In this document: piece by piece, positions 1 to 64,000 of the stretch
Layout of the letters: every line of letters starts with the position of its first letter
Position numbering within the stretch: the first letter of the stretch is position 1
Assembly: GCA_964016885.1 (NCBI GenBank)
Contig: OZ024741.1
Location: 266,042,001-266,106,000 of the forward strand
From: Eledone cirrhosa
Lineage: Eukaryota
Length of the DNA: 64,000 bases
Direction: 5' to 3'
Notes under the pieces: generated by a model
Told to the model about the DNA's origin: nothing
Database searches by the model: none
The model's input: only the letters and a program-made list of their open reading frames with translations
Position numbers and translations under genes: made by a program

Positions 1-425
1 CACACACAAACACTCTCTCACACACAAACACTCTCTCACACACAAACACTCTCTCACACACAAACACTCTCTCACACACAAACACTCTCTCACACACACA
101 AACACACTCTACACACAAACACTCTCTCACACACAAACACTCTCTCACATACAAACACTCCCTCATACACAAACACCCTCTCACACACAAACACTCTCTC
201 ACACACAAATACCCTCTCTCACACAAACACTCTCACACGCAAACACTCTCTCACACACAAATACCCTCTCACACACAAACACTCTCACACACAAACACTC
301 TCTCATACACAAACACTCTCTCACACACAAACACTCTCTCACACACAAATACCCTCTCACACTCTCACAGGAACACTCTCACACACACACACAATCTCAC
401 ACGCAAACACTCTCACACACACACA
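1..425. repeat. Minisatellite, ~20-bp unit (CACACACAAACACTCTCT)
   Basis: Unit visibly repeated about 20 times with variants; runs off the window edge. Confidence 0.9.
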
Positions 426-1500
426 CATACGTATTCTCACCCTCACTCTCTCTTTCTCTCTCATGTTCTCTCTCTCTCTCCCTCTCTCTCCATTTCTCTC
501 CTTCTCTGTCCCTTTCTCTCCCTCTGTGTCCCTTTCCCTCCCATTCTCCCCCACCCCCTTCCCTCTCCCAGCCATTGTCCCCTGCAGTTTGCTGTCTTTG
601 ATTAGCTTTGGTATCGATTAATGGGGCGGGGCGAATGGTAGATTGTGGAGGTGGTGGAGGAGGTTGTTGTTGTGATAGTAGTAGTGATAGTGATAGTGAT
701 GGTGGTAGTGGAGGTGCAGGTTGTTGTTGTTGTTATTGTGGTGGTGGTGGTGGCAGTTATGGTGTTGTGTGGTAGTGGTAGTGGTGGTGTTGTGTGGTAG
801 TGGTAGTGGTGGTGGTAGTGGGGGTGACAGTCGTGGAGGTGGTGGTGTGTGGTGGTGGTGGTGGTAGTTTTGGTGGTGGTGATAGCGGCGGTGAAGGTGA
901 CGGTGGTGGTGGTGGTGGTGGTGTAGGTGCGGCGGTGTTGGCTATAGTGATGATAGGTGGAGGGTGCTATGGTGGAGTGGGTGGAAGGTTGGATGGAATG
1001 GTTGGAGGGGGTTGGTGGAGGACTCGGGTCGGTGGGGGTGGTTGGAGGTGATCCCATTACCCCCCCCCCCCTCCACCACCACCACCCTCTTCCCAAGTGG
1101 ACAGGTGTTCTTGATAATATAGCAATAGGGAAAACATTCCGGTGTGTGAGTATGTGTGTGTGTATAGGCGTGTTTGTGTGTGTGTATAGGCGTGCGTGTG
1201 CGTGTATGTATGTGTATATGTAAGTGAGTGTTTATGTTGGTCTGTGTATGTATGTGTATGTGCGTAGATGTGTGTGAGCATCCATTGCCTACCCCCAGCT
1301 CACATACACACTAACATGCATAGACACATACATATACATACTTACATACATACATACATACACATATGCACGCATATACAGACACATATATACACATATG
1401 CACTCATATATTCATGCACACACAAATATATACGCCGTGTGTAGCAGTGTGTGTGTGTGTGTGTATACATTTTCTTCTTCTTCTTCTTCTTCTTCTTCTT

Positions 1501-1531
<31 letters not shown>

Positions 1532-1537
1532 ATAATA

Positions 1538-1632
1538 ATTGTTTCTACTTTAGGTACAAGGCCAGCAAATTACCCAGTGCATTACTGGTACTTTATTTTA
1601 TCGACCCCGTAAGGATGAAAGGCAAAGTCAAT
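1538..1632 (-). mobile_element. 5'-truncated tRNA-derived SINE (family with GCCTTTCATCCTTACGGGGTCGATAAAATAAAGTACCAG core)
   Basis: Reverse complement of the 3' half of the copy at 7596-7785. Confidence 0.85.
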
Positions 1633-1924
1633 CTAATAATAATAATGATTTCATTTTTTAGCCACAAGGGCCGACATGTAGGGGACAATACAAAGACAGG
1701 GACAGTGGGGTTTACAATAAGGTCGAGTAAAAGTGCACAATGGCAAGACTAATTTAACAATGAAGATATAAAAATATAAAATAAACTATGCATAAATATA
1801 ACAAAATAAATTCCCCGATAGGGGGTGGACGACCCTGGGGTGACTCGGGTACCCCACCAATCCTGAACCACCCTGCGCTTCTAGGGAACCCAGGGAGAGC
1901 ACCCCTCTCCTCAAGTTAGCTAGC

Positions 1925-4900
1925 CTATAGGCGCATGGTCAGAGTAGGCCCATTCACACGAGCCATTCTCGCCACATTCATCCACCTTTTAGCAAATGTA
2001 CTGGGGGGCAGCACTTCTCTCTCCACCCTCACTCTCCTTTCCAGGTGAACCTTGAAGAAGTTGATGAGGGATTGGCCGAAGAGAAAAGTGTCTGTCTTCA
2101 GTCCTTTTAACCTGGTCCACCATATAACCTCTTTCGCAACTGCCACCAGACAGAGGAAAATTGCCTGCTCTTCCTGACCTAAGGAAGGCGGCGGGTCGAT
2201 CTTCACTATGGACTCGGCCGATAGCCGGACTCGTTCCACACACGACAGTAGCTGTTCGACATAACTCCACAAGTCAGTAATGCACGGACATTGGACATGT
2301 GCGTGCAGAACGGTTTCGTGCGCATCTTGGGCAGGTCCGTCTGACAGCCAGCCCTTCTGTGCCTGTAGAGTTTATCCCGAACCGGCAAGGCCTCCTGGTA
2401 GCACTGCCAAGCGAGGGATTTCTGGAAATTGTCCATCGTCCCCGGCTCGAAAATCCTCCGGTACAGACTGGTCAGTTCGACTTCGTCGAGACCCAAAGCT
2501 TCTCCAAGTGCGTCATCGCACTTGCCCACCACTAATCCTCTATAGAACTCGAGAGTGGAAGTTCCACTGATCGCATTTCCCGCTTGGTAGAGGGCAGTGA
2601 GTGCCTGGAAACATTCCAGGTGCCAGTCACCCAGTCTCGGTCTCTTCTTGACCCAGGACTGAAGCTCAGTCAACGAAATGAGCTGCGGAAAGGCCCGTCT
2701 GATAAACGGCGACCACACCTGTTCACCGTATAGGCAGAATATCTGGAGATGTCGCAGCCTCAACGCATCTCTACGCATCATTAGCCACGGCATGCCCAGC
2801 CCTCCACTTAGAGGGTGCTGGCAGCAGATGGACCGCCTCACCAACGGAACTTGTCCCCTCCACAAGAATTTGAAGAGGAGCCGTTCCAACTTGACGAGGC
2901 GCGGACGGGGGCAAGGCACGACGGCCAGGCCGTAGTAGATGCGCGACCTTTCAGTGATAGCTTCCTCCTAGCCTATTTTTGGGTGAGACTGGCTACTCTG
3001 CTCGTTACCTCGTCCCAATTCTTTTCCCCCTGGAGTTCTGGTCCGAACCAAACCCCGAGCAACTTTACCGGTCCGTCCGTCCAGCGCCCCACGACGCTGT
3101 TGGACGGCATGGGCTTGCCTCTCCAGGTTCCGAGCTGCAAGCCCACCGACTTTTCCGGGTTAAGTTTGGCTCCTGTCAACCTTTCATATTCCTTCAATAA
3201 GGTGCCGACCACCTCAATTTCTGAGGTGTTCGACACCATCACGGTGATGTCCGCATAAGCCGACACCGCCTTTCCACGCCCCGGTTCGAGCAGGATGCCC
3301 TGCAACAGCTCCAGCTTCGCAGTAAAGGCTCGAGAGTCAATACGTACAGAAGGGAAGAGAGAGGGCACCCTTGACGGACCGATCCGGAGAGCCGAAATGG
3401 TTCCGAGAGGTGGCCATTAACCTTGACCACCGAGCGTGTGCCGCTGTGCATTGCAGCGATCCAGCTTCTGAAGACAGGGCTGAAGTCAGCTGCTTTGAGG
3501 ACAAACTCCAGATACCGATGGTCGACCCTATCGAATGCTTTCGATTGATCTAAATTGATCAGTGCCCCACCGAAGCCAGGTTTACACCCTACCCTCTCTA
3601 TGATGTATCGCATGAAGTGGAGATTGTCGTGTATGGACCTGGCTGGGATTGCGCAAGTTTGCGCCTCCCGAACCAAATCCTCGACGACAAGCGCCAATCT
3701 CTTTGCTAACACCTTGGCCAAAATCTTAAACTCTGTGTTGAGCAGAGTTATGGGCCTGAAGTTGTCTAATGTATCCCTCTTGTTCTCGTCTTTCCTTATC
3801 AGCGTCACCACTCCCCTGCTCACAGAACTGGGAAAACTCCCATTCTACTGCCAGTTACAGTAGAGTGCTTCGAGGAGATCGGAGAACAAGTCTGGCATAT
3901 TTACGTAAAGCTCGTAGGGCAGGCCATCCAAACCGGGTGACTTGTGCCTCATGCAGCCAACAAGGGCGTCCTGAATTTCGGCTGAAGTAATCGGCCTTTC
4001 GCAGCGCTAAGCGTCGTCCGTCGAGATGCGCGGCAAGCCGTCAAGGTGGGGACTGAAATCCGCTACGCTCTCTGACTCGCCACTCTCCCCGATCAACCGA
4101 GCAAAGTGCTGGCGAAAGGCCTCACACACCGCTTGGAATCGCTTATCTCGTGTCCGTCTCGGTCCGCCAAAGACCGATTTGTGGTTTTATTACCACGCTG
4201 CGCCTCCGCCACGCGGACCCATCGAACAGCTTTGGTTCCCTCGTTTCTCAGCGCACGCTCCTTAGCTCTGACAATGCAACCTTCGTGTTTCGCATTGAAA
4301 ACATGGTCTAATGCCATTCTCGCCACTCGCACGTCAGTTGCAATGCCACTACAAATAGCCTCGTCTAACCTATCTACCAGCTCCCCCTCCTTTCTATTTT
4401 TCTCTAACGCTAGTTCTTTGCTGCACTCTATCGAAGTTACTCTAATCTCGCTTTTGAGAGCCACCCACCATCTGTTGTTGATGATCCCCCCTGTCAACTT
4501 TTGCTTAACTAAATTGTTGACTCGGTCCCTGTAAGCCTTACGTGCCGGAAATGACATGTTCAGCTTCCAGTATCCCGCTCCTAACTTACGCGTTTTATCT
4601 AGTTCGACCATATAGATCACAAATTTGTGATCTGAATAGGCGACCGTTTTAAAAAGTGGGCAGCCCACACTATTTCTATGTATTTTCCTAATGAAGATCC
4701 TGTCTATATACGATCTAGATGACCCCATTCGGTTGGTCCATGTCCATACTGGCACATTGGGAAATCTAGTCGATACCTGTCAGTTGGAACTGGCTGAGTA
4801 GGTGCTTGAGGCTTTTGCACCCCCCGCTCCTATCGGCTACTCTCACAAGTCCCAGCGTGCGTCTAAGATGCCATTCCAGTCCCCGCTAACAGTAAAGGGC

Positions 4901-5283
4901 GAGACGTACCCAGAAAGGTCTCCAGGCGCCTAAAGAAGTCCGGTCGTCCGGCCTATGTAGGAGCGTAGACGGCCAGCAGTCTAAAGGCACCACCTTCGCT
5001 ACTGCTCACATTCAGGACCACCAACTTACCGTTCGGGTCCCGGAAGATCGACCTTACCTCGAGATCCAGTCCTTTCCTAAACAGTACTGCCACCCCACCC
5101 CTCATTCCCGGCCTGCTAACAGATGCGAAGATCTGATAGTCGTCGAAAATGGGGGCTAGTGCGCGCGTGTCGGAAATTCTGGTCTCGCTGACCGCAATCA
5201 CATCCATTTCCAGCGACCTGAGGTCGTTGAGCAGGCGACCCAAGGCCGCGAACATTTAAACTTCCTACTCTTAATATGGCCAT
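1925..5283 (-). pseudogene. L1/Tx1 ORF2 (APE endonuclease + reverse transcriptase), frameshifted
   Basis: Starts MAILRVGSLNVRGL; motifs SETR, SYIDRIF, YSDHK, FRPITLLNTEFKIL, DQSKAFDRVDH, VRQGCPLS, SAYADI (decayed YADD), spread over several frames. Confidence 0.93.
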
Positions 5284-5312
5284 GTTGGCAAGCTAAAAGA
5301 GAGATGGAAGGT

Positions 5313-7189
5313 TTACTTACCTCCCGAGGTCTTGTGAAGGTCGGGTGGTTCGACCTCCATGGTTGGTGTGGTTTCTTTTGGGAACCCCTTTAAAAGTCTC
5401 GATGTGGGTTTCACATTCGGGGTTCCCACGTCTTGAGGAAAGCTCTCTCGAATTTCTTTGAAGGAATCGAGTGACATTCGGACCAGAAGCAAATCTTTTG
5501 GCACGCAAAATGTGCTCATTTCAAAAATCTCCCCCTCTGTTTGAATGTCCTCACTTCGTGCTAAGAGGGCCATCAGTTTATCGTTGGCCCTTCTGACAAG
5601 CATGAAGTTTTTGACATTTTGTTGGTGTGGTTTTATTTGTTTTCGTTTTGGTGACTGTGGTGGTGATGGTTTTGGTGATGTTGTTTCGGGTATGACTGTA
5701 TTTGTTGTAGGTGTGGTGTCTGCAATTTCAGGTATTTGTGTGTTTATTTGTACTTGTGTTTGTTTAGGTTGTTTGCGTTTCGGGGATTGTGGGGGTGGTG
5801 TCGATGTTGCTGTTGGTGCTGATGTTATTGGGGAAGTGTTTGCGTTAGTGGTGTCTGTATTTTTTGTTGTGTATGTTTTTGTGTTTTGTTGGGGCTTTTT
5901 TGGGGGTGAGTTTTCTCTGTTTTGTTTTTTTTTGCATTTTTGGGTTTTCCTTCATCTTCGCTGCTGGAAGACAAAGGGTCTGTGGCTGTGAGTGTCTCTG
6001 TGTCTGTGTGTGCGTTTATTGTTTTGTCTATGTGTATAATTGGGGGTGAGGGTAGGGGGAATGGGAGAGCTTTCCTCGTTTTCCCCTTGGATTGGTTTCG
6101 GTGTTGGTGGTGGTCCGGCTGTTTTTGATGTTAGTGTCCGTGTCTTTGTTGGTGTTGTTTTTGGTGGTGGTGGTGGTGCAGCTTTCCGTGCTGACACTGG
6201 CGTTGGCAACAAAGGAGGTTTGCGACCCCCTGCATGTTTGCACTGAGGGCAGAAGGCTTGCAGATGCGTTGCTTCCCCGCAGACGAAGCAGTGTGGCCTT
6301 CTTCCCTCAGTGATTAGTGGATTGTTGTCCCGTCCTGCAGGCGGGAAAAATCCGGGATGTTGTTCATGTCCTCCGGTTTCATTTGGAGAAGAATCTCCAA
6401 ATCCATTCCGGACCAGTCTTCTCTCTCTGTCCTTTTGATATCCAGGTGTGTAGTGTCTCTCCCCTCCTCGATTACGCATCCCAGCATCCACCATATGTTC
6501 ATTCCTGGTGGGATGCTGGGAATGCGGACCTTTACTGTCCTTTTACCCATGTAGGACGGGTGCATGATAATGCATTCCGTTCTGCAGGGGGTCACCGAGT
6601 GCTTAATAGCAAGGGCCTTGGTTTTGAACAGTACCGAGAGGGTACCGAACTGTTTGGCACTTGCTTTATACTCTATGTCACTTCCGATGCACTCCAAAGC
6701 AGCCGCGACCTCTGCTTGGCTCGCAAGTCCCACTTTTCGTGTCTGCACCGAAATGCATCGAAAGTACACCGTCCTCCTTTGCATGGTCGCTATTGCCCCG
6801 TCCGGGATGGTCAGGTTTGCCCAGGACTTCTCCCGTTTAATTAGCCTCCACGCCTAGGCCAACTGCTCGTCTTTATCGCTAATATCAATATCCAATAAGC
6901 GCTTTGTTTTTGCTGCTGCTGCAGCAAATGTGGTGCTTCTGATGCTCTTGTTGTTGGTGTTGTCGTTCTTGCTGTTGTTATTGGTGTTGTTGTTATTGTT
7001 TTGTTTGTTGTTGCTGGTGCCACCGCCATTCGTGTTTACATTGAAGCTGTCGGTGTTATTGTCGTTGTTGCTCTGAGTTGCTGTTGTTGTAGTGGTGGTG
7101 GTGGCGGTGGTGGTGATGTCGTTTTCAGATGATACTGCTTCTATCACAGAAGGTTGTTTGTGATGGTAGCTTTTGAGTTTTGCCTTCAC
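5313..7189 (-). pseudogene. L1/Tx1 ORF1 (gag-like nucleic acid binding protein), frameshifted
   Basis: CFVCGEATHLQAFC zinc knuckle; N/T-rich N-terminus; ends GGK* just upstream of ORF2; homologous to ORF1 of copy 2. Confidence 0.8.
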
Positions 7190-7520
7190 ATTCAGTAGAG
7201 TGGACGACAGGTATGACTGTAGCCGTCGTAGTTGTGGTGAAATCTATAGTGGCTGCTTTTAAACTTTTAAACGTTGTTTACCGTTTCAAGGTCGAAAATT
7301 TCCATATTTTGGGGGGGGTGGGGAAGCGATTTTTTTCGTAGTTTTTAAAAATAAATCTGAATATTCGGGCTTAAAGCCCGAATATTGAGAGGTATCCCTC
7401 TCTTGAAACCAAATTGGGCACTTTATGTTTCGTTAACGACAAGAAAATACAAAAAATGATACTTTAAAACAGCTTAAAGTTACGAACCTTTTCCCCCGCA
7501 GACTTGTACTGTCTTCACAC

Positions 7521-7594
<74 letters not shown>

Positions 7595-7595
7595 G

Positions 7596-7785
7596 GGCGG
7601 TGGATTGGCAGTATTGGTAGAGGGTCGGACGCCATGCTTTGACGCATAGAGTTACGGCCCTTGCTATTCTGAGTTCAAATCCCGCCGAGGTTAACTTTGC
7701 CTTTCATCCTTACGGGGTCGATAAAATAAAGTACCAGTAATACACTGGGTAATTGCTGGCCTTGTGCCTAACGTAGAAATAATAA
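7596..7785 (+). mobile_element. tRNA-derived SINE, full length (most abundant family in the window)
   Basis: A-box-like TGGCAGTATTGG, B box GAGTTCAAATCC, conserved central core; about 12 copies in the window. Confidence 0.9.
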
Positions 7786-7941
7786 TTATTATTGTTGTTG
7801 TTGTTGTTGTGTTGTTGTTGCTGTTGTTGTTGCTGTTGTAATTACAAATCACCGGTATGCCCCTAACTTGTGGGTGTATCAAGATGCCCATGTGATTTTT
7901 ATATATATATATATGTGTGTGTGTGTATATATATATATATA

Positions 7942-7974
<33 letters not shown>

Positions 7975-8050
7975 AAAGAGCGGAGCAAGCGGTTATCAAA
8001 CAATTCTCTAAATAAATTAAAAAACGATTTAAATAATCACCTGTTCTATT

Positions 8051-8130
8051 GCTGTTACCGACGGTTTCACCATTCCAAAAATTGGAAATCCAGAGAATTT
8101 CCAATGGAAAGAAATGGATTTTCAGACAGC
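8051..8130 (-). ncRNA. Type I hammerhead ribozyme motif with long stem II, in a PLE-like fragment (7975-8432)
   Basis: Minus strand: GCTGT-CTGAAAA-tCCATT...AATGGt-GAAA-CCGtCGG-TA-ACAGC; G8->A leaves a C3.A8 mismatch. Confidence 0.65.
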
Positions 8131-8525
8131 TTATTTCCACACTATAAGGTTGCTAGCCCTACAGCAAGTAAATATTTCGCTTCCTGCCCAACGCATGCGG
8201 TCAAACCGTTAAAATGACACACGCAAAATCAGGTCGCAGATAATAGCTGTTTATTATAAACTTGTTGATATTGCCACTAAAATTAGCAGCATTATTCAAC
8301 GTTTTGTTCTCTACATAAGGAGAAAAATTATAAAAGTGGATGAATACTTCAACAGGCACTATGTACCTATAGAAATATGCAAGGTGTTTATAATAGTTGT
8401 GGTTCGATGGTACTAATTTGAGATACCAGAACAATATAAAATATATATATATATATATATATATATTTATTTATTTATTTATATATATGTGTGTGCGTAT
8501 TTTTGTGTGTATATATATATATATA

Positions 8526-8880
8526 GAAAAAAAGATGAAATCGAAAATGCAATTGGAGTCTTATTTTTAAAAAAATATATATATATTTATTTGGTTCCTT
8601 TACCGGTTTCGCAGTTCTTCTGCTTTTCAAAAGGTGAGTTGAGATGGAGGGTCTGTGGTTTTTCTCATGTGAGAAAAACCACAGACGCTCCATCTCAACT
8701 CACCTTTTGAAAAGCAGAAGAACTGCGAAACCGGTAAAGGAACCAAATAAATATATATATATTTTTTTTTAAATAAGACTCCAATTGCATTTTCGATTTC
8801 ATTTTTTTTTCTTTATACTTTCACTCGTGTAGGACACCTCGGTTATTTTTCAATTTGTAAAAAAAAACCTCACTTTCTAA
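8526..8880 (+). mobile_element. Fold-back PLE-like insertion, family A (inverted arms ~140 bp + ~68-nt 3' tail) in (TA)n
   Basis: 8526-8667 is the reverse complement of 8672-8811; second copy at 31992-32236 has the same outer ends. Confidence 0.85.
8703..8740 (+). ncRNA. Minimal type I hammerhead, U3-A8 core variant (mirror copy 8597-8634 on -, also 32062-32099 on -)
   Basis: CCTT-TTGAAAA-GCAG aagaa CTGC-GAAA-CCGG-TA-AAGG; palindromic stem III ACCGGT. Confidence 0.75.
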
Positions 8881-9122
8881 TATATATATATATAAGTGGA
8901 AGCTTAGTAAAATCAAAGCTTAGGCTGTGGCCAAGCAAAGTCGACCTACAATAAGGAATGAGTAGCAAAGCACTCAATAAGGGTAGGTCCTTAGAGTAAT
9001 AACATACATTTAAATAGCTTGACAAATTGAAAATTGCGGTAGGCAAAACCCAAACCCAACCATATATATATATTATATATATATATATATATATATGAGC
9101 ACTCTACTGACTTATATTCATC

Positions 9123-10925
9123 ATGCAGAAACAACATCTGAATATTTCTACAAAGAACATACCCGTACCAAGCAGGAAAACATACCTAAAACTCCTGATA
9201 CAGAAAACAGACGCGTTCATTAAAAGGTTGCGTTGGCGTGCCTTTTATTTCAATAATCCGCGAAAAGCAGACAACAAACAGGATAAATTTGGATTTAAAA
9301 CCTATAATAACCCTCCGTGGAACCCAGCATTGCTACCCTTCGAAAATGATGTCTTGGAACTCATTCGGAATATCAAATTTCGGAATAGGAGCAATTCCTT
9401 CCAGCAGGACCTGAAGAATAGAATTCGTTCTATTAAGGATTCTAACGCCGTGCACGTCTATTCCGACAAAACTGGCAACCTATATCAAGTGGAGCGCAGT
9501 ACTTACCATCAACTACTACATAATGCTGTAACTAAGGATTACCGTAAAACTAATCGGTGCGTCATCAATGAAATCAACGATGCTGGGTTTAAAATCACAT
9601 CTGATCTCAACATCCTGGACCGGACCGAACCTCTGGACCCTATCTCTCCCCACTTTACCCTGAAGGATCACAAATCCAATTTTCCGAACAACCCCTCTAT
9701 TCGGCTTATTAACCCTACGCAGTCCGATTTAGGTAGACTTAGTAAAACGATTCTTGATAGAATTATACCTGAAATTAGAAGTTTGGCCCCTCTCGCACTG
9801 TGGAACAATTCTTTCGCGGTGATTGATTGATTCAACGGCATATTTAACAAGGAACATTGCCGTTTTATCCAATTCGATATCAACAATTACTACTCCTCCA
9901 TCACTTTACCACTTCTCCTTAGAGCTATCAATTTCGCTAAAACACTCACAGTGGTTAAGGATTTTGAAGTTGATGTTACCCTCAATTTATTGAATGGGTT
10001 GTATTACCCGTATAGAAAGCCGAATGATACGCTTAATTACATAAGTAAGCATTCCAACCATCCTGCCAGCATAACCAAGAACCTGGTAAGAAACGTTTCG
10101 TTGAGGCTTTCCCGTCTTTCCACCAACGAGCGCATTTTCAACGACCATTCCACTTATTACAATGAAGCTCTTGCTCGAAGTGGATTTGTCGATAAGGTAG
10201 CATATACAGAGTACGAAAATAGACCTAGAAGAAATAGATCCCGTCGCATTTGTTGGTTTAACCCACCATATAATATGGAGGTGGCCACACCATTAGCTAA
10301 GATCTTTCTTTCCCTTATTACGAAGCATTTTCCCCCTACACATAAATATAGTAACATTTTTAATAGAAATACTATTAAAATTTCTTACTCTACGACTCCT
10401 AACCTTGCACATAACATCACAGCTTCAAATTTAGCTAAACTACCTAGCCGTAGGAACACGTGCAACCCTGTAGTTAGTACTAACTGTAATTGTAGGAATC
10501 GGGCTGATTGCCCCCTATCCGGGAAATGCCTCTCTAATAACATTGTCTACAAATGTAAGGTTGTAACACCCACCTCCCGTAGGGCCTACATAGGGTTAAC
10601 CGCCAATAGTTTCAAGCAGCGTCTTTACATGCATACCCATTCTTTTCGTTACCCTCTAAGAAGGAATATGACGTCACTTTCAGCTTATATCTGGAGTCTA
10701 AAAGACAACCACACCCAATATAAGTTACACTGGGAGATCCTAGCTAGGGCTAGATCGTATAACGGAAATAAAAGACCATGTGACCTCTGCGCCGCTGAGG
10801 CCCTGGAAATACTCTACGCTACAGACCACATCTTAAACAAAAAATCTGAGGCAATTTCGGCTTGTAAACATAAATTGCACAAAACTTTCCTGTATTACAG
10901 CCCCACGTTATACCCTAACGGATAG
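9123..10925 (+). pseudogene. PLE RT/GIY-YIG polyprotein with one TGA stop (9828-9830) and in-frame loss of the RT catalytic core
   Basis: KNIPVPS, LRWRAFYF, DKTGNLY, FDINNYYSSI (motif A), DVTLNL, YRKP..YISKHSNHP, CNC..CPL.GKC, IVYKC..YIG.T..FKQR..H, CDLC..E, LNKK.E; the two listed ORFs share one frame; no YRDD motif. Confidence 0.9.
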
Positions 10926-11854
10926 CACGATCTATACGTGGATATTTTACGTCTTGATGTGGGAGCTAAGTATATGTTTTGTTTATTCCTTTACTTATTT
11001 GCATAGGTAAGTATATATTACCCGTATGTTTTGTGAAGGTATGTATACCTTCTCGTACGTATATTTGACTGTTATAGCGTATAATTTTTACATATTCTGG
11101 TATTTAGGGTTTGGCTATGTGTATTCGGGAGTTTTGCGTCCGTGTGAGTGTGCAGGTTCGTACGTATGGTGGGTGTGTGTATATGTGTACTTCTTGTTTT
11201 AGTTGACTTACGTCTCCGAACATTCGTGTATTTATATGTAGGTATGCGTGCGCGCTTGTTATATACGCATTTATTTACTTATATACGTTTATATAATTAT
11301 TTATTTATTTGTACACAAGCATACACACACACACATATTTATATGTGCGTGGTTTTGTATACCCATGGTAAGGTTTTGCGTATGCTTGTGTATGTACGTA
11401 TCTGTTTGCGTGTATGTATTTATTTGTTTCTATTATCTCTGTATTGTATTTATTTACTTTGTTCTTAACTCTGTAGCGGAGATTCATTTGGTCTCCTAGT
11501 TAGAATTTTAGTCTACGATTTCTGCTATACCATTTACGTGGTTTTGTCTTTGCGTGCTATTGTTCTCCACGCTCCACATATGACTTATTATCTTCGTTTT
11601 TTCGTTCATTGCCAGAGAACGTCTCTATGCACCACCTAAGAGAACATTAGTCTACGACCTCTTTTATACCATAAACGTGGTTTTGTCTTTGCGCGTAATT
11701 GTTTTTCACCGCTCCTATTAATGACGTATTATTCGTTTTTTCCCGTTCTTTTGCCAGCGAACGTCACCATGAACCAAAGTATCGTCTTCCTGTCTTCCTC
11801 CGGTTGCAACGTTTTTTGAAATATCCAGTTCTGCGTTTACAGATTGACTTTGTT

Positions 11855-11905
11855 AGTTTCAGAAGATCCCGTTAAGGGTGAAAGCAGCGATTCTTTGCTT
11901 AAACT
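11855..11905 (+). ncRNA. Type I hammerhead motif at the PLE 3' end (CAGAAGA core variant)
   Basis: AGTTT-CAGAAGA-tCCCgttaaGGGt-GAAA-GCA...TGC-TT-AAACT; same core in the copy at 51565-51615 (-). Confidence 0.7.
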
Positions 11906-11921
11906 TTAATCTGTTATTTTA

Positions 11922-12540
<619 letters not shown>

Positions 12541-12629
12541 TCAAAAATAAAAATAAATAAATAGAATACGTAATTTTTTTTAAATAATTGTTTCTACTTT
12601 TGGCACAAGGCAATTATTTCAGCTTTTGT

Positions 12630-12723
12630 TTTCTCTCTCTCTCTCATATTCTCTCTCTCTCTCTCTATATATATCTCTCTCATATTCTCTCTCTCTCTCT
12701 CATATTCTCTCTCTCTCTCTCTC

Positions 12724-12819
<96 letters not shown>

Positions 12820-12849
12820 TCTCTCTCTCTCGCATACTATCTCTCTCTC

Positions 12850-12884
<35 letters not shown>

Positions 12885-12896
12885 TGCATACTCTCT

Positions 12897-12961
<65 letters not shown>

Positions 12962-13090
12962 ATTCTCTCTCCCCTTCTCTTTGTTTCTCTGTTCCTTCTC
13001 TCTCTCTCCTCTTTATTTCTCTCGCTATCTTTCACACTTTTTTCTCTCTTTGCCTTTCTCTCTTTCCCCCTCTCTCTTTCCATCCATCCT
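12630..13090. repeat. (CT)n-rich polypyrimidine tract
   Basis: Direct inspection. Confidence 0.95.
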
Positions 13091-13390
13091 CTCCCTCTTC
13101 ATCACCAACCTCCCCTCAAGTGTTGGATATGGTACGTGACTCTGGACAATTGGTTAGTTTTGAATTCCATTTCCGTCAGTCAACATACGACAACATTTCT
13201 ATGTCAAAACTACGTGTCAACTGTCCACCATATATGTTGACATTAGTTGACAAGTGTTGTCGGCGTCGTTAGCGCCTGAAAATCAACCCATTAAGTATTA
13301 CCTTGCATGTTCATGTTCTTAGGCAACGGGCTGAGATGATCGATATCGAACCAGCACAGAACAAAAAAACGCGTGAATTCTCTACCGTGA

Positions 13391-14953
13391 TCAGTGGAGG
13401 CGTGTACCTTAGTGGTAAGGGTGTTAGACTTACGATCATAATGTCGCGGGTTCGATTCCTGGGCTAGGTTTCTTGTTGTGTTCTTGAGCAAAACACTTCA
13501 TTTCCCGTTGCTCCAATATCCTCAGTGGAGGCGTGTACCTTAGTGGTAAGGGTGTTAGACTTACGATCATAATGTCGCGGGTTCGATTCCTGGGCTAGGT
13601 TTCTTGTGTTCTTGAGCAAAACACTACATTTCCCGTTGCTCCAATATCCTCAGTGGAGGCGTGTACCTTAGTGGTAAGGGTGTTAGACTTACGATCATAA
13701 TGTCGCGGTTTCGATTCCTGGGCTAGGTTTCTTGTTGTGTTCTTGAGCAAAACACTTCATTTCCCGTTGCTCCAATATCCTCAGTGGAGGCGTGTACCTT
13801 AGTGGTAAGGGTGTTAGACTTACGATCATAATGTCGCGGGTTCGATTCCTGGGCTAGGTTTCTTGTTATGTTCTTGAGCAAAACACTTCATTTCCCGTTG
13901 CTCCAATATCCTCAGTGGAGGCGTGTACCTTAGTGGTAAGGGTGTTAGACTTACGATCATAATGTCGCGGGTTCGATTCCTGGGCTAGGTTTCTTGTTGT
14001 GTTCTTGAGCAAAACACTTCATTTCCCGTTGCTCCAATATCCTCAGTGGAGGCGTGTACCTTAGTGGTAAGGGTGTTAGACTTACGATCATAATGTCGCG
14101 GGTTCGATTCCTGGGCTAGGTTTCTTGTGTTCTTGAGCAAAACACTACATTTCCCGTTGCTCCAATATCCTCAGTGGAGGCGTGTACCTTAGTGGTAAGG
14201 GTGTTAGACTTACGATCATAATGTCGCGGGTTCGATTCCTGGGCTAGGTTTCTTGTTGTGTTCTTGAGCAAAACACTTCATTTCCCGTTGCTCCAATATC
14301 CTCAGTGGAGGCGTGTACCTTAGTGGTAAGGGTGTTAGACTTACGATCATAATGTCGCGGGTTCGATTCCTGGGCTAGGTTTCTTGTGTTCTTGAGCAAA
14401 ACACTACATTTCCCGTTGCTCCAATATCCTCAGTGGAGGCGTGTACCTTAGTGGTAAGGGTGTTAGACTTACGATCATAATGTCGCGGGTTCGATTCCTG
14501 GGCTAGGTTTCTTGTTGTGTTCTTGAGCAAAACACTTCATTTCCCGTTGCTCCAATATCCTCAGTGGAGGCGTGTACCTTAGTGGTAAGGGTGTTAGACT
14601 TACGATCATAATGTCGCGGGTTCGATTCCTGGGCTAGGTTTCTTGTTATGTTCTTGAGCAAAACACTTCATTTCCCGTTGCTCCAATATCCTCAGTGGAG
14701 GCGTGTACCTTAGTGGTAAGGGTGTTAGACTTACGATCATAATGTCGCGGGTTCGATTCCTGGGCTAGGTTTCTTGTTGTGTTCTTGAGCAAAACACTTC
14801 ATTTCCCGTTGCTCCAATATCCTCAGTGGAGGCGTGTACCTTAGTGGTAAGGGTGTTAGACTTACAATCATAATGTCGCGGGTTCGATTCCTGGGCTAGG
14901 TTTCTTGTTATGTTCTTGAGCAAAACACTTCATTTCCCGTTGCTACAGTATAC
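13391..14953 (+). repeat. Tandem array of 12 tRNA-derived SINE heads (131/128-bp units)
   Basis: Unit starts at 13391, 13522, 13650, 13781, 13912, 14043, 14171, 14302, 14430, 14561, 14692, 14823; each has A box TAGTGGTAAGG, B box GGTTCGATTCC and CORE-like TGTGTTCTTGAGCAAAACACTT. Confidence 0.95.
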
Positions 14954-15100
14954 TGAGTACCAGTGATAGGTGAGGGTTTAACCATGCGATGGGCTGGTGT
15001 CCTGACTAAGGGGGGAGTCTTGTAGTCTCAGTCGTTTCACGCCATGAAACTGGGATAAGCACCGGCCAAACGGGCCTTAAATGGCTTAGGACAGACTTTA
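14823..15100 (+). mobile_element. Complete CORE-like SINE forming the last unit of the array
   Basis: Final unit continues into a unique SINE body and tail instead of restarting. Confidence 0.75.
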
Positions 15101-15129
15101 GATGGTCTGATCAATGGTTCGAATTGGTG

Positions 15130-15265
15130 TATTTGTTGGAAAATTTCATAAATTGCTTCGCGGTGTTTCTTGTGATTCTCTGCGTTCTGAGATGAAATCC
15201 CGCCCAAGTTAACTTTGACTTTCATCCTTTCGAGATCAATAAATCGATAGATAAAGTAGCAGTGT
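15130..15265 (-). mobile_element. Diverged SINE copy
   Basis: Contains core TTAACTTTGACTTTCATCCTTTCGAGATCAATAAA related to 7596-7785; strand of the decayed head uncertain. Confidence 0.5.
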
Positions 15266-15597
15266 GCAGTACGGGGGAGGGGTCGATACTTCTTCTTCTT
15301 CTTCTTCTTCTTTCTCTCTCTCTCTCTCTTTGTGAAAATAATTGTCACCATCACCATCACCATAGTTATTCCTGTCACCATCTTAATCTACATCCCCTTT
15401 CACCCTCCTTCTCCTCCTCCTCCTCATCATCATCATCATCATCATCACCGTCATCATCACGCTCATCAACAACAACCTAGCCACCTTCCGACAATCTAGT
15501 GAGAGTGACTTAAGTGCAGATCGAAGATCGATCAGAAAACATTATTGAATTCCGTTTACTTCCCCTCTTATAATGTTCACGTGCGATGTGTTATGAC

Positions 15598-15795
15598 ACA
15601 TATATATACACTTACATATATACATACCTATATACATATATATATATATACACTTACATATATACATACCTATATACATATATATATACACTTACATATA
15701 TACATACCTATATACATATATATATACACTTACATATATACATACCTATATACATATATATATACACTTACATATATACATACCTATATACATTT
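15598..15795. repeat. Minisatellite, ~36-bp unit (TATACACTTACATATATACATACCTATATACATA) x5
   Basis: Direct inspection. Confidence 0.85.
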
Positions 15796-15869
15796 GTACG
15801 TAGACACGTAGATCTATACACATTAATTTACGTGTGCGAATATATATATATTATCTATATATATATATA

Positions 15870-15924
<55 letters not shown>

Positions 15925-15989
15925 ATATATATATAATATATATATATATATATGTACATATATACATATATACGTATATACATATGTAC

Positions 15990-16023
<34 letters not shown>

Positions 16024-16132
16024 ACATATATATATGTATATATATATAATATATATATATATGTACATATATACATAAATACGTATATACATATGTACAT
16101 ATATATATATATATATATATGTACATATATAA

Positions 16133-16208
<76 letters not shown>

Positions 16209-16262
16209 ATATATATAATATATATATATATGTACATATATACATAAATACGTATATACATA

Positions 16263-16322
<60 letters not shown>

Positions 16323-16722
16323 CATACATATATATATATAAATAAACATTGCTATACTTGGAAGCATATGCTCTTGTTTGCGTGTTTATAAAAATACAAT
16401 AGATTATATGCTCAGTTTCGTGTGTGTATATATTTACTCATGTAAATATAAACACATGTTTGCGTTTGTGTGTGTGTGTGTGTGTGTGTGCGTGTGCGCG
16501 TGTGTATGTATGTATGTATTTGTATATATGTATTTATGTATGTATGTATATGTATGTATTTATGCAAGTTCATATGTACACATACTTGGCAAAGTGCCAA
16601 ATATGATCAGTCAGTGTTACAAAAAGCCAATCCCAACCAATTTCTATTGGTGTGTCCTTAATTACAGGTATGACCACCTGTTTACTTGACCACCTGTCCA
16701 CCTGTCCACCTGATGACTCTAA

Positions 16723-16897
16723 TTAACCCTTCACATACCTACATGGCAGCCACTACTCCACAAAAGGCCTTCGAATCATATTAAGTTCTATTTAATGAAT
16801 GAGAAGCAGCACGTTGTACAATATAATCTTAAATAAGCAAATATTATTTGATGGTCATGGCTGGAACCATTTTGGCCAAGACTTTATCACGGGTTAA
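16723..16897. mobile_element. Possible piggyBac-type MITE (TTAACCC...GGGTTAA)
   Basis: Short inverted termini with TTAA; similar AAGGGTTAA ends recur near 27775, 47335 and 61800-62395. Confidence 0.4.
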
Positions 16898-17195
16898 ATC
16901 AATATAACTGTCGGTATTTTTTATGGCACAATATATATATATATATATAATAAGTTGACGGAACTAGCATGGGTTTCACTGCCAGTACCTGTTGCATCTC
17001 AGCGTACTCAATAGGTACTGTTAAGTAAACTCCCAGAGAGACGAGACACATAGTTAATTCGCTTCAATACAACGCACCTAAATGGGTACCTTCACAAATA
17101 CCCGTACTCGAGTTTCGGCCACACTTAATGCAGCAATAGATTGCACATCATCTACTGTCTGCATTTATTATGCAACAATGCATAATCGGCGCATC

Positions 17196-17302
<107 letters not shown>

Positions 17303-17457
17303 GTGTGTGTGTGTGTGCGTGCGTGCGCGTGTATGCGTGTGTGTGTATACAAACTGGCTGACTGAATACGCACGTATGTGTTTTTTCTCAAAATTATTTT
17401 CGTTCCTTCCTCTTTTCACTTATTATCTTTCTATTTGATCTTCTATTTCTCATTCTA

Positions 17458-17494
17458 TCTTCTGTTGAAGGACTAGGGTCCGAAACGTTAAGAC
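17458..17494 (+). ncRNA. Minimal hammerhead motif (A6->U mutated) in a PLE pLTR fragment
   Basis: TCTT-CTGTTGA-aGGACtaggGTCC-GAAA-CG-TT-AAGA; related weaker copies at 26708-26748 (-) and 50529-50564 (+). Confidence 0.65.
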
Positions 17495-17527
17495 TCTTTT
17501 CCTATTATTTCAAGTGTTAAACTAATA

Positions 17528-18764
17528 TACGTGGTACACTCAAGAGGTTTTGAGACTTTTATCAGAAAGATGTTTATTTAACTCAGATCAACTCTAGTCA
17601 CCCTCAAAGTAGGATCCTCTAACTTCAATGCACTTGTTGTAGTGCTCCAGCCACCGCTGGAACCCCCCCTCCTACTGCCCTTGTAGTCCTTCAAACTGAT
17701 AGTGTCTCAGCCTCCTACATCTTCTCCACATCCTCAGAGCTTCTTCTTCATCTTCGGGAACATCCAGAAGTTGCATGGGGCTTAATCAGGACTGTAGGAA
17801 GGAAAAGGGATAGTCTTGATTTCAATATCGGCCAAGTAATTGGTCACCAGGATGGATTTGTGGCAGGGGACATTGTCTTGGTGCAGGTTCCACTGACCAG
17901 ACTTGAAGAGTTCTGGTATCTTACGACGAAATCTCTTTCAGAGCTGCCTCAAAATTAGCCGTGGGGGACCCAGTGGTTGTAGATTATGCCCTTGCTATCA
18001 AAGAATGGGATAATTATAAACTTCCCAGTGAACCTGCTTTGTCTGAACTTTGTTGGGCACTTGGGAGTCAGAATCTTTCCACTGGGCACTCTGTTTCTTG
18101 GTTTCTGGATCATAATAGAAGACCCAGCTCTCGTTTCAGGTTATCAGAGACTCAAGGACAGATGGATTCGAAGCGATCCACTCGACCATCTCCCTGTTGC
18201 CATCAAGACGCCCATGTCTTTGATCTTCATTGAGCACCTTGGGAACAAACTTTGCGCATGTTCAGATCATCATGAATGACTTTGTGCCACTTCAAAATGT
18301 TTAGCAATCGTCAGAAAAGATGCACTACAGTCCTTGTCCAGAAATTTGCGAATTTTTTCGACCAACTTTGACATCCTAATGTCCCTCTCCCTACCACACC
18401 TCTCGTTATCCCTCACCTGATTCCTGTCCGCTTGTCACCCGGCACATGAAAGTTAGTTCATAAGTCGCTTTGACCATCCATTTCATAGGTTTCTGCAGAG
18501 TTTTTGCCGAGCTTGACACAAAACTTTATTGCATGTCGAGCCTCACGTCCTGACTTCATTGTGGAACCTCTCAGCTGTGACAAGACATGTATGGCGGGTA
18601 GTGTTTAAAGTTCTGTAGCAGCCCGAACCTTCAACATAGAGAAACAGATTTGGCATGCTAGCTTATTATAACCATATCAAGGATGTATTAGAGTGACAGT
18701 TATGTAGATCAATTAAAATTGCCTGAAAAGGGAACGTCTAAAATCTTCTTGAGTGTACCTCGTA
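17528..18764 (-). mobile_element. Decayed mariner DNA transposon
   Basis: TIRs TACG(T/A)GGTACACTCAAGA with TA TSD; minus-strand remnants CVKLGKNSAETYEM, LHQDNVPCH, YSPD*APCNFWMFPKMK, KCIEVRGSYFEGD. Confidence 0.92.
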
Positions 18765-19021
18765 TTTCTTCATTGTACTGTGCTGTTTACTTTTTATACA
18801 CGCATACACACACATATATATATATATATATGTATATGTATGTATAAGTATATATATATATATTATATGTATGTATAAGTATATATATACTTATACATAC
18901 ATACATATACATATATATATATACTTATACATACCAGCATATATATATATATATATATATATAAAGAATTAATATATCTACCGACATATGTATACAGATG
19001 CATACCTACGCTAGCAGATAT

Positions 19022-19355
19022 ATATGTTTTGTCTTAGTAACTTTGTACTTCTATGCAGGGGGATGCAGAACAATTATATGAAAGACGTAAATAAGAAAGT
19101 TATGAAAATTGACTTACTTACTAAAATTTCACTCCAACTAATTAGTTTCTGTAAGGGGATAAATACAGTTATGTAATACTGTAGAGAAGCCTTACGTCAT
19201 CAGGGAGTCTATTCTCAGCTAAGCCACCAGACTCCCTGATGACGTAAGGCTTCTCTACAGTATTACATAACTGTATTTATCCCCTTACAGAAACTAATTA
19301 GTTGGAGTGAAATTTTAGTAAGTAAGTCAATTTTCATAACTTTCTTATTTACGTC

Positions 19356-19362
<7 letters not shown>
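19022..19362 (-). mobile_element. Fold-back PLE-like insertion, family B (135-bp perfect arms, 18-nt spacer, ~50-nt tail on left)
   Basis: 19075-19210 is the reverse complement of 19229-19362; (TA)n flanks. Confidence 0.85.
19231..19308 (+). ncRNA. Type I hammerhead with extended stem II (mirror 19131-19208 on -)
   Basis: ACTCC-CTGATGA-cGTAAGG...CCTTACa-GAAA-CTAATTAG-TT-GGAGT; palindromic stem III. Confidence 0.85.
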
Positions 19363-19398
<36 letters not shown>

Positions 19399-19684
19399 AG
19401 TAAAGCATATTCGAAGTTCGATCAGCAGCTAAGCCAACGAATGCCTTCAGCAGTGCAGCCAAGCACTCAACAAGGAATAGACCTCAGAGTAATAACATAC
19501 AGTTTAAAGGGCTTTGCAAATTGAAAATAGCGACCGCTAATTCAGCCACGTGATCTGTAGCAATGAAAGAACTGACTAGTGAGAAAAGGATATATACACA
19601 CACACATACACACATACATATAAGAATATACATACATACATACATACATACATACATACATACATACATACATACATACATACA

Positions 19685-19717
<33 letters not shown>

Positions 19718-19847
19718 GCACATATCTGTATATATAACATACCTGGACCATCACTTCGAAATTACTGAATATCAAAGTGAGGTTTCTGAAAATCCGAAAT
19801 CAACAAAATCCGCTTGTGGTGTATACAAGTTGGGCTTCTGGAAAATC

Positions 19848-19880
<33 letters not shown>

Positions 19881-19887
19881 TAGATAT

Positions 19888-19974
<87 letters not shown>

Positions 19975-20224
19975 TATGTATGTATATAGGTGTATGTGTA
20001 TAAGTATATACATTTATATATACATATGTACATATATACACTCATATAAATGCATATATCTGTGTATATATGTATATATATATATGTATATATATATGTA
20101 TATATATATATGTGTATATATGTGTGTGCGTGTGTGTGTGTAATTATATCTATTCAATGTCTTGTAACATTGAAGAAACAGCTCACTTGGCTAAAACTTT
20201 ATAGCTATGCACTGAGAAGCTGAA

Positions 20225-20395
20225 TATATACGACGGGCTTCCGCGCAGTTTCCGTCTACCAAATTCCACTGACAAAGCATTGGTCGACCCGAAACTATAG
20301 AAGGAAATTACTTGCCCAAGGTGATACACCGAGCCAGACTGAGCCTGACACCACTTGGTTACAAAACCAAACAGCTTTGCCTCCGCCTACGGAAA
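20225..20395 (-). mobile_element. CORE-like SINE, second family (related copy 49463-49610)
   Basis: Minus strand CCTTGGGCAAG core; shared CAGTTTCCGT..AAATTCCAC segment. Confidence 0.6.
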
Positions 20396-20769
20396 AAAAA
20401 ATTGCATTTACGAGTAACAACGAAGTGTTGTTTCCATGAGCAACAGAGACACGTAAAAGTGGTGGGATTAGATGAAATTCCCTCCGGATACAATATCAGG
20501 CGATCGTAGATTAATTTCGATTAGATTGGATAAAGAGAACTGCGGCAATACTTAAGTGAGAATCCCGTTTAGAGAATTATTGAAAACGCCTGCAGGAGTA
20601 GTTATGAATTTTCTATGCAGTGGTGAGAGGCTGAAAATTATACGGATATTCGTCAGCCATTTTTCGTCTATTAAAAAAATATATGACCGTCCGATATATA
20701 ACATCGGAACACACAATCCTTCTACACCGGTCTTTCCTATACAAATGGCCAACGAGATGTCAGGCTGCA

Positions 20770-20883
20770 AAGAAGAAGAAGAAGAAGAAGAAGAAGAAGA
20801 AGAAGAAGAAGAAGAAGAAGAAGAAGAAGAAGAAGAAGAAGAAGAAGAAGAAGAAAGAATAATAATAATAATAATAATAATAA

Positions 20884-20914
<31 letters not shown>

Positions 20915-21114
20915 AAGAAGAAGAAGAAAATCCACAGCACTTACTAAATATCGTAATAATGTGAAGAAGAGAAGATTGTGTTGGTTGAATAGGAACATGT
21001 ATGTATGTATCTATGTATGTGCATATGTATGTATGTAAGTCTCTCTCTCTATATATATGCACATAAGTATATATATACATATATATATATATCCATTAGT
21101 ATATATATATATAA

Positions 21115-21190
<76 letters not shown>

Positions 21191-21248
21191 GCATATATAT
21201 ATATATACACATATATACACACAAACACATATATATATATATTTATGA

Positions 21249-21333
<85 letters not shown>

Positions 21334-21666
21334 CACACACACACAAGTATATATATGAGTGTGAAGGGGGAGGAGGTTATGTAAATGGGTAGGAGAGAAA
21401 ATGTAAAAAAAGATCTGTGGGGGGAGGGGGTGAAGTATAAGAAATGAAGAAGACTGGGAAATGACAATAATGGAATAATTTATATAGATGAAGGGAGGAG
21501 GAGGGGGGAGAAGGAGAGGAAGGAAAGGAGGAGGGAGAGAAGAAGAAGGAGAAGAAGAAGATGATGGTGGTGGTGGTGGTGGTGGTGGTAGTAATGCTGC
21601 AGCTGCTGTTGGTGATGAGGATGGTGGTGGTGCTAACGATGATGATGATGATGATGACGTTGTTGT

Positions 21667-21701
<35 letters not shown>

Positions 21702-21808
21702 GCAATGATGGCAATGTTGATGACGATGATGATGGTGATGATTATGATAATAATGATGTTGATGATCATGATAATGATGGTGGTGACGATGATGATGGTA
21801 ATGATAAA

Positions 21809-21844
<36 letters not shown>

Positions 21845-22258
21845 AGTGGTGTTGGCGGTGTTAGCAGTGATGCTATTACTTTGAATTACTTCAAATAACC
21901 ATAGGATATTTATTTAATCATTGGTTGTGGGAGAGAATGGATATAGAGTTACCTATCTTTCCTGTTCGAGTGTCCTTTCCTTCTTCGGCTTTTAATGAAG
22001 GAAAAGATGACATTTTTCTCGCCAATAATTCATTCAGCTAGTCTATCTGGACATTTGAGTGGAAGGCAGGGACGAGGAGTGGGTGGGGATCGATGTAAGA
22101 ACACAGGATACCAGAAGGAAGGAAGGAAGGAAAGAAGGATAGGTAGGAAGAAAGTTAGTGGAAGGCGAAAAGTTGATTGGATGTGATGATCGGTTTAAAT
22201 TAAGCCATCGCTGAGGAGTGGGCGAGATGAATGGATGGATGGATTGTGTAGGGTGGCT

Positions 22259-22343
<85 letters not shown>

Positions 22344-22344
22344 C

Positions 22345-22379
<35 letters not shown>

Positions 22380-22403
22380 CAACAGCAGCAGCAGCAGCAG
22401 TAT

Positions 22404-22450
<47 letters not shown>

Positions 22451-22474
22451 AGTAGTAGTAGTAGTAGTAGTAGT

Positions 22475-22527
<53 letters not shown>

Positions 22528-22720
22528 TAGTAGTGATGTGATTGTGGCGACGGTGGTGGTGGTGTTGGTGGCAGTGTGGTTGTGGTGGTGGTATTGGTGG
22601 CGGTTGCAGTGTAGTGGTGTTAATGATGATTGTTATTGTTGTTGTCGGTTATGATGTGTGGTGTGTTGGTGGTAGTGATTCTATTGTTGTTGTTGTTGTT
22701 GTTGTTGTTAAAGTAGTGGG
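20770..22720. repeat. Cluster of trinucleotide and dinucleotide microsatellites (GAA, TAA, TA, GGT, GAT, GTA/GCA)
   Basis: Direct inspection. Confidence 0.95.
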
Positions 22721-23124
22721 GATGGGGGAGGAGAATCGAGGTATAGAAAGTAGAAGAAATAGATAAAAAACAAAAAAAAGGAAGAAAAGAAAATGGCGAT
22801 AACTAACTTCCAGCGACAAACGATGACTGTGTGTCTCAGTTGATTTTGTAAGAGAATACCGCCTTAATTTCAAGAGAACGAAATACAAGGGAGAGAATTT
22901 TGTGAAATGATAGCGGCCAATATTTTCCTCAGCATTAACGTCTAATAATTTCAAACGTTATAATTGCTTTTTTGTTTTGTTTTGTTTTGTTTTCTCTATC
23001 CCACCAAATTCAACTTTGCCTTTCAGCCTTTCTAGGGTCGATAAAATAAAGTACCAGTCAAAAACTAGGGTCCATATAATCTTTTTTTTTTTCATTTCCC
23101 CTAAATTGGTGGGTTTGTACTTAA

Positions 23125-23505
23125 ATCAGGGATTAACCAAGAAACTCACTCAGATGGCGGATGGGTGCTACACGTGAATGCTGAGGATGGCTCTGAACAT
23201 TAATCAGTATACACTGAGGATGGAGAACTCAGAGCTGTATGGGAGCCTCCCAAAAGTCAGCTCAAAAGTGACTCAAAGGAGACTGAGGTTAGCTGGACAT
23301 GCTCACCGACATCCAGAGTTGACATTGCACTCAGTGCTCCTGTGGGAGTCCCTACATGGACACACTGAAAGAGGAAGACCAATGTTGATGCCCTAAGGAC
23401 AGACACTGGTTTGTTGGAGACGCAGGACATGGCAGCGATAATGAGGGACAGAGACCGCTGGAGAGAACTCGTCCATGGATGTCGGGAATTTTACCCGCCC
23501 TAGAA
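23125..23505 (+). mobile_element. 3' fragment of an RTE-like LINE
   Basis: DGCYT*MLRMALNI...ELYGSLPKVS..QRRLRLAGH..RH.E....LLWE..HG...RGRP, typical RTE-clade C-terminus. Confidence 0.8.
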
Positions 23506-23554
23506 GAATATATATATATATACATACACATATATTATATATATATATATATAT

Positions 23555-24030
23555 GAATGAAAATGGCGTGCTGCGTTGTTGCGAATGTGATACATATGAA
23601 TTAAAAAATAGAGCTAGAAGCCAGGACTATCCATCATCAGTGATCTTCTGGCCATCATAGGTATTTCTTCACATTAAAGATCAGATACCTCAGGCTAACG
23701 CGAACAATAACTAAAATAAGTTATTGCGATAAAAAGAATTGGGTGGAGAAAGAGAGACAGGTAAACAAACAAGAATGGTGAGGCAACGTAAAGAGTGGAG
23801 ATCTTATGTTCACTTGTATCACTGACTTGTTTTCTCATTTTTCACTCTTTACGATGCCTCACCATTCTTGTTTGTTTACATGCCTCTCTTTCTCCACCCA
23901 ATTCTTTTTATCCCAATAACTTTATTTAGTTATTGCTCACGCTGGCCTGAGGTATCTGATCTTTAATGCGAAGAAATACCTATGATGGCCAGAAGATCAC
24001 TGATGATGGATAGTCCTGGCTTCTAGCTCT
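23555..24030 (-). mobile_element. Fold-back insertion, family C (~180-bp arms, ~55-nt tail on left); homolog at 40530-40750
   Basis: 23609-23790 is the reverse complement of 23850-24030 with a few mismatches; microsatellite flanks. Confidence 0.8.
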
Positions 24031-24041
24031 CTCTCTCTCTA

Positions 24042-24167
<126 letters not shown>

Positions 24168-24227
24168 TTTGTTGAGTGAGATGGTTACCAGTCAGAGTTT
24201 AGCTTTAAACTATCTCTGTTATTGTAT

Positions 24228-24264
<37 letters not shown>

Positions 24265-24348
24265 ATTTGTGCGTTGTATGTCTGTATATGTATGTGTGTG
24301 TTTATGTGTAGGTATGTGTATGTATGTGTATGTTTGTGTATGTATGGA

Positions 24349-24420
<72 letters not shown>

Positions 24421-24573
24421 TACATATATACATACATATATATATATATATATATCTCTCTATACACACACATACAAATACATATATATATATATACACA
24501 CACATACACACGCACATGTATATATACATATATACGCATACATATACACACATACACACACACATATATATAC

Positions 24574-24629
<56 letters not shown>

Positions 24630-24694
24630 GCATATATACATATATACATGCATGTATATATATATATATATATATCTATACACACACATACAAA

Positions 24695-24733
<39 letters not shown>

Positions 24734-24924
24734 GTATATGTATGTGTGTGTGTATGTGTGTGTACGTATGTGTATATATGTATATATATATGTGTGTGTG
24801 TATGTGTGTGTGTATAGATATTTATACATATGTATACTCGTGTTTGTATGTATGCGTGTGAGTGTATTTATTTGTGTATATATGTGTGTATGTGTGTATG
24901 TATGTGTGTATGTGTGTGTGTATC

Positions 24925-25027
<103 letters not shown>

Positions 25028-25083
25028 ATATATATGTATGTATATATATATGTATATATATGTGTATATATGTGTGTGTGTGT

Positions 25084-25145
<62 letters not shown>

Positions 25146-25874
25146 GTGCGTATGTATATGTGTATATGTATTATATATGTATGTATGTAGGTATGTGTGT
25201 ATGTATGTGTGTGTACATGAATATATATTTGTATATATTTATATATTTTTTATATATGTGTGTGTGTCTCTATGTGTGTATATGTGTTTGTGTGTGTGTT
25301 TATGGTTGCGCGTAAGTGTGTGAGTGAGTATGTGTGGTTTTTTTTTTGTTTTTTTTTTGTTTTTTAGGTGTGTTTTTTTGTTTTTCTGTTTTTTTGTTTT
25401 TTTGTTTTTTTTTGTTTTTTTGTGAATATGTCTGTTGATTTGGCATATTGTTGATTAGTTTAAGAGAAGTTCGAAGATAATAGTAAGATATGCACTCAGT
25501 ATTTTGAATCTGTCTGCAGAACTCCCTAGACCTTTGTCACTTAGTAGAACCTTAATGACTTTAGCTTTTAAAGAATCTCCCTTTTCTTTAATTCTATCGA
25601 GCATGAATGACCCCCCACTGATTTTATAGACATCTGCTAGCTTAAGAGAAACTTATTGACAAGGAATGGTATGCCATCCGGAACCTGTTTATAGAATTCT
25701 GTCTGCCTTTGTTACTCTAAAAACATAAATAAATATAAATTAACTATAGCTTTGTAGAATTAGCTTTTAATGAATTCCCTTTTCTATCAACCAATGACCT
25801 GCACCCATCCCACTCCCCACCCTCCCCTACCACTTGTAGAGACCTATAAATACCATATTTATTTTTTGATACCC

Positions 25875-25925
25875 AGATTCCTGATGATTTCTAATGAATG
25901 AAACAGTTCTAGTCCTGTAGAATCT
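25875..25925 (+). ncRNA. Type I hammerhead ribozyme in a PLE-like 3' fragment (25420-26010)
   Basis: AGATTC-CTGATGA-tTTCtaatGAAt-GAAA-CAG ttctagtc CTG-TA-GAATCT. Confidence 0.85.
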
Positions 25926-26008
25926 CATCTATATTAAAACTGTTATACTCTGCTATGTATTGAGTACCTTACTTACTGTGGTTACCTCCGATTCAACCCG
26001 GAATAACG

Positions 26009-26035
<27 letters not shown>

Positions 26036-26039
<4 letters not shown>

Positions 26040-26452
26040 ATACTTTGGGAGGGTCATGTTGCCAATAAGAAACACAATCTCCAGTTGCTTTCACTCCAAT
26101 TTATTATAAATTAAAACATTTTAAAAAATAAAAAAATGTATAAATTTATAAATTTCCGGCTAGTTGGTTGGTTCCACAACCGGACGGTTGTTCATATATT
26201 GTCAAAGTTCTTTCGTCACACATTCTGTGACCTCTTCAGTGACTGGGGATTCTTTTCTTTGTTTTGTGCCTCTCCTTTGTTCTGTCCTACGCCATCTTGT
26301 TTTTTTTTTTAAATTTTAATTCATAATAAATTGTAGTGAAAGCAACTGGTGCGTTTGTTTCTTATTGGCAACATGACCCTCCCAAAGTATAACAATATCG
26401 GTTTCAACACACGTTTTCAGATAAAGAATCTTGCTACACAAATTCAGAAACG
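26036..26452 (+). mobile_element. Fold-back PLE-like insertion, family D copy 1 (HHR at 26201-26244 on -)
   Basis: Begins GTTATACTTTGGGAGGGTC and ends GACCCTCCCAAAGTATAAC + ~58-nt tail; same ends as 48877 and 60677 copies. Confidence 0.85.
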
Positions 26453-26561
26453 ATATATATATATATATATATAATTTTCCAAGAGGGTTAAATTATATAT
26501 TTGAAAAGATTCATACTCTGGTGAGTTATGGTCCACCTGGTACCTTACCACATCCTCTTTG

Positions 26562-26627
<66 letters not shown>

Positions 26628-27120
26628 GTAAATAACAAGAAATAAAAACAATAACAAACAGTGCAGTACGAACAGTGTGGTATTAGGTTCACGCTTGAGA
26701 GTGGGGGTGGGGGACGACGTTTCGGGCATAAGTCCTTCATCAGGAGAAAAGTGGGAAGGAAAAGATTTCCGAGAGTGTGAGGGGGAGTGGTGGAAATATA
26801 TTAAAAGGAAGGAAAAAAATTTAAAAGGATGGAAAAAAATTAAAATGAAAACAAGTGGTGAAAGGGTGTGAGGCGTGTAGAGGTGGTGGTGGGTGGATGG
26901 AGGGAGGGAGAGAGGGGTAGAAGGAAACAAGGGGTCCGAGCGGGGAGGGCGGAAGGTGGTGTGTGTGTATGTGTGTAGGTGTATGTGTGTGTATGTGTGG
27001 ATGTGAGTGTGAGAGTTTGGGGAAGAACGATTTCCGTGTTAGGGTAATAGGAAAACCAGAGTGTACATGGGGTGGGGTGTAAGTCAGTGTATGCGTGTGG
27101 ATGGAGAGGGGTCGGAGAGA

Positions 27121-27528
27121 GTTTGTAAAATAAGTTGGATTATTTTGAATAAATAATGAATGAATATTACATAATTTATCTACTAAATTTCGTTATTCTT
27201 GATTAAATATAAATAAAATTGTTGCTTATTTTAAGATTCACTTCTTTAAAATGTTCAAATGTCAACACTTCCGGTTAACGATCACTTAAATAAACATTCA
27301 TATATTTCCGTCACTAATTTTCTCCTAATACAGTTTATATATAATATCTCTTTTTTAATGTATCATGGATTACGTTACTGTGTACCATGGATTACATTAC
27401 TGTGTATATTGTCAATTACGATTTTATTTGATGTATCATATCTACATGCATATATACTTGCGTATAATATCAATATGCACACTACACATGCTAGCAAAAA
27501 CCCACCCGAAGGGTGGCTTTTCTGATAG
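27121..27528 (+). mobile_element. 5'-truncated non-autonomous Helitron-like element
   Basis: Homologous to 28133-28570 in opposite orientation; terminal hairpin CCACCC-GAA-GGGTGG then TTTTCTGATAG. Confidence 0.6.
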
Positions 27529-27796
27529 TATATATAACTTCTAATTTTCCAAGGGGGTTAAATTATACGCACACACACACATACGCGAACACTAGATTAA
27601 GAATGGGAAAGTTATATCAGTAGATCTTTGCAAATTCTTGATTATTTTCAAAATGATATGAAAAACATTGCATCATTGTATGTAAGAACTTTTAAGTTAT
27701 GTTTCAAACACCAACTTAATGAAAAAGTTAGTTAAACCCTTCTAAATATTTCATTAGAAATATGGTAACAAAAGAGTTAAAGTATTTATATTATAT

Positions 27797-27985
27797 AATT
27801 GTTTCTACTTTTGGCATAAGGCCAACAATTACTCAGTGCATTAGTGGTACTTTATTTTATCGATCCCGTAAGGATGAAAGGCAAAGTTAACCTTGGCGGA
27901 TTTGAATTCAGAATGAAAAGGGCCGTAACTCTATGCGTCAAAGCATGGCGTCCGACCTTCTACCTATACTGCCAATCTACCGCCA
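27797..27985 (-). mobile_element. tRNA-derived SINE, full length
   Basis: Reverse complement of the 7596-7785 family. Confidence 0.88.
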
Positions 27986-28132
27986 TTTGAATTATATAAT
28001 ACTATGCAGGAACATTTGTTAAGTTATGTTTCACATACCAACTTAATGAGAAAGCTAGCCAAATTCTTCTAAATACTGCATTATTTTCAAAATAATTTTA
28101 TAACCCATTTGCAGTATCTTTCATTAGAAATA

Positions 28133-28631
28133 TTAGCAGAAAAACCAACTTCGGGTGGTTTTCTGCTAGCATGTGTAGTGTGTATATTGATATTATACGC
28201 AAGTATATATACATGTAGATATGATACATCAAATAAAATCGTAATTGACAATATACACAAAAATCGAACGAAGTGTATGTTACACTGTCTTATGTAATCA
28301 GTAACTTAATCCATGATACATTAAAAAAAAAGACGATATTATATATAAACTGCATTAGGAGAAAATTAGCGACGGAAATATATGCGATATTTTTACAAGT
28401 GTTATAATATAACGGCCGCTAACCGGAAGTGTTGACATTTCAAAATGTTAAAGAAGTGAATTTTTAAATAAGCTATAAAATATATTTAATCAACAGCCAC
28501 AAAATTTAGCACATAAATTATGTAATATTCATTCATTATTTATTCAAAGTAATCCAACTTATTTTACAAACGGGGTAAAAAAAATATATTCTGGACGCAA
28601 TCCCGCACTCCTTTCTTTATTATAGTTAAGA
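28133..28631 (-). mobile_element. Non-autonomous Helitron-like element
   Basis: 5' TCTTAACTATAATAAAG, 3' hairpin followed by CTAA, inserted between A and T with no TSD. Confidence 0.7.
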
Positions 28632-29264
28632 TAGTAAATACAGTAATGAAAGGATTAAATCTTGCCGCTGAATTTAGTTTAGTGTGTTTCGCCTGACATC
28701 GTTGTTGATTTCGTATTTTTTTAACGAGTTGATCTCCACATTCTTTCCTTTGTAAGTCTTACTGTTGCTTCTGTTGTAGTACTTATATAAAACACAATAT
28801 GACTATAGTAAAGTATATACAGTGTATTCTTACAGTAATGGCACGAAATTATTCACATTATCTCGCATAGTTTCTAGAATGTCAAATGTCACTAACTTAT
28901 AGAGATGTGTATATGCATGTATATATATATGTTACGTGTATATATGTGTGTACATATATGAGTATATATATATGTGTGTATATATATATATATGTGTATG
29001 TGCATATATGTGTATATATATGCGTGTATGGGTTATCTTGCTTTCTTTTAAGATACGCATGTCTATTTTATGAATACATATGTGTGTGATTATGTGTGTA
29101 CGTAAGTATGTATGTACATACATATATATATACGTGTGTGTGTGTGTGTGTGTGTGTGTATCTATCTACTTATATATATATATAGTTCAATTTTTTATGG
29201 TTAACTGAAACTAAAATAGTACATATATACACGCGAAATATGACGGAAAAAAGTGACATAACCG

Positions 29265-29438
<174 letters not shown>

Positions 29439-29660
29439 GCGGGGTGACTTCTAATCTAGCCTTTAATTATTCGTTCTTTCAAAGCTCTGACACCGGAAAT
29501 CCGTATACTTTTTTTTTTCTTTTTTTTTTATTATGTTGTTTTTCTAGTTTCCCCTATCAGGCTCCTTGTCGTCTGCCGAACATGATACACGAAACACCGA
29601 GCAGCGCCACAGAATAAAGCTATATATATATATATAAAATAAACCTATAAATATATGCAT

Positions 29661-29738
<78 letters not shown>

Positions 29739-29798
29739 ATATTATATATATATTATATATATATATAATATAATATATATATTATATATATATAAAGA

Positions 29799-29826
<28 letters not shown>

Positions 29827-29830
<4 letters not shown>

Positions 29831-30042
29831 AAGGAACTTTAGCTTGATAACGGGGTTTAGAACCCTGAGATAAATGGAAAAATATGAGTATTGACGTACA
29901 TGTACGTCAATACTCATCTTTTTCCATTTATCTCAGGGTTCTAAACCCCGTTATCAAGCTAAAGTTCCTTTAGTAAAAAATACGGTGAAAGCTATATATT
30001 TTCTAATTTCAAACTCGCTCACTGTTTCAAAACATACTGACT

Positions 30043-30047
<5 letters not shown>
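29827..30047 (+). mobile_element. Fold-back insertion, family E (74-bp arms, zero spacer, ~70-nt tail)
   Basis: Palindrome centred at 29900/29901 with one mismatch; (TA)n on both sides. Confidence 0.8.
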
Positions 30048-30088
<41 letters not shown>

Positions 30089-30148
30089 ATATATATATAT
30101 ATATATACGTATGTATGTATATATATATATGTATATATATGTATATAT

Positions 30149-30752
30149 GTCAGGTCACCAGTTGGTGCTACTGGTAACATGTATCCCAGTACAACCTGTC
30201 CCATGGTCGGGTCGTTGGCGACTAAACTGGCAACCCTACCAAGGTTTCTTGGTGAGGAGGGTGACTTTGGACATCCTGCAGGACTAAAAACAAAACCTGT
30301 CAAAGGGCAAAGGAGCTCTTAAGAGTCAATGGCCATCCAAAATCACCGGGAGAGATGACCCCTTAGCCTTTGTAAAGGCAGAATTCTAGGAGAAGGAAAA
30401 CTCTGATATAACACCTGTAACCCTGATGGTATCCAATGATGTTGACTTGTTCTTTTTGGTAAATATCATCTTGGTTAAGAGAGTGGGACTGGCTTTGTGC
30501 AGTGCCTTTGTTCACTATAAAACCTTCACGGCACAGGCATTACTTTATATCTGGAGATCTCTCTGCACTTGTCGTCACATGGTACCATGGGCCCAACACT
30601 ATGTGTCAATAATTGTCAGAAGTGTAGTGTTTGTACCAGAGTTTTCAAGTCGCTGGCTGGACTAAAAAGTCACACTCGTTCAGCGCATCGGTAGGGGTTC
30701 TCCTACATGGATATAAAGTAGTGGCCGTACTCGAAAACGAGTTGGCAGCCAC
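30149..30752 (+). mobile_element. Short non-autonomous RTE-related retroelement, copy 1
   Basis: Contains RTE 5'UTR-type motif CTAGGAGAAGGAAAACTCTGA; ends in (TATG)n; close copy at 44561-45157 (-). Confidence 0.65.
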
Positions 30753-31278
30753 CATATATGTATGTATGTATTTATGCGTTAACTAGTTTTCATATAAGGA
30801 CTACACAGAAGTCACTTTAACATTAGTCTATTAGTACTGCAGAGCGGAGATAGAAAAAGTCTGAACATACCGGGAAAACCAATAAAACTATATATATTAT
30901 ATCAAAAATAGACCAAAGTACAATGACAAAATATCCAATTTCACGTACTCTCTCACACACACATACATCACACAAACACACACACATATGTATATTGGTC
31001 ACTGCCCAGCCACGTTCATGAAAAACCGCGTATGTTAATGGTTCTTATATAAATGTGCCTACGTACGTCGATGTATTTTTAGATAGAATAATGTTAGGTA
31101 CTTTGGGAGAGTGAAATAACTTGTCTTTATGTCTCCTCCGAATACATCGTTCATACAATATCTTAACTTATTCATGAGAATTGCACCATTTATGCATAGG
31201 TTTCCGATATTTCGTTCAGTGGTTTCTATAATCACACATACACACATATATACGGATGTATGTGTGTATGTGTGTGTG

Positions 31279-31403
<125 letters not shown>

Positions 31404-31702
31404 CAACAGTTACAAGAACACCATGGTCATCGGCTGTCGAAAATTTAAATTTCAAAAAGTGAGCGACAAAATATATCCGGCTCCAACTAGTTTCTTTATT
31501 AATATTTTGACGAAGGAATCGCATGCCGAAATACAAAGAAAAAAACTGTAAATAACAGCGAGATTATCATTATACCTTTAAGATTTAGTATCAAATTAAA
31601 CATTGTGATAGCCTTCAAACGAAATACTATTATATATATATATATATATAGATATAGATATATAAAGATATATATATATTATAAAGATATATATATATAT
31701 AT

Positions 31703-31910
31703 ATAGGAACGAGTAGGACCCCGACGGCTGAGCTCAAGCCGTTTCGACGGCTAATTCTGGACTCTAACTCTGGCGTCCAGAATTAGCCGTCGAAACGGCT
31801 TGAGCTCAGCCGTCGGGGTCCTACTTGTTCCTATTACCCACTCTACTACCCTAAGTATTGAGTACTTCGGTGCGTTATGGTCCACCTGGTTCCTTACCAA
31901 ATTTCCTTCG

Positions 31911-31912
<2 letters not shown>
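31703..31912 (+). mobile_element. Fold-back PLE-like insertion, family F copy 1 (3' half of an HHR: GAAACGGCT...AGCCGTC-GGGGT)
   Basis: Inverted arms plus ~75-nt tail; further copies at 41821-41982 and 42095-42290, relatives at 48605-48787 and 59855-59993. Confidence 0.82.
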
Positions 31913-31991
<79 letters not shown>

Positions 31992-31994
<3 letters not shown>

Positions 31995-32230
31995 AAAGAG
32001 ATGAAATCGAAAATGCAACTGGAGTCTTATTTTTAAAAAAAATATATATATTTATTTGGTTCCTTTACCGGTTTCGCAGTTCTTCTGCTTTTCAAAAGGT
32101 GAGTTGAGATGGAAGGTCTGTGGTTTTTCTCACATCTCCAGTTGCATTTTCGATTTCATCTCTTTTTCTTTATACTTTCACTCGTGTAGGACACCTCGGT
32201 TATTTTTCATTTTGTAAAAAAAAACCTCAC

Positions 32231-32236
<6 letters not shown>
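31992..32236 (+). mobile_element. Fold-back insertion, family A copy 2 (long inverted arm, short sense arm)
   Basis: Same outer ends and tail as 8526-8880, different inner junction. Confidence 0.85.
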
Positions 32237-32281
<45 letters not shown>

Positions 32282-32387
32282 GTATATATATGTGTGTGTG
32301 TATATATATACATATATACATAGAGAGAGAAAAACATAGAGAGAGAGACGGAAATAGAAATAGAGAATATTAATTATAAGGAGCAGG

Positions 32388-32601
32388 TGGATTGGTAGTA
32401 TCGGTAGAGGGTCGGACGCTATGCTTTGCAGCATTGAGTTACGGCCGGCCCTTTATGATCTGAGTTCAAATCCCGCTAAGGTTAACTTTGCCTTTCATCC
32501 TTACCGGGTCGATAAAATAAAGTACCAGTAACGCAATGGGGTCGATTTAATCGACTTTCCTTTTCCCCCAAATTGTTAGCCTTGTGCCTAAATGAGAAAC
32601 C
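32388..32601 (+). mobile_element. tRNA-derived SINE with 19-bp target-site duplication
   Basis: ATTAATTATAAGGAGCAGG at 32369-32387 and 32602-32620. Confidence 0.9.
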
Positions 32602-32905
32602 ATTAATTATAAGGAGCAGGACGAAGTATAAAAAAAATATTATTGCGTATATTCACACGTGACACCCGCTTCGCGGCACGATCGGTAGTGATCGCGTCTG
32701 ACTCTGGAAGCGATAGCTCATCAGACTTGTCGAATCTTGAATGACTGTATCTCTGCAACAACGTCATATATACCTAAGACGTTACTAATTCATATTCAAT
32801 CAGGAGAGAACATTACCTGAGCTGATCGTTCGCGAAACGCGCGTCACGTGTGAATACATGCAATGATGTTATATTTATGCTGCGTCCCTGCTCCTTATTA
32901 TTAAT
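32602..32905. mobile_element. MITE with ~80-bp imperfect TIRs
   Basis: TAAGGAGCAGG...ATTCACACGTGAC mirrored by GTCACGTGTGAAT...CCTGCTCCTTA. Confidence 0.7.
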
Positions 32906-32989
32906 ATTATCAACACTTTACTTCTTAAAAATTCTGACTACGGTGAAATACCGAACGTGAATTCCATACCACATCGGACTCATATTAAC

Positions 32990-33290
32990 AATGAGTGCTC
33001 ACAATCATAAGGTTGTTGAGTTCGATTCCCGGCTGTACGTTGTGTCCTTGAGCAAGACACTTTATTTCACGTTACTTCAGTCCACTCAGCTGGCAAATAT
33101 TTCTTGTACCTGTAATTCGAAGGGCCAGCCTTGTCACATTCTGTGTCGCGCTGAATCTCTCGGAGAACTACGTTAAGGATACGTGTGTTTGTGGAATGCT
33201 CAGCCACTTACACGTTAATTTCACGAGCTGGCTGTTCTGTTGATCAGATCAACTGGAACACTCGTCGTCGTAATTGACGGAGTGCCAGTA
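32990..33290 (+). mobile_element. CORE-like SINE
   Basis: B box GAGTTCGATTCC, GTTGTGTCCTTGAGCAAGACACTT core; relatives at 40285-40440 (+), 41280-41350, 46640-47060 (-). Confidence 0.8.
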
Positions 33291-33385
33291 ATATATATAT
33301 ATATTACTAGTTTCTATGGAGCGCTTGCCACACATCTCGGAAGTTGTTTTTCGCTATTTTCCAATAGCCGAAATTCTCACTAATT

Positions 33386-33545
<160 letters not shown>

Positions 33546-33601
33546 GGCTCTGATACCATCAACACTATAAACACAGAGCTGGCATATCTAAGAACTGACT
33601 A

Positions 33602-33657
33602 ACTGCCTGATGAGGTCATAGCCATTCAATGGTTATCATCGAAATATATATAGCAGT
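33602..33657 (+). ncRNA. Type I hammerhead ribozyme in a 160-bp insert between (GT)n and (TA)n
   Basis: ACTGC-CTGATGA-ggtcATAGCCAttcaaTGGTTATcatc-GAAA-TATATA-TA-GCAGT. Confidence 0.85.
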
Positions 33658-33698
33658 AAATAAAGGATTATGAGTTCATGCAATTGACTTATGTTTCG

Positions 33699-33737
<39 letters not shown>

Positions 33738-34172
33738 GACGGTGAAACTGAAAGAACCGGGGGGGGGGGGGGGCATGCCCCCACCCCCCAAATATTTATG
33801 TATTTTCTCTCCAAACTACCAAAACACATCGATTTGTATATGCGCTGCAATTTATGTAATGTTATGTTGAGACAGATTGGAGAGATAGATATAGATATAG
33901 AGAGGGGGAGAGTTTGGTGGTAATTGATATATATTTCTATTTATTTGCCACCAGGGCATCAAAGATTGGGACAAATACAAAGGGGGGAGTTTACATACAT
34001 TTAAAAAGACGTGTAAAAAACATATAACAAATTAAATTTAACAATCGATGTCCTCAATAGAGAGGGGCGTTGACATGGGTCGCACACACCCCCGAAAAAA
34101 TGTGCAACCCACCTCTTCAGGAGCACAAAGAGCGGGTGCTTCCTTCCTCTTCTCATTCTTCTTCTCTCTCAC

Positions 34173-37100
34173 CTACAGGCTGATATAGAGAGAAGGCCCA
34201 TTCACTCGGGCCATTCTCGCTACTTTCACCCATCTTTCATAAAACTTGCTGGGGTAGAGCACCTCTCTCTCCATTCTGATCCTTCTTCTAAAGTGGTACT
34301 TGAAAAAAAAGACCAGTTGTTGGCCGGAGAGAAAGGTGTCTGACCTCAGCCCTTTCAACCTTGTCCACCATACAACTTCTTTCACCATAGCTATCACACA
34401 GAGGAAAACCGCCTCTCCTTCGTTTTTGAAAAGGGGAGGCGGTTTGATCGTGACAATGTTCTCGGTGGTCAACCGGATTGGTCCCACCCGCGACAGTAGT
34501 CGTTCCACATAGCCCCACAGGTCAGCAACGCCCGGGCAGTGTACGAATGCGTGTGCGATGGTTTCCTCGTCACGCACGCATCTCGGACAGATCTTCTTCG
34601 AGGGGTCCCTACCCGGGCGCCCGTGTCTGTAGAGCTTGTCCCGAACGGGTAGAGCTCCTCGATAACATTGCCAAGCCAGGGACTTTTGGAAGTTGTCCAT
34701 CGGTCCCGGGCCAAACGTCCTACCGAATAGACTGGCCAGCTCATCTTCCTCTATGCCCAGAGCCTCTCCGAGAGCGTCGTCGCACTTACTGCGCACCAAC
34801 CCTCTATAGAATAATGAGGTTGAGTCTACACTGATTGCCGGATCCGCTTGCCAGAGGGCCGTGAGCGCCTGGGCACATTCAATGTGCCAGTCGCCCACTT
34901 TTCTCGGTCTTTGCTTGACCCAGGATTGCAGCTCGGTGAGTGAGACGAGTCTCGGAAAGGCTCGCCTCACAAACAGGGCCCACACCGGCTGACTGGTGAG
35001 GAATACCTGGAGGTGCCGTAGCCTTAATGCGTGTCTACGCATCGTCAGCCACGGCATCTCCAGCCCTCCGTTAGAAGGGTGTTGACAGCAGATGGATCTT
35101 CTCACCAAAGGAGCCCGCTTCTTCCAAAGAAATCGGAAGAGCGCGCGCTCCATTTTGGCGAGTGTTTTCTCTAGGCAAGGCACGACGGTCAAGCGGTAGT
35201 AGGTGACGGACGCTATATAAGCGTTCGCCACCTCTATTCGACCTTTCAGGGATAGTTTGCACTCGGCCCACTTCTGGGCGAGTGCAAACACCTTGCCCGT
35301 TACCTCGTCCCAGTTTTTCTCCACCTGGAGGTCCGGTCCTAACCAGACCCCGAGCAGCTTCACCGGTCCCTCCGTCCAGCGTCCGACGATGCCGTAGGAG
35401 GGCATCGGTTTTCCCCTCCACGTCCCGAGTTGCAAACCGACGGACTTGTCCCGGTTCAGCTTGGCTCCTGTGAACCTTTCATATTCCTCCAGTAAGGTGC
35501 CGATCTGCCCGATTTCCGAGGCGCACGACACCATTACTGTCACGTCATCGGCGTAGGCCGACACCGCTTTCCGCAATCCCGGTTCCAAGGAGATGCCCTG
35601 CAACAGCTCCAGCTTCCGCAGTAGTGGCTCAGGAGGGAAAAGAGAGGGCATCCCTGTCGGATGGATCGCGTAATTTGGAATGGCTCCGAGAGGTAGCCGT
35701 TTACCTTGACCCTCGAGCAGGTGTTGCTGCTGTGCATTGCAGCAATCCAGCCCCTGAAAACGGGCCCGAAGCCTGCCGCCGCGAGCACCGCATCCAGGTA
35801 CCGATGGTCAACCCTACCCTCTCTACGATGTATCGCATGAGGTGGAGGTTGTCGTGTATGGACCTGGACTGGATTGCGCATGTCTGCGCTTCTCTCACCA
35901 GGTTCTCGACGACAAGAACCAACCTCTTCGCTAACACCTTGGCCAAAATCTTTAACTGTGTTTAGCAGATTATGGGCCTGAAGTTATCTATGTCATTCCC
36001 CTTGTTTTCGTCCTTCCTCACCAGCGTGACTACGCCCTTGGTCACAGAACTGGGAATTCTCCCGTTCTGTTGCCAGTTGCAGTAGACCGCCTCGAGGAGA
36101 CCGGAGAACAAGCCCGGCATCGCTACATAAAGTTCGTATGGTAGACCATCGAGTCCCGGAGATTTGCGTTTGCCGCATTGGCTCAGCGCTTCCCCTATTT
36201 CAGCGGCTGAAATCGGCCTCTCGCAGGACTTGGCCTCCCCGTCCGAGAGCCGCGCCAGACCGTCGAGGTATGGACCGAAATCCATGGCCCCACCCGGCCA
36301 GCCGCCCCTCCCGAACATTCGTGCAAAGCGCCGTTGAAAGGCCGCGCTCATCCGCTCAGGTTCAAGGATCACACGTCCATCCTGGTCCTTCAAAGACCGA
36401 ATCGTGAACTTGTTTCCACTTTTTGCCTCTGTCACTCGGGCCCAGCTAACAGCTTTGGCTCCCTCGTTACCCAGAGCACGTATTTTACTCCTGACAACGC
36501 AGCCCTCGTGCTTCGCATCAAAGAACTGGTCTAGGGCCGTTCCTGACGCCAGCACGCCGGCCACGTTGCCACTCCTAATCGCCTCTTCTACTCTATTTAT
36601 TAATTCCCTTTCAGTTCTATTCCTATCTGATGCTAATTCCCGACTAAAACCTATCGATTCTATTCTAATTTCTCTCTTGACAATTACTGTTGACAATTAC
36701 CCCCGTCAAACGCTGCTTAACTAGTGTGCTAATCCGCTTACTGTAAGCTTTGTTTGTCGGCAAAGACAAGTTTAACTTCCAGTAACCGGGTCCCTGTCTA
36801 TGAGTTCTATCAAGGTTGACCACTCCGGTCACCAACTTGTGATCCGAATAGTCAACCATGAACATTCGTGGACAGCTTAATATGTCCCTATCCTTATTTC
36901 TAACTAGGAACATATCTAGGTACGACCTAGATGTGCCGCTACGATTAGTCCACGTCCACAGTGGCACAGTCGGAAAATCTAGTCGATATCTATCGGCCAG
37001 ATCAAATCGGCCGATTAATCGTTTGAGGCTGTTACATCCCCCTCTATCGGGACATGCCCCTACATAGTCCCAACGTGCATCCAGGATACCATTCCAGTCC

Positions 37101-37518
37101 CCCACTAAAAGCAAGGAACGAGACGTTCCCAGGAAATTCTCCAAGCGTCGGAAGAAGTCCGGTCGCGGTGTCCCAGATGGGGGCATACGCTGCCACCAGC
37201 CTGAAAGCTCCACCTTCACCACTGCCGACGTCTAAAACCAGCAGTCGACCCTCCGGGTCCAGGTGTACCTTCTGTGTGGCAAGACCCAGGTATTTTCGCA
37301 GCAGAACGACAACCCACCCCGACCCCTTGGCTGAAAGATAGATGCGTAGATCTCAAAGTCGTCGAAGATGGGGGCCAGTTGCCGCTCGTTGCTGATCCTG
37401 GACTCGCAAATAACCATTACATCCACTCTGTGCGACTTGAGGTCATTTAAGAGTTTTCCCTGTTTCCAGGACATCCCCAGGCCGCGTCATTCACACATCC
37501 AACTCTTATATTGGCCAT
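34173..37518 (-). pseudogene. L1/Tx1 ORF2 (APE + RT + Cys/His C-terminal domain), frameshifted
   Basis: GDWNG, SYLDMFL, YSDHK, KSPGLDGLPYE, NFRPI, IRQGCP, AYADD, CPRC...ETIAHAFVHC. Confidence 0.93.
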
Positions 37519-37555
37519 GTTGGTGCTGAAGAGTTAAAAGGAAGAGGAAAGGAAA

Positions 37556-38295
37556 TTACTTACCTCTTCGTCTCTTGGGGACCAGGCTGCACAATTTCCA
37601 TGGGGGTGTTGGAAGGGTTGTTTGGTGGGGTGGTGGTTTGTGGTGGGGTGAGGATATCAGTGTGTGGTGGGATTAGGATGTTTGGTGGGGTGTGGTGTCT
37701 GGTGTGGGGTTGGGGAAACATCTCAATAGGACGCTGTTAAGTGGTTTGGTGCAGTTGGTCCCCACATGCATTGGATGGTTCTTTTTCAAAGTTACATAGG
37801 TTTCCGTTGGGACCCTAATCATCATTAGGTGCGGTTTGTTCGCTGCGTAGGTGAAAGTGATCCCTTCGGTTTCCACCGAAGGGTTATTTTCTATTGCTTT
37901 CATCAAAGTTTTGTTGTTCTTGTTAATGTATGTATAGAGTTTTTGTTGTGTTGTGTTTGTTTTTGTTTGTTGTTCTTGTGCGTGTTTGCGTTTTGTAGTA
38001 TGTGTTATGTTTTGGGGAGGGGTGGGTTTTTTTGTTTGTGATGTTTGTTCTGTTTGTGCTGGTGGTTGTGTGTTTGTAGCATTTTTGTTAATGTGGTGCC
38101 TTTTTTTTTTCTTTTCACCTGTTGAAAGGATTCTCCCTCGTCGTCACTGGGTGACGTTGATACGGAGTCCTCTTCCGTGTTGTTGGCGAGGGGTATATTT
38201 TGGGGTTTTGTAGTGGTTGCTTTTGTATTTGTTTTAGGTGAGGAGGGGTTGGGTGGAACAGTGTTTTGTGTTGTTATTTTTCCGTGTTGTTGTGG

Positions 38296-38329
<34 letters not shown>

Positions 38330-39361
38330 GGTGGTGGTGGTGGTGGTGGTGGTGGTGGTGGTGGTTGTGTTGTTGTGTTCGGGGTTGGCAGAAGAGCCTT
38401 TTTTTTTTTACTCGTTAATTGAGGACAGGATGCCCTCAGGTGACCCCTGCTTAAGCAGTGGTAACATGATGGCCGCCTTCCCTCCACTGAAATGTTTATA
38501 TAAGTTAGCCCGTCCAGAGGCACGCGTTGTGGGATATTCGCTATTCATTCTGGGCTCATTTGCACCAGAACTTCTACGCTGGTCCCACCAAATACACCTC
38601 CGTAGGACTTTCCTATTGAAATTATCCTGTCTTCATCAAAGTCAATGATTCCACATAGTATCCACCAAATATTTACATTTGGTGTGATACTCATGATTTT
38701 TATTCTTTGTGTCCTTTTTCCCCTGTATGTGGGGAAAAAGGTGAAGCGGGGGGACACAATGGGTGATACCGAGTATTTTTGTGCTGTTGACTGGTTATTC
38801 ATTAGCACCGAAATGCTACCAAACAGTTTTCCTTTTTGTATGAAGGTTATGTCCTTCATTGCATCTTTTAGAATAATTTTGTGATAATTGAGCTGGTTTT
38901 CTTGTTTCGTTCGATATTGTTCTGAAAACCAGTTTTCAGGACAGCCTCTCTACGTAATTCCTGTGGAGAATTGATGCTAAAAGCACCGTTTTCGCCAAAA
39001 GTCACAAATTGGTTTGCGTCTTGTAGTAGTTGTTTAGCATTTGTTATGTCAATTGGCGTGTATAGTTCGTTTTTTTTACAGTCTGTGCGAACGTTGTTTT
39101 GGTGCTGTTGTCTTTTTTGTTTCTGTTGTTGTTGTCACTGTTGGTAATATTGTTCATGTTTTCCTTGGTGTTGCTATTGTTGCAGTTGTTGGTTGTGGTG
39201 TTATTGTCATTGTTCTTGTTGTTGGTGTTGGTACTATTTACCGGGTTTGGTTTCGTCGTTTCAATATTTTCAACGTTTTTTGATAATGCGAGGGGGGAAG
39301 GCTGCAAGCTTTGTACTCCTACCTTCCCTCCACCACTTTTCTTAGTGAACGTGGCACTCAC
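37556..39361 (-). pseudogene. L1/Tx1 ORF1, frameshifted
   Basis: EGRRPSCYHCLSRGHLRASC knuckle; PTYRGKRT and NIWW.L shared with copy 1; ends RGK*. Confidence 0.8.
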
Positions 39362-40998
39362 AACAGTGTGCGAGGTTGAAATGGCATCCCTTGCTGAATA
39401 CCAAGTCTACACAGTTTTGAGATGAAAATGAAAATTTCGCCCCAGAAAGGGGCGAAAATTAGTTGACTCAACGTCTGCAGGCCCAGGCAAGGGGTTAAAC
39501 TAAACAATGCTATTAAATTGAGCAATGAACTCACAGTTTTTTTGACAATAATCCGTAAAAATTCGGGGCGAAGTAATTCATGTCTATATCAAGTGGTAAC
39601 TGATATAGAGAGGGGGAGAGTTTGTTGTTAATTCATGTATAGAGGGGCGTTGGGAGAGTATGTTGTATGGTTGATGTAGCGCGGGGGAGAGTTTGGTAGT
39701 GATGTATAGAGTGCGAGAGAATGAGAGAGAGAGTGTTGTATGGTATATATAGAGAGGGAGATAGAGTTGAACCCGGGATAAACACACGCACACATTTATA
39801 TAAATATATATATATATATGTGTGTGTGTGTATATATATATGTATATATATATATATATATAGATATATATATATATATAGTGTGTGTGTGTATACGTGC
39901 CTGTATACGTACATATATGCATGCACATACACACACATACATACATGCATACATACATACACACACACACACATACAAACATACAAATGTGCAATACCAG
40001 CGTCTCGAAATCTCGTAATACACACACACACACACTGGCGTCCTGCTTCTATATATTGGAGAACGCTGTAAATATGAGGAAGACAACAACAACAACAACA
40101 ACAACTGCAACAACAACTGCAACAATATTAATAAGAAACTAAAGCAACGCAGAAACATGTAAAATTAATAAAGAAAAATATGGCGAAGTCTTCTCTGAGC
40201 CAATAACTTGAGACAAACTATATAGCGTCTCTGACTGATATCTTATTACAAAAGATGTTATAAGCCAGGCAGTAGAAGTGTTTGGTTTTGTGGTTAAATC
40301 GTTGGCTTTGTGGTTGTAAGGCTGCAAGTTCGATTCTTGACGCGGCGCTGTGCTGTATCCTTGTATGTGACATTTTTTTTTCTTTTTGCTGTGTGTTTGT
40401 CTAGTTCAGTCACCTGACTCAAATGTAACTGTACCTGCAATCAGAGCTTCCGTTATAGTTTTGGAATGGGGGGGGGGCGTCTGGTCGGGCTAATGTATAT
40501 GTATATATACATAAATATATATATATATAAAAAACATGAGAAGAAAGAATACTGCGTGGTTGCACATGGGTTACATATGATAAAAATAGTCCTTCGTCAG
40601 TGATTTTCCAATCTTCATTGGTATTTCATCGCTTTAAAAATCATATACCTCCGGTTGGTGCGGGAAATGGCTAAATAAAGCTATTGGGACAAGTAAATCG
40701 CGTAAAGCGAGCGAGACAGTAAACAACAAGGAAGGATAGCAACGCAAAGATAGGAAAAAACAAGCAGCGTGGGAATCCGGTCAGCTTAAGCTGGATGGAT
40801 TTCATGAGCATTTGATCGTTTTTTTTTTTGGCTCTGCGAATGATTGTTTAACCATCGTCTCGGTGTGTTTGGCCTTTAACGTTTGTTATAGCTCTGGCTC
40901 ATCTGAATCATTGAGCACTTGCCACACATATCGGAGGTTGTTTTTCGTTATTTCGTGGGCCGAAATGCGAATCTCGATAATTTATGTTTGTTTATATA

Positions 40999-41107
<109 letters not shown>

Positions 41108-41108
41108 T

Positions 41109-41243
<135 letters not shown>

Positions 41244-41640
41244 ACAGAGAGAGATGTGCACACAATTCAAAACGTATAGATCCACACGTGCTGTCGGATC
41301 AGTTGTTCAAACAACTAGAACACTCGTCGTTGTAACTGACGGAAGTCCAATGCGCACAGAGTGTGCGAAAGTGTTCACCAACAATAATGTATATAGATGT
41401 GTTCTTTTTTAATTATTATTTTATCTCTGTCGGTCATTAGACAACGCCCATGCTGGGGCACCGCCTTGATTTAGTCGATCATATTATCCCGCCTACTTGA
41501 ACTTTTTTTTTAAATCAAATCTGGTGTTTGTCTTATCGAACATTTTTTCTCGAACCGCTAAGTCACCGGATACACAACCATAAACACAAACACACACTCA
41601 TACAGCTCTGTATATATATATGCTTGTAGGTCGCGTCATG

Positions 41641-41762
<122 letters not shown>

Positions 41763-41769
41763 GTATATA

Positions 41770-41820
<51 letters not shown>

Positions 41821-41825
<5 letters not shown>

Positions 41826-41980
41826 AACCAGTAAGACCCCGACAGCTGAGCTCAAGCCGTTTCGACGGCTTGAGCTCAGCTGTCGGGGTCTTACTGGTTC
41901 CTATTACCCACTCTACTACCTCAAGTATCGAGTACTTTGGTGCGTTATGGTCCACCTGGTTCCTTACCACATTTCCTTCG

Positions 41981-42044
<64 letters not shown>

Positions 42045-42288
42045 TATTAAATATGTATATACATTTTTGAGGGACACCATGTAAATATATATATATGGGA
42101 ACCAGTAAGACCCCGACGGCTGAGCTCAAGCCGTTTCGACGGCTAATTCTGAGTCCAGAATTAGCCGTCGAAACGGCTTGAGCTCAGCCGTCGGTGTCTT
42201 ACTGGTTCCTATTACCCACTCTACTACCCTAAGTATTGAGTACTTTGGTGCGTTATGGTCCACCTGGTTCCTTACCACATTTCCTTCG

Positions 42289-42290
<2 letters not shown>
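41821..42290 (+). mobile_element. Two further family F fold-back insertions (41821-41982, 42095-42290)
   Basis: Same start GGAACCAGTAAGACCCCGAC and same tail as 31703; inner junctions differ. Confidence 0.82.
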
Positions 42291-42512
<222 letters not shown>

Positions 42513-42587
42513 TTCAGACAGAGAGAGACATACAGACAGATTAGTTGATTGATAGATAGATAGACAGATAGATAGACAGATATATTT

Positions 42588-42968
42588 CTTTATTAGCCAC
42601 AGGGGCACAAAAGAAGGGGACAAATACAAAGGGGGAAGTTTACATACAATAAAAACGTGTAAAATGTTATCACAGATGGAATTTAAAAGTTAGTCGATTT
42701 TCCCCAATAGGGGGAGACATTACATATGGGTAACACATACCCCCGAAAAAAAATGTGCAACCCTCATCTCCAGGAGTACGAAGAGCTTGTACTCCTTTCC
42801 TCTCCTCCTCCTTTTCCTCAACCTACAGGCTGATATAGAGAGAAGGCCCATTCACTCGGGCCATTCTCGCCACTTTCACCCACCTTTCATAAAACTTGTT
42901 GGGGTACAGCACCTCTCTCTCCATCCTGATTCTTCTTCCAAAGTGGTATTTGAAAAAAAGAATCAGTT
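42588..42968 (-). mobile_element. 5'-truncated L1/Tx1 copy (ORF2 end + 3'UTR) in (GATA/GACA)n
   Basis: FFKYHFGRRIRMEREVLYPNKFYERWVKVARMARVNGPSLYISL, near-identical to copy 2. Confidence 0.9.
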
Positions 42969-43227
42969 GATAGACAGATAGACAGACAGACAGATAGACA
43001 GATAGACAGATAGACAGACAGACAGATAGACAGATAGACAGACAGACAGACAGACAGATAGACAGACAGACAGATAGACAGACAGACAGATAGACAGACA
43101 GACAGATAGACAGATAGATATGTCTCACACACATGACATGTCGGCTGCCGGTGTGGCACGCTAACAATACAATCAGCGTTCATTGTGTTGGTAAGACGTA
43201 AGAGTGCCAGAGAACGCGACGCTATTG

Positions 43228-44560
<1,333 letters not shown>

Positions 44561-45157
44561 TGGTGGCTGCTAACTCGTTTTCGAGTACGGCCACTACTTT
44601 ATATCCATGTAGGAGAACCCCTACCAATGCGCTGAACGAGTGTGAATTTTTAGTCCAGCCAGCGACTTGAAAACTCTGGTACAAACACTACACTTGTGAC
44701 AATTACTGACACATAGTGCTGGGCCCTTGGTTCCATGTGACGACAAGTGCAGAGAGATCTCCAGATATAAAGCAATGCCTGTGCCGTGAAGCTTTTATAG
44801 TGAGCAAAGGCACTGCACAAAGCCAGTCCCACTCTCTTAACCAAGATGATATTTACCAAAAAGAAGAACAAGTCAACATCATTGGATACCATCAGAGTTG
44901 CAGGTGTTATATCAGAGTTTTCCTTCTCCTAGAATTCTGCCTTGACAAAGGCTAAGGGGTCATCTCTCCCAGTGATTTTGGATGGCCATTGACTCTTAAG
45001 AGCTCATTTGCCCTTTGACAGGTTTTGTTTTTAGTCCTGCAGGATGTCCAAAGTCACCCGCCTCACCAAGAAACCTTGGTGGGGTTGCCAGTTTAGTCGC
45101 CAACGACCCGACCATGAGACAGGTTGTTCTGGGATACATGTTACCAGTAGCACCAAC
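44561..45157 (-). mobile_element. Short non-autonomous RTE-related retroelement, copy 2
   Basis: Reverse-complement match to 30160-30752; embedded in (TACA)n. Confidence 0.7.
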
Positions 45158-45544
45158 TACATACATACATACATACATACATACATACATACATACATAC
45201 ATACACACATACATACATACATAATACACACATACACACATACATACATACATACATACATACATACATACATACATACATACATACATACATACGTACG
45301 TACATACATACATACATACATACATACATACATACATACGTACATACATACATACATAATACATACATACATGCATACATACATACATACATACATACAT
45401 ACGTACATACGTACATACATACATACATACATACATACGTACATACGTACATACATACACACATACATACATACATACATACATACATACATACATACGT
45501 ACATACATACATACATACATACATACATACATACATACATACAT

Positions 45545-45950
45545 AATATGAAAGAGTACTGGTGGAATGTTCCAGTAAAAACCCCAATAAAATGCAGGCA
45601 TAACAGACCAGATATAATGATATGGGACAGGGAAAAGAAGGCATGCTCAGTAGTGGAAGTCAGCTGCCCAACAGATGCCAATGGTCGGACGCCATGCTTT
45701 CCAGCATAGTTACGTCCCTTTACGATCTGAGTTCAAATCCCGCCGAGGTTGACTTTGCCTTTCATCCTTACGGGGTCGATAAAATAAAGTACCAGTAATG
45801 AACTGGGTAATTGCTGGCCTTGTGCCTAAAGTAGACACAAATATAATATTAAAGATTAGTGGAAAAGAGAATATTTATGCAGAACTGATGAGAAATCTGC
45901 AGATACTCCACCCTGATTATACCTTCAGATTTATACCTTTGATTATTGGG
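45545..45950 (+). pseudogene. Restriction-like endonuclease fragment of an R4/Dong-type LINE, interrupted by a SINE (45683-45838)
   Basis: YWWNVPVKT...HNRPDIMIWD...CSVVEVSCPTDAN / IILKISGKENIYAELMRNL...FIPLIIG (PD..E.K-type REL motif). Confidence 0.75.
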
Positions 45951-46179
45951 CCACCGCCCCCAACCTCACAGCCACGTAATACCCACAGCACCCCAATCCC
46001 TGTTTCCAGAGAGACCTGCCTAGACGCAAGTTGTAAATAATATATCATAAATAAAATCGTTAATTTATATATAATAAATAATATAATATATACTATGTAT
46101 AAATAAATATTATATTTTTTTTATTTTACTATATTTATATATGATATGTATCATTTGATATTTAATATACTATTATATA

Positions 46180-46345
46180 ATTGTTTCTACTTTTGGTTCA
46201 AGGCCAGCAATTACTCAGTGTATTACTGGTACTTTATATTATCGACCCCGTAAGGATGAAAGGCAAAGTTAACCTCGGCGGGATTTGAACTCAGAATGAC
46301 AAGGGCCGTAACTCTATACGTCAACGCATGGTGTCCGGCCCTCTA
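46180..46345 (-). mobile_element. tRNA-derived SINE
   Basis: Reverse complement of the 7596 family. Confidence 0.85.
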
Positions 46346-47846
46346 TGTATACAATACTATAATATTCACTTGTAGAAGCAGAATGACATTTACAGCCTCT
46401 CCGTTCTTCCCAACGTCCCCTTTTCTTTACCACCCCCAGCGCCCCCTTAGGCCCCAGCACCCCCTGGACCATCTCAAAGTTCCCCAGGGGACGGTAGCGC
46501 CCTCTTTAAGAACCTCTGCTTTAGACTTTAGAGAGATATATTTCCTAGTAACAATTATAATAGACATCTATATACATCTTTCGATCTTAAAGGAGTTCAT
46601 CAGTGAAATGTTGGATGTTAGTTTTAAAGTTATTTTCTACAGCTACCACTGCGTGTGTGACAGCTCACACCTTTGCAGGTTTAGCTGGCCTCCTCCAAGG
46701 TATATCTCGTTGGAGGTATCTTGGGTAACTTAATGATAGGGACCCCAGTCTTATCATCTCATTTCTACAGCTGAGTAAACTGGAGCAATGTGAAATAAAG
46801 TGTCTTGCTCAAGGAAACAACACATCATCCGGTCCGAGAATTGAACTCACAACCTTTCGATTGCAAGCCCAATGCTCTAACCACTAAGCCATGTGGCTTC
46901 ACTTACTCCACAGCTACCACTACACCACATTGAATGTTCCATTTGTCCAATCAACAGAACATCTTGTTTATAAAATTAGCATGCAACTAGCTGAGTACTC
47001 CGCAGACATGTGTACCTCTTAGCGTACTACTCAGGGAGTTTCAGTGTGTGGAAAAGTTAGACCTTTGAATTATAAGTACAGTCCATCAGACTGTCTGACA
47101 ACAATTTCACTGAGAAGTCGACCCGAAGTCATTGTGAATTTCATTTGCTTAAGATGTCCGGCATTGGGATCGAACCCGTTAGCTTATAATTTCGAAGCGA
47201 ACTTTTTAACCATTCAACTCCAGCCAGATACAGTATGTCTAAAACAAAAACAAAGAAAACAACCACGAGATGGTCATGGATGCAAAACGATTTTAATGAC
47301 AGATCTACTCGATGGGGTTAGGTGTCCTAGGGTTAAACAACACTAACAACAACACTATATCATTTCAACTACAAATTATCTTTTCTTCTCTTCTCTCGGT
47401 TATATTTGTCTGTGAGGTGTGGCACAATTTTCATTTCTCCATTAATTTGCCAAGGTAAATATATGGAAGACGATGTCATATCACAAGCTACTGATCACTT
47501 CCGGCCAATCATTTGCCTCACCATTCAAACTGTTTGATCAGCAAACACGGCCATCTTTACTTTACAAATACTTTTTGTCAATAACTTCATCAGATGTTCT
47601 TGTTGCTAGCCTATGTATGGTGTATGGTGATACTTTATTAGTAATTTTATTAGTGTCATGTGAAGCAGCGATCAAACGGCACGCAGGTACATAAGTAGAT
47701 ACTCAGGCAAGCCTATACCTCCAAGTTTCGTCACAAATACTCAAACATGTGTCCGTGTGTCCAGTCTTTGACGTTTTCAAGATGAGACACAAACCTCTTC
47801 AATCTTTACTGCTCTCGACAATTTTGTAGTGATTTTTAAATATATC

Positions 47847-47988
47847 AGGGGTCGATAAAATAAAGTGCTATTACTGAGTTCAAATCCCGCCGAGGTTGAC
47901 TTTGCCTTTCATCCTTACGGGGTCGATAAAATAAAGTACCAGTAATGCACTGGGTAATTGCTGGCCTTGTGCCTAAAGTAGAAACAAT
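47847..47988 (+). mobile_element. Truncated SINE with partial internal duplication
   Basis: GGGGTCGATAAAATAAAGT occurs twice. Confidence 0.75.
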
Positions 47989-48040
47989 TAAGTTAGACAT
48001 GGCTTGAGCCAATACTGGCCGAAACCTATCAAATTTATGC

Positions 48041-48100
<60 letters not shown>

Positions 48101-48294
48101 GATATATTAACAAATGGAAACTATATTTATAAAACCATATTTATTTCATTATACATATTTCAAGGACACCAAGTTAAATTATGGTGTGCTTTCATCAGAT
48201 AAAATATAATATAGATCAGTTTTATAAATAAATATTGACATACCCTTAAAGAATGCGACCATTTCTGTTGGAAGCTCCCGGATATATATATATA

Positions 48295-48325
<31 letters not shown>

Positions 48326-48349
48326 ACAAATAAACAAATAAACAAATAG

Positions 48350-48399
<50 letters not shown>

Positions 48400-48552
48400 T
48401 TCAAGAGTAACCAATCTTAAAGAGAGAGATGGAGATAGGAGAGGAGATAGGAGAGGAGAGATTGGTGAGTTAGTTAGAAGCCAAAGCGTAAAGGCATGTG
48501 CTCAATGTGCAATATGCAGTAGAAAGCAGCTAGGTGGCTGGGTTCATATGTA

Positions 48553-48604
<52 letters not shown>

Positions 48605-48782
48605 AACCAAAATGGATGCAGTAAAAACCTGTTAGACCATTAATCCCCAGAGTACTCGATACTTGGGGTGGTGGCAATATGAAGGAGTCGGGACCCCGGT
48701 GGTTAAGCTCCTGCCGTTTCAACAGCTAGTTTACAACAAGCTGTTGAAACGGCAGGAGCTCATCCGTCGGCGTCACGAGTCC

Positions 48783-48876
<94 letters not shown>

Positions 48877-48880
<4 letters not shown>

Positions 48881-49418
48881 TACTTTGGGAGGGTCATGTT
48901 GCCAATAAGAAACACACGCACCAGTTGCTTTCACTTCAATTTATTATACATTTATAAATTTACAAGTCTATAAATTTATAAATTTCTGGTTGGTTGGTTG
49001 GTTCCACAACCAGATAGTTGTTTATATATAGTCATATATATAAACACACACAGACACCCGGATGTGGCGCATGCGCAGACTGAGCACACAACACACACAC
49101 AGAAACAAAATGGCGTAGGACAGAACAAAGGAGAGGCACAGAAACAAAGAAAGGAATCCCCAGTCACTGAAGAGGTCACAGAGTGTGTGACGAAAGGACT
49201 ATGACTATATATAAACAACTATCTGGTTGTGGAACCAACCAACCAACCAGAAATTTATAAATTTATAGACTTGTAAATTTATAAATGTATAATAAATTGA
49301 AGTGAAAGCAACTGGTGCGTGTGTTTCTTATTGGCAACATGACCCTCCCAAAGTATAACCATATCGGTTTCAACACACGATTTCAGATAAAGAATCTTGC
49401 TAAACAAATTCAGAAACG
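48877..49418 (+). mobile_element. Fold-back PLE-like insertion, family D copy 2
   Basis: 48877-49035 is the reverse complement of 49200-49358; 60-nt tail; (TA)n flanks. Confidence 0.88.
49162..49206 (+). ncRNA. Minimal type I hammerhead ribozyme
   Basis: AGTCA-CTGAAGA-gGTCAC...GTGAC-GAAA-GGAC-TA-TGACT. Confidence 0.82.
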
Positions 49419-49611
49419 AAATATATATATATTTATATATATATATATATATTTATATGTACACGATGGTCTTCTGCAGTTTCCGTTTATAAAATTCCAC
49501 TTACAATACTAAAATAGAAGATATTTCTTCAATGTATCCTACAACGGGATTGAACCTAGACCACGTAGCTGTGAAATGTAGTCCTTTACGACACACCTAC
49601 GCCTGTTCCTG

Positions 49612-50055
49612 TGGATTGGCAGAATGTTTAGAACATTGAACAAAATGATTTGCAGCATTTAGTTACGGCGCTCTACATTCTGAGTTCAAATCTCGCCGAA
49701 GTCAACTTTGTCGAGGTCAACTCAAATCTCGCCGAGGTCAACTTCCGTGATAGATAAAATAAAGTGCCAATCAAATATTGGGTTCCATGTAACCGACTTC
49801 CCCCTTTACAAAATTATTGACCCAAATTAAAAACCATTATGTCGTGGATTGGTAGTATCGGTAGAGCGTCGGACGCCTTGCTTTGCAGCACAGAGTTATG
49901 GCCCTTTACGTTCTGAGTTCAAATCCCACCGAGGTTAGTTTTGCCTTTCATCCTTACGGAGTCGATAAAATAACGCACGAGTTATGCACTGGGGTCGATT
50001 TAATCGACTTTTCCCCTCCCCCAAACAATTGCTAGCCTTGTGCCTATAGTAGATA
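49612..50055 (+). mobile_element. Two tandem tRNA-derived SINEs (49612-49835, 49845-50055)
   Basis: GTGGATTGG heads, GAGTTCAAATC B boxes, shared core. Confidence 0.85.
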
Positions 50056-50184
50056 TTATTATTTATATAATTTATCTTAAAATTCATTTGTCTCTTTCTC
50101 TCTCTCTCTCTTGTGTTTCAGGAGGCGTCAGGTGAGTTTGGCCTCGTAGTTTGAGTTCGAACCGTGAACGCTTCCGTCAGCACA

Positions 50185-50311
50185 ATGACAGGATCTTTTA
50201 GCCGGAACTACATCACTGATTTGTTTGCAAGATGTCGCAATTCTCGTCAGCTAGTACTTTGCATCGTCTTCATCGCCCTCTTCCTAGACAACATGCTGTT
50301 AACAACAGTTG
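50185..50311 (+). CDS. VMAT: Vesicular monoamine transporter (VMAT, SLC18A1/2-like), first coding exon
   Basis: MTGSFSRNYITDLFARCRNSRQLVLCIVFIALFLDNMLLTTV matches the SLC18 N-terminal/TM1 signature (SR.L.L.IVF.AL.LDNMLLT); acceptor TTTCAG at 50121 after a (CT)n tract; phase-1 donor G|GTGAGT at 50312, the position expected for VMATs; next exon not found in the window. Confidence 0.9.
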
Positions 50312-50413
50312 GTGAGTACACATACACGTATTATACACACCTGTGTTTATATAATTGTCTGCTCTCCTCGCCCATCTTACAAAAGCTCTTTTTTTAGCTT
50401 TCCAACTTCTCCC

Positions 50414-50504
<91 letters not shown>

Positions 50505-50744
50505 ACACTCTCTCTCCGAACTTTGCTCTTTCCCGATGAAGGACGAATGTCCGATACGTTGAAACCTTTATTTATTTAGATTTTTATTTATCTTCCCTGC
50601 TAAGCGTGAAACTAATTAGATTTAGTTGTTTTTAGTGTTTTTTGCATCACTGTGGTTCTCTTGTTTATTCTTGAACTATATATATAAATATAAATATATA
50701 TACCTATATATATGTATATATGTGTGTATATACATATATATACA

Positions 50745-50800
<56 letters not shown>

Positions 50801-50805
<5 letters not shown>

Positions 50806-51250
50806 AAAGAGTGAAGTATAACATGGTTGACTGTACAAAACAAGGATATTTCTTTACAGTCTTACAATTGTTTCAATGATAGAAATGTCTATAAATTGCT
50901 AAATACTGGAGAAAGTATAACTAAAAAATAATGGAACTTAGATGCATTGTAAATTTGAGTTATACTTTCTCCAGTATTTAGCAATTTATAGACAATTTAT
51001 AGACATTTCTATCATTGAAACAATTGTAAGACTGTAAATAAATATCCTTGTTTTGTACAGTCAACCATGTTATACTTCACTCTTTTATTACTCCAAGATA
51101 TATTTACATAGGAATACAAGCGAAGTCATAAAATCGTCACCGAAGTAAACCTCTTGTTGAGTCACACTCTACCGTACGCTTAAACTGTCCATGATAAATA
51201 GTTTTCGCAGACTTTTATCGGATTACCTTTAACGATTTATCGTTATCCTA
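50801..51250 (+). mobile_element. Fold-back PLE-like insertion, family G (arms ~135 bp, ~160-nt tail; 3' half of HHR)
   Basis: 50801-50935 mirrors 50955-51090; homologous to 53770-54042. Confidence 0.8.
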
Positions 51251-51251
51251 C

Positions 51252-51305
<54 letters not shown>

Positions 51306-51477
51306 AGAGAGAGAGAGGGGGGGGGGTGAAGTTGGAAATAGCACGGGAAATATATTTAAGGGTCTGTTTTTCTTTTTTGATTCGTCAAAGTGACATTATT
51401 GAAAAGATAGTGTTATTAAAAAATGTTTTTATGATGTATATAAAGTATATGAAGAATTACCGGTAATTCTTCCTATA

Positions 51478-51543
<66 letters not shown>

Positions 51544-51548
<5 letters not shown>

Positions 51549-51862
51549 TAAAATAACAGATTAAAGTTTAAACAAAGAATCGCTGCTTTCACCCTTAACG
51601 GGATCTTCTGAAACTAACAAAGTCAATCTGTAAACGCAGAAGTGGATATTTCAAAAAACGTTGCAACCGGAGGTAGACAGGAAGACGATACTTTGGTTCG
51701 TGGAAACGTTCGCTGGCAAAGAACGGGAAAAAACGAATATAATAAGTCATTAATAGGAGCGGTGAAAAACAATTACGCGCAAAGACAGAACCACGTTTAT
51801 GGTATAAAAGAAGTCGTAGACTAATGTTCTCTTAGGTGGTTCATAGAGACGTTCTCTGGCAA
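51544..51862 (-). mobile_element. 3' end (pLTR) copy of the Penelope-like element at 9095-11926
   Basis: Near-identical reverse complement of 11608-11926 including the HHR; 3' end abuts (TA)n. Confidence 0.9.
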
Positions 51863-51871
51863 TATATATAG

Positions 51872-52929
51872 CAGATAGAAAAATGCGTACAGCAAAAAAA
51901 AGTAATATTGTTGGAATATAAACCTTTAAAAATACAGGACAAGAAACTAAAATAAAACTTTAAAAGAATAGGACAAGAAACTAAGATAAAACTTTAAAAG
52001 AATAGGACAAGAAACTAAGATAAAACTTTAAAGAATTGGACAAGAAATAAAAAATTTTACAATAATATTAGTGGCAAAATTTTTATTGGTAAAAAATCGA
52101 GTTCCACATTCATAGGCTCTGGGTTCCACATTCAGAGGTCGTCGTCAGACCGGGGGGATCATTTGATCCTGGTTTGAACACCAATTGGGCCATAACCATA
52201 CCCCTATTTCATCATTCGGCGACACGCCTCATGTGTCATGCATAATGTGAATGGACCCATGGGCCCATGAGCACAGATCTTGAGCAGCAGCGGACGGTCT
52301 TGTCGTCCCGCTCATCCTTGATCTTGACCAACCCGTCCATCTTCTCCTTGCATCTTGTCCTTGAGTTCAAGTCCGGCAGTCCAGATGAATGCGTGCCACA
52401 GCTTTCTGGTACAGGAAGGGGGAGCAGGAGGACTGGAGGGATGACGGGACAGAGGGAGGGAGGACCGGTGGTTGAGGGAGGTGCCGTAGTCGGTGGTCAG
52501 AGTCGACATCTTGTCCCGGTCGTCTTCTCCATCTTCGTCTGGTGTTGCGGGACCAGAAGTGCATTCTTGGAAGAGACCTGCAGCTGCATTGGCCAATTCT
52601 TCTTGCAATGGTCATTCTGACGGAGCAGAACTGCTCAGCCAACCAACCCCAACCAGAACCAACCGCTCTGGGGCAACGCACAATGAGAGCATGACAATTA
52701 TTATGCACTAATCAAGAAGATACTGGGGCATAGCACAGGAAACGAATAAACAAATTTTGCCACTAATATTATTGTAAAATTTTTTATTTCTTGCCCAATT
52801 CTTTAAAGTTTTATCTTAGTTTCTTGTCCTATTCTTTTAAATTTTTATTTTAGTTTCTTGTCCTGTATTTTTAAAGGTTTATATTCCAACAATATTACTT
52901 TTTTTTGCTGTACGCATTTTTCTATCTGG
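51872..52929. repeat. ~200-bp inverted repeats (with internal ~34-bp tandem units) enclosing a GC-rich 650-bp segment
   Basis: 51872-52082 mirrors 52752-52929. Confidence 0.8.
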
Positions 52930-53714
52930 TCTACTATTTTTTAAGGCAATGCAAGCAACAACTATCTAATAATTAAATGATCATAGTGAATTACTGACAA
53001 GTGATTGACATTTTAAAGTTCTTTTGAGTATAATTGCAATCTAGTTGAGGCAACTGGCTTAATGACAAAGCTAGTAAATCATGAATGCATTTGAGATGAT
53101 TAGTGCATAATAGTGAATTGGTGAAACTTGTGCATTTCAATGGTGTTACAACAATAGATGTAAGTTATATAGTAGTAATACTTTATCATTTTAACTTTGT
53201 AGAATGGACAAAAACCCACGCAAAGAAATGACTTTGACTGCAGTGATTCTCTCCAATTTACTTACAAAGCAAACGTAATTTCTGGATTACCTCCCCTAGC
53301 GTCACGCTTACTACTCACTCACTTGAACACAAGATTTATCAGCAAACTTTGATTATAAACTTTTTCCCGCTGGACCAAATTTCTAGATTTTTAAGCCAAA
53401 AGATGCGTAATGATCTACTGTTCATGCTCATATAAGTTTTATCTCAGTTAAATAAAGTAGAGCCGCGCTGTACTGTCGTAAACAGACAATTGCCAACGAA
53501 AACACGACCACAACAATATTACTAAACGGACTACCGTCCGTTTAGGATAATATTTTTATTTATATTTTCTCTTTCGTCTTTCTTCTTCTCTTCCTTTCTA
53601 TCTTTACTATATCTATCCTTTTTTTCTCTCTATATCTTTATTATTAATATTATTATTGATGTGGTAATTTGAATTTGTAAATTTGCCGGTTGCGCATATA
53701 TTTATATTTTCTCT

Positions 53715-53823
53715 CAGTCTCTGAGGATATGATTGAGATAACATGTATTTTAAATTGAGTGGTCCTGCTTTCAGTGTTTAGCGATTTTTAGACATCTCTA
53801 TCAGTGAAACAATTGTTAGACTG
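53715..53823 (+). ncRNA. Type I hammerhead with ~78-nt stem II region
   Basis: CAGTCT-CTGAGGA-...-GAAA-CAATTG-TT-AGACTG; palindromic stem III. Confidence 0.75.
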
Positions 53824-54041
53824 TAAATAAATCTCCTTTTTTGTACTGTTGACCATGTTATTCTCCACTTTTTCAATTTTATTACTCCGAGATAAACTTA
53901 TATAGGAATATAAGTGAAATCATAAACTCGCCATCCACGTAAACCTCTTGTTGAGTCATACAACGCCGTACGCTAAAACTATCCCTGATAAGAAGTATCC
54001 ACAACCTCTAATCAGTTTACCTATAACGTTATCTTGTTATC

Positions 54042-54097
<56 letters not shown>

Positions 54098-54098
<1 letters not shown>

Positions 54099-54640
54099 TA
54101 TATATTACACAAAGAGAAGTGTATTACACAGTGAGATGTGTGTAAAGAATTATTACAAGTGATTTTACCGTTACTGTATAGGGAACAATATCTACAGGTT
54201 AGCAATTAAATAGAAAAAAACCAATTCAGAATCAAATCTCTGGATTAGAGTTTTAAATCACAAACCTTATAACTATATTTTGCTGATACGAATCTAGCTT
54301 CGTTTCACCACTGATATGTGCAGTATCAGTTCACAGGATCCTCAGTCAGCAAATGCGAACACTGAACACTACACATCTAACCTCATGGATAGAGAGATTG
54401 CAAATAGACACGCTGGCCAGAGTAGGGCGAAATCACGTGTTATTTGCATCAAATAACGGCTCTCATGGATTGGGGAAGATGCTAGAAAGTGCAGCCCAAC
54501 CATTCGAATTTATTAGCTCAACAATTTGGAGCTCATTAAGTATACAAAGATCGGAATTAAGAGTAAAATCACTTGTAATAATTCTTTACACACATCTCAC
54601 TGTGTAACACACTTCTCTTTGTGTAATATATACCTGCATT
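54098..54640 (+). mobile_element. Fold-back PLE-like insertion, family H (long inverted arm carrying the HHR)
   Basis: 54098-54168 mirrors 54563-54633; right boundary of the tail uncertain. Confidence 0.75.
54280..54352 (-). ncRNA. Type I hammerhead ribozyme with stable stem III
   Basis: TTGCTGA-CTGAGGA-tcc...ACTGATA..TATCAGT-ggt-GAAA-CGAA gctaga TTCG-TA-TCAGCAA. Confidence 0.85.
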
Positions 54641-54960
54641 TGAGCTCAGAAGGAAATTCTCTATTCTTCTTTGAGCTAATACTATTATTATTATTACAGT
54701 GAACTGCGGAATACTCTTCCTCTTCCCTTCCTCTTCCCTTCCTACCTCCTTCTTTCTCTTATATCTAGTGTATAAAATATTTTCATTTCATTCTACTACA
54801 AAGGTCTGACGACATGGTGTGTTTTCTTACAGTGTACCTACGATTTATGATAATATTTTTATATTATTCAAATAGCGAGGTATAGGTAACCCATACACTA
54901 TAGAAATAATTGTTACCTAATAAATTCTTTATACCCGCATTTCCGTTTCATAAACTTCTT

Positions 54961-54994
<34 letters not shown>

Positions 54995-55062
54995 TATGAA
55001 GAGAGAAGGAACATTTAGATATAATTAGTAATAAAATGTATCATACCTAAACTGCTCCTAGA

Positions 55063-55153
55063 TTCCGCGACTACGTAGTTTCGTGGCATAAACAAAAACA
55101 GTACATCATAAAGATATAGAGCCTTTGCGAGGTCTGCCGACTTATCAAGAGGA
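55063..55153 (-). ncRNA. Hammerhead motif, U3-A8 variant, in a (TA)n-flanked insert (54992-55590)
   Basis: TCCTC-TTGATAA-GTcGGCA...TGCCAC-GAAA-CTACGTAG-TC-GCGGA. Confidence 0.65.
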
Positions 55154-56104
55154 TACCTCATTTTACTAGCTTCAAGAACGCTTCTACACGACGTGAGAAA
55201 GAATCCCAAAAGGCGGAGGGGGAGATAGTCACGCGATACAACGGTCGAGAAACAGAGCTAAGCCTCTTATAACCCCGAAGAAAATACCACGGAGGCGGAG
55301 GGGGTATTTATATCGAAGCCGTAGAAGAGGTGGTAAAGGAGGCGAGAAGTATGAGTAATGGCAGCTTTCCAGCAGTCACCACACTTCAAAGATTACTCGA
55401 CCAGGGGGAGTTATGAACAATATATTTAGAAACACACAGATACATGCGGACACACACATATACATGAATGCATCCACATCCAACCGTGAGTTAATGGTGC
55501 CAACCTTACCGATGTTGCTCAATGAATGACTGGGACAGACCAATCCAGTTGAACTAGACTGAACCAGTATCAGAGTTAAAAATATATTTATATTTATATA
55601 TATATATATATATAAATATTTATCAAATAACTGCGCACTCTGTACAATGGAGACGCTGTTGATTATTAATAACTATGAAACCCTAATTAACAAAAAAAGT
55701 GAATTATTCTCTAGTTGCCTCCACAAAGCTACGTCCACATTCTTAGCCTCCCACAAAACGAGAAAAAATGAGAGAGAAACACTTAACCATTAAAAACTTG
55801 GTTGTCAGACGTATATAATCAACAGGGAAAAACATTAATGGCCTTTAATATTGCATTATCTTATAATCTATCTATAGAAGAAATAACGCTTGAATGAAAA
55901 ACACTTGTTAAATAACATGCCGGAACACTGATATACATAATATTATAATTTTATTAATATTATTAATTTTGATCCATACCATTATTTCTTTATTTCTCTA
56001 TCTTTATCTTCCTATCTAAGGTTTAAATTTTAGTTTAATATCCAACCCATACATTTTTATGGAACTTATTTCTAACTGTGAATTTTTCATGTGTTTTTCA
56101 TTAT

Positions 56105-56692
56105 TATTTATTTCGAACTATGAATAATTAATGCATTTACACCCTGTTATATAGGTATATATTTAACTTTGCACGCTTCAATCTATTATATTTTTTTCGT
56201 TATCATTTACCTAAAATAATAATTAATAAATATCTATATACATAATCGTTAATTAAATATTTCTAACAATAAGTACTTCATAAGATTTACATACCATAAG
56301 TTGACAATGATTATCTGCGGTAAAGTTTATATTTAGGAAAATATTCAACAGTGTAAACTTTCCTTGCTTTTCTTATATATATATATGTATTTAACTATAA
56401 CACGTTCGAACTTTATTATATAAAATGATAACCGTTATCATTTACCTAAAGTAAACTGTATCAATAATACCTAATTTATATCAATAATACCTAATTTATA
56501 TCCATATAAACCTCCATGTATCATTCTATATATAATTTTTAGTTAAATTTATTGATTATCATTTATTTTGAACTATGAATAATCAATACATTTACACCCT
56601 GTTATATATAGGTATATATTTAATTTTAGCATGCCTAAATCTATCATCTTATTTTTATTTTCGTTATCATTTACCTAAAATATACAGACTCA

Positions 56693-56756
<64 letters not shown>

Positions 56757-56880
56757 ATAGTTATTTAAATATTTCTAACAATAAATACTTCATAAGATTT
56801 ACATACTATATATGTTGGTAATGAATATCTCCGGTAAAGCTTACATTTAGAAAAATATTCGACAGTGTAAACTTTATTTT
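56105..56880. repeat. Diverged AT-rich direct duplication (~260-300 bp)
   Basis: GAACTATGAATAAT..CATTTACACCCTGTTATATA...ACAGTGTAAACTTT occurs at ~56115-56360 and ~56570-56875. Confidence 0.75.
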
Positions 56881-56968
56881 CCGCTGGCCAGCTAAATCCT
56901 TTAAAATTCCGAAGTTTAGAAATGTTAAAACACTTATTGAATTTACAAAACTAATAAATAACCTGCAA

Positions 56969-56999
<31 letters not shown>

Positions 57000-57349
57000 C
57001 TAAAATCTTGATTCTTCACCCTAAAATAGCATAAATTAAATATTTTCAAACTTAACCGTTTAACTTTCGGAAAATCTCCTTCTACATATATTCCCTCTCT
57101 ATATATATATTATCTCAGCGGCTCTCATTGACCGCTTTCCCTGATAAATTGTACTATCATACATTTTAAAATCTCTATAACTGTTACATTAAGCAACGTT
57201 TTTCTTACTCACACATTCTCTATTGAATTTATTACGTTTTCGTATTTTCTCATTATTAGGGGATAAATGTTAAACTTTCTCTTAGGTTAATCACTACCTT
57301 GATTAAATCTTAACCATTTAACATCTCAGGGTATGTCATGTATCATTAT

Positions 57350-57406
57350 ATTTTGTCTGATGAGGACGTACTGTTTGTTGTACATCTGAAATATGTATAA
57401 TAAAAT
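57350..57406 (+). ncRNA. Type I hammerhead ribozyme
   Basis: ATTTTGT-CTGATGA-GGAcGTAC..GTACaTCT-GAAA-TATGTA-TA-ATAAAAT, ~45 nt before (TA)n. Confidence 0.8.
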
Positions 57407-57446
57407 GTAATTGATAAAAAGAACATCTATTTTATTAATATTTGTA

Positions 57447-57548
<102 letters not shown>

Positions 57549-57679
57549 AATGAACTAAAAAAGGAAAATTATAAGAAAAAACTCCCTTAAGCTCCATTAT
57601 TAATATATAGAGATCTGTCTATATATTAGAATATCTCTAAAAATTCTTCATTTTGGTTTCCTATCCATTATAAATTATA

Positions 57680-58145
57680 CAGTAGAACCTCGCAGTAGCA
57701 GTGCCCCATTTTACCAATAATTTGCTGCACAAGCCGAGGCTCGTGCGAATTTTTGTCTTATCATATGAGTGGAAATCCGCAATACGAGCGAGTTTCATAC
57801 AAGTGACCACTAGTCGGCGCTGAGCTCGCACACGCTCTCCCAGCAAGTGCAGCCTCCGCTCGCTCAGTTCACGCGTTTATCTCGTTGTGGCAGCATCTCT
57901 ATTGTGTTTTTCCAGTGTTCTTTTTGTTTTTGTGCGGGGTTTTTTTTTTGCTATTATTTTATAATAACTGCACCTTTTTTGCTTTAAAACCTACAAAAAA
58001 TGATTTTGGGGTGGTTTTAGGCGGCTGGAACGGATTATTTATATTTTAGTTAATTTTAATAGAGACAAATGATTTGTAAAACGAGTAAATCATAAAACGA
58101 GCTCGGTCATGGAACGAATTAAACTCGTAATGCGAAGTATTACTG
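57680..58145. mobile_element. Tigger/pogo-like MITE
   Basis: TA-CAGTAGAACCTCGCA ... TGCGAAGTATTACTG-TA termini. Confidence 0.7.
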
Positions 58146-58376
58146 TATATACTGTACAACTGAATTCATACATGTCGGATTTATTGACACAAAGTTTTAT
58201 TTCTAATAATGTACGGATTATACGTATGATGAACAGAATCGGATTTTTTTTGTTATTGTTGTTGTTGTTTTGTTTGTTTTTTGTTTTTGCTGATACATTA
58301 CTTTGTGGGCCTGGGGGAAGGACAGTGCCCTTGGCTTTTAAACACCCTCCAAGGACCGTTAAAATTTTACAATGTC

Positions 58377-58426
<50 letters not shown>

Positions 58427-58449
58427 ATATTGGTGGTGGTGTTAGTAGC

Positions 58450-58495
<46 letters not shown>

Positions 58496-58611
58496 TTGGT
58501 GGTGGTGGTTATAGCAGTATTGCTGGTGGTGAAGAGCTCACATTCTACTGAAAAAAAACCTTTCGACACTGAAGCGCTTGAATATTATACAAGTTAGCTA
58601 CAACAACAAGA

Positions 58612-58670
<59 letters not shown>

Positions 58671-58956
58671 AGTGTTTCTACTCTTTTCTAGTACTATATA
58701 TATATATATAATAAAAGTATGTATTCCTACATGTAAATAATACACATAGGGGTACAAGCATTTTCCAACCGTATGCTAGTGTGGTTCAATGGCAAGTTAA
58801 TAAATTAACAAGCCAGAACATATAAAATCAAGATCAAGCAAATAGAGAAAAAGTTTTAAAATAAATTTCAAAAAATTCACTGTACTTACTATATGTGCCT
58901 TTACTGCGGTTTCCGATCCTAAAATAAATAGATAATCCAAGCGGATTTCCATTGAG

Positions 58957-59005
<49 letters not shown>

Positions 59006-59280
59006 TTTTAAACTAGACATAAGATCATTACTTTTCACACATTATAGATACATGTCTCATTCATGAATACTGATATTTACATTATAATGCCTGTTTTATA
59101 CGAACTAATATTTTCTACAGGATGAAACATAGCATTTTTAAATTCTGCCTCGTTTATGTCTGGTTATTTTTCATTTTCTCTTTTTCATTTTCTCTTTTTT
59201 TTTTTTTTTTTTTCTCTCTCTATATAACGGCTATCTTCTCTCTTAACTACATACATCTCTCTTTACATTAATATTAGAGC

Positions 59281-59319
<39 letters not shown>

Positions 59320-59634
59320 ATGTATCAACCGATACTCAACTTCCTAGTTTCTCTATCTATCTCTATCTATCTCTTTCTTTTTTTTTTTTTTTCCTCTCTC
59401 TATATATATTTCTCTCTGTTTCTTTACATGAAGTTCTTCTCTTTATCTATCTTTCTATATCTCTCTATTTAGTCACATGCATTTCTTCTTTTTCTTCGTT
59501 TCTCTTTCTTTCTTTCTTTCTCTCTTTCTTTTTACAACTGTCCACAATATTTTTTACTGCCAAATCAACCTCCCAAATGCAAGGTGATTGAAAGGTATGT
59601 CGTATCTATTTATTTGTAAGACTGTTTATATTGT

Positions 59635-59698
59635 ATTTTGTCTGAAGAAGGCATAACATATTGTTAATATGATATCCCTGAAATATATATAACGAAAT
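59635..59698 (+). ncRNA. Type I hammerhead ribozyme (related to 57350)
   Basis: ATTTTGT-CTGAAGA-AGG...CCT-GAAA-TATATA-TA-ACGAAAT. Confidence 0.78.
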
Positions 59699-59990
59699 AA
59701 ATATGGTTTTATAAATATAGTTTCCATTTATTTAATATCATAAATATACTCCAAATACTTGTTGAGTGCTTTTATATCAGTTATAAATATTTACTCGTTG
59801 TTAACCCAACAATTTAAATATAACTTTCCATATATATATATATATATATATATAAAAGAAAGTGTGGTAAGGAACCAGGTGGACCATAACGCACCAGAGT
59901 ACTCGATACTTAGGGAAGTAGACTGGTGGGTTAGTTAGGATCTACATGTCGAAACAGCCGGAGCTCAGCCCTCGGGGTCCTGACTCTTTT

Positions 59991-60056
<66 letters not shown>

Positions 60057-60075
60057 AAAAGAGTCAGGACCAGTA

Positions 60076-60113
60076 CGAGCTGAAGAACCGCTAAGGTGAA
60101 ACAATTGTTCTCG
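60076..60113 (+). ncRNA. Minimal type I hammerhead ribozyme
   Basis: CGAG-CTGAAGA-ACCgctaaGGT-GAAA-CAATTG-TT-CTCG. Confidence 0.85.
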
Positions 60114-60143
60114 GTATGGTGAACTAACTGTTGTGTTACCACT

Positions 60144-60176
<33 letters not shown>

Positions 60177-60221
60177 AGTGAGAGAGAGAGTCAGATAGAT
60201 AGATATAGATGGATAGATATA

Positions 60222-60310
60222 TTTCTTTATTAGCCACAAGGGCGCACAAGAAAAAGGGACAATACAAAGACACATGCCGGGGATTTTACATACAGTCGTG
60301 TAAAAAATGT
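60222..60310 (-). mobile_element. Extreme 3' stub of an L1/Tx1 element in (GATA)n
   Basis: TTCTTTATTAGCCACAAGGG...GGGACAATACAAAG motif shared with 1655, 33940 and 42588. Confidence 0.7.
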
Positions 60311-60390
60311 TTAACATAGATATGGATAGATAGATAGATATATAGATAGAAACATACACACATATATGCATATATTATATCAAAATGTAC

Positions 60391-60426
<36 letters not shown>

Positions 60427-60610
60427 TTGTGTGTACGTACGCGCGTGTGTGTGTACGTGCGTGTGTATGTGTGTGTATCTGTGCGTGTGTTTCAATTGGA
60501 AGTCATTATGTTATCAATCCAACGTTTCTGAACAACCTGTCAGTTTTGCAATAAATGTTGTTGTGTACAACAGCTTTCTCTCACGTCTCTACCAATATCA
60601 CGTGCTCCTT

Positions 60611-60660
<50 letters not shown>

Positions 60661-60676
60661 CTATATATATATATAT

Positions 60677-61201
60677 TGTTATACTTTGGGAGGGTCATGT
60701 TGCCAATAAGAAACACACGCACCAGTCGCTTTCACTTCAATTTATTATAAATTAAATTATAAATTTTAAAAAAATTATAAATTTCCGGTTGGTTGGCTGG
60801 TTAGTTCCACAACCGGACGGTTGTTCATATATTGTCAAAGTTCTTTCGTCACACATTCTGTGACCTCATCTGTGACCGGGGATTATTTTCTTTGTTTTGT
60901 GCCTCTCCTTTGTTCTGTCCTACGCCATCTTGTTTTTGTGTGTGTTGCGTGCTTAGTTTGCGCATGTGTGACGAAAGAACTTTGACAATATATGAACAAC
61001 CGTCCGGTTGTGGAACTAACCAGCCAACCAACCGGAAATTTTTTAATTTTTTTAAATTTATAATTTAATTTATAATAAATTGGAGTGAAAGCAACTGGTG
61101 CGTGTGTTTCTTATTGGCAACATGACCCTCCCAAAGTATAACAATATCGGTTTCAACACACGTTTTCAGATAAAGAATCTTGCTAAACAAATTCAGGAAC
61201 G
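60677..61201 (+). mobile_element. Fold-back PLE-like insertion, family D copy 3 (HHR 60834-60876 on -, CAGATGA core)
   Basis: Same outer ends and tail as 26036 and 48877. Confidence 0.88.
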
Positions 61202-61265
<64 letters not shown>

Positions 61266-61269
<4 letters not shown>

Positions 61270-61503
61270 AATTGAGGTTGGTAATGGCACATGGAATATA
61301 TAAGAGACAGAATACTTTTTTGTGAAAAAACATATAATTTTATAAGGTAAGGAAATAATAAAGGGTATAATACCCTTTATTATTTCCTTACCTTATAAAA
61401 TTATGTTTTTTCACAAAAAAGTATTCTGTCTCTTATATATTCCATGTGCCATTACCAACCTCAATTTTCTCTATAACCTTCGTTTTGTGTAGAAAATTAC
61501 ACT

Positions 61504-61508
<5 letters not shown>
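61266..61508 (+). mobile_element. Fold-back insertion, family I (~100-bp arms, 1-nt spacer, ~38-nt tail)
   Basis: Palindrome centred near 61369; (TA)n on both sides. Confidence 0.82.
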
Positions 61509-61557
<49 letters not shown>

Positions 61558-61624
61558 TTATTTATATATATATATATATATTTATTTCGTTATATTACTC
61601 ACTCGAAATTCTTGATTACGTTCG

Positions 61625-61790
61625 GTGAATTGGCAGGGTCGGACACCATGCTTTGACGCATAGAGTTACGGCCCTTTCCATTCTGAGTTCAAATCCCGCC
61701 GAGTTTAACTTTGCCTTTCATCCTTACGGGGTCGATAAAATAAAGTACCAGTAATGTACCTGGTAATTGCTGGCCAAAAGTAGAAAAAAT
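61625..61790 (+). mobile_element. tRNA-derived SINE
   Basis: 7596 family. Confidence 0.85.
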
Positions 61791-61799
61791 TATTCTAAA

Positions 61800-62395
61800 A
61801 TCCTTCTTAGTGTCTTTAATTAGAATTGTGGTAGTGAAGGGGTTAAGTATTTGTATTTATCTAAAAACTTTTATTAAGAGATTTATGTAAGAACCTTTGT
61901 TATGTTATGTTCCAAACACCCGCTTAATAGCTTCAAAATTATTTGCAAATCATAAGCAGTCTTTTCACTAGAAATATGATAATGAAAGGTTTATAATTAA
62001 GTGACTATATTTATCTAAAAACTTTCCATCACAATCTTATGCAAGAACTTTTGTTATGTCATGTTCCAAACATCAGCTTAATACCGAGAAATTTAGTTAC
62101 ATTACTAAATCTCTCTCTATTGTTGATTATTTTCAAAACTATTTGAAAACCATAGGCAGTGTCTTTTTACTATAAATATGGTAATGAAAGGTTTATTAAA
62201 GTGGCTATATTTATCAAGAAACCTTCCATCATAATGTTATGCAAGAACCTTTGTTATGTTATATTCCAAATACCAGTTTAATATCGAGAAATTTATGTAT
62301 ATTACTAAATCTCTCAAAATTCTTCAATGTTTTCAAAATTATTTGAAAACCATAGTCAGTGAACTTTATTAGAAATATGGTAATGAAAGGGTTAA
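61800..62395. repeat. Three to four diverged tandem copies of a 150-200 bp AT-rich unit ending ATGAAAGGGTTAA
   Basis: AAGAACCTTTGTTATGTTATGTTCCAAACACC and AGAAATATGGTAATGAAAGG recur; also at 27680-27780 and 28000-28130. Confidence 0.7.
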
Positions 62396-62707
62396 GAGCC
62401 GTCCGTAGCAGTTCGTGCTTCAACCTGAAAAATCTTAACAAGGAAATCTCTGATGACATTTGACTTGTAACAAGACCACAGTGTGCATATCCGGTCACGT
62501 GACATCGTGGACGTGTATTCGTCGGCTGCAATAACGATGAGCGGAATTTGCATATGAAACGGCAGACGTTCGTGCAGTGAAATGAATGAGATGAGTGTAC
62601 ACACAGACAAACGCATGCACACATACACAAACAAAAAACAAACACACAAACACTCACATGCACAGATACCATATACGCACATAAGCACAGACACATGGAC
62701 ACACAGC

Positions 62708-62755
<48 letters not shown>

Positions 62756-63007
62756 GTGTATATATATACAGAGAAACAACAGTCTCTATCACTATTTATG
62801 CATGCACATTTGTAGTTCCTCGTCTGTAGATTAAGATGGAGATAAGGGAACATAAGGTGGAATTGTGGTGACATACGAGGAGGAGGAAGAAGGGGGAGGA
62901 GGGGGACGAGGGACGGGGGACGGGAACGGGAACGGGGACAGGGTAGAGGAGGGAAAGTAAATATAGAAAATCTGTTGACAGATTGCAGATTGGTAAGAGG
63001 ACGTCTG

Positions 63008-64000
63008 TCTGTATGTATATGTGTATGTATGTGTGTATGCATGTATGTATGTGTGTGTGTGTATGTGTGTGTGTGTATGTGTGCATGTATGTATGTGTGT
63101 ATGCATGTATGTATGTGTGTGTGTGTATGTGTGTGTGTGTATGTGTGTATGCATGCATGTATGTATGTGTGTATGTATGCATGTATGTATGTGTTTATGT
63201 ATGTATGGGTGGGTGTATGTGTATGCATGTATGTATGCATGTATGTATGTATGTGTATATGTATGTATGCATGTATGCATGTATGTATGTGTTTATGTAT
63301 GTATGGGTGTGTGTATGTGTTTATGTATGTATGGGTGTGTGTATGTGTGTGTGTATGTATGTATGCATGTATGTATGTATGTGTTTATGTATGTATGGGT
63401 GTGTGTGTGTGTGAGTGTGTATGTATGTATTCATGGATGTATGTGTGTATGTATGTATGCATGTATGTATGTGTTCATGTATGTATGGGTGTGTGTATGT
63501 GTGTATGTATGTATGCATGCATGTATGTATGTGTGTACGTATGTATGTATGCATGTATGTATGTATGTATGTGTTTATGTATGTATGGGTGTGTATGTGT
63601 GTGTATGTATGTATGCATGCATGTATGTATGTATGTATGTCTGTATGTATGTATGCATGTATGTATGTATGTGTTTATGTATGTATGGGTGTGTGTATGT
63701 GTGTATGTATGCATGCATGTATGTATGTGTGTACGTATGTATGTATGCATGTATGTATGTATGTGTTTATGTATGTATGGGTGTGTGTATGTGTGTATGT
63801 ATGCATGCATGCATGCATGTATGTATGTGTGTACGTATGTATGTATGTATGCATGTATGTATGTATGTGTGTATGCATGTATGTCTTTATCTATGTACGT
63901 ACGTATGAATCTATGTATGTATGTATGCATGTATGTATGTATATATATATATGTATATATGAATGTGTGTGTATGTATGTATGCATGTATGTATGTATAT
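63008..64000. repeat. Complex (TATG)n/(TG)n-derived satellite
   Basis: Direct inspection. Confidence 0.95.

What the first reader, a model, noticed from the sequence alone, without database searches (positions are those of the whole stretch)
5281..5325. Conserved splice-signal cassette at the ORF1/ORF2 junction of two divergent L1/Tx1 elements
Seen: on the minus strand copy 1 reads GAG|GTAAGTAAaccttccatctctcttttAG|cttgccaacATGG (28-nt GT-AG, 5293-5320). Copy 2 reads GAG|GTAAGTAAtttcctttcctcttccttttaactcttcAG|caccaacATGG (38 nt, 37526-37563). Both keep a perfect 5' donor overlapping the ORF1 stop (G-K-*), a polypyrimidine tract with AG, and a strong Kozak ATG, although the ORF1 proteins are very diverged. 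Removing the mini-intron does not fuse the ORFs in frame (1+9 and 1+7 nt). Inference: the acceptor may produce a spliced subgenomic ORF2 mRNA from an upstream donor, and the donor an ORF1-only RNA or a U1-binding control site. Mammalian L1 ORF2 is established to be made by termination/re-initiation on the bicistronic RNA, so splicing control would be a different strategy.
Basis: partly seen in the sequence, partly recalled or inferred. Interest (0 to 1): 0.72.

Follow-up and report, generated by a model that had tools for sequence, protein, structure and literature searches.

The report
Structure-masked splice donor in LINEs
These jumping genes (LINE retrotransposons) keep a splice-start signal where their first gene ends but no matching splice-end signal, a predicted RNA fold would hide it once the whole message is made, and 20 hybrid copies in the genome are joined exactly at it, so it is likely a real docking site for the splicing machinery that now and then swaps the first gene between families.

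Summary
A 5' donor sits at the ORF1 end in 13 of 14 family representatives (ORF2 69-97% identical), while the AG before the ORF2 ATG is present in only 6 of 14. No genomic copy has lost the mini-intron, and none has an upstream exon joined to that AG. The pyrimidine tract is better explained as one arm of a predicted helix with the purine tract behind the ORF2 stop, 3.4 kb away, which also covers the donor. New here: 20 chimeric elements from two independent joints have ORF1 of one family ending exactly at the donor and continuing right after a CAG in ORF1 of another family. Both parents and mixed tandem arrays exist, so these are likely spliced read-through transcripts that retrotransposed. 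The most abundant family keeps donor and helix but has no AG at either proposed acceptor. Best reading: a U1 docking site gated by RNA structure, normally unspliced. No RNA data could be tested. The scan noted the donor and helix before on other pieces of this genome, but not the chimeras.

The parts
1650..7520 (-). Copy 1 (family A): full-length, decayed L1-group LINE, inserted in a (TTA)n tract; ends approximate
5315..5323 (-). 5' splice donor GAG|GTAAGT at the ORF1 end (phase 1; ORF1 stop TAA at 5315-5313)
5284..5314 (-). Pyrimidine-rich spacer and Kozak context; predicted 5' arm of the long-range helix; its AG (5294-5293) is not conserved across families
1925..5283 (-). ORF2 of copy 1 (endonuclease, RT, zf-RVT; broken by stops and frameshifts), ATG 5283, stop TAG 1927-1925
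   Evidence: domains from an intact sister-family copy
1870..1935 (-). Purine-rich stretch at and behind the ORF2 stop; predicted 3' arm pairing with the ORF1/ORF2 junction (-52.8 kcal/mol)
33930..39600 (-). Copy 2 (family B): full-length, decayed L1-group LINE; ends approximate
37558..37566 (-). 5' splice donor GAG|GTAAGT overlapping the ORF1 stop (Arg-TAA, phase 2)
37519..37557 (-). Pyrimidine-rich spacer and Kozak context; predicted 5' helix arm; AG at 37527-37526 kept in only some families
37564..37640 (-). ORF1 3' end: the exon end that, in sister families G and XG, is joined to another family's ORF1 in 20 chimeric elements elsewhere in the genome
34173..37518 (-). ORF2 of copy 2 (broken), ATG 37518, stop TAG 34175-34173
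34113..34185 (-). Purine-rich stretch behind the ORF2 stop; predicted 3' helix arm (-52.2 kcal/mol)

Best explanation
The conserved unit is a 5' splice donor at the ORF1 end plus a predicted long-range RNA helix that masks it, and it likely works as a U1 snRNP docking site on an RNA that normally stays unspliced. Shown: the donor is kept across families whose ORF1 ends, stop codons and donor phase differ; the nearby AG is not kept; spacer and post-ORF2 purine tract are complementary; 20 chimeric elements are joined exactly at the donor. Inferred: U1 binds while the 3.4 kb of ORF2 is being transcribed and protects the nascent RNA from early 3'-end cleavage; once the 3'UTR exists the helix forms, displaces U1 and leaves an unspliced, polyadenylated genomic RNA. 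Also inferred: when transcription reads through into a tandem neighbour, the donor is occasionally spliced to a cryptic CAG in the neighbour's ORF1, and the product retrotransposes as an ORF1-swapped element.
For: (1) Donor at the ORF1 end in 13 of 14 family representatives, as GTAAGT, GTGAGT, GTAGGT or single-base variants, in phase 1 or 2, with TAA, TGA or TAG stops. It is kept across three deep groups with 69-76% ORF2 identity and absent from the ORF1 stop of 15 of 15 distant relatives with a junction, of 33 loci fetched. Family M (3,341 exact 3'-end matches) has the donor in 10 of 10 copies read, no spacer AG and a TAA stop at ORF2. (3) Helix: the cognate duplex beats all 432-446 other windows of the element and all 100 shuffles in 13 of 14 representatives. 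The exception is a D/M recombinant, whose arm pairs with the M junction at -53.7. Whole-region folds of 3.6 kb recover the helix over the donor in 2 of 2 families folded. In C, G and M the arm carries a 6-7 base complement that differs as the donor differs. (4) Use of the donor: 21 of 33 hits and 21 of 21 are joints at the exon end, together 20 elements and two joint types. Each 3' partner begins right after a CAG, out of register by 23 and 75-76 nt, with only the AG shared; YAG marks 5 of 200 positions there. The unjoined 5' parent (GTGAGT at the joint) and 3' parent were found, and same-strand mixed-family neighbours occur in 5 of 6 stretches fetched for that purpose. 478 exact unjoined copies give the denominator. 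(5) Precedent: U1 at a donor suppresses premature termination in the Ty1/Copia element EVD (PMC5580714, section 8 read) and in foamy virus, where RNA structure blocks U1 at the 3' end (PMC3694450, abstract read).
Against: No RNA evidence at all. Protection from early cleavage has no positive sign: no poly(A) hexamer is conserved in ORF2, and those 250-350 nt upstream of the donor (11 of 13 full-length representatives) are not homologous between groups and are expected in a 37-40% A ORF1. The complement to the donor itself is partial in 12 of 15 representatives, and within the B group a junction often pairs as well or better with a sister family's arm. The chimeras rest on only two independent events, in one group of families. 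None was found for C/F, E or A/D, and in M three single-copy large rearrangements break within 0-3 nt of the donor without being clean donor-to-AG joints. A control site in ORF2 gave 3 single-copy deletions among 6 hits, so breaks near any site have a background. These families also recombine in register, so template switching on a 2-nt AG overlap cannot be excluded.
Confidence: 0.5

Rival explanations
1. ORF2 is a regulated intron: the donor is spliced to a distal acceptor inside the element, most simply the AG of the ORF2 stop (TAG|G) or the invariant TTA-G at ORF2 codons 138/139, giving an ORF1-only mRNA as in Ty1/Copia short GAG; the helix would set the ratio.
For: TAG|G at the ORF2 stop in 10 of 12 aligned representatives, and a pyrimidine-rich TTAG at codon 138/139 in 11 of 12, the top-ranked shared YAG. 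In B, C and F the joined form would end ORF1 with the same Arg-stop. An ORF1-only RNA has no RT in cis, so missing retrocopies are expected. The chimeras show the donor can be used.
Against: Family M, the most abundant found, has TAA there yet keeps donor and helix. The bases around the ORF2 stop are explained by pairing with the Kozak/ATG. In E (one copy), G and H2 the joined form would add 33-44 codons. The codon-138 window shows no excess synonymous conservation (0.62 against 0.61), and 4 of 94 conserved Leu columns are as YTA-biased. No retrocopy joined to the ORF2-stop site in A, B/G, C or C/F. A strong internal acceptor should have pre-empted the read-through joints.
Confidence: 0.25
2. 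The helix is the selected feature (closing ORF2 into a loop that controls ORF2 translation or RNA packaging); the donor-like motif is a by-product of stop codon plus pairing, and the chimeras are RT template switches on a 2-nt overlap.
For: The helix includes the ORF2 AUG and stop. These families recombine often. Non-splice breaks occur near the donor in M.
Against: The donor consensus survives changes of stop codon and of phase, so it does not follow the stop. It is kept where its complement is poor. Both independent inter-family joints hit the exact exon end and a CAG, while two control AG-ending sites gave no recurrent or inter-family joint among 2 and 6 hits.
Confidence: 0.17
3. One reading: the AG before the ORF2 ATG is a real acceptor, used by the adjacent donor (28-38 nt mini-intron) or by an upstream donor to make an ORF2-only mRNA.
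For: Where present it is the best-scoring pyrimidine-AG of the element (A, B, G, H, H2). Human L1 has usable internal splice sites and spliced retrocopies (PMC5860796, abstract and introduction read).
Against: Absent in 8 of 14 family representatives. No retrocopy of either product, although such RNAs would carry ORF2 in cis. Validated ultra-short human introns are 37-65 nt (PMC4463651, abstract read); the minimum for this host is unknown.
Confidence: 0.05

Closest known systems
Tx1-clade, target-specific L1-group LINEs (Tx1, Keno, Kibi, Koshi; PMC4494074, passages read); 13 recently active L1-Tx1 families in Octopus vulgaris (PMC13282606, passages read)
   Same: Two ORFs, CCHC-like knuckle in ORF1, endonuclease-RT-zf-RVT ORF2, insertion into simple repeats and tandem arrays.
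   Different: No donor at the ORF1 stop, long-range helix or splice-joined chimera is mentioned in the passages read ('splic' has 0 occurrences in PMC13282606).
Ty1/Copia EVD short-GAG control (PMC5580714, abstract and section 8 read)
   Same: A conserved U1 site near the end of the structural gene, needed to keep the full-length RNA from terminating early.
   Different: LTR element with a defined intron and a demonstrated spliced RNA; here no conserved acceptor, and the donor is masked by a 3.4-kb-range helix.
Foamy virus major splice donor switch (PMC3694450, abstract read)
   Same: U1 binding suppresses polyadenylation and an RNA structure that blocks U1 releases it.
   Different: Local structure in duplicated LTRs, shown by experiment; here a single internal site and a predicted long-range helix.
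Human SpIREs (PMC5860796, abstract and introduction read) and spliced mRNA/L1 chimeras (PMC13174262, passages read)
   Same: Retrotransposed copies whose joints lie at splice donors and acceptors reveal splicing.
   Different: Those use 5'UTR donors or host exons, and SpIREs are described as dead ends; here the donor is at the ORF1 end, joins two LINE families, and the products multiplied to 20 copies.

Membership tests
L1-group non-LTR retrotransposon | ORF2 with AP-type endonuclease and RT | tested here: met
   Pfam Exo_endo_phos, RVT_1 and zf-RVT in an intact sister-family ORF2; best solved relative human L1 ORF2p, E 7e-52
L1-group non-LTR retrotransposon | Separate upstream ORF1, short 3'UTR with poly(A) signal, 5'-truncated copies | tested here: met
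   the zf-CCHC hit in ORF1 is below the curated cut-off
Tx1 clade | Target preference for repeats, tandem insertion | tested here: met
   copy 1 in (TTA)n, chimeras in (TATC)n-like tracts, tandem arrays
Tx1 clade | RT phylogeny with named Tx1 elements | not testable with these tools
No named Tx1 sequence came from any call; close homologs carry no names.
GT-AG mini-intron or ORF2 acceptor cassette | Acceptor conserved with the donor | tested here: not met
   AG in 6 of 14 representatives, donor in 13 of 14
GT-AG mini-intron or ORF2 acceptor cassette | Spliced product seen in RNA or retrocopies | tested here: inconclusive
   No retrocopy; RNA not available
SpIRE-type spliced retrocopy (the chimeras) | Joint at a GT donor and after an AG of identifiable parents | tested here: met
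   Both joints, parents found, 2-nt overlap only
SpIRE-type spliced retrocopy (the chimeras) | Splicing between these sites shown in RNA | not testable with these tools
   no RNA run listed
Copia-type short-GAG system | Conserved intron yielding a structural-protein-only mRNA | tested here: inconclusive
   Candidate acceptors are not universal or not distinguishable from coding and pairing constraint
U1 telescripting site | U1 binding suppresses a nearby cryptic poly(A) site | not testable with these tools
   Hexamer scan uninformative

The most novel reading that the evidence does not exclude
A LINE lineage uses a 3.4-kb-range RNA clamp as a timer on a U1 site at the ORF1/ORF2 border, and leakage of that donor in tandem arrays is a spliceosome-driven route for swapping ORF1 and promoter between LINE families, producing active hybrids rather than dead ends.
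Probability: 0.35. Interest if true: 0.8.

Novelty: new variant of a known kind. Interest (0 to 1): 0.6.

Why it matters
LINEs must keep a long, intronless, A-rich RNA intact, and strong splice donors are normally a liability for them. A donor kept by selection at the ORF1 end and gated by a fold that exists only in the finished transcript would be a LINE counterpart of U1 control in Copia elements and foamy viruses, testable with a few point and compensatory changes in a reporter. The chimeras offer a concrete, dateable mechanism for replacing a LINE's 5' module, which is usually ascribed to template switching (recalled). Five literature searches listed no paper whose title or abstract start describes this for a LINE; only open-access papers were searched.

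Tried and rejected
RNA test: no RNA holder listed. The six runs are contig sets; of the four laid, X1, X2 and X6 cover the flanking repeat most deeply, as DNA would, and the joint table was swamped by that repeat. One search did not show the low-copy chimera joints among its top rows. Neither call is evidence. Mini-intron loss: none in the B/G group (33 hits = 21 chimera joints + 12 one-base or short-indel variants, 11 of the 12 read) or A/D (0 hits). In-frame ORF1-ORF2 fusion through the AGAG in ORF2 codons 5-6: would have matched and was not seen; one A/D copy is a deletion between GTA repeats. ORF2-only retrocopies: 2 hits, both internal deletions. Donor joints in other families: C 1 hit (point change), C/F 1 and 0 hits, E 1 hit (short deletion), A 4 unrelated matches. 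The family M pattern was mis-indexed by one base, so most of its 29 hits are point changes. The phase column was wrong for A, D, H, I and J; phases are taken. A second donor-like site about 55 nt before the ORF2 stop follows the conserved R-W-V codons and was set aside. A dedicated genome-wide probe for a joint to the codon-138/139 site was not run; searches cover that class for B/G, A/D and C/F only. Pattern searches need exact matches, so older, mutated copies are missed. No supplements were read.

Full report
Observation. Both junctions read as stated on the minus strand: copy 1 donor at 5320 and AG at 5293, copy 2 donor at 37563 and AG at 37526. They lie in two decayed full-length LINEs of about 5.8 kb in a 3.0-Gb animal genome, where each query had about 3,100 candidates. 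That the host is an octopus comes from earlier notes and from the look of the repeats, not from a call. An intact sister-family ORF2 has endonuclease, RT and zf-RVT domains and is closest to human L1 ORF2p among solved structures. Copy 2's ORF1 ends in Arg-stop (phase 2), not G-K-stop.

Donor kept, acceptor not. A pattern for the ORF2 start that ignores the spacer found 2,241 copies. In the first 30 a donor motif sits at the ORF1 end in 30, and an AG lies in the spacer in 8 (16 of the 30 are one family). Over 14 family representatives (my labels A-K, H2, M, M2) the donor is present in 13 (the J copy has it mutated) and the spacer AG in 6. The donor varies within the U1 consensus (GTAAGT, GTGAGT, GTAGGT), changes phase and stop codon, and spans three groups with 69-76% ORF2 identity; sites this good occur only 1-4 times per element. 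Of 33 distant relatives fetched from metagenomes, the 15 with a junction have no donor at the ORF1 stop, so the trait is lineage-specific.

No copy has lost the mini-intron (478 exact unjoined B/G donors), and none in the B/G/H group has foreign sequence joined to the spacer AG. Such RNAs would carry ORF2 in cis and should leave copies, as human SpIREs do (PMC5860796, abstract and introduction read). RNA could not be tested.

The pyrimidine tract is a helix arm. Earlier notes (e1-8812392, e1-8835859) pointed to pairing between the junction and the purine tract behind the ORF2 stop, and I tested it. Cognate duplexes are -52 to -72 kcal/mol and beat every other window of the element and all 100 shuffles in 13 of 14 representatives. 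The exception is a D/M recombinant. Full folds of the 3.6-kb region recover the helix over the donor in both families folded. In C, G and M the arm holds a complement that follows the donor variant; in the other 12 of 15 it is partial. Specificity holds between the deep groups but not within the B group. All of this is prediction.

Family M tests the 'ORF2 as intron' idea. M has 3,341 exact 3'-end matches and an unrelated ORF1 end. In 10 of 10 copies read it keeps the donor on the ORF1 stop, has no AG in the spacer and ends ORF2 with TAA, and it keeps the helix. So donor plus helix is the conserved unit, and the AG of the ORF2 stop (10 of 12) is not required. A third candidate, an invariant TTA-G at ORF2 codons 138/139 (11 of 12), shows no excess synonymous conservation and stays a lead.

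Fossil use of the donor. Searching for B/G exon ends followed by non-donor sequence gave 21 hits and 21 of 33, together 20 elements with two joint types. Joint 1 (18 hits) continues in the ORF1 end of family E right after a CAG, 23 nt out of register. Joint 2 (4 elements, two of them also counted under joint 1) continues after another CAG 75-76 nt upstream in an already chimeric ORF1. The parents share only the AG at each joint, and 17 of 17 chimeras fetched at length match both parents with at most 2 mismatches in 20 nt on either side; the 18th locus fetched is the parent. The 3' parent is a common subfamily. The 5' parent was found unjoined with GTGAGT at the joint, and same-strand neighbours of different families occur in 5 of 6 stretches chosen from close coordinates. 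The chimeras have E-type ORF2 and lie at separate sites. The G-type copies with joint 1 alone share a variant with the double form and are not counted as a third event. Two control sites ending in AG gave no recurrent or inter-family joint (2 and 6 hits). Against: only two events; none in C/F, E or A/D; three non-splice breaks near the donor in M; frequent in-register recombination. I put a splicing origin at about 0.75 (judgement). A word search of the scan's notes for such chimeras found none.

Mechanism. The donor appears 3.4 kb before its masking arm is transcribed (shown by position). U1 would bind first and be displaced when the 3'UTR pairs (inferred), leaving the genomic RNA unspliced, which fits the lack of retrocopies and of a dedicated acceptor. 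What U1 does meanwhile is inferred from EVD (PMC5580714, section 8 read) and foamy virus (PMC3694450, abstract read): suppression of early 3'-end formation. My hexamer scans give no support for that step. Read-through into a tandem copy lets the donor find a cryptic CAG, as host exons do with human L1 (PMC13174262, passages read).

Verdict. The elements are ordinary Tx1-like LINEs; the donor-plus-clamp arrangement and the donor-joined hybrids are a new variant of known U1 and splicing control in retroelements, not seen in the listings of five searches. The donor and helix were noted before by this scan on other pieces of the same genome; the chimeras and the family M test are added here. Interest 0.6.

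Noticed in passing
L135 (G000:C1:18927400-18934400): Recombinant element: family D for ORF1 and the first 2 kb of ORF2, family M for the 3' end, so its junction and 3' arm do not match; a natural mismatch test of the helix.
   Followed up: partly
ORF2 codons about 559-575 in the 12-family alignment: A stretch with complete synonymous identity between the deep groups (J partly and M2 wholly deleted there); could be an RNA element or an exchanged segment.
   Followed up: partly
L105-L108, L337-L345, L346-L355: Head-to-tail arrays about 5.8-5.9 kb apart, of one family or of mixed families, separated by short simple repeats.
   Followed up: partly
L337:8242-8266: The unjoined 5' parent has a shortened 25-nt spacer that has lost the AG of its family but keeps the donor.
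   Followed up: yes
L352, L355 against L346-L351: Two different ORF1 3' regions sit on the same family M spacer and ORF2, another ORF1 swap; its breakpoint was not mapped.
   Followed up: no
window 9123-10925 (+): Two ORFs that look like a broken Penelope-type RT with a GIY-YIG-like end (recalled resemblance, not searched).
   Followed up: no
L146 upstream flank: A 430-codon RT-like frame of another LINE group upstream of a 5'-truncated copy.
   Followed up: no
L371, L358, L384: Three single family M copies with a large deletion or inversion starting within 3 nt of the donor; could be background or RT jumps onto a free 5' exon.
   Followed up: partly
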